A stretch of 63,238 bases of DNA, the filler included, from Collodictyon triciliatum (Eukaryota): the NCBI GenBank assembly GCA_043381765.1. It is 6 parts of 6 records of this genome, joined end to end, with 100 filler letters (N's around TTAATTAATTAA, not from the genome) between each part and the next. Parts side by side here need not be neighbours in the genome. Positions count along the whole stretch, not along the records: positions 1 to 22,436 come from JBHJMP010000250.1; 5 more parts are not named here. The stretch is one strand, 5' to 3'. This document shows, piece by piece, positions 1-63,238 of this stretch. A program made the position numbers and the translations under genes. Position 1 is the first letter of the stretch. Each line of letters opens with the position of its first letter. The notes under the pieces are model-generated. The model saw only the letters and a list, made by a program, of their open reading frames with translations. It was not told the origin of the DNA and made no database searches.

Positions 1-1367
1 TTGATGTAGACGAAAAAGTCGAAGATTACAACTTCGAAGAACCAGCCAGAGCTCAATTCCTTGAAAATCCAAGGGTTAGAAAATATATAATGATATCACC
101 AGATGCATTAATCAACGCACTCAAATCTCACATCTGATGGTTTTCACAATTCAGGAATTACAACTATTTATTCTTTAAACATTTTTTCCCGAAAATATGC
201 ATGATTTTTTTATGTTCTTTTCATACTTTCATTTTTAGATGCAGAGTCAAAGACCCTCTGATTTGGACCAAAACCAAGCGGTAGTTCAGCTTGCTGAGGT
301 CCTACTGAAGCAGCAACACATTCAAACAGCCTTACCAATCTCTACATAAGAGCATACAATCATCCACTCTTCTTTTCATACAAGAGTCGTGATGTGTAAT
401 CAATCAGATTTGAAAGGAAATGTTTTCAACGATAATAATGCACATCAAAACAGGCAATTTCACTTCTGGGTGACCGCTTAAGTGCAATTGAAGGAAGAAT
501 CCAGCGAAGCTTGGAAAAAATGGACGGCAGAATGTCTGTGGTAGAAAGTCGTTTATCCTTCTTGGAAAGTATAACATCACCGGCTGAAGATACATCAAAC
601 CATCAGGTTGTCACTCTTTCTGTCATACGTGAGCATAATGAAAAGTGTTTAAGTATTTTAAAATTATAAAGTTGCTCGGAATCGAATAAAGGAGAAAAAA
701 TTAAAATATTCATGGCAAAACCATCGGGTGGCTTTCTTAATCACTGTTTGTAGGCCTTCAACAAAATCCCAACCTCTGGTTCGTCAAATGGTCGGCTTAT
801 GCCTTGAGGAATATCGTCTATTATTTTCACATCTCTGTTTATTTTCTTGTATTTTTATAATTCTTATTTTGTAAATGCGGTGTCTGTGTAGGAGATAAAA
901 CGAAGAGCTTGAATATGGAAAACAGCACATTCTCAAGTCATTTTTCAGAAAGAGTGCACCCCGAAAAATCAGGAAACGTCATCGGAGCTTCTAAAGCGGT
1001 CTACTTTTTTCCATTAAGACAATCCCTTCGTTATTCCTTTTCTTTTTCTTTTTCTATTCATTTTCCTTTACTTTAATCTAATTCTTGTCTCTCATGATTA
1101 TAAGCTTTAATGATTTACTACATACACAGATCGATGAAACCAATGACTTTATTTCCCAAATCAACGAGAGGCTTCAAAGGAGAAATCAAACGAAGCAATC
1201 TGCCAGTAAAGAGATGGTTGGTTCTATCATTAGGCTATCATTCAATCAATTAATCAATCAAAAAATTCATGGAGCACATACAGAAAAAATAATACTATTT
1301 TCAATTTTAGAGACTTGCCACAGACGCTGCGATTATTTATGGCGATGTGAATGGCGCCACTGACTAA
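1..1367 (+). CDS. Unknown protein with a coiled-coil segment, 3' part of a spliced gene (5' end probably outside the window)
   Basis: Phase-consistent GT-AG exons near 239-298, 454-606, 754-790, 892-998, 1130-1216 and 1310-1367 join to MQSQRPSDLDQNQAVVQLAE-AISLLGDRLSAIEGRIQRSLEKMDGRMSVVESRLSFLES...IDETNDFISQINERLQRR...RLATDAAIIYGDVNGATD*. No family recognised. Confidence 0.6.
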
Positions 1368-2275
1368 AATGTTCATTTTGGATTTACTCAATCTCTCTTT
1401 ACTATCTGCCACCGATGTATTAATTGACGCTATAAACACGAGCAAAAAGCTAATCTTGGCGTTTGAGTCACATCCCAATTCCTTCTAATATCATTTAATC
1501 AATCCATCAATCCATCACTCTATCCTTGCAAGACTGATAACTTCCATTTTTGTACCTACTTTATCCACATATAGAATCATAGACAAAATAATGTCAATAT
1601 ATCCTAATATGGAATATTTATCACAATGTGGGTAATCCAGATATTTCAAAGAAATTCGATGCAAATGTATCGCCGTTGGATTCACTATTCAGCGATTACA
1701 ACCGTGTGGAATGGCAAATCCTGTCATTTTTCATGGAAAGATTTACTTACCCAGATGGGATTGAAAATAGAATGTTCCAATTTTCAAAACAAAATGCGTT
1801 CATCCTATCATTTGCAAGGAGATAAATAATGGGGAAAAAAACTGGCGTATATAAAACACAGAGAAAATCAAATGCTATGTTTATTGTGTGTTCTTATTGT
1901 AGGTCAAGGCAAATCAATAGAACATTCTGCGCCATCCGAAAGTCACAACGACAGGCGAACAAACCCTCACACGACCCAAAGGATGAGAGAACACCATCTA
2001 ACCGTAGAGAGAAGAACAATCAAAAAACAAAAAAAAAAAAACGAGCCATCTTCAGCAGCATCAATCACAATAATCGAATCATAAGCCTCACACAACCGGA
2101 TTCCAATGACTCACTTAGATGAAACGTGCTCGAAAGATATAACCGCCAATGTCGATGCCATGTCCGGGTTGAAATACACACCCTCTACCCGGCTATCAAA
2201 GAAAATCACTGAATCTCTCTTTTGCATTCTTCAGCACAGGAGGCAAAGTCCAACACCAAACTAGCGCGGCAACAA

Positions 2276-7439
<5,164 letters not shown>

Positions 7440-7472
7440 GATGAATATCCATAAAAGTTAAAAAAAAAAGGA

Positions 7473-8303
7473 TTTTTTTTGAATCTTATGTTCGATGTTT
7501 TCACAGTGGTCTGTTATTTGTGCAGCATGGTGGAGATGCTGGCTTTGGTTTGCTAGCCATCGTTTGCATGGACGCTACTTGGTGGCCGGGTGGCGGAGAA
7601 GTAGTCGGTAATCAGGAATTACATCCTGCACTTTGGCCTGTAGCCTGGGTCTTGTGCTTGCATAAGAGATACAAGGCGAGGTTGAATCTATTTCTCAGAT
7701 TCTTTCCACATGTCTCTTCTCACGGGGTCGGAGTAGTAGAGAACGTGCAGGTGGCGAAGGAAGTTATTGAGAAAAGATATTTGTATGATGTCATTCAGCC
7801 TATTGTCAGGAATGGGTGGTTGGTTGTTGAGTCTTGTCTTGCGTGAATATATGCACGCTATCCACATAGTCCGTAGAAAATGGCCTCGCGTCACTGCCCA
7901 GAATGTTTTTGCATCTGGACGCAGCTGTTGCAGAGGCCCAAATATCGCCTGGATTGGGCCAACAGCCGCAGCTGTCTTGAGTGTCAGTCGAAGAATCTCA
8001 CCGGCTGTTTCGCGCAGGTTTTGAGCGAAGGGACATTGCACAAATGTGTGCTCAATGGATTCATCACTGTTGCTGCAAAGTGTGCATTGTTGGGAGACTT
8101 TGCCAGCCTTTGCCGCACGTGTGCCTATCCAGAGCTCCATATTGGTGATATTAAGCATTAGAGAGCGGTGATTTGGAAGGACTTGCGGGGTTCGTGCTTG
8201 TCTCCAGCTCGCGGTGAGCTGGGTGTGGGCGATGCACCCCCTTATCAAATGCCGCAATGGGAATGTACGATGTTGGCCATCAGCAACCTCGAGTTCGACT
8301 TTT
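7473..8303 (-). mobile_element. 5'-truncated non-LTR retrotransposon (L1/Tx1-like LINE) fragment: ORF2 C-terminus with zf-RVT CCHC motif, 3' UTR and short poly(A)
   Basis: ORF 7688-8257 contains CTLCSNSDESIEHTFVQCPFA (CxxC..H..C zinc knuckle typical of LINE ORF2 C-termini), followed by a LRTMWIAC-type segment. It is intronless and more GC-rich than its flanks. The T8 run at 7473-7480 is poly(A) on the minus strand. No RT core or clear target-site duplication (TSD) seen. Confidence 0.8.
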
Positions 8304-8817
8304 ATTATCTGGTATTATCTAATTCATAGTCTTGGTCACTTTTATTTTGTTTTTTATATTTATATTTATCGTTATCTCTATTAACTTGCTTTCCTTATGA
8401 TGGTATTGGGTACTTAAATGCAGCTAGATTGGCTCAGTGTTGAAAAAATCGGTTTGTGATACATCATCTTTTCTTTTCTTTTTCGCTATATTTATTTTAG
8501 CGTACTTCGAGAGTGCAAAGAATGAATAAATAAATAGATAATCACTGTTATTGCTATAGTCATTGGAATCATGGTACAAAATCGAACCGATATTCTAGAA
8601 TATCTTTCTTTGGTTTTTGATAAACCTTTATGACTGCGCTTGGCACGTGACCATTTCCCATTCAGAGGAAAAAATGCAAAGAAATGAAAAGAAAAGCTGG
8701 CGTGGTATGTGTTTATGCGGGTCAGTGTTTAATTTCTCTGCACCCTGAAGCAAATACCGCGCATTCTTCTGAGTCCGAAAGGTGATGTGGTTCTACGGTT
8801 GCGGCCTTGTAGCTTTG

Positions 8818-8943
8818 TCATTTCCTAATATGCACTAAATGGTGAGCACTACCGCTTCCAATATGCACAATCCATTTATTTCACATGTTCAACTTTGATA
8901 TATATATATATATATATGCAATCATTTAAAAAACAAACATGTG

Positions 8944-9016
<73 letters not shown>

Positions 9017-12000
9017 CCAACCTGTCACGGCTTTGATTGGTATTGCGGAACCCGAACAACCCAGTCTTTGCTCCATGCGACGTATTCGTGGTTTGTCGGG
9101 ACTCCTGTGTATTCGTGAAAATGCATAAGGCATATCCGTACCATTTTCATTGGCATCTATGTTGACATGGAACGAAAAAATATCTGAAAAATGCCCACAC
9201 ACCTGTGGAACCATGGTTGCGTTTTCAGGTGCTACATGCGCTGTGCTATTAATGATTTGAATTTTTGCGTCGTTGAGCTGTTTCATGATGTTTCCCTGTA
9301 TCCATACATATTAGTGAAATGAAAAGAAAAAAAAACTGGATGTAAAGCCCAATAACATCTTTTCAAAAAAAAAAAAAGGAGAGATTTCATCTTTTTAACA
9401 TTACTTTTTGTAAAATCAACAAGCTTGTGTGCACAAAAAGAAAAAACATAAACTATATAATGTTGTGCATACCTTTTCCAATAAGATGTTGTAAAGCACT
9501 ATGTTCTCTTCGCTGAGAGTGACAGAAGATTGGAAATTTTTTGCTTCTTCCAATACCTAAAGATTAGAGAGTGAATGCAGAGAAATTCACGATGTCATAG
9601 CCATGCATGAATCTGTCTGTGTTTCATTTCTTTTCGATTGCTTATTTCAAAGCTCGATTGTGATAGAAAGAACATCGATCCTTTGACGTTTTGAAAGGCT
9701 TACCGCGTCAATCTTTGAGTTTTGTTCTTCAATAAATTCATCCATTGTGGTAAAGGAGCTTTGCTTGCGCACCATCGTATCAATCATTTGTGTTCCGATT
9801 CGGTCGAATAGTTTCAGAATCTACCAAGATTATAAGTGACATCACATATAAGAACACATTTTTTAATAAACGAGCGGTGAAAATGGTTGCAGTGGTACTC
9901 TCATTTTACAGAGGATAGAGAGGGACAGAGTTGGAAAAATAAAATACATGTTCACGATGCTTTTCGCTTAGATAGGCATTAGGGTCAAGAGCCACTTGAG
10001 GAGCTTTCGATGCAGCTGGGCTTGTCCTCGAGGTTTTCTCGAGCTCATCAACCTTTTATTTTTTTAATTAATTGTTCACACATGATTCCAGCAGAACATT
10101 AGATATATTGGTATTGTTAACTTGAGTATGTGATATAATTAAATTTTCATGCACAATTAAAAGTTTTTTATTGTATACAAAATATATGTATAATAAAATG
10201 AAAGTTTGAAAGAGTTCACCTCTTGATAGTAGAACAAAAAGCAAATATTATAAAAGCTTTTATACAAATGAGTGAATGAATGGATCGTGTGTGTATCTCT
10301 TCAGTAAGATTCAATTACCTTTCTCTTTAGTCTCTCGACCTCTCTCTTTGAATCTGATAGGGTTTGGTCCAACTGCTCTAGTTCTCCTTTAAGCTGCAAT
10401 ATAAAATATCTATAGTTCAGAGTCTAATGACGGAAATAATCTCCGATAATGCCGATTTTATCGATTTTTTCATAATAAAAAAAATACCCTTCTCTCCTCG
10501 TCAGCCCAAGCTTTGCGCTTTTCTGAATGAGCAGCTTGCAAATCAGCAATCTACACATCAGCCATGATATATTCAGAAAATAAAATTGTTCGAAATACTT
10601 GACAAGTATGATGCAAATGATGGCAATTAAAAGGATATGATGAATAGTGCAAATATGCCGACAGTTCAGTCAACGTATACCATTGGTCCAGAAAATAAAT
10701 AAAAATTGTAACCTTTTTTTGGAACGGAGCAACTATGGACTCGCGGTCGATATCAGCAGACTGTTGTTTACGAAGTGTTTGCAAAGTGAGCAAGGGAAAG
10801 ACTGGTGATACTAATGCAGATGGAAACAAGCCTCTGTTGAATTGCCGAGCGAATCCGAGTGTCCGTCCGGGCGACTCTGCTGACCTCTCTTGAGGATTTC
10901 AGCCTCTTTTGCCAATGTGAGAACTTTTCTTTCGGATGTAGCTAGCTTTTCCTGTACCACTTGCAACGAACTTTCAGCCTTTTCAAGCTCCGATTGCAAG
11001 TGAGCTTTCTGAATGTATGGAGATTTGTTTATAAACGTGTGCTTAAAAAAAGTCTTGGAAATATGAATTTAAAACACGCACAAAGGAAAGGCTAAAAAAA
11101 AAAAAAGTAAAGTAAATAATTTATCACAATACATCATGTTCAGCTGAAGTAACGTGGCTTCGAAGCGCTTCGATATCTTCCTCCTTGGAAGCAATCTTAA
11201 AAAGAAAAAAAAGGAGAGAAATATTAAAGGGGTTTGGGAGAACCCCCCAAATAGAATATGCTTTTTTTTTTGTTGCTGTTTTAATCCAGGGTGATGTCAC
11301 GTACGTTTTGTTCCAGAGTTTTCTTTTCCTCTTCGACATCACTAAGTTGCTATAATTATTGTTTTTGTTTTTGTTTTTAAAAAAAATGGTTGGTGCAAAA
11401 TAGGTTATTCTCTGCATGCTCTGATAAGTGTTAAAAAAGAGTTATCTCTTACTAACGTTAAAAAAAAATAGAAAGATATTAAATAGCGCCAATCGAAGAA
11501 TTACCTTGCGGAGTCGCTTCTCTGTTTCTTCAAGACGAGCAGTCTTTTTCTTCAGAGATTCCTGTTATTGGGTATAATTAAGATGGGTAATTGAATTGAA
11601 CATAGATGAGAGAATATTGTTTTTTCATGATAGTAAATGATTCCTTTAATTAAATCATAATTACGTTTTCTTCTTTTTCTCTCTTTCTGGCCATTTCCTG
11701 GAATTCATCTTCAGGTGCCAGTCTAGAGACAGAGCGCGGCTAAATCCAACACATAAACAAAAAAAGAGAATGAATGCTTCTCCTCAGTTATATATTCAAT
11801 CTGGAAAGGAATAAATGCTGTTCAGGTGTAACATGACATGAGTCAAATTACCGTTAAAGTAGATGCAAGTGACAGTCTCTCAATCTCGCCTTCCAAATCA
11901 GAAATTTTTTCCTTTGTCTTGGTGTGAGCTCTTCGCTCTCTGTCTTTATCATCTGTGAGTTCCTCAACCTAAAGAAAAGTCATCAAGTTCAATTCAGCAT

Positions 12001-15000
12001 TCCCAGAAGTTTATTTTATCCGAACATCTGTTGATTTAAAAGCGCATTGTAAATTAATTTATAAATCGATTACACTGAATCCTACCTGTGATGTCAATTC
12101 CAGTACCTGATTTCTGAGCTCAGCAATCTTTTCTCTGTCTAGCTCACATTTGGATGAGAATCGATATTGTGTTTAACTTCCAAAAGCTTCAAAAAAAAAA
12201 GTATTATATGATAAAATAAATTATTTATCAAATATGAAAAGTACCTTTTCTGGCCTTTGATTCCATATCCCTTATCTTATCGGCGGTCTTTTCTTCCTCA
12301 TCCTCAATTGTTTTCTCTAGATCAGCCACCTTTTATTCATTTTTTTTTTTTGAGGAGAGTTCAGTATGAGGGGATTTGATAAATTACTTTTTCTTTTTCT
12401 TTTTTTTGGCATCGACAAACATAGTGAAATAGTACAATCATGTTATGGAGTGGATGTTCTTGAAATAATACTTGAAGGAAGGCTAACCTTTCGCCGGTTG
12501 TCTTCAGCGTCTCTTTTAGCTTGAGTATAATTTCTTTTTGCAGAAGCTAACTCACGCTCAAGTTCGGATATTCTCGTTTCAGCCTCATTTTCATCCATAT
12601 TTCCAGAGTCTTCGAGCTCTTCAATCTGATTTGTTAAATAAAAGCTTGATTGGGTCATAGATGGCAAAATCGTAAAAGGAAAAAAGAGAGAGAAATGAAA
12701 AAAAAATAGCAGTTAGATGGACAATTGCATACTTTTTTGTTCAATCTCTCCTTTTCTTGTTCCCAAGTTTCCTTGCTTAATTCAAAATCGTTCAAGGTAT
12801 CTTCATAATCCCGTTTGAACTTATTTCGTGAATCTGTCACCGTAGTCAGCTTCTTATTCAGAGAATCATTCTAAAAAAATGAATTTCCAGTAAGTTGTAT
12901 CCTAATTAAGAGATCGAAGACCAATTTGTTTGCGCATGGTGGTCAAGACAGCCTTATTGTTGTTTAAAATACATATAGACGAAGCATGATTTATAATTCT
13001 TATTTACTATAGGAGTTGACACAAACATCTATTTTCAGTCGAGATATAGCCATATTCAGATCACGAATTTCAGCATCCTTCTTGTTAAGCTTCTCTTCAA
13101 ACTCAGTGTCACTCGATTGCTTCTCATTTTTCATTCTTTGAAGCTTACGCTTTGACTCTTCAACCTGTTTTGAGTGGTAGTGATATTTATCCAGGGTGAA
13201 TAGCTTTCCATTCGGATCTGATTTCACATACCTTATTGGACTATTCACAGTATGTGTTAAAAAAAAACCTCTTCAGAAAGCTCTGCATTTTTAAGCTCCA
13301 AGTCTGCGACATCCTTTCCTAATTTTTCGTTGTTGAATTTCAGCTCCGATACCTTAATGTGTATGACGTGATATTTAGTCCAGATGTTTTGTTTGAGAGA
13401 TTAAAAAAAAAAATGCATATCGAATCCGAATATGGCATTCATTTTATGTCGTTACAAATATGTGAGGCATGAAAAAAAAATAATCATTTATTCGATTCAA
13501 TGCGCGAGGCATGAAAATTTCAAAGAATTGACAATATATATAAAAAAATACTTCATTGTCAGAGACGGCAGCTCTCTTTGACAATTCATCCTCAAGCTCT
13601 TTAATCTACGAGTAAGAATTGGATAATCAACAATTTTTCATTTTTATTTAATTTTAATTCATTTTTCTGTCACCTTCAGCTCAGTAAATTTCGAGCGACG
13701 GGCGGCTTCTTCTTGCTCCCTGATCTTTTCCTCTCTCAGGCGAGCCTCTTCTTCTGCTTTCAATCGAGCCAACTTGTTCGATTGATGGGAGAATATTAGG
13801 GTTATGAAGGAGTTGCATATCATTCTTTTATTAACACTAATCAATCAATATTTTATATTAAAATAAAAAAAACCAGGACAGCTAGATATAAATCACCTCC
13901 TCCGCTTTTCTCTTCTCTTCCTCCTCTTGCTCCCTCCTCTTTCGGTTGAGTAATGCGAGTTCTTCCTGAATTGTGATATTAGTTTTTAAAAATAGTATAT
14001 TTGCTTCATCCTTTTTTTTTTTCACTTTACCATGAAAACTAATGAATACACTATGCGAATTTCTCAGACAGTACCTGTTCTCTGAAACGCCGCTCCTCAT
14101 CTTCACGCTTTTATTAAATGGTTTTTTTTTCGAATTATTTATTGCTGTAAGGTCACTTTCACCATAGACGCACAAATAATAAAAGAAAGAATCAAACTAC
14201 ATAATCGATAGTATTTCTTTTCATTTACGCCAACCTCACGACGACGGGCTTCTTCCTTTTCTTTTTGTAGTGCAGCTCTACGGAGAGCTTCAGCTTGTTC
14301 CCTGGCCTAAAAAGTATGGAAATAAAATTAAATTAATCTAATTATCCCATCACGCATCATATTCAATTTATCCTATTTTAAAAATTAGGTATAGTATAAA
14401 TTATTCATACGATTCTCTCATGTTGCTCTTTTTCTTTCTGCTTGCGCTCTATAATGACCATTATTGAGTTTGATAGAATTTTTTTTATAAGGGATAAATA
14501 CTCCTCCAAACACTGTACCGTGGATTACCTCGCTCTTTTCTTAGATGAGACTCTCTGAATTCTTTGATTTTAGGGACATAAATCTAGTAAAAATAATAAT
14601 AATTGATATTGATATTGATATTGATATTGATATTGATATTGATATTGATATTGATATTGATATTGATATTGATATTGATATTGAATATATAAGGAGTCGT
14701 GCACTGCACATAAGTGTATATTTGCGATGAAAGAAAGGAAAATATAACAATCTAAACAAGTTTAGTGTTTTACAGATAAAAATGCAAATATGCAGTAAGA
14801 ATTATACAACATATACAAATGATGTCAGAACCTTGCGGGCTTGTCTGCCACGGAATAGCTTCTGAGCTATGACAGTTGATTCTCTCAAAGAGACAAACTC
14901 CTTTCTCTTAAAGTGCATGCGGATAACTTGGGTCATAAAGAAAATGAAGTTAAGATTTTCATAAGGACCACCCAACCCAACATGCATTTACGTTACCCGA

Positions 15001-16251
15001 CTGTGCTATAACAACCATTCGGGTGTACTTGATACGCCGGGACAAACGGATCCAACTTCGCGCGATGAAATACCCTCGAACAGCCGCGCGAATAAGCATG
15101 CGGAAAGCACGAATGGCTTTTAAGCGTCGGTTTACTAATAATAAAAATAAAAAAAGTGAAGAAATTTTGCTATTATCTGCGGATGTAACCAAGTAAACTT
15201 CGGAGAGAATATCTCGGTCATATGCGAAAAATGTAAAATGATAGGGGAAACCACTGCGAGAGAAAAAAATTGTGGTTTATTCTCAAGTAAGGTCAATATT
15301 ACAAATCCAGCAAATTACTTTTATAATACGCTAATGAAGTCCAAAATGCACGCTTTAATCTCTTTTTGCAAACCCATCGCCTAATTTTTATGATGACTGC
15401 AGGAGAGATTTCTTTGCCATCCCCGATTAATTCCTCAAGGAGTGCAAGCTAAGTATAAAGTAACCTTGTAAATCATATGGCGTACTTGTACGAGTGTCCT
15501 TCAACGTAAAAGGTTGATAATGTATGATCGATTGAAGTTAATATCAACATGAGTCTCTTTCATTCTACGGAATGCGTGAACTTACCTTTCCGGAGCGGAA
15601 GAAGAGTTTAGTCAAACCTAGTCCAAAGTCATCCTTATTGCAATCAAGTGCCATTAAAAGGGCCTCACAAAAGTATGGAGGGTCAAGATTCGCAATGGAA
15701 GCAGGAAGAACTGGCTTAAATCTGTAATTTGAGGAGTGATTGCATAATTTATCACATAGAATTTAAAATGTAATTAAATGAGTCAACCCTATATATCTCG
15801 GATAAAATGAATGTGTTCAGCTCATTAACCTCTGATACAAGTCATCGTATGGGCATCGCGTGGGATATCCAGCATGCATGAGCTTCAACACATCAATCAT
15901 TCCATTGCATCTGTATATATATATATATATATTGTTATATTCAAATCATATCTACTCCGTTGAGAGAAAAAAAATGCAATTTTTCGACTCTTTGAATGGC
16001 TTTTGCCAGTTCAAAAATTTTGACTTTGGAGTTTTTGGCTTAAATGGGAAGAATGAGGGATAAAAGTGACATAACAAAAAAAAAAAAAAAAAAAAAATTT
16101 TTATTACCAAAAACTTTGGGGGAAAAAAAGAAAGGAAACTTAATTTGTTTANNNNNNNNNNNNNNNNNNNNNNNNNNNNNNNNNNNNNNNNNNNNNNNNN
16201 NNNNNNNNNNNNNNNNNNNNNNNNNNNNNNNNNNNNNNNNNNNNNNNNNNN

Positions 16252-16323
<72 letters not shown>

Positions 16324-19300
16324 ATTTCATCTCCAGTAGCTTTGGGGGAAGAAAAGAAAGGAAACCTAAGCTGTGTAAGAATCATTCCACCCTCAAAGAT
16401 TTGTGGCTTTTGCTGTTCATTCGGTTTGATACATCGAATAAAATGGCATACTCCAGAGTTCAGTGTGTTCACCAACTCATTTAGTTGTTTCTAACAGTGT
16501 TTTTACCATAAGTATGCGACTTACATATCTAAACAGTATTTGTAAAAAGAAATATACTGAGGTAAAAAATTATAATAATAGAAAAAAGTAAAGCAATATT
16601 TCATACACATATTTACATATGACAGTTATACCGAAAAATAGCTTCCGACTGTTTTCACTGTGCTTTTTCTATCCCCTGGTTCACTCTATTAAATTTTAAT
16701 ATATGAGTTCGATTTATCAAATGTATCGTAATATATATATATATTCTTTCTTTGGTAGAGGTAATGAAGACGTAAGGAACAAAGCTGCAGCGAAAAGTCT
16801 CATAAAGCTGGTAAAGTGCTCACATACTTGCTCATCATACAGGGATTTTATCACTTCGTACGTGCTTGTCAGCATCAATAACATGATATCGGCTCGCAGG
16901 CTTTGATGTTCAGATGAAAATAAATACAAACATATGTACCGAGAAACTGCCATAGATATTAAAATAATTTGCGGGAAAGTGTCTCAATATTGTATGCCGT
17001 TCGTAAATTCTGTGAATCTTACTTGTCATTATTCTTATCCAGAAATCCAGCTGTCATGTAAGTAACCTATTTAGATGTATTATAGATAATAAAAAAAATT
17101 ATCGAAATTTTTAATGTATTAAATGTCTATAAGGACGCCCCATTGAACAGATAAAATACTAATTTGACTGATACAAAGATGTAAAGTGCTGGCATACATC
17201 ACCAGCATAGTGTTTCACAACAAATGCTTCATCTTTGGTGACTCTTGAGCCCGCCTATCATGTTTTATTAAATATTTTTTTTAAAAAAAAAAAAGCTCAA
17301 GAGTGTGACATACATCGATTAAAATGAGTAATTATGATATACATTGGACTGAGATATTGTTGGAGCACGGAAACGTGCATGACTGGCGTATTCTTTGTGG
17401 ATACGATTGGCGAATGTGCTTTTATGTAAAATAATAATCAGCTATTGGATACTTGATAAACTCTAGAGTTCAATCAGTACACTTAAATTGTAAAGTGGAC
17501 GAAAAGAACCAATATACATGTCTGTTGCCTTTGGAAGTCTACATTCTTCATCTAACATCGGGATGATTCCTTTTGGTTTCTGTTAAAAAAAATTATTAAA
17601 GAATTGAAGAAAAAAGACTTTGTCGGTATAAACAGTCAAACAAAGGCCAAACATCATTCAGGAAAGAAAAAAGTAGAAGAAAGATGAGGATTATACCTTC
17701 TCAATCATATCGATACAGTCTTGGTTGTCACTGTACTGAATGTCGGGCACACTAATACCTTCCAGGCGATAAATATCTTTTTCCTAGTGCAATTACGTGT
17801 TACGATGACTGCGCTCAAGTGAATATCGATTTCTGCGATTAAAAATTGTGTATTTGATTGATTTAAACTTGAATAAAGAGGTGTTCGTTGAAGTGCTGCT
17901 GCAGTTTTTCATTAGCAAAATTGATGCAAAACTGTATAAAATAGCGTGACGATTAGGATGTTTACAAAGCCATTGTATGTTCTCTATTTTAAATATGTAA
18001 AAAGGAATAGGTAAATAAGTAAATAAAAATAAGAAGTGAAATCGATTTTATTTCCAGAACGCCTACCTGCTCAAAGCTGTTGGTCTGTTGAGTGATAGAT
18101 TAAACAGTTTTTTAATATACATTCGTATATATGATGATTTTTCATTTTAAAAAAAAAAAGGAATCACGGGGCATCACTATGTTCGTACTCTAGTTTATAG
18201 TAATCCCTTATAATTTGAACAAATTTTGGTTTTACTTGGAAGTATTCAAAGCCGAAGATGTCCAAAATACCGATTGAATTTGATGACAGCTCAGAATCGA
18301 AGCTGAAACTGAAGTTAAAAATATTATTACAATATGAATTTGTGTAAACACCCATAAGACTTTGCGTGTAAAGACGAGCTATAGACAGAATTTTGTGGGC
18401 TCTACTTTCCAAAAATACTACTCGTTCATATTCAATTTCAATAAGTTGTGTTGCTTTTATTCTGGGATAAGAACAAACCTTTCGTTGATTTTCTTGACGA
18501 CATATAAAAATAATCTCTCATATGTTGCCTTTGCAAGAGCATCGCGGGTGTATATAGCCTTTCAAGTAACCGCTTTTGATTAGCAACAACCAATCTCCAT
18601 AAAAATGCTCAGTAGGGGAGGGAGAAAAAAATACATGAGAATTAGTTTCCTATTTCAAAGTCAAGCTGATCTGGTTGACAAAATTACCTCTTGAACTTTC
18701 AAAGGTACTTCATACGAAGAGCCTCTCTTGGTGCCAGAGGATACGATTCTGGATGTCAGCTTCTTCAAAAGAAAACCTTCGTCAAGTCCTAAACACTTGG
18801 CTGCCTTCTTGGCTGATTGCTGAGAAGCTGAAGATAAAGTAATTTGCCACTCAGTATGGCTTATGTATAAATACAAGGAGTTTTTTTTTCTTTTACTTTT
18901 GTATGTTCAAGTTACAAAGTACTGCTACCAATAAAAGTTGAAAATTGCTTGGTGTTCAAATAGTGTCTTGTAAATCATGTAGATTTTGATGTATGATGTG
19001 AGTTTATAAGGGAATTATTTAACGATATCACTGTACCGTCTCCGTCTAGTGTACAACCGTCTCCTGAGCCGACTCCTTTGAAGGATATGTTCCCCTTTAC
19101 GATAGCATTAAATATGTTCAATTAATTATCATAATAGGCCTTTACTTCATATTGGGAATGTGAAAAAATCTAAGCCATTCACATAAGTCACAAACCCAAA
19201 GACAGTATTCATGATTGCATCGGTAAAATAGATAATAATGATTCTACAAATACTAATACTAATTATTTTACCAAGTGCAGTAACCCAGCAACAACGCTAA

Positions 19301-20182
19301 AGACTTGCTTCATTTCAGACGCAGTAAATCCAATCGCGGTCATAGCATTCTACAGGAAAGAGATGTATCTCATTTGCTTTTAAAAAAAAGAAGAAGAAAA
19401 TAGGGGGAGAGGGGCAGGGTATTTGTATGTTCGTGTTCCTTGTTTCTTTATGAATTTTGTTCAACATTGATCAAAAAGCAGTAGAGAGTGGGTTTGTTGG
19501 ATGTGATGCAAAGAGCTTTAGAAACCTGGACAATCTGAAACTCTGCAGAATCCTTAACCCCGGCGATTTCGATGCATCCGCTTTGAGACAAATAATAGTA
19601 TTTGTCTGGAGATTCAAGCGACAACTCAGCTAGGAGTTATGGAGACTCATTATGAGGTAGTAAATTCATTTAATCGTGGTCATTTTCACGTATGTATTGA
19701 CAGAGATATTACAAAAACATTACAGAGTAGATGAATCTTCATAATTTTAAAAGCATTAACTTAAGGTGCATTTAGACATATGAGATGGTGCTGGATGTAT
19801 ATGTTACCTTTCAATTCCTTCGACGCACCCGTTGTGAGTTGGTAAAAGATATGATAGTTTCTTTCCCCTTTGTTTTGGTAGACCAGTCGAGACTATTGAA
19901 TGCGTTAATGATACAATTATGACGAATGAAAAAATATATGGAATCAGAGAAGAGGGAGAGAGAGAGAAAAGTGTAAATCGATCGCAATGGTACAAAAAAA
20001 AAAAAAAAAAAAAAAAAAAAGGAAGAGAATATTTAAAAAAANNNNNNNNNNNNNNNNNNNNNNNNNNNNNNNNNNNNNNNNNNNNNNNNNNNNNNNNNNN
20101 NNNNNNNNNNNNNNNNNNNNNNNNNNNNNNNNNNNNNNNNNAAAAAAGAAAATAAAAAAAAAAATGCAATATAAAATCAATG

Positions 20183-20219
<37 letters not shown>

Positions 20220-20516
20220 TAGAGTACCTTTTCTAACAAGTCTGAAAGTTGATGAACCGATGGAGATGGTTTGTTAAGGAGGAAGGAAAAGGCGCATTAA
20301 TATATGAGAAGTGGACATGATGGATAGGCTTAAATTTGTCATTATCATTTCGGAAAATTATTGCAGATATCATATCTCCTTGGAATCTTACATGTAACGA
20401 TGCAGGCACCCACCACGTTATTGTCTGAGTCAAAGTGAATCTCCAAGAACTTACCCTAAAATTATGGGATGCAGCTCTGGTGAGTGATGAACGAAAGGGG
20501 TAATAGCTTCACTTGA

Positions 20517-20612
<96 letters not shown>

Positions 20613-22218
20613 AGACCCTGCACATTTGCAGAATATTTTTAAGCTTTCATTATTTGAAAGAAGACAATGTGATTAAAAGGTACGAAACGTGACGAATTAT
20701 TATTCCTTAAGGTCTTTGCATTTCCAAATGCTTCTAAAATAGGATTGCTTTCGATGATTCTTCTTTCATTCAGTGCAACCTATACGCAGGGGTAAGAATA
20801 GAGTATATAAGTTATCATGATAAAATATGGAGAATTCGTCCACAAGAATCAATCATCACTGCATAGGAATATTTAGAGGTCTTCGAACTCACTTGGTTAG
20901 CACGTCCTCCAATCTTGACGAGGTATTGCATCACAAATTTGCTAGTTTCAGTCTTCCCAGCACCACTTTCCCCACTAATCAAGATCGACTGATTCTTTTT
21001 CTCTATACATAGGAAAGATAGGTAAAGAAAGTATGAACGAGAAAATTAAAATCATGATTGGGTTACAAATATAGTTTTCTGTAACGAAAAGAATCTGGTA
21101 AATACAGTCTGATGTATAAAAAAAAAAAAAAGTATATCAATGATTGGAGTTTGCGTATGCATTATAATTGTATTATTGTTTGTTGGGTGGACGTTGATAG
21201 GATTAATCAGACCAGCTTTCATGGAGCGGTAAGCACGGTCAGCGATAGCAAAGACATGAGGGGGCATTCGGCCAATGGCTTTCCCGCGATAGTCTTCAAA
21301 GTGTTTCTCCGTGTATAGTGGCAAAGTTTTGTATGGATTTACGGCAATCAAGATGTACCCTACCAGAGTCTGTGTTTTGTTTTAGTATTATACAGGACAG
21401 TGCCAATAGTTGGTTTTTTTCCCTTTGTTCGATTCAAAGAGTGCCAATAGATGGTTATTCTGTATATATTTGAGTTTTCAAACTTACATAAATATCATTC
21501 CGCTTGTATCGCACGGAGAGATTGTGCAGGACAGCAGCTTCATTCAAGTAGGTCAGTTGTGTGTTATCTGGGACGCCGTCTAGCTCAGGATTATTTGCCT
21601 GGAGGGCTTGTTCCTTGGCATAGGTCAAAACCTGAACAAAAGTGGTATAAAATATATTTATAGGCAAGGTAAATTGGAATGATTCACATTATGTACCTCA
21701 TACGATTAACAAATGTAGTTTTTATATTGGTTAATTCATTCAAAAATATGATGAAATGTCGAAAATATGCGCATGTATAGATGATTTTAGTTTAACTGTT
21801 TCATTATTATTTCTATCTTTTAATAACTGTTAGTATAGTGCTTTCATATATTTACCGATGATTAGAATAGAATAGAATAAAATAAAAAGGCACCTTCCCA
21901 GATTTTTCCTTGTATATGTACTGGGATTGATCCGGGGACGCCTCTGCAAGAACATAGCCGAGTGTTGCGTGCGGAACCCAGCCAAGGATCTTTTCTGGAG
22001 CCTGAGTTTCCCAGTATTATCAGCCACATTGTGGAATAAGGATGATAGCAGACACAAATGAAATGCCGAAGTATGTTTGCAGACAGCGAAAAACGCTTCG
22101 AGGAAACATGGCTTCGATCATAACTTGATCGTGAGACAGAAGTGCGGTCGACTCGGCAAGATATGAAGAAAACAAGAAGGGAAGCTACCTTAGGTCGCCC
22201 GCCTGGATTGCTTAACAT
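8818..22218 (-). CDS. Myosin heavy chain, class VI-like motor with IQ neck, SAH region and long coiled-coil tail; about 57 exons
   Basis: Spliced translation gives [20 protein letters not shown]-loop [11 protein letters not shown], switch [44 protein letters not shown], switch [38 protein letters not shown] and converter [11 protein letters not shown]. These are followed by IQ-like [12 protein letters not shown] and [12 protein letters not shown], an E/R/K-rich helix and heptad repeats. The 3'-most exons (stop at 8818) are the best of several possible models. Confidence 0.95.
8946..9015. repeat. (AAT)n microsatellite in a terminal myosin intron
   Basis: Directly visible. Confidence 0.95.
14602..14684. 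repeat. (ATTGAT)n hexamer microsatellite in a myosin intron
   Basis: Directly visible. Confidence 0.95.
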
Positions 22219-22480
22219 CCTCTTTTGACTGCAAACTATGGCGAAGAGGATTTTTGAATGAAGCCACAAAGACAAAAAAAAGACAAAGACAAAGACAACC
22301 CCAGAGACCCACCAGTCCCCACAGCAGCGCTCTCTCTCTCTCTCTCTCTTTCTCTCTTTCTCTCTTTCTCTCTTTCTCTCTTTCTCTCTTTCTCTCTTTC
22401 TCTCTTTCTCTCTTTCTCTCTTTCTCTCTTTCTCTCNNNNNNNNNNNNNNNNNNNNNNNNNNNNNNNNNNNNNNNNNNNN

Positions 22481-22492
22481 TTAATTAATTAA
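22481..22492. other. Artificial contig linker TTAATTAATTAA (stops in all six frames) flanked by Ns
   Basis: The identical 12-mer inside N padding recurs five times in the window. Confidence 0.97.
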
Positions 22493-22713
22493 NNNNNNNN
22501 NNNNNNNNNNNNNNNNNNNNNNNNNNNNNNNNNNNNTTTTTTTTTTTTTTTTCTTTTTTCTTTTTTCTTTTTTTCTTTTTTTCTTTTTTCTTTTTTTTTT
22601 CTCACAATTAGGTTCAGCAGTTTGTAACGCTAATAGACAACATCTCACTTTGGTTGTCCTAGTGAGAGACACTTAAATAAGCTTAAGAACGCGCTTCTTG
22701 TAGATCCAACACC

Positions 22714-25585
22714 ATGTTGATGGAAGAGCCTCTGCCGCTGGTTACCCTCAATGAAGAGACAGGCGAGTTTCAGATCGTCAGAGAAGCCTTTGAAATGCTT
22801 CAAGCCATCGATGACCCGGTTTATGTATGGTTTCACGTTTCCTTTTTTTTTTAAAAAGAAAAAAAGCTAGCCTTTTATCCTACGAATATTGCACTATAGC
22901 ATACTTTTACTTCCTTTTTTTTCTCCTTATCTAATAGTCTTTATCTTTGTCTTCGTCTATCTCTTTGTCATTACAGGTTGTCGCGATCGCAGGTATTTAC
23001 CGCACTGGGAAAAGCTTCGTGTTGAATCAACTTGTCGGAAAGACAGACGGATTCGACATCGGCTCTACTATTGAGCCATGCACTCAAGTATTTTTTTCAT
23101 TCATTCTCTTCAACATAGTATTTTGATATTTGCATGTTTTAGAGTCATCTATCTCTATAAATATCTTTTAGATTCATTAATTAAATCATAATGATAATAG
23201 GGCATATGGCTTTGGTTGGCTGATGAAACGAATGTCGATGTTGCGGAATTTGGCTTGCCACCCAAGTTTAAACTTGTTATGTTGGATACTGAGGTCTTTA
23301 AGCTATTTCTACTTTGCTTTTTATTTCAACTAGCAAATAATTCATCTATTCTCACAATTTTCTGTTCTTTTCTTAAAAAAAATAAATAAATAAATGACAG
23401 GGCCTGGGTTCGTTTTCCAAGTCGGAAACTTACGATATCCAGATCTTCTCTCTCTCCCTGCTGCTCAGTTCTTACTTCATCTACAACAGTCTTGGAAGCA
23501 TCGACGAGACTGCCATCGATCGCCTTTCGTTTGTCTTCATGAAACCTGCTTTCGTGATAACTGATGTGACAGTGTTATAACTTTTGTTTATATAATACCT
23601 AGATTGGTCCTTGAACTTTCCAAGCACATTCAGGCACAAACAGACTCTGTCAGCGATCCCTATCAGTTGAAGCTTTTCTTCCCTTCCTTCTTGTGGTTAG
23701 TCCGTGACTTCAGCTTAGAACTTAGCGCTGGAGGTAGGCAAATATCGTCACGGGAGTATTTGGAGAATGCCTTATTGCCATCTAAGGTACATGTTTTCTA
23801 AAATAATCAACCATAGCTATGTTTTATGACTCATAGTGTTTTCACTCTCAGATACCCTATGCCCAAATATTATCATCCCATAATAATTTGGTTTCTAGAT
23901 TTTGCCTCATGTATTTATCCTTCCATTTACGAAAAACTTATTCTAGGGAGACCCCAGTCGTGTTGGTGGAAAAAACGCCATTCGGAATGCCATCACCCAA
24001 TTTTTCGGAGACCGTGATTGTTATACCATGAAGCGCCCAGTTGGAGATGAGGAGAAACTCCAAAATCTTCGCTCTCTTCCACTCGATCAGTTCCGCCCCG
24101 AATATTTGGAGCAGATGAAAGAGTTGAAGAAGAAAATATTAACAAGCCTAAAGCCAAAGACTATGTTTGGAAGCCCTCTGAACGGAACAAGTAGGGAACT
24201 TTAAGCGAATGAAAGAAAATATCTATTTCATTTAGATCATACCACGAAGTGTTTGTTATATCGTACGTGTGTTAACAAAAGCCCTCCTTTAGTGTTGGCT
24301 GAACTCATGGAGAACTACGTGAAGGCAATAAACGAAGGAGGGGTTCCTGTTATTAAAACTGCGTGGGAAAACGTGTCATTGATGCAGTGCCAGAAAGCTT
24401 TGGATGATAGCAAGGCTTTTTATACAAAGACGTAACTATGCTCTTTATAATTTTCAAGATAAATACGACACCAAGATCTGATGAAGCATAATTTTTGTGC
24501 CTGACTTTCGTATTATCAATGACATTAAGCATTACGACTTCGTTGGAGGCTTCACAAGCTCTTGATTTGGGTAACTTTATCCGACTACATCGAGATACTT
24601 ATTGGCAAGCATTCACAGTATTTCGTAGAATCGCAGTGGGTGAGGAGATTCCCAAGTACGAGAGAGATTTCAAGGTTTGCGATTCAGTTATTCTTCAGGG
24701 TGCTATCATAACCATTTCTCTCCCGTTCAGATGACTGATGACAGTATATTAGGAATATGTTGATGAGCAATTTGCTATCCTATTCCTTCAAAATGCCACA
24801 AAATCTCAATCAGAGTGCGAGAGCTTAATTACTGGTATTTAATTTATTCCATCTTTATCGCTCTGTATTTTTAATATCGTTATTGTTCAAAGAATATTAG
24901 CGTGTTCATAGTTAACGAAATGTTAACCCTGTAAAAAAAAAAAAAAAGGTCTGTCCAAACACACAAACGAATTTATCAACTCTTCGGAACTTAGTACCAT
25001 TTTGCAGCTGAAAAAAACATGGGAGGTAAACCTGGTCCATCCTACGAGATGACCAATAAACTATTCTCAAATGTTGAAATGGAACTAATACGACATTTAT
25101 CGCTACATAACCGATTGCCAGGAAACCCTCGAAAAATACTTGTCTGCTGGTAGTGGCCCAAAAAAATCTCAAGTGATATCTAACCATGTTCGCAATCGAC
25201 TATTAGATCAAGCAAGACGAGTACGCTTCTAATATATTATACATACCTACGTTTTAATTCATCATGAAACCCATATTTCGCTTCATTCAAGCTTACCCAA
25301 GAGCATATTGTAAAGGTATGCTTTCTCTCCTTTTTCGTACTCCTTGTCCTCAGGTTTCCAGGATTATGGTTACCAACACTGCGAAAGAAGGTGAAGAAGC
25401 CATTAGGAAGGTGGAGGCTGCAGCACAGGAAAAATATTCAAAACTTGAGGGAGAATATATGAACATAAATGCACAAAGAAGAGATCTGGAGGTTAGTATT
25501 GATTAATTTTTCCTTTTTTTTCTCTCTCTCCTTTTTTTTCTCTCTCTCCTTTTTTTTCTCTCTCTCCTTTTTTTTCTCTCTTCTT

Positions 25586-25671
<86 letters not shown>

Positions 25672-25771
25672 NNNNNNNNNNNNNNNNNNNNNNNNNNNNN
25701 NNNNNNNNNNNNNNNNNNNNNNNNNNNNNNNNNNNNNNNNNNNNNNNNNNNNNNNNNNNNNNNNNNNNNNN

Positions 25772-25853
<82 letters not shown>

Positions 25854-26354
25854 CTTTTTTTTTTTTTCTCTTCTTTTTTTTTCTCTTCTTTTTTTCTCTT
25901 CTTTTCTATGGATGCACCCTCGGGTCTAAACTACCTGCCAAAGTAAACTCCTATACTCCAATCCACACAGGAAGTCATCCGCGGCCTGCAACTGGAAAAG
26001 CGCAAAGCCGAAGATCGCCTGACCGAAGCCGATGGCCTCCTACAGGAGCAAAAAAACGAGCGAAAGAAAATTGAGTCCAGCCTTGACTCCATGAACCAAA
26101 AGAACGCCCACTTGGTACGCGCACCGCTCACAATGAACCCTGCATCCTGCCCCTTGGCACTCCTCGCAACACCCACACTCAAGCACTGCATTCTCTAGGA
26201 AGAAGACGCTCGTCGCTTGGTAGACGAAATCAAGGCTCAAGAGGGCAAAGTGACTGAGCTGAAAAAGTCGAATCAAACCACGAAAAAGGAGAAGGAAGAA
26301 CTGCAGAACCAAGTGGAGGAGCTCCAGAACCGCCGAAACTGCTCAGTCATGTAA
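22714..26354 (+). CDS. Guanylate-binding protein (GBP family large GTPase) with helical tail and C-terminal CaaX (CSVM); 14 exons
   Basis: G1 VVAIAGIYRTGKSFVLNQL, G2 GSTIEPCTQGIWLW, G3 LDTEGLGS, LSSYFIYNSLGSIDE, G4 FPSFLWLVRDFSLEL, EYLENAL, YVKAINEGGVPVIKTAW, GSGPKK; coiled-coil tail ending QNRRNCSVM*. Confidence 0.93.
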
Positions 26355-26855
26355 GCCGACTCTCCGCTCGTTGGGGTGTCCGTAGCTTGTGCCTTTCGTG
26401 CGTGTGCTTGGCTCTCTATCTCTCTCCTTGATGCATAAAAAGAAAGGGAGAAAGAAAGACAGAAAGAAAGAAGCCTGTGAATTAGCATGTAAAACATAAC
26501 CCGGAAAGTCTGTTGCCCTCCATCTGCGCCGCGCATGCAAACGCCCAAGGACTCTCCAGTATCTTAACTAACATTGCAACTATCAAACCTCCATATCTGT
26601 TTTTTCTTTCTTTTTCGTTTTTGTTTGTGTTTATGTTTTCGCTCTTCGTTTAATGAAGAAAAATGAATAGAGGGAGGGAAATGACATCGCTTTTTAACTG
26701 GAGGTGCCTGCTGAATTCCTCCATTTTGTCTGGCGCACAAAGGAGGAATTCAACCGAGGAGCTGCGCAATTGAAAAGAAAAGCAGGAGGCCCAGAGAGCG
26801 GACGAGGGATGAATATCGCCTGTGTCAGTTTATCGTTCCGTGGTAAATGCTGCGT

Positions 26856-28882
26856 TTACATCAGAATGGTGGGTTCGGGGACGCTCTGGTTGATGGATTT
26901 GTGGGGCAGGATGCGGGCTCCGTTGATGTAGAGTTCGTCTGCAACGTGGACGTCCTCTCCAAAGACTGACACGCTTTCCACACGGCTCTGTTGGAGGTAA
27001 GTCAGAAAATAAGGANNNNNNNNNNNNNNNNNNNNNNNNNNNNNNNNNNNNNNNNNNNNNNNNNNNNNNNNNNNNNNNNNNNNNNNNNNNNNNNNNNNNN
27101 NNNNNNNNNNNNNNNNNNNNNNNNNNNNNNNNNNNNNNNNNNNNNNNNNNNNNNNNNNNNNNNNNNNNNNNNNNNNNNNNNNNNNNNNNNNNNNNNNNNN
27201 NNNNNNNNNNNNNNNNNNNNNNNNNNNNNNNNNNNNNNNNNNNNNNNNNNNNNNNNNNNNNNNNNNNNNNNNNNNNNNNNNNNNNNNNNNNNNNNNNNNN
27301 NNNNNNNNNNNNNNNNNNNNNNNNNNNNNNNNNNNNNNNNNNNNNNNNNNNNNNNNNNNNNNNNNNNNNNNNNNNNNNNNNNNNNNNNNNNNNNNNNNNN
27401 NNNNNNNNNNNNNNNNNNNNNNNNNNNNNNNNTTTAAGCTAGGTATTCACTATGGTTCATGCTTGATTCGTTAGGGTCGGAGTTATTTCTCGAACGGAAG
27501 GAAATATGAAGAAAAAAGAACTCGTGGAAATTATATGCTATTATCAAATGAAATGAAAATCAAGAATACCATCCTCAATGACACAGTTTGGTCCGATGGT
27601 CACATTTGGTCCAATGACGCAGCCATTTCCAATCTTTGCTGACGGGTCCTGCAGTTTTCAAGAAGAACGAGCAAAGTACGATTATTAATACTAACTAAAT
27701 TTTCTTTCAACAGGTATGTAAGGATGTTCTCTCATTTTCATGTTGAGAGCGCTCTCCCGTTCTTTGTGAGAGCATTGAATACTTTATATGCATAAACGAA
27801 CATAAGATAAGAAAGAATAGGGAAGAGAGGTTCCCATGTGTTCTGAAATTTGACATATGATGTAAGTACGAAATGTGATGCGAAAAAATAGTATCTATTA
27901 GAGACTAACGATCAAAACGTTCCCGACAATATGGGCACCAGTTGCGAGAACTGCAGGACTTCTCTCTCGGAGAGAAGCGAGGTATAGGGTGGCTCCGATG
28001 AGGAAGTCCTTTGGCTGCCCGACATCCATCCAGAAGCCAGGAAGCTCCATCGAGTAAAGGTTTCCTTCTGATGCCATCTGAGGGAAGATTTCTTTCTCGA
28101 TACTTGTAGGGCGAACCTTTGAATCAGGACGGGCATTTAGTGCAACTTGATCACGTTGGAAATCATGTGATACTATAGTTAGTGGAACAGAGCAGATTCA
28201 TGTCGTTGATTGCCTCCCCACAGGCCGTTATAGTCAAAATAATATGGCTTCTAGTAATATATGAATATATACATCGATGCGGTCGAGAATGGCAGGGTTG
28301 AAGATGTAGAGTCCAGCATTGATCTTGTTTCCGACGTATTCTTTCTCCGGTTTTTCCACGAAGCGGTTGATTTTACCGTCGGCATCCGACACAACAACAC
28401 CATATTTTGAAGGCTCCTCAACTTTGGTAACCTATAAACAGACGACATGAGACTTTGTCATAATGATTTAGCTTGTATGCGGTTACTTCAAGGAAGATAA
28501 GGTGTTGATTTTTTTCTCTCTCATCAAACAAGAGGAATGAAAATATGGTGTTCATATTACAATAAAAAGAGTTCGAAAATAGACCCTCGTTAACGGTGGT
28601 AGGAGGAGATATACAATTAGCTCATTGATAGGCCTTGTCTTATGAGCTATTCATGGTAATATGGTGTATGTTTACATAAGAAGACAGCAGACCATGATTG
28701 TTCCTTCTTTTCCGTGTGCACGGTGGAACTTGAGGAGGTCCTCCAGAGGGAATTCGCAGATGACATCACTGTTGAGGACAAAGAAAGGTTCTCCATCGCG
28801 CAGGAGATCACGGGCGAGAGCGATCGGTCCAGCAGTTCCAAGCGGCGTGGTCTCTCGCGAGTACGAGATCTTAATTCCAATC
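26856..28882 (-). CDS. GMPPB: Mannose-1-phosphate guanylyltransferase / GDP-mannose pyrophosphorylase (beta type), partial: N-terminus beyond the contig end, one internal segment in the N gap
   Basis: [87 protein letters not shown], hexapeptide repeats [27 protein letters not shown], and C-terminus [23 protein letters not shown]...ILM*. Confidence 0.95.
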
Positions 28883-29034
28883 TGAGTCAAAGAAAACAAA
28901 AGGAGAGGTATCAGATTAGAAAAAGGAAAATCAATATCCACAAGATATTTCGTGAACATCTCCCTCATACATTATCAGGTATTCCTTATTTTAAAATTTT
29001 TCGGCTGTTGCTTGGTCCTTCACTTTTGTTTTTT

Positions 29035-29120
29035 GTTTTTGGTTTTTGGGTTTTTGGGTTTTTGGGTTTTTGGGTTTTTGGGTTTTTGGGTTTTTGGGTT
29101 TTTGGGTTTTTGGGTTTTTG
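29035..29120. repeat. (TTTTTGGG)n octamer tandem repeat at the contig end
   Basis: Directly visible; lies in what must be an intron of the GMPPB gene. Confidence 0.9.
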
Positions 29121-29164
29121 NNNNNNNNNNNNNNNNNNNNNNNNNNNNNNNNNNNNNNNNNNNN

Positions 29165-29176
29165 TTAATTAATTAA
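29165..29176. other. Artificial contig linker TTAATTAATTAA
   Basis: Same linker in N padding. Confidence 0.97.
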
Positions 29177-29256
29177 NNNNNNNNNNNNNNNNNNNNNNNN
29201 NNNNNNNNNNNNNNNNNNNNTTTTTTTCCCCCCCCCCCCCCTCTCCTCAAAAATAA

Positions 29257-35400
<6,144 letters not shown>

Positions 35401-35798
35401 GCCTACTTTCAAGAACCAAGCAAAACATCGCAGTGCATAAACATTATTACCCTCATCTAATACACCGAATCGTTTGCTTCATGATTATATTTCCTGCTGA
35501 TTGCCTCGCTTCACAAGGCCGCTCTTTGATGTTCTTGTTCTTGTTCTTGTTGTTGCTGCTGTCGTTTGGTACTATATATTCGGCCAAGGAATATCAGAGC
35601 GAGAACATCCGCCAAGGGTGTCCTTGCCCAAGAGCGCGAAACAAAGATTATACGGAAACAAAAGCAACATGATATTACAGCCATGTGACAGAGTGTGTGT
35701 CCAAACTCGCGGTCTGCTTTGCTTATCCTTTTCTTTTCTTGCCTTTTTTTTCAAGTACTAGTTTGCTATTGCCTTTGCTGTTCTTTTCGGTCCACGCT

Positions 35799-36015
35799 AT
35801 GAAGGAGCGCTCATCGAGAGCGCGTGTAGTGCTTTGTCTGTGTCTACTTCTGTCGTTGATCCTGTTCGAGTCTGCGCCCTCCGCAGCGATCTCATTCGAT
35901 CGGATCCCCAGACACAACTCGAGGTCTGTCCCCCAACTGGCCAAGCAGCTGCAAAACAGCCAGTGCCTTTCGTATCAGCAGTGCTTGACGGACTGTGTGG
36001 GCGTCTCGGTTAGGC

Positions 36016-36090
<75 letters not shown>

Positions 36091-36164
36091 TCGAATTGGT
36101 TGTCTTATTCATATTATTAATGTACTATTTCATCATCATTATCATCATCATTATTATTATTATC

Positions 36165-36221
<57 letters not shown>

Positions 36222-36727
36222 TCATTATTATTTCATTATTATTACTATTAGTATTATTATTAGTACTTAATTTATATTTTCGTTCCTATGATTTATGCAT
36301 ACAGCGTTTCAAAATTGCGCTCTGACTAAAATATATTTCCATTATGATTTTATCTTATCAATTAGAGTGAATGTGAACATATGTGCCAAGCTCTTCAATG
36401 TGTAGTTGATTCAAAAACTGGTGGTATGTCATAAAAAAAAAAGCAACCAACAACAATCTCATTTATATTTATCTCCAACGTTTTTCTTCTTTTATCATCT
36501 AGGAAATTAAAGTAATTTACTGATATCACTCACTCACGCTTGATAAACCAGAATAGCTCCTTAATCACTACCTTTTCATAACACCAATCCCATTTGCTCC
36601 GTCATTGATTTCATAACAAACAGAGACAAGACCAAAGGTACCGTTCGGTGATCTCATGCGCAAAATAAAGGAGGCCAATCCCGCATCCAAGTTCATGGAT
36701 AGAATCCGGGATGCAATCCGCACATAA
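35799..36727 (+). CDS. Small putative secreted cysteine-containing orphan protein (3 exons, about 125 aa)
   Basis: Exons ~35799-36008, ~36366-36423 and ~36624-36727 splice in frame: MKERSSRARVVLCLCLLLSLILFESAPSAA (signal-peptide-like) ...SQCLSYQQCLTDCVGVS-SECEHMCQALQCVVDSKTG-ETRPKVPFGDLMRKIKEANPASKFMDRIRDAIRT*. Confidence 0.7.
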
Positions 36728-36882
36728 AGCCATACCATCATGGATACATACCGATCTATTATATCACTGCGCAATTATTCCCCTTCTCTCAGGCTTGTTT
36801 GATATTCTGCTGTGTACATTTCGTTTTTTTTATTTGTATACATATATTTAAATATATACGCATGTTTGTTTGCATGTTTGTT

Positions 36883-36993
<111 letters not shown>

Positions 36994-37234
36994 GTAATGC
37001 ATCAAGTCGCACACAAAGCAAACACAGATTCCGTGGTTTTGCGCAGCTGAATCGCGTATTTCAGTTGCTCAGTCGTTTCACCCTCGAAGCAAAAATCTAA
37101 TTCTGGAATATAATGACCCACGGGTTTTTTGATCAAAAACAAGGATCAAAACTCATCAAAGCAACACAAACGACAGAAGAGAAGCCCCAGACAAAAGCAA
37201 CACAAGGACAACTGAGAAGAGCAACTCCAAAGCC

Positions 37235-38298
37235 ATGGTGAGAAAAAAACAAACTCCGCATGAGTCTCTTCTCTCATAAGCAGACCCGCTGGTGAAATGA
37301 GGAAAAAACGGCGTGGTCTTTCACTTTCCTGTTTTTTTTCCTTTGTTTATTTTATCCATCCACTACAAAACATACAAAGCCCCTTTTCATTTTATCTTTC
37401 CCGACCAACATGACTTAAAATGCTTCTTCACGTAAAAAAAAAAAAATATTTGTAGGCCGATAAGTTCAACCTCAACAGCCAAGTAAGTATCAGCAGCAGC
37501 ATCGCAACCTCTGCCCAAAGCATATTTTTTTAAAAAAAGTGTTTTCTGTAATAACACGGACAGATCGAGCTTTTGCAGTCAAAGTATGTGGGGACTGGAC
37601 ATGCTGATTTGACTCGTTTGTAAGTGGTTCCATATCTCTTACTCTCATTTATACGCCTAAATACTCGAGGCTAGGCGACAGATTCATGCATGAAGATGCA
37701 GGAAACTCCGCTCTAATGTTTGGCCTCATTGCTATGGCTTCATGCTATTCTTTCTGTGTTTTTCTATCCAAACATAACATAATGCTTTTTATATCATCAT
37801 TAAACATGGGCCAACAATCTGCTTGTTTACTTTGTCATTTGCTCTTTACCAGCGAATGGGCATTGAACCAACACCGCGACAGCTATGCTTCTTATATTGG
37901 ACACTCATCCATGTTGAGCTACATTGCCGTTGCTGAGAATGAATCGATTGGCAGAGTTCGACAGAAATTCTTGCAGGTGCGTTTCTACTCCCTGAGAATT
38001 TCTTTTTGTTATGTTTTTATTGAATTTTACTTTACTTTCATCAATATGCGTTAATTTTAGCAGTTCATTATTATTATTCTTATTGTCTTTGTTGCATATT
38101 TTTTCTTGAATAAAAAAAAAAAAAGAAAGAAAAAAGGCATATCCGAAAACACAAATGTTGGTTAGGGTGGTGTCTATGTGATATCCATGAGTTTTGTATT
38201 GTTTTGTTTTATGGGATAACCACGTGGAGCTAATCTCCTGAACCTCCTAGAAAATGATTCAACCCTGCGGCCCGCCACCCGCTCGCGCTGACGAGTAA
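37235..38298 (+). CDS. SF3B5: Splicing factor 3B subunit 5 (SF3b10/Ysf3), 5 coding exons
   Basis: M|ADKFNLNSQ|IELLQSKYVGTGHADLTRF|EWALNQHRDSYASYIGHSSMLSYIAVAENESIGRVRQKFLQ|KMIQPCGPPPARADE*. The first coding exon is the ATG alone. Confidence 0.95.
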
Positions 38299-38748
38299 TC
38301 GGTCCTCTGTTTAGCAGATTTCCGCTTCTTGGCTGGGATGATGAAGCTGAAGGGAAGGAGAGAATACCTAGTCAAATTAAAAGCAATTGGCACTAGATAT
38401 TCTTCCGCATGATTTAGTATTGACATGTGACCCTAATGAACGTCCCCAAAATGACAATGCAAAAGAAAACCCACCAATAATCCAACCCAAATATTCATAA
38501 CCGTATGATTATATGGAGGGTGGTGATAGAAGTGAAGAGAAAAAGAAATAGAGGCACATGAGAAGACGCATGATTTAATCATGAACGGAACGCATACACC
38601 TACATATATATATATATGCAATCCTTCACAACTTTTGTCATTTATTTAGTATCTGGAGCAGGCTATGTATGTATCTGGCCATCCTTCGAACGACGTAGGT
38701 TGCTGGCGAAGTAACGAACCCAGTTTTTCGCTAACCTGAGGGTCTTGG

Positions 38749-43451
<4,703 letters not shown>

Positions 43452-43566
43452 TTCTTTGTGGAAGGATCATTCAAAAAGAGTGAGCAAATGCTGAGAGAAA
43501 GAAAAGCACTATGATAGAAGAAGAAAAAAAAGAAAGAAAAAGAAAGAAAAAAAAAGAAAAAAAAAG

Positions 43567-43661
<95 letters not shown>

Positions 43662-44257
43662 AAAGAAAAAAAAGAAAGAAAAAAAAGAAAAGAAAAAGAA
43701 TAGAAAAGAAAAGAAAAGAAAAAGAAACAAGTGAAAAGAAACAAGTAAAAGAAATGAAAGATAAAATGAAAAGAAAAAATGAAAAGGAGGAAGGAGGAAG
43801 AAAGAGATCTTGCTGCAGTGGGAATGTCTTTTGTAGCAGCCGGCTCTCCAGGTGACACTTGTCGAATCGACACAAAAGTTTCAGTGGTCATCCGAAGAAT
43901 ATATTTATATCTGGAAACTATGTAATATATTTTAATATTATGTTAAAAATGCTTGTAAACCCGTTAGATAGACTTAATTATATATTTATACACTAATTAT
44001 AACATAGATAGTATATATACACGATCACTGTGACAAGTGCTTCTATTTTCCATGAATAGAAGCGGGATATTTATGTATACCTTCTCTCCTTGTATTTTTG
44101 TTCCTATTTTTATTCGATTGGAAGATGTTCCCACCTTGTTGACTCGCAAAACCGACATCGGAGTCAACTTTTTTTCTCTCACAAACACCTGGGCAACCTT
44201 TAAATAGCCAGCCCGAAAACTGAGAAACCTCACCACAGCGCTTCCTACACTGATAGG
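43452..44257. promoter_or_regulatory. Probable bidirectional promoter / 5' UTR region between divergent ALDH4A1 and the alcohol-oxidase-like gene
   Basis: Two start codons point away from each other about 800 bp apart on one contig; contains a long A-rich purine tract and an AT-rich core. No specific motif assigned. Confidence 0.5.
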
Positions 44258-44473
44258 ATGAGTCTGCCCGGCGGCTGGACCAATGATCAGTTTTCCCAAT
44301 TGACGGCCATTTGCGACACTTTCTTTCCGGCCTTTCCTGAAGAGGCTGAGAAGCATGAGAGCGGAGCTGTCCAGGAATACTTTCGTCGGTCAGCGGCAGA
44401 CTTGAAGCTTGCTCACGAAATAGCTCGAAAGATGAGTTATTTGAATGTTGACATGCAGAGTCAGCTCAAGTAC
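44258..44473 (+). CDS. First exon of a probable long-chain fatty alcohol oxidase (GMC oxidoreductase); the rest lies beyond the contig end
   Basis: MSLPGGWTNDQFSQLTAICDTFFPAF...QEYFRRSAADL resembles the N-terminus of plant/fungal long-chain alcohol oxidases (LxAICDTFxP...FFxRSASD). No catalytic domain is present in the window. Confidence 0.65.
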
Positions 44474-44673
44474 GTATAAACGACGCCTCTTTCGAATCCA
44501 TACCGTTATCTTCTTTGAAACTTTGCTCAACAAAGCAAAGCAAAGCAAAGCAAAACAAAACAAAACAAAACAAAACAAAACAAAACAAAACAAAACAAAA
44601 CAAAACAAAACAAAACAAAACAAAACAAANNNNNNNNNNNNNNNNNNNNNNNNNNNNNNNNNNNNNNNNNNNN

Positions 44674-44685
44674 TTAATTAATTAA
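44674..44685. other. Artificial contig linker TTAATTAATTAA
   Basis: Same linker in N padding. Confidence 0.97.
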
Positions 44686-44774
44686 NNNNNNNNNNNNNNN
44701 NNNNNNNNNNNNNNNNNNNNNNNNNNNNNAAATTTACAAACTCGACCAATAGTATCCGTATTAAAACTAACGAC

Positions 44775-47469
44775 TTGGTCCGGGGTGCGAGACATAAAGA
44801 GGAAATTGCCCACAAAATGCCCCCATCGACCTTTCATTTGTAGCACAGAGTAAAACTCCCACTGTTTTAACGGTCTTGCTTTGTTAACCTATGACATGTT
44901 TAGGTCGTAGTGTAAACATTTGCTTCGTTCTTTTGCTTCATCTTGATGAGGAGGTTTTCTGATGACATTTTACAGGTTGCACGAAATATCGTCGTCAAAA
45001 CATACTTTCCGATATGCTTTGAGAGTTTTGTAGAGAAATTGGATCTACCTGCGCAGTAAAGTAGCCTGTCTCTCTTTCAGGATAGACAGTATTGGTGATG
45101 TGAACTTTGGCCGAGTAGGACGGCAAACTGTTGTCCGCCACGAATTCTGGTACAACAAGCCGAATATTGAATCCTCTCCAGTAAGGCATGGGGAACAGAA
45201 TGTATCCTCCACAATTGTGTCGAAATCCTTATAATACGATGTTGATTTTGAAATAAGTAATTACTTGGAGTTTTCTTGAGTACGAACAACTCTAGTATCT
45301 TCATATTCATGAAAAATGAAAATTTAAGGGCTTTTGGACGTACCCACAGAAATACTGTTAACTTCATAGTCTCCGTTTTCGGTTCCAAAAAATACATCAA
45401 ACGGTGCTTTTATCTAAGAACATGATAAAATATACTTCCTAAATTATTAGAGCATAAAGCAAAGTTCCTAGTATTATTTTTTTTTGAAGAAAAAGGTCGA
45501 ATTTACAAGATATACACGTTGACGCGTGGTGGAAAGCGTCTGTATTATTTGGTTTTATTTTTTTAAAAGGTACCACATATTCGGATGTAATATTTCACCT
45601 TTATTTCACTCATTCCATCAAAAATAATCTAAAGCGAAATTTTATTTCAGTTTAAACTATACATATTTATAAATACACACCACATTAGTCTATTTCATTT
45701 TACCTCTAATTCGATGCTATTGTAGTGAATAGGTTGTGCATTTTCGAGATTAATGTATATAGCAACGATAGCTCCGGCTCCATCGTGAGATATTATTTCA
45801 TTTTTTCCATGGCTCAGCTTTAATGAATCCTTCTTCTAGATTGCATAGTAGAGGGTATTGATATATTCTCAAGGATGATATTCATCTATCCCAAGTGACG
45901 ATTGAAGATATTCGAACTATTATCGCTTTTATATCAGGTAATAATACATATGTGAAACACACAAAACAATAATAAAAACAATCAGGATGGATTATGTATA
46001 CTCTTTTAAGCATAAAACACATATTATTTATAAAAAAAATTTAGATGTACGTCTATAGTCTTGTGAATAGTCAAATTCGCGATTGGAGATGGACAGTCAA
46101 CAAATCTCTCGGCAAGGTAATTTGATGTAACTTTCAGTAACGACGAGACGTCTTCTTCACGCCCCGCAAATACCGGAAGAGGAACATCAGCCGCATCCAT
46201 ATTGTACCGATGATACGTAAAAGTATAGTATAAACCCATGCGATATAAATGCCGAGGCTCCTTTTGTTCTAGGTACTACAAAATTTTCATAGTAGAAATT
46301 ATGAATATTGAGGGTTGATTTCAAAAATGAATATGTTGCATTTTCAGCCAAAAGGCGAGAGAAAGAGGTGCTTATATGTATTCACTCATTCTATATTTCC
46401 TTTATGTGTTTTGAAAAAAAAGTAACAATAAATAATATGTATTCGACATCAAATAAAATAATAATATCTAAAAAAAGGACAACATAAGAAAATAAAAATG
46501 GGAGAGGTGATTGAATGGCCTTACGTTATACTTTGTCGTTTCCACAACAATGCGGCAGCTCTTCTTGAAGACGATGGGAACATACGAATAATATCCGTTG
46601 TACGGCTCGCCGCTGCCAGTCAAGGGGAAGAAGAAGGGCTTCTGCTGGCCACGTGCAATTTTGCGCAGCTGGATGCGGAGGACGCTTTGCCCGTCAACAA
46701 AGACATTAAGGAACCACGCAGACATGAGCTTTGTGTCCGCACCTGCAAAATTTATATATTTCCTTATGTATTTTTTTAGATGTCGATTTTATGTCTGGCC
46801 CACTTGGATGAGAAAAGAAGAAAGGAAGATGTAGATAGGCTGCCTCAAGATTTCCTCCCACTCCATCATTTCGGCATTGAGCTATGAGGCGTATGTATAT
46901 GCCAGTATAGATGAATGGAGGCATGAGGGCCGGGGAGAGACAGACCGCTTGTGAAGGCAAAGTACATGCGCTGGATGCAGCCTGCGCCGTGCTCGTCAAA
47001 GACAGTGACGTTCTTGTCCGTGATCACGAGGAAGTTGTTGAAGTCCTGCGGGCGATGGTGGGTCAGCTGCCGGTTGCTGTGGACGTGCAAGGAACAGGAT
47101 TGGGCGTGCAAACGGGCAGGCGAGGCAGAGACCAACCTGGTTGCTGTGGTCCACGTCGCCGCTGCTGATCTGCCGGGCCGAAACCCCGCGCCGGTGGAGC
47201 GGCAGCAGATGCGCTCGAAGCAGCCCGTCCGACTTGAGCAGCGAGTCAGGCGAGTCGAGTTCCAGGGTTTGTGGCGGGGTTTGTGGCAGGGTTTGTGGCA
47301 GGGTATGTGGCAGGGTTTGTGGCAGGGTTTGAGGCAGAGGCTGTGGCAGAGGCTGCACACACAGGCTGCGCTGTGGGAACAGATACGCCGAGAACGGGCA
47401 GAGAATCGGCAGCAGCAGCAGTGGCACGAGCCACTCCACGCGGATACGATACGTCGCCACCTTCTGCAT
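44775..47469 (-). CDS. DUF2961 / glycoside hydrolase family 172-like protein with N-terminal hydrophobic anchor and Pro/Thr/Gln stalk; 3' end beyond the contig
   Basis: Spliced product: ARQISSGDVDHSNQDFNNFL, VFDEHGAGCIQRMYFAF, NVFVDGQ, PFFFPL, GYYSYVPIVFKKSCRIVVE, then a second module HDGAGAIVAIYI, APFDVFFG, LFPMPYW, GYFTAQ, YSVLQMKGRWGHFVG. This matches the DUF2961 pattern GPGCIxRIW...YFPMPFxKSxRI...YFHA...GxGHFVG. Confidence 0.78.
47265..47352 (-). repeat. Coding 12-bp tandem repeat giving a (QTLP/QPLP)n stalk
   Basis: GTTTGTGGCAGG-type units on the plus strand; translation QPLPQPLPQTLPQTLPHTLPQTLPQTPPQTL. Confidence 0.9.
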
Positions 47470-47676
47470 AGCCTTCTGCACCGCCTTTCCTGTTTGTTTG
47501 TTTGTCTTGCCTTGTTTTTCGTTTTCTTTTTTGATTTTTGGAATCGTCGCCTGCTTCACGCCGATAATGTACCGGAGATCGCTGAATAGTCCGCATTTGG
47601 TATCGCTGAGCGGGTCTGTTTTTGCTTTATTGATGCCCGCCCGTTCGGCGCCTTCGGTGGGTCTGTCACGCTGGCT

Positions 47677-49814
47677 TCACTGGTAGGGCGGGTACGGGTA
47701 CTGGCTCGGATTCGGATATGCGTTGCTGCCGGGCCATCCTCCGGGCGTGTACGGCGGCTGTCCTCCTCCGAATCCTTGCAGGGTCCTGCGAGAATTGAGA
47801 TGAGAATTGAGATGAGATTTGGGATGAGAGTTGAGATGAGAATTGGGATGAGATTTGAGATGAGAATTGAGATGAGAATTGAGATGAGATGAGATGAGAT
47901 GAGATGAGATGAGATGAGATGAGATGAGATGAGATGAGATGAGATGAGATGAGATGAGATGAGATGAGATGNNNNNNNNNNNNNNNNNNNNNNNNNNNNN
48001 NNNNNNNNNNNNNNNNNNNNNNNNNNNNNNNNNNNNNNNNNNNNNNNNNNNNNNNNNNNNNNNNNNNNNNNAGATGAGATGAGATGAGATGAGATGAGAT
48101 GAGATGAGATGAGATGAGATGAGATGAGATGAGATGAGATGAGATGAGATGGGATGGGATGAGATGAGATGAGATGAGATGAGATGAGCTCTCAAACATG
48201 GTGAGTTTGCGTCGTTCGCCGTCTCGTGCCATGGTCCAGTCCGAGATGCTCTTATGCAATCCTTGTACGCTCTCTTGTGTGGCCGTGTAAAACTGCATGT
48301 TTATAGAAAGACTGTCAATAAATCAGATTCCTAAAATGAAGACGGTGCTTTGGTCGGTCGATCGTAATAGACGCAGGGAGGTAAAGTATTTCCATCACCT
48401 GGATTCCATTTCTAATAGAGGCAGAGAATAATTAGTCAGGCAAAGGAAAAGGGCATGAATAAAAGTCATCATAAATATTCCACATATAAATGTAATGTCC
48501 ACTCGGTGAAAAGCCCCTGCGCGTTGGAATGTAACACAAACCCAACACGCTTTTTGATCAATTCAAAACTGATGAGAGCCTTTTCAATCTGGTCTACGAC
48601 ATATGCGACGGGTCCAGCGGCCGGTGTCTCGCTTTTCTCGTCCAACGTATCTTGAATGGCCTTGTAACGAAATGTGATTAAACTTTTTTAAAAAAATAAT
48701 TTATTCAAAACAAATGCAGTAAAAAAAAAAAAAAGTAAAAAAAGTATAATAAAAAACATCAGCATGCGCCACATTTTAAGTTGCACTAAAACATTTTTCA
48801 TCGAAAAAATAAGGGGGAAAAAATAGTACCTTGATTTCTCCAAAAAATCTTGTGTGTTCGGCTCCTGTGGCTAATAATCGCTGGCGATACGGCTAGCCCA
48901 ATAGCGATGAAGCCATTTGACACTTAATCAATCACGAATGAAAATTTTCTTGTTGTATTTTCCAACAATAATAGTACTGAAAAAGAAATAAATAAAGTGT
49001 ACTTCATAAACCATGAGTCCTTCATTCACAACAGCTTCTGTGGACTGGAGAGTAACCAAATCAGCACGGTTGCGAATGTCATCCTAAAAGTTGATAATGG
49101 CGTATGAAGTTTTGACAGAATGAATCACGGAGAGGAGTTTCATAGAGTATTTACATTTTTACACAATTGTTTTCATTCGTAAAGCAAAAAGAAGAAAAAG
49201 AAAAGAAAAGAAAAATAAATAGGATAGCCTAATTGTGATTATTATCATTTTGCAAGAGAGTCTTTATATTTATGCAAAAATAGCAGAGTTCAGAATAAAG
49301 TAAGAAGGAATAGTGTGCATGTTTTTTTGAGGACGCAATATAGCAACCGTTTTAGAAAATTCAATCGCTTCGGATAAAATGGCTGCTCTGTCCTCTTTAG
49401 TCTTGCCGAGTGGCTTGAGCAAGATTTTAATTTGCTGGACTTTGCCATCCACTTCGCCTGGGTATATTAACAACAAACTTGAGATATGAAAAAACGCGAT
49501 GTTTTCTACAACTGGAAAAAAAAAGAATATGAATTGTTTATTTCTATGGCCGATTTACAAGGGAGAACATCCAAAATTTCAACTTACTGCTCTTGGTCAT
49601 TAGTTGCTGAGGCGCACCCGCCAAAATTTCTTGCTAATGCATGTTAATAATAATAGTTCATTTCCTTCATACTCCTTACTTAACGCCAAAATTACTTTAG
49701 TCTTATTTGAATTTTACTCACATATGATTTTTGAAGGCACTCAAGCTTCGGTAACTCCCTCCCCATGAATGCCACCAATGACTCATCAGCTTTACTTGCT
49801 TGGGCAAGACTCTC
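47677..49814 (-). CDS. ALIX/BRO1-family ESCRT adaptor, partial: V-domain C-terminal part plus short Pro/Tyr/Gly-rich tail
   Basis: ESLAQASKADESLVAF...KSYQEILAGAP, LGKTKEDRAAIL, and GNGIQFYTATQESVQGLHKSISDWTMARDGERRKL (compare ALIX EGxKFYxxL...DxVFARxxERxEL); tail GQPPYTPGGWPGSNAYPNPSQYPYPPYQ*. Confidence 0.82.
47790..48187. repeat. (GAGAT)n pentamer microsatellite with a degenerate 12-mer (GAGATGAGAATT) edge, in the last ALIX intron
   Basis: Directly visible; spans a 100-N gap. Confidence 0.95.
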
Positions 49815-49973
49815 CTAAAAATGATAATGTTGGAAAAATAAAACAAAATACTTGAGTACGCCTTATATTTCCATCACTCCGAAATGCATTAATACTATCT
49901 TTACCAGTAGCTAAATAATTATATATTCATAATGAAATGCTAAATGCATTTGTTGGCATGCAGTAAATGAAGT

Positions 49974-50069
<96 letters not shown>

Positions 50070-50176
50070 ATAATAAAAGGGATAATATGAATAATAGAAA
50101 TAGGGATAATAGGGATAATAGGGATAATAGGGATAATAGGGATAATAGGGATAATAGGGATAATAGGGATAATAGG
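49974..50176. repeat. (AAAG)n followed by (AATAGGGAT)n nonamer repeat at the contig end
   Basis: Directly visible; lies in an intron of the ALIX-like gene. Confidence 0.9.
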
Positions 50177-50220
50177 NNNNNNNNNNNNNNNNNNNNNNNN
50201 NNNNNNNNNNNNNNNNNNNN

Positions 50221-50232
50221 TTAATTAATTAA
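50221..50232. other. Artificial contig linker TTAATTAATTAA
   Basis: Same linker in N padding. Confidence 0.97.
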
Positions 50233-50276
50233 NNNNNNNNNNNNNNNNNNNNNNNNNNNNNNNNNNNNNNNNNNNN

Positions 50277-50366
<90 letters not shown>

Positions 50367-50442
50367 CTCTTTCTTGTCTTTTTTCTTTTTTACTTTCATG
50401 ACCTTTTTTGACTTTCTTGTTCTATTTTTTTTTTTTTTGCAG

Positions 50443-51408
50443 GGTCCAGGATATTCACAACCTGTCGAAATACACAGCCCCACAATTTTCCGAGCCTGTC
50501 CGCTCTATGCTCTCGCTTAATGATGGCGATTGGATTCTTTGGTCCAGGCATGTCATCATAGAACCATTACATTGAAATAGAGCCTTTTTAAGACGAGAAA
50601 TGTATAATTGAAAAGAAGAATAAATGAATAAAAAAAAAAGATGAAATTCATAGGTGAAATTTTTCTCGCTCAAAGGTACTATTTTATTCTATTTTTATTT
50701 CGTAAAAACCAAACTGCATACGTAGAGGAGACCCCATCCCCAGGAAAGGAATCAACTTGTCTCCTTCAGGTAATCACGAAGCATCCTCATCTTTTCTCAT
50801 CAAACGAAATTTATGGTATTAATGCAAGTATCTCTTCTAAGGGATAGGGGCTTTAATACTTGAAGCCAATATAATATAGAACAATATTTTATGCATAAGG
50901 AATGGGATTTTTACTTGTGTTTTTTGAACCCTTTCTTTTTTTTTCTCAGTTTCTTTTTTTAGTTTTGAGAAGCCGAAGAAACTTAGCCCAATCAATTTTT
51001 TTTTTATTTTTTAAGGAAAACGAAAGAAACACATCCGATGCATATGATTACAACATAACTGCACTGCACGTAGGCCCCATGACGGACCAGAAGGTGGTGG
51101 ACATGGCCATTAAGTTCACTGAGGTTCACTTCAGACAGGCCTTGAAGCCCAAAGCCTACAACTTTCTCCTCGACACCATCATCGACAAGGACGAGGGAAT
51201 GTTGATCATCTTCCGCAACTTCCATCACGACCACGAGCGATGCCTCAAAGAAGTGAAGCGGTATGTCCATCGTCGTCACGGAGTCCATCAAGTGATTAGG
51301 GCGTTCCCGCCAGCATTCTTTACGGATGTCGAAGATGACGACGAGAGGCGCCACAAGGAGGATTCCCAGGCCCAAATGGTCAACAACGCCACGACTGGCG
51401 ACTCATGA
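50443..51408 (+). CDS. 3' part of an unknown spliced gene
   Basis: Exon-like blocks at ~50443-50548 and ~50726-50816, and a GC-rich terminal exon (...PMTDQKVVDMAIKFTEVHFRQALKPKAYNFLLDTIIDKDEGMLIIFRNFHHDHERCLKEVKRYVHRR...GDS*). The exact splice path is unresolved and no family is recognised. Confidence 0.55.
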
Positions 51409-51413
51409 GAGCC

Positions 51414-51449
<36 letters not shown>

Positions 51450-52077
51450 GCAGCCTATGTGTCCCACGTCCCTCATGCCGCTTCCATCGCGCAATGCTTC
51501 CCCGCCAAAGCTGCCGAATTATTAAACGCGCCCTGTGCGAATTTCCAGTGGCCCGATGGGACAAAAGACTTGTGCTGCTGTGTTTTCCGGAGGTGCTCCG
51601 CTGATTTGACCACGGCCGGAAAGAACAGCGCAGGTGCCGGGAGAGTCTGTCGTGTCCGGGCGGGTGCGTGGTTGTGGAAAAAGAAGGAAAGAAGGAGAAG
51701 GAAAGAAAAGAAGCCATGTTTGTGTGTGTATGTAAGCGCGTTTCTTGGGCGGCCTGGAGGGTTGTGGCTTATGCTTGATCAAAAGAGAGGAAAATATTAG
51801 TCCGAGTTTGCATCTTCTCGTTTCGAATTATCTTTCCTTTCCTTTCCTTTTTTTTCCTTTCTTTCCTTTCTTTCCTTTCTTTCCTTTCGTTTCTTTCGTT
51901 TCTTTCGTTTCTTTCGTTTCTTTCGTTTCTTTCGTTTCTTTCGTTTCTTTCGTTTCTTTCGTTTCTTTCGTTTCTTCAAGTTTTCAGTTGATCTTGGAAG
52001 ATACCTATAGCAGCACTTTATGATGTCAAGTTAATCCTAGAGTCTACTATACTCGCTCGGTGGTACTTCGTGTCAGT

Positions 52078-55000
52078 ATGTCTGAGGGACAAATGCCTGT
52101 GCTTCTCGTAAGTTGAACATCACCTGCAACCTTCTTCTCCCTATCTTTCTCTCCCTCACTTTCTCTTTCTCTCTTATCCAATATTTATTGGCATTATTGG
52201 ACTTTTTCTGGAGTAGAAAAAGCACCGTCAAATATGAGAGGAGAATGTTGTATTATTTACCTTTATTTTGCTGGTACTTGTGTCAGTCGTAATACAGAAG
52301 CGAACGTTGTAAAGCATAGTTGTTGTAAACCTAACCAATAATGAAGCATACGCGCCATTCCGTCGATTTTATCTACCACTTGTGGATGACTTCTTTGCCA
52401 TTATTCAAGTATTTCGGTGATATTGTTATCATTTATTATTTACTTTATCGTCTTCCATAGGAGCGACTTTCAAAAATTCGATGGACTAAGTACACATCGT
52501 CCCTTCAGGCTTGTGACCATAAGGACAAAGTTCCCCTCGTCGCAATAGCTTACCAGCGACTGCTTCAGAATGGGTTACTTTCTGTCTGGAGATATTTCCC
52601 TCTTCCTCGAGATGGCGAAACCTCTTTGGACTCGATGAGAGCCTATCTTTGGATTTTTTGGCTAAGAGATGAGAATTTTTCTCAAGCACACGGTGATTTA
52701 TGCACCCAATATGGGCTTGGTATGATTGATGATTTTTTTTTCGGAACCATGGTATTAATATATGTGTATTAATTTCAGTATATTCATTGTTTTTGCTATT
52801 GAAAGTGAAGCTACCAAGTGCTCATTGTGCTCTCACCTTCCTCATGTGTATACTAGAATCCGTCGAATCTGGTGTGTTTTCAAATTTGAATGAATTCTAT
52901 GAATCTGAATGTTCTTCGCTTCTGTTAGCATCAATATACAATAATCTTGAAAGGTACTTGCCTCCTTACCGCTAGAATTATCTTTTAGATGATCCAAACC
53001 ATATCCAAATATCACATTCTATAAGAACCAGAAACTGCTGTGCTATTGATTTAAATTACATACTTTTTGCATCAAAGAATTCCTAATTTCTATCGAGAAA
53101 AAATGGCTGGTATAAAAAAAAATCCATTTCTTTTGAAAAAAATTCAAAAAAATAAAGAACTGAATTACATACGCTAGGATTTTACATCGCTCTAAATATA
53201 TCCGAATTGGAAGCTCTTTTGTAAAAATGCAACCAATGTCTTCTCAATCTATCCTTTGTGAGAAAGGGTTTGTATGAAATAATAATTACCAAGAATGAAT
53301 TGATCCACTTTATCTTTCAACCAAAACTATGTATGAACCCTTCATCTCGATTTATTTTGTGGTTAACTTGGGCCCATTTTCTTCTTAATTCTGCCATTGT
53401 TTGCGTTTGCTTTTACAAATTTGTATATCTATAAGTGAAATTTCTAGCTCACAGAAACTATTCTGTCATGTTTTTAACCCGGCATTTGCTATGGGCTTGT
53501 TTTAGAGACACAGACGGACTTCCTTCTTTTTCACTACAGCTATACTATGTGGGAGATTGTGTTGTTTGTGACGTAACTGTCCAAATTCTAAGGGTGACTC
53601 CAATCACGAAAGCTGTTTTAGACTATGTTGAAGAAATTCGCCTTTCCGGAAATGCTTTAAAAGCTCCGTCAGGTAAGCTAAAGAACTGACCAGTCCAGAT
53701 GAGCACAAGGGCATGATTGATTAAAAAAAAAAGCCTTTCTTTTTACTAATGTCTCACATACATCTTTTACAAGTTCTCATCGCACCATCCGGCATTCCTG
53801 GGATATTAAATCAGCCGCACAGGATAATTGATAGGCTTCACCAACAAAAAGTCGACTTCTGGAAAATCAACTATGAAATTGAGTTACCTGGGTCCCAATT
53901 TGATCCAAATGAACCGTGCATTCCGATGTATGTTGATGTCAATATTGGAGGCACATCAGTCATTTGCCCGACAGCTACTGTGTTTTGTGTAAATGAGACA
54001 ATGCCCCCGGCTTACATTAACATTGAGAAGTTGGCTACTTGTCTCCTGAATAATATGCATGGGTATGGCTCAATTTAAACGTTAAAAGCTTAAGGTATCA
54101 TTCGCGCCATTTTAGAAAACGAATTTTAAAAAGAAGTACACTCGAAATCAAAATTCTCATATGGTAACAACTAAAACCATAATTCTTTTAGTGATGGGCA
54201 AAACGATATTGTCGAAAGTATCTTGAAATTAGTTGAAGATTCGGTTGGTGGGCAACTGGAGCTAATGTCGGTACCAAATCATACACCAAACTCAAGTCAA
54301 GCACAACCATGGCCAATGTCGGATTCATTTTTACTTCCTGCAAGGTATACATGAATACTGTTTCATGGCATATGTGCCATGTTGTTTATGTTTTGTTTTT
54401 GGATTTTTTTGGATTTTTTTGGATTTTTTTGGATTTTTTTGTCCTCTGTCCTTTGTCCTTTGTCTTTGCATATACTTACATCAACTATAATCATAATGCC
54501 CATTCTATCATATAAAATATATCCTTTTTCCATTCAACTATTTATAGTATAAAACCAAAGCATATCTATCAATTTTAGAGAAATAAAATGTGCTTTTTAG
54601 ATCCAAGGTTTTAGAGTCACCACATTCTGACTCTGCTATCCATGTAAAGACTGAAAGCGGAACATGGGCCAGTGCTGGGGCGCCCGCATCTGATACATGG
54701 GTGTAAGGAACCAAATCACTAAGCAAAGCTATTGATTGAGATAAATGACTCCAAGCTGAAATAGTTTTCCTTCATTTTCGTGTATTTTTTCCCCTTGCTA
54801 TGATTTTTTAACCTGCCTTCTTTTGTTTTCTTATTCCTAAGCATGATAATTCCAATGCGCAATTTGATACAGAATTAACTGATAAATGCCATTATTATTT
54901 TATAGGCCGATAAGTACCCAGCCCCAAGAATCAAACATCTTTGGTAGCCGCCCAAATGAAAAGAAAAGTATGAATTTGGTGTTATTTTCCTTCCAAATTC

Positions 55001-55543
55001 GTATTTTAATGAGATGCAGTATTTTACTATTGCTATTATTATTTTTTTGTTATTCTTTCTTTGAATGTTGTGCAAGATGGTGGGAATGTTGGGATTGGTT
55101 TGCTAGCCAATTGTTCTTATTAGTGTTATTAGTGTTAGTATTTCTTTCAATCTGTGAAAGATGTCTGCCATATCATGTAATGTTTTACTTAATTGTTAAT
55201 TTCTACATGATAGTGTCCTTATCAAATGTCACAGATGACGATTTTGACTTCTTCAGCTCTGACATGAACCAAATTGGACAATTGGAGGGGAATAGTACTG
55301 ACAATCCATCAAGCTCGTTCACTCCTAATATTGCACCTTCTTTGGTAATTCTTGACCTAATCATGTAGCGTTGAGCAGAGTAAAGAAATTATTTTGATAT
55401 GGATTCGAACCTTTCCTTGTCTTTTCTCTTCTTCTTTTTCTTCNNNNNNNNNNNNNNNNNNNNNNNNNNNNNNNNNNNNNNNNNNNNNNNNNNNNNNNNN
55501 NNNNNNNNNNNNNNNNNNNNNNNNNNNNNNNNNNNNNNNNNNN

Positions 55544-55576
<33 letters not shown>

Positions 55577-58500
55577 AATTTTCTTAACACGATTATATCC
55601 GTTGTCCATAGGAACAAAATACACCAGCGACAGGTCCAGAAACACTGTCTGCTACAAATACGTCGATGATAATATCACCCGCTACTTTGGTCCCAACTAT
55701 GGTTTCAACGCCTGCAGCTATGAAACCAAAAGCTCTCCTTTGCCCATCGCTTTATATGCCCTTGTCTATAACCACGAACCCAGTAATACTTCAAAGCAAG
55801 CCTGTATACCTCAGTAATCCTCCAAAAGCAATACAAAGAGTTCCGATACTTGGAAACAAGGTATAAAATGAAAAAAAAATTGGTTCAATTAATCGATGGA
55901 AACATTAAATAACCATCCCATTTATATAATTTCATTTCATCCTGCTTTTTCATCTCAAACAGCGCATCGCCAACGATTCAAATGTTCCTGGAACCCCAAG
56001 TGGATTGAAACAAGATGCAAACGGGTATTCGTCGGCCAGTTCCTGTGATGATAGGTGATAAAGTCAAACAAAAATTTTAGGTCTACTTATATAGTCAAAA
56101 TTTTGATAGTATATATTTATGTAATAGCGACTCTAGCAGCGAAAACTCGGATGATTCTCAATCAGAAAAAAAAATGCAAAAATCAGCCAATGGGTACAAG
56201 TTTAAAGGTGACACTAGTTTGGACTTGCTTCGTGGGAAACTGTTCTCAATCATAACAGAACTTGATATGAAAAGAGCTCGAGATAGTCATATTGTGTTAT
56301 CTTATTTGGAATCATCCCTACATTTGACCTCCTATGAGAACCTTGCCAAACCAAAAGTTGACCAGACAGGTTGCACGGCAGACAATACTGTGTTGTCTTT
56401 GCTTTGTCAACAAGCCTTCTCCATGTTTGATAGCTCTCTCGATAATTACTCGTCCAGATCGATGCTTGATATCGTTTGGATTAAATCTATATTCCAGGCG
56501 AGAAAACAAATCGTCGATGACGAAGGGTGGTGCTACTATGGACTGCATACTCATCTTGATAATGGTGAGAGCATATATGTTTTTAACATAACTACCAAGA
56601 ATGAGACTGTTCTAAAATCTCTAAATTCATTTTCTCCAAACAAGAGGGGGGAAATGGAGCTGAATTATATTATTTATTACTGTTAGTGGAACCCAGTACG
56701 GAAATAATAGAACAACTGATAGACCCTCTGAAAAGCCACATCACACCAGACTTTGCCTCGATTATGCTAAATGACCTTTCAAGTAATTTAAAACCCTCTA
56801 ATTTTGCTCGCGATCAAGAAATATTTAGATCGGGTATGCAACTTGATTCTTTTCACAAAAAAAAAAAATGGTGTGTCGTTTTTCGTGATCGTAATTTAAT
56901 ATTTTTTTTTATTCTATAGTGTTTTGAAAAGTTTAAGTCGGCCCTTTATTTCGATAGTTACTGATCATATGTACCATTTTAACTATATAGGAGTTCTCTT
57001 TCAGTATCCAAGTGCATGGAAGACTTTTAGATTGGACCCTAACCCTTTGCTTTTTAGCTACGAACAGGGTACCAAGAGTGTCTCTGCGTTGCCTCGTTGC
57101 CTTCAGTTCTTGTCAAAGTCTGGTCTAGAACCATGTAAATTAGAGGGACATGGAATTCATTCACAGCTTCTTTTTTTTTTATTATTATTATTATAAGAAT
57201 AAAAATAATCAAGAAAATAAAGCTGATCTAAATAATTGCACATCATTGTCCATTCCCATAATTGCCTCATGCCATCTTTTGTTAAAATTTGAAATTATTT
57301 TATAGTTGCGGGCCCAAAAGCGATAGAATATTTTGTTCTCTATGCAAACAAAAATGGATTATTAAGTACCCTTGTAAATTTTTTCCGGGAAGTGGAATGC
57401 ATTTTCGATGTAGGAATATAAATAATTTGGTACAAGAGTAACTTGCATGCATCACAATGATGATATCTTGACTTAATAACGCACTTATAGAACTCCGGCC
57501 TTGGAAGTCATTATCCAAACCAACGATGCTTTCGGGCTTGCAATTGTGATTGTTTTCATAAATAAAAGAAATTAAAAAATCAATTTATTAAACCTCGAAA
57601 ACTTATAGTTTTGAAAGGAGATATGTCACATCTAAACCAGTATTCAGATAAAATCGAGGAAATCATGGAAACAGGTTTTTATTTTTTGCTTTTCTTTTCT
57701 TTTCTTTTTTGTTTTTTATAAATTAAATATATCATTTTCGAAAAGTCTAAGCTTTTGACCGAAGTGATTCTTTACACACCTCTAATATCTATTAACGAGG
57801 GAAATATGATATCTTTAGTTCAAGAAATAGCAGAACTCTCTATCCAAAAGTCAATAGTCATTTACATTATCCACCACGCAAACCAAACGCAGCTTCCTGA
57901 TTTAATGAAGTTGTGTACGCCTCTTTTGAGCAACTCGCTTTCATCAGGAGTTGTTGTTCAAGCAAGCTATTCATACAATTAAAAAAAAGCCTATGAATTG
58001 ATCGCTATTATGTTGTTGTTGTTTTTTTACCTCTATTTTTATTTTACAAACAATCATACCACGAACTAAATCCCTATACGTCTTTATAGTTTATACCAGA
58101 GTCTAAGATCAACTCTTTCCCAATTACATCGACAATTCTCTTGGATCTCGCATTTTGTATTTACAACAAAATCCGAGTAACCACCAGTCTGGTTCCTGAT
58201 ATATCTAATCCCCGCGTTGAGATTGTGAGTTTCTCATATTTATGTGTTGTTGTTTTTTTTTTTGGTTCTTTGTTTCTTTGTTTCTTTGTTTCTTTGTTTC
58301 TTTGTTTCTTTGTTTCTTTGTTTCTTTGTTTCTTTGTTNNNNNNNNNNNNNNNNNNNNNNNNNNNNNNNNNNNNNNNNNNNNNNNNNNNNNNNNNNNNNN
58401 NNNNNNNNNNNNNNNNNNNNNNNNNNNNNNNNNNNNNNTGTTTTTGTTATTTGTTTTTGTTTTTGTTTTTGTTTTTGTTTTTGTTTTTGTTTTTGTTTTT

Positions 58501-60207
58501 GTTTTTGTTTTTGTTTTTGTTTTTGTTTTTGTTTTTTATTCGCCTTGTTTCTTGTCCCTTGTTACGGCTGTTTTATAGTGAAAATTCCTTCAATGAATTC
58601 AAATTAGTGGAGAAATGCTGGTAGATGTAATTCCATTAATATGGGCTGAAAGTGTACAAAAGCTTCTCTTACTCCCTTCTCCCTGGAATATATGCCTCGC
58701 AAAAATGGGTCCTCTAACTCATGAGGAAATCCGAGGTATTATTCAGACATATATTTATGTTTTTGAACAATATTTTACATAATTATTTTGTCGCTGGTTA
58801 CTACAGAGTATCTAAGTTATAATAACAGCTTGGCTAGATTGCTTCTCTTCTCTTTTATGCGATGAATCGAATAACGGTCTTATCAAGGATTACTACATAA
58901 CATCTATCCAATTCCACAAATCTGGAAAAGGTGCATCATTTTTTATGGAAAAAGCTGAATGTGAGGCACATCAATCAAATAATAATGGAATGAGTTTAAA
59001 ATATCATGGTTATGCCTATTTGCTTTATGCCGCTGAAAGATTATTGCAGCCTAAATATGTATTATTTGCATTTGAACCTTGATTGAAAATATGTTATATA
59101 TTTATTTATTGAAGATAACCGATCCTGTAATACGCCTGAGCTACTTGCCCAACAACTATCTTCATCATATGTTATCGTCTTTGATGGACCAAAAATATCT
59201 ACCAAACCAAATGTAAATTTAATCCTCGGATTCCTTATAAAAAACTGAATGGCGAGCTCATCAAACTTTGACGTTTCTATTTATTTATTTTTGTTAATTT
59301 ATTTATTTGCAGGCGATTCCACTCATTTCATCTCTCATTACAACATTCTTATCCGAACCAAGGTGACAGCTCCATCTTGCCTTACTGATAACGATAACTT
59401 GCCAGTAAATTAAAACGATTATCACAAAGTCACAAGTAAAGACATTTTGTTTTACTAGGTCGTCTGAGTCTGAATCAGACCCCGGAAATCATAAATCGTG
59501 CTTGCACGCTATTTCATTACTTGTACGTGTTTCTTGTCTCCATACCTCGTCCTTACATATCATTTTACATATATATGCAAACAATATCGGATTGAGAAAA
59601 AAATCGATGATTTTGGTATCATGGAATTAGGTATCTCTGCACGCGCTACCTCAAAATTCAAATGTGAGTCATAATTAATCCACGTCGTTCATGTGTATGT
59701 ATAATTGTTTATGTGCTGGATACCGCTATGTAAGGTGCAATATTTTGAACCGAATGAAAAGAAAATATGTTCAGATTCACATTCTTTATACTTCTGTTCT
59801 TCATTATCAGCTACAAGATATTCTGAGCCAGATAATTACACAATATCATGCGCTTTCGTGGTTGAATGTTTCTCCTCGCTGGCCAAATCGATGCTCTGCA
59901 CTACCTTTTGTAAGATTTATGTTATAAATTTTGGTGAGAAATATTTGGAGGGGGTTATTTTCTTTTGTTTGTTTTTTCTGATATTATAAATGCATTTCCA
60001 TCGGCCCATGACCGTAAACTGAATTCTTACAGAAAGCTTTCTAATCTCTCTAAATGATTTTGGATATGTTAACTCATGCTAATATAATAATATCAAAAAT
60101 TATCAAAGCACGCAACAATCGCTCTCCGGATGATTGGGTGGCTTTCTATTGAATCAATGTCGCAGCCGAATCAATTAAACCAGCAAGCTTCGGCTGGCAA
60201 CATGTAG
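52078..60207 (+). CDS. MED13: Mediator kinase-module subunit MED13 (multi-exon)
   Basis: N-terminus ERLSKIRWTKY...AYQRLLQNGLLSVWR...YLWIFW matches the Med13_N pattern (LxxIKWxxY...VWR...ELWIFW). C-terminus ILSQIITQYHALSWLNVSPRWPNRCSALPFH matches VLEQYNALSWL...DRRSCLPIH. Internal low-complexity region and a Cys-containing segment near 57310-57350. The start and many internal exons are uncertain. Confidence 0.85.
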
Positions 60208-60249
60208 AATTGTGTCCATGTCTCATACTCTACTTTCTCTATTATTCCC

Positions 60250-60751
60250 CTATCTCTTTCCCTTCATCCAACCAGTTATGTCTCCAAATGCAAATGGACA
60301 CATAAAATCGTTTGGTGATTCCTCGGTTGGACTCTGCAATTTCCATCTCCCTTCTCTTCTTCCTTCTGCCATGGTTATGGGAGACCGTTCGTCGGTACAA
60401 GGAGAAAGATATCGTCCTACCGCCCTAAGCCTATAAATAAATATGAAGGTCGCGGTCTGGCTTAAAAATCCCAAAAAAGCACCTTTTTTTTTTATCCTAT
60501 CAGTCTCCATAGTGAGCTTACTCAGTCGTGCGGAATGGCCTGCCCTCTGTGGGGCTGTTGCGTTCTAAAAATCTGTTTTAATTTCGTCGGTGTTGTTCTT
60601 TTTCCCTGCGTTGTTTGTGGGCTCTTTGCTGTCTGCATCTGGATCGAGCAAAGTAAAATCCACAATTGTGTTGACAGGCAACTTCAGAACATATGTTCTT
60701 TCGTTGGATGTCAATAGACAGCCAAAAACGCAAGTGTCGCCTGCCTGACAT
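60250..60751 (-). CDS. Possible small spliced ORF of unknown function, convergent with MED13
   Basis: Three blocks can be joined in phase by GT-AG introns (MSGRRHL|QRNSPTEGRPFRTT|ELRAVGRYLSPCTDERSP...WMKGKR*). No homology recognised; it may be non-coding. Confidence 0.2.
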
Positions 60752-60865
60752 AACGCCCGCGGTCACCCGGTTGCGGTCAAGCAGCCGCGTATTCTGCCCC
60801 GGTGCGACGAAGCCCGGCCGTCAGCGTTTCTTCTAGTCCTTTTTGTTTCTGATCTTTTGCTCTGT

Positions 60866-60998
60866 TTCTCTTATTCTTTTCTCTTATTCTTTTCTCTTAT
60901 TCTTTTCTCTTATTCTTTTCTCTTATTCTTTTCTCTTATTCTTTTCTCTTATTCTTTTCTCTTATTCTTTTCTCTTATTCTTTTCTCTTTTTCTCTTT
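60866..60998. repeat. (TTCTCTTATTCTT)n 13-mer pyrimidine-rich repeat at the contig end
   Basis: Directly visible. Confidence 0.9.
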
Positions 60999-61042
60999 NN
61001 NNNNNNNNNNNNNNNNNNNNNNNNNNNNNNNNNNNNNNNNNN

Positions 61043-61054
61043 TTAATTAATTAA
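61043..61054. other. Artificial contig linker TTAATTAATTAA
   Basis: Same linker in N padding. Confidence 0.97.
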
Positions 61055-61098
61055 NNNNNNNNNNNNNNNNNNNNNNNNNNNNNNNNNNNNNNNNNNNN

Positions 61099-61221
61099 GC
61101 TGACAAGAACAAGATTAGAGAAGCATACCAGAAGGCTATTGCTAAGAACCACCCGGATAGAGGAGGCAGCAGCTACATTGCATCCAAAATCAACGAAGCA
61201 AAAACTTTGTTGTCAAAATAA
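61099..61221 (+). CDS. PAM18: C-terminus of mitochondrial import J-protein Pam18/Tim14 (DNAJC19-like), partial
   Basis: [40 protein letters not shown] contains the diagnostic NHPDxGGSxYxAxKINEAK motif. Confidence 0.92.
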
Positions 61222-61635
61222 ACATTAGTCCATATTCCAAATAGAAAAAAAAAATAAGATGAAAAGAAAGAGAAAAAAAACCCGAGGCAAAAAAAAAAAA
61301 TTTCAATCAGGAGGGATGATGGGGTAAAGATGGAAATGCGAACTTTATCATATTTATTTTTTACACAAGGTTTATTTGATGATTGAAACGAATCTCGATC
61401 GAATTCTTTTTCTTTTCTTTATCTCAGCATTACCTAGACACTAGGTGCTGCCTTTACTTGCATATGATTTCCTCTTCTTTCATGGGAGAGAAACCCAGCT
61501 AGTATCTAGTGAGATTGGAATCTGAATTTATTATTTTTTTTTTGTCTTTATGTGCGTGTGTATGTGTGTGGTTTAGTTGGTTTTGTTTTGTTTTGTTATT
61601 GCTTCGTTTGTTGGGGGTTTGCAAAGACGGGCCAT

Positions 61636-63174
61636 CTACGCCAGCTTCTCCCTCTTGCGCAGAGACATGAGGGTGCGGAGGGCATCGAGGGAGTGGGGCT
61701 GGAGGACTGCAACGGCGACGAGGGCGAGGAGGGCGGCGAGGAGACACGCGGCGAAGTGGCACAGATAGTGGATGTCGGAGGGGTTGGGGGCGGCAAGGAA
61801 GAAGGCGAGGGAGAGGCGCAGGGCGAGGTGGAGGGCGGCGGCAGAGAGGAGGAGGGCGGGGCGGGGGAGCCAGTCGGACCAGGCGGGGAGGAGCTGGGCG
61901 GAGGTGTGGTCGTGGGTGGCGAGATGGCGGAGGAAGCGGGCGTAGGTGCGGACGTGGTGGGCGGCGCGGAGGGCGAGGGTGAGGGCGTTTGCAAGGGCGA
62001 GGGCGTGGAGGCCGGGCCAGGGCTGCGGGAGGGCGAGGGCGGCGAGGGCGAGGGCGATGTGGAGGGCGGCTGCGCGGCGGAGGAGGGAGTTGAGGGCGGG
62101 GACGGAGGCGACGGGATACGCGGCGGACGCGGCGAGGGCGCGCACAAGGGCCTCTGCGCACCCGTTGACGGCCATGCAGGCGACAGGGATGCAGTAGAGC
62201 TGCAGCAGGCCGACGGCGGGGCCGGCCGCAGGGCCGAAGAGCACGCGCCAGGCCAGCGGGGCGGCGGCAGGGCCGAGGGCGGCGACGGCAAGGGCAAGCA
62301 GGCCCACAAGATGCAGGGCCGTGTGCGCCAGGCGGGCGAGGGCGACGCCGCTGCGGCTGCAGGCCAGGTGCGCCAGGACGGGGTCGAGCGCCTCCTCCAG
62401 CGGCTGCAGCACCAGGCGCACGCCCAGCGACGCGGCGGCCTGGACGGCGCCGTATGTGGCGAGCGACGCGGCGGGGGCGCCCCAGGCGAGGGCGGCGCGC
62501 TCGGCCTCGGCCAGCAGCAGCTTCTGCAGCGAGTGGACGCACGGGGGCAGCAGCGCGTGCAGCGTGTGGCGCGACACGGGCGGCAGGGACAGCGGCCGTG
62601 GGGCGTGCGCCGTGAAGCCCAGCCGCGTCGCCGCGTGGACCAGCGGGCCGGCCGCCACCAGCGCGGGCCACAGCGGCTGCGGCGCAAGCACCAGCGCCAG
62701 GCACAGCAGCCACGCGCGCACCGTCGCCGCCACCGCCTCCGCCCGGGCCGTGCGCGCAGCCACCGCAGGCAGGTGCTCCGCCGCAGTGTGCAGCCGCTCG
62801 TGCAGCGCACACGCCTCCGCCACCCCCCGCAGCCCCAGCCCCAGCGCCGCAAGACCCGCCACGGGCGCAGCCCCCGACGCCGCAGCCCCCGCCCCCGCCG
62901 CACACACCAGCGCCGCAGCCGCCCCAAAGACCGCCGTCGCCCCCGGCACCCCCGCCCCCAGCCGCAGCGGCTCCCGCAGCGCGTGCAGCGCCACAGCCTC
63001 CCACAGCGGCAGCGTCACCGTGTGCAGCGCCCCCGCGCTTGTGGTCGCTGTCCCGGTCACTCGCACCACGTGCCAGTTGGCCCAGAACGTCGCCCCGCGC
63101 TGCGCAAGCGCCCACAGCAGCCCCGTCCCCACCGCCCCGACCGCCTGCGCGCCGTTGTCTCCCCGCTCGCTCAT
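61636..63174 (-). CDS. RFT1: Divergent RFT1 (Man5GlcNAc2-PP-dolichol translocation protein), intronless, 512 aa
   Basis: Multi-TM protein. ALAQRGATFWANWHVVR (compare QxxxRxxTFxxNxxxxR), LREPLRL (SREAxRxA), HSLQKLLLAEAER (QSxxKxLLTEGxK), SLGVRLVLQPLEE (SLxARLLFQPIEE), LLQLYCIPVACMAVNGCAEALV (LxxYCxYxxxLAxNGITEAF), ANALTLALRA. Confidence 0.85.
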   Translation of the reverse strand: MSERGDNGAQAVGAVGTGLLWALAQRGATFWANWHVVRVTGTATTSAGALHTVTLPLWEAVALHALREPLRLGAGVPGATAVFGAAAALVCAAGAGAAASGAAPVAGLAALGLGLRGVAEACALHERLHTAAEHLPAVAARTARAEAVAATVRAWLLCLALVLAPQPLWPALVAAGPLVHAATRLGFTAHAPRPLSLPPVSRHTLHALLPPCVHSLQKLLLAEAERAALAWGAPAASLATYGAVQAAASLGVRLVLQPLEEALDPVLAHLACSRSGVALARLAHTALHLVGLLALAVAALGPAAAPLAWRVLFGPAAGPAVGLLQLYCIPVACMAVNGCAEALVRALAASAAYPVASVPALNSLLRRAAALHIALALAALALPQPWPGLHALALANALTLALRAAHHVRTYARFLRHLATHDHTSAQLLPAWSDWLPRPALLLSAAALHLALRLSLAFFLAAPNPSDIHYLCHFAACLLAALLALVAVAVLQPHSLDALRTLMSLRKREKLA

Positions 63175-63238
63175 CTCTGCCCCTGCGGATCGCCCGAGCT
63201 CTTGCCCGCTGTGCTTTGCTCTGCATGTGTATGTGTAT

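Follow-up and report, generated by a model that had tools for sequence, protein, structure and literature searches.

The 63,238-nucleotide stretch of Collodictyon triciliatum DNA analysed here (filler included; hereafter the window) carries on its minus strand an intron-rich myosin gene, whose spliced model starts at the ATG at 22109 and proceeds through 30 GT-AG exons down to 14832, giving a stop-free product of 855 residues that comprises motor and neck. Every one of the 30 exons is bordered by AG/GT. Exon 1 (22095..22109, with a GT donor and an alternative in-frame ATG at 22121) is the least certain, with only five codons picked by frame and by likeness to the N-terminus of the transcript-derived orthologue P0001. 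Exon 2 (21894..22001) encodes an N-terminal SH3-like region and contains a tetrapeptide quoted in an earlier note on this DNA. The N-terminal part can be aligned with its myosin VI counterpart, and the AlphaFold model of a relative, P0003, has four short strands before the head; Pfam Myosin_N is unreported for P0001. Exons 3 (21488..21631) and 4 (21213..21369) lead to the P-loop in exon 5 (20893..21002) and to the switch I region in exon 6 (20684..20779). These are followed by exon 7 (20392..20455), by a 14-base microexon required for the frame and for an invariant pentapeptide (exon 8, 20228..20241), by exon 9 (19808..19892) and by exon 10 (19526..19629), which spans the site of insert 1 in animal myosin VI and carries no insert. 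After exons 11 (19272..19349) and 12 (19037..19094), exon 13 (18688..18827) carries a serine that aligns with the threonine of myosin VI at the site of the TEDS rule. Exon 14 (18479..18558) precedes switch II in exon 15 (18236..18308), an 18-base microexon (exon 16, 18067..18084) and exons 17 to 24 (17869..17931, 17697..17783, 17518..17579, 17343..17418, 17198..17254, 17023..17066, 16828..16900 and 16632..16685), with the SH1-helix region lying in exon 25 (16366..16490). The converter is divided between exon 26 (15830..15910) and exon 27 (15586..15721), the latter ending at residue 734; exon 28 (15319..15448) encodes the insert-2 homologue, residues 735-778. Finally, exon 29 (14997..15134) comprises the end of insert 2, a basic/hydrophobic helix and the beginning of IQ-like motif one, and exon 30 (14832..14926) the IQ-like motifs.

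The locus is a real, expressed myosin gene. The spliced model is identical to P0001 at 653 of 785 positions, with no internal gaps, and a 3158-base contig from the public RNA run X1 contains all four junctions predicted between 14800 and 16040, with 0 differing letters. In particular, the X1 contigs, which cover 15830-15901 of exon 26 and include both junctions flanking exon 27, join the converter, insert-2 and neck exons (exons 28 and 29 among them) exactly as modelled, with 0 mismatches; the junction 14926/14997 is found in X1 and in a second run, X2. That the locus might be a pseudogene or an assembly artefact is suggested by two runs of N within it, in an assembly full of homopolymer and microsatellite tracts, but is very improbable: both runs (16152-16251, in the intron after exon 25, and 20042-20141) are intronic, the frame stays open for 855 residues across canonical introns, and spliced contigs free of mismatches occur in both RNA runs. 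All the peptides that the earlier note had quoted are present on the minus strand, and the spliced model reproduces exactly the one that bridges the intron between the insert-2 exon and the exon after it. By contrast, the end that it had assigned to the gene, 14832, does not hold, as the X1 and X2 contigs continue from their loose end at that position into an exon at 14583, and the tail exons reach at least 11873.

The tail (11873..14583, minus strand) consists of a Glu/Lys/Arg-rich stretch followed by coiled-coil-like sequence. Its exons, which tblastn with P0001 and a junction search place approximately, lie at 14583-14529, 14448-14411, 14306-~14230, ~13965-13897, 13772-13674, 13605-13552, 13352-13269, 13164-13027, 12870-~12740, ~12640-12488, 12329-~12246, ~12154-12086 and 11968-11873 or lower, with no solution at two junctions and one ambiguous junction. 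In the orthologue P0001, residues 861-980 are 55-65% Glu, Lys or Arg. No Pfam domain was detected in 14 tail open reading frames, including the Myosin-VI cargo-binding domain PF16521, the C-terminal end being left undefined; similarly, the sole Pfam match of P0001 is Myosin_head, with no PF16521. The helix and two IQ-like motifs described earlier for the neck stand in part: the helix is present, but the last motif scores 18.9 bits against Pfam IQ (PF00612), under the gathering cut-off of 20.3, and the motif of exon 29 has no Pfam IQ match. The basic/hydrophobic helix of exon 29 may itself be a degenerate IQ. A precomputed PF00612 match is present in the relative P0003.

As to the class of the motor, when P0001 was compared with solved chains by phmmer, the 19 best matches were all myosin VI (620-742 bits), the next class scoring 612; in a Foldseek search with the P0003 model, the best 26 matches were likewise all myosin VI. 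A maximum-likelihood tree (LG+G4 only), computed from 725 columns of the motor core in 74 rows with everything after the converter excluded, places the Collodictyon gene in a clade of its own of 10 rows (support 98/95), which joins the 'Rmarinus' rows at 97/95. Both fall within a 49-row group, supported at 94/92, that includes animal myosin VI, Capsaspora MYO6 and a Thecamonas protein, and no order among its sub-lineages was resolved in this tree. The node of the 49-row group is not starred. With the addition of rows bearing PX, PH, BTB or CH tails, a 60-row clade is formed at 100/100, to which none of the rows with DIL, myosin-II, TH1, MyTH4 or WW tails and none of the class-VIII-like ones belong. 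Accordingly, no other class claims the head, and the myosin-VI-like motor that had been proposed is borne out by both solved relatives and phylogeny; in terms of the broad class VI of Sebe-Pedros et al. 2014, which takes in apusozoan and haptophyte members, the motor grouping is found at 94/92 under LG+G4. Within the 49-row group, the Collodictyon clade lies outside a 20-row subclade (100/99) of animal, Thecamonas, Capsaspora and Stygamoeba rows, which contains every myosin VI of known direction.

The gene could instead belong to a different class, for instance one of the SAR 'VI-like' classes XXIII and XXX or a lineage without close kin, in which case the resemblance to insert 2 would be convergent or an artefact of the alignment. 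In the portion available to us, the survey of Kollmar and Muhlhausen limits class 6 to Holozoa and rejects the grouping of haptophyte myosins with it because these lack class 6 loops and tail domains (PMC5583752); the Collodictyon gene, like them, has neither insert 1 nor a cargo-binding domain, and the unstarred 94/92 node points the same way. The PX/PH/BTB/CH-tailed rows, however, whose XXX-like label was drawn from tail domains and from what could be seen of PMC3942036, with no named XXX or XXIII references, form two separate clades outside the 49-row group, supported at 100/100 each. The Collodictyon motor is not grouped in the tree with the PX- and PH-tailed, presumed SAR 'VI-like' rows, classes here being assigned by inference. 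Moreover, the 60-row clade that unites all such rows with animal myosin VI stands at 100/100, and in-register matches to insert 2 are nearly limited to the VI-containing clade (49 of 77 rows inside it, 1 of 86 outside). A different class is improbable.

Placement in the lineage of myosin VI leads to the two inserts of that class. Insert 1, described in the accessible part of PMC11040104 as one of the defining elements of class VI, is absent: about 22-26 residues are missing by comparison with myosin VI chains at that site, and only delta-insert-1 constructs of myosin VI align there in one stretch. The absence of this loop had been noticed before and stands, myosin VI chains being about 22 residues longer. 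The same loop is missing from all 25 aligned rows that have no cargo-binding domain, and from P0052, which has the domain. The phmmer alignment to myosin VI, which skips insert 1, continues through insert 2. Specifically, the 53-residue segment directly after the converter is homologous to myosin VI insert 2, in register and gap-free, and the product of exon 28 is read as a short helix, a break and a second helix that is basic and amphipathic and bears a conserved tryptophan. Identity is low, with 7 identical and 24 similar residues over 53 ungapped positions relative to coelacanth myosin VI, but the columns align gap-free across 48 rows, with a valine and a tryptophan at least 90% conserved. 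Against a profile built from 22 animal sequences only, the Collodictyon protein scores 10.6 bits in register, a modest result (E = 3.8e-3 among 168 sequences). In the VI-like clade, 45 of the 59 rows give an in-register match of 5 bits or above, compared with 4 of 16 in its sister clade and 1 of 86 other myosins; 14 of the 59 fall below 5 bits, including 3 of 11 in Collodictyon's own clade. The segment earlier likened to insert 2 is therefore weak by identity, but in register and above background.

The geometry of the lever was examined on the AlphaFold model of P0003, which is 69% identical to the Collodictyon head and was modelled without calmodulin. In this model a helix at 737-745 is followed by a break at 746-752 and by a new helix from 753, with pLDDT of 87-93 over residues 751-790. 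By VIA-align, residues 8-790 match residues 4-815 of myosin VI motor-insert2-CaM chains, with 729 of 732 residues aligned, the rmsd to insert-bearing chains being 5.8-6.2 A. Among the 50 matches listed, no non-VI chain (myosin V, II, X or I) can be followed past residue 744-752 of the model, and the alignment ends sooner where the construct does; these chains include myosin V with its light chain, scallop S1, myosin X with two IQ motifs and full-lever myosin 5a. The straight lever that would have spoken against a reverse gear is not what the relative's model predicts: its lever helix breaks and follows myosin VI through chain residue 815. This model is not independent evidence, because it describes a relative without calmodulin, animal myosin VI rows were in its input alignment, and the program was trained on myosin VI structures.

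These features and the class placement are best explained if the interval encodes motor and neck of an unconventional myosin of the VI-like lineage that is intact and transcribed, belongs to a non-animal eukaryote and would work as a reverse-gear motor, a reading to which we give a probability of roughly 0.7. In the proposed mechanism, the first part of insert 2 would break the lever helix at the converter exit, as in myosin VI, and the basic amphipathic helix that follows, in which a tryptophan is nearly invariant, would bind a calmodulin-like light chain. The helix break and the light-chain-bound second part would thus reverse the lever and send the motor to the pointed (minus) end of the actin filament. 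Compared with the animal lever, this one would be longer, the insert being followed by a degenerate IQ motif, by two IQ-like ones and by about 120 residues rich in Glu, Lys and Arg, perhaps a single alpha-helix; the long heptad-like tail suggests a coiled-coil dimer rather than cargo-induced dimerisation. To our knowledge, the proteins whose direction has been demonstrated are all from animals; minus-end movement of the Collodictyon motor is suggested by sequence and by the relative's model.

A protein that is VI-like by descent may nonetheless be plus-end-directed, with the post-converter segment serving as an extra light-chain site or as part of a long lever, and with reversal arising later, in the animal branch. 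The low identity to animal insert 2 (7 of 53), the longer and differently built neck, the missing insert 1 and the position of the clade outside the subclade that holds all known minus-end myosins would fit such a history. On the other hand, the segment is gap-free and of equal length, with helix break and tryptophan conserved in 48 of 48 rows, and the relative's model takes the myosin VI path, unlike the non-VI chains among the 50 matches listed; it is also established that insert 2 is what gives the lever its new direction (Menetrey 2005, cited by PMC13448217 in the portion at hand). Plus-end movement is unlikely.

Among known myosins, animal myosin VI (MYO6, Drosophila Jaguar/95F, C. elegans SPE-15 and HUM-8) is the best match in sequence and fold, with 43-45% identity to the Collodictyon head. 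The two share an insert-2 homologue of identical place and length, a serine or threonine in the TEDS-site column and a Glu/Lys/Arg-rich stretch after the neck. They differ in that the Collodictyon protein has no insert 1 and no cargo-binding domain found, an extra helix and two IQ-like motifs in place of a single IQ, and a long, coiled-coil-like tail, its gene lying outside the animal-containing 100/99 subclade. Proteins of unicellular organisms (Capsaspora MYO6, the Thecamonas 'spe-15'-like protein, Stygamoeba, and RUN-, PH- or PX-tailed transcriptome proteins) belong to the same 49-row group and are 46-48% identical to the Collodictyon head; like it, they have insert 2 and no insert 1 in 25 of 25 aligned rows. 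Their tails, however, carry RUN, PH or PX domains, whereas the 10 tree rows of the separate 98/95 Collodictyon clade have only coiled-coil-like tails with no Pfam domain. The apicomplexan class XXIII myosins PfMyoJ and PfMyoK, also non-animal and compared here by published description only, have an insert-2-like insertion at the converter end according to the excerpt of PMC13448217 used here, in which their minus-end direction is a prediction from AlphaFold-3 lever geometry; their identity to insert 2 is given there as 28% and 12%, respectively, against 13% for Collodictyon.

The idea of class VI or VI-like myosins outside animals is not new, being already in print in the parts of PMC3942036 and PMC13448217 available, the former listing class VI for filastereans, apusozoans and a haptophyte. 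On the age of class VI two large surveys disagree, one of them, as far as its available text goes, being the Holozoa-only account of PMC5583752. From the tree and from the missing insert 1 and cargo-binding domain, we infer that the Collodictyon motor stands outside animals, and it is a good, though not unique, candidate for a backwards-walking motor there, because other unicellular eukaryotes are already known to have genes of this type. With 59 rows in the VI-like clade it is one of many candidates in public data, and the value of the locus is that of a worked example rather than of a discovery: an intact, expressed and fully modelled motor and neck from a lineage outside the animal subclade. 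Since insert 2 is kept and insert 1 is missing, it would therefore be a clean construct for asking whether the reverse gear can do without animal-specific parts and when it arose.

At slightly less than even odds, the gene represents a distinct, unnamed reverse-gear subfamily outside the animal-fungal-amoebozoan branch, with 10 tree rows, sister to the 'Rmarinus' proteins, in which insert 2 is conserved on a lever and tail of non-animal design. If this subfamily is minus-end-directed, the reverse gear would be older than the split of the major eukaryotic groups, and therefore an ancestral eukaryotic invention that neither animals nor Holozoa originated; animals would then have added insert 1 and the cargo-binding domain late. 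In such a subfamily, lever and tail would run from insert 2 through three IQ-type sites and a single-helix-like stretch to a long coiled coil.

The window DNA is eukaryotic, with about 35% G+C and numerous N runs, and its minus strand carries a myosin gene for which 30 coding exons were modelled from 22109 to 14832, all of them flanked by AG and GT and separated by introns of 70-455 bases. Two N runs fall inside the locus, both of them intronic. The spliced product comprises 855 residues without a stop and is identical at 653 of 785 positions, with no internal gaps, to P0001, an orthologue of 1294 residues from a protist transcriptome whose ORF is marked complete. Two of the exons are microexons of 14 bases (20228-20241, minus strand) and 18 bases (18067-18084, minus strand), each with canonical AG/GT flanks and an invariant myosin-head pentapeptide. 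An earlier note had described a myosin-VI-like motor at 14832-22218, and this observation is confirmed: the peptides it quoted are all present, the one spanning an intron being regenerated by the spliced product. Its interval covers motor and neck but misses the tail, as tblastn with P0001 identifies tail exons of the gene down to at least 11873.

The window myosin gene is expressed. A word search found, in three public sequencing runs, 7-16% of the words sampled from 16400-19800, as expected from spliced RNA, since about one third of this stretch is exon in the model. In particular, a single contig of 3158 bases from run X1 links 14832-14926, 14997-15134, 15319-15448, 15586-15721 and 15830-15901. 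Against 14800-16040 this contig shows no other letters, the skipped parts end in CT..AC, that is, GT..AG on the minus strand, and all four junctions predicted by the model in this region are present. The RNA label of the runs is a guess only; nevertheless, the spliced form of the contigs itself shows that they derive from processed transcripts. A further run, X2, contains two of these junctions, together with pieces extending into introns. Specifically, X2 contigs at 14997-15194 and 15226-15418 enter introns on both sides of the insert-2 exon, where X1 holds the spliced form only; these contigs may come from unspliced precursor or from carried-over DNA. The third run, X3, is a freshwater metatranscriptome with a share of 0.07, and the junction evidence comes from X1 and X2.

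As for the class of the motor, the myosin head is the sole Pfam match of P0001 and of P0002, another relative. Among solved structures, the best 19 distinct chains matched by P0001 are all myosin VI (742-620 bits), followed by an entry named 'motor domain of myosin' (612 bits; elsewhere titled myosin-XI) and by Dictyostelium myosin II (600 bits). Among the 120 matches listed, the closest relatives are unnamed protist transcriptome proteins with 68-50% identity, and subsequent ones include Capsaspora MYO6, a Thecamonas protein, proteins with the labels Rmarinus, COSAG02 and Stygamoeba, and animal myosin VI at 44-46%.

For the phylogeny, 150 representatives were found across the whole protein library with the relative P0003, and clades were named from the Pfam tail domains of 36 of them (DIL, Myosin_tail_1, TH1+SH3, WW+MyTH4, MyTH4-RA-FERM, class-VIII-type SH3 and PX/PH/BTB/CH); P0144, a relative with incomplete motor coverage, was excluded. 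Every statement on the tree rests on a FastTree overview of 167 rows and on a main tree from a careful IQ-TREE search under LG+G4, with 74 rows chosen to span all clades and 725 columns. Since the columns stop with the final residue encoded by the converter exon, insert 2 is unable to drive the result. In the IQ-TREE analysis the window gene groups with P0001 (100/100), with P0003 added (100/100) and with P0004, a further relative, added (100/99), within a clade of ten rows (98/95) that joins a four-row clade containing both 'Rmarinus' proteins (97/95). Together with the rows that have RUN tails and a clade of 20 rows, itself supported at 100/99, in which animal myosin VI is joined by the Thecamonas, Capsaspora and Stygamoeba proteins, these form a group of 49 rows whose support (94/92) is not starred and whose internal relations are unresolved. 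Inclusion of the PX/BTB-tailed rows gives 96/89, and that of the PH/CH-tailed rows a clade of 60 rows at 100/100, outside which lie all rows with DIL, myosin II, TH1, MyTH4, WW and class-VIII-type tails. The window head is therefore VI-like, and the alternative that it might group with another class, considered in the earlier note, is not what the motor-core tree returns. The head belongs to class VI in the broad sense adopted in PMC3942036, but it lies outside the subclade to which all myosin VI proteins of proven direction belong.

The two inserts are distributed differently. The alignment of P0001 with full-length myosin VI splits in two where insert 1 sits, about 22 residues of the chain finding no counterpart there, and delta-insert-1 myosin VI constructs align in one unbroken stretch, bearing out the reported lack of insert 1. 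In A1, a 48-row alignment of relatives, the block of about 26 residues that makes up insert 1 is intact in 21 of the 23 rows bearing the myosin VI cargo-binding domain, the remaining two being a pig isoform, in which it is shortened, and P0052, in which it is missing. It is missing as well in all 25 rows without that domain. Lack of insert 1 is therefore the norm outside animals, and the window gene is nothing special in this respect. P0052 itself, of environmental source, combines a cargo-binding domain with the lack of insert 1 and takes a basal position relative to the animal-type rows, which hints that the cargo-binding domain is older than insert 1.

By contrast with insert 1, the alignment of P0001 to myosin VI chains extends through insert 2. 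The 53 residues following the converter are gap-free in all 48 rows of A1, with a Val and, three residues on, a Trp each conserved in at least 90% of the rows; identity is low, as the window segment shares with coelacanth myosin VI 7 identical and 24 similar residues out of 53. An insert-2 profile made from 22 animal sequences only was scored against 168 proteins with filters off, a match being counted at 5 bits or more and in register with the converter end; four of the training sequences were also among the 168 and were excluded from the counts. Matches were obtained for 45 of 59 rows of the VI-like clade, 4 of 16 of the PX/PH/BTB/CH-tailed sister clade, neither of the two rows between these clades and 1 of the 86 other myosins. 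The window protein reaches 10.6 bits over residues 752-782, and 3 of the 11 rows in the FastTree clade to which it belongs score below 5 bits. By these sequence comparisons, the insert-2 homologue extends over the whole 60-row clade, whereas insert 1 and the cargo-binding domain occur in animal-type rows only.

The geometry of the lever was approached through a predicted structure of P0003, which has 1042 residues and shares 69% identity with the window head; it was folded with alignment A1 and without a light chain. The model (mean pLDDT 80.3, pTM 0.69, motor blocks mostly 85-97) depends on myosin VI structures in the training of the program and is not independent evidence. Its last converter strand is followed by a short helix at residues 737-745, by a helix break at 746-752 (block pLDDT 67) and, from residue 753, by a single long helix with block pLDDT of 87-93 across its first 40 residues. 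The best 26 Foldseek matches of the model are all myosin VI. Levers were compared by aligned ranges in VIA-align: five myosin VI motor-insert2-calmodulin chains align over model residues 8-789/790 and chain residues 4-814/815, almost every chain residue being matched. In 2vas, 729 of 732 chain residues are matched with an rmsd of 5.8 A, and in the best-fitting state, 5o2l (3.9 A), the alignment ends at residue 767 of the model and 789 of the chain. The non-VI chains in the 50 VIA-align rows all stop at model residues 744-752, or sooner in the case of shorter constructs, including those solved with lever helices, namely myosin V with its light chain, scallop S1, myosin X with two IQ motifs and myosin 5a with the full lever. 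Because the non-VI alignments stop near the break whereas the VI ones go on, the modelled helix follows the myosin VI path past the break; the straight lever arm envisaged as the opposite outcome is not what the P0003 model displays.

In the window protein, a Ser is aligned with the Thr at the TEDS site of myosin VI, the position to which the TEDS rule applies. Beyond insert 2 lies a conserved basic and hydrophobic helix without a Pfam match, which reads like an IQ motif with its Gln replaced. Of the two IQ-like motifs after this helix, previously proposed, the last has a sub-threshold Pfam IQ match (18.9 vs 20.3 bits) and the other has none. In P0001, the neck is followed by about 120 residues of which 55-65% are Glu, Lys or Arg, a composition like that of the single-alpha-helix regions that PMC5378345 describes in classes 6 and 10. 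Beyond these residues the tail is of coiled-coil type; 14 tail ORFs gave no Pfam family above threshold and weak coiled-coil-type matches only, and when the tails of eight relatives were used as tblastn queries, P0001 alone matched exons of the window. A search for tail junctions by coordinates left two without solution and one ambiguous, and a complex prediction for two copies of P0001 985-1294 gave a score of 0.20 and a mark of 0.32, values that weigh neither for nor against a dimer. Coiled-coil-like ORF pieces with no Pfam domain also occur at about 9650-11564 (minus strand), downstream of the last P0001-matched exon, and may extend the myosin tail past the end of the orthologue or belong to another gene.

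The window gene is an expressed myosin with a VI-like motor and an insert-2 homologue. In the mechanism that we propose, insert 2 would turn the lever back across the converter and bind a calmodulin-like chain, and the turned lever would lead to minus-end-directed movement; the long neck and charged helix would allow a large step, and the coiled coil would make the protein a two-headed transporter or anchor. We assign to this whole reading, from VI-like motor and insert-2 reversal to minus-end movement, long neck and coiled-coil dimer, a probability of roughly 0.7, and regard the minus-end direction, taken singly, as somewhat probable. The interpretation as a candidate reverse-direction myosin is supported by the VI-like tree placement, the insert-2 homologue and the myosin VI lever path in the P0003 model.

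PMC3942036 records class VI members among metazoans, choanoflagellates, filastereans and apusozoans, in Corallochytrium and in one haptophyte; PMC5583752 disputes this and limits class 6 to Holozoa, since the haptophyte sequences lack class-6 loops and tail domains. PMC11040104 treats insert 1 and insert 2 as defining elements of class VI and describes a cell assay for direction, and PMC13448217 reports insert-2-like segments in PfMyoJ and PfMyoK, with minus-end movement predicted from AlphaFold-3 lever geometry. The literature searched yielded no direction test on any non-animal VI-like myosin. As class VI or VI-like myosins outside animals are already published, the window gene adds a member to a known group; the addition to what is known is the extent of insert 2 across the 60-row clade, with insert 1 and the cargo-binding domain limited to animal-type rows.

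Other features of the window accompany this gene. Just below the myosin locus, a 208-residue ORF (7691-8314, minus strand) matches zf-RVT, a reverse-transcriptase zinc-binding region (Pfam 35.6 bits, E 1.5e-8), and looks like a retroelement remnant. On the plus strand, exon-like ORFs starting with a P-loop-type motif were recognised by eye at about 22938-24200; they resemble a large GTPase such as a guanylate-binding protein or an atlastin, and would stand head-to-head with the myosin gene. Also by eye, an ORF with a Walker-A-type motif (32646-33155, plus strand) resembles an ABC transporter nucleotide-binding domain. A 297-residue open frame at 2213-3106 (plus strand), with a local G+C of 0.46 vs about 0.35, may represent a single long exon from an enzyme gene unrelated to the myosin. 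Finally, where the window ends in a G+C-richer stretch (0.43), an open frame of 472 residues (61596-63014, minus strand) has a high content of Pro, Ser, Arg and Cys; it may reflect a compositional artefact or encode a low-complexity protein.
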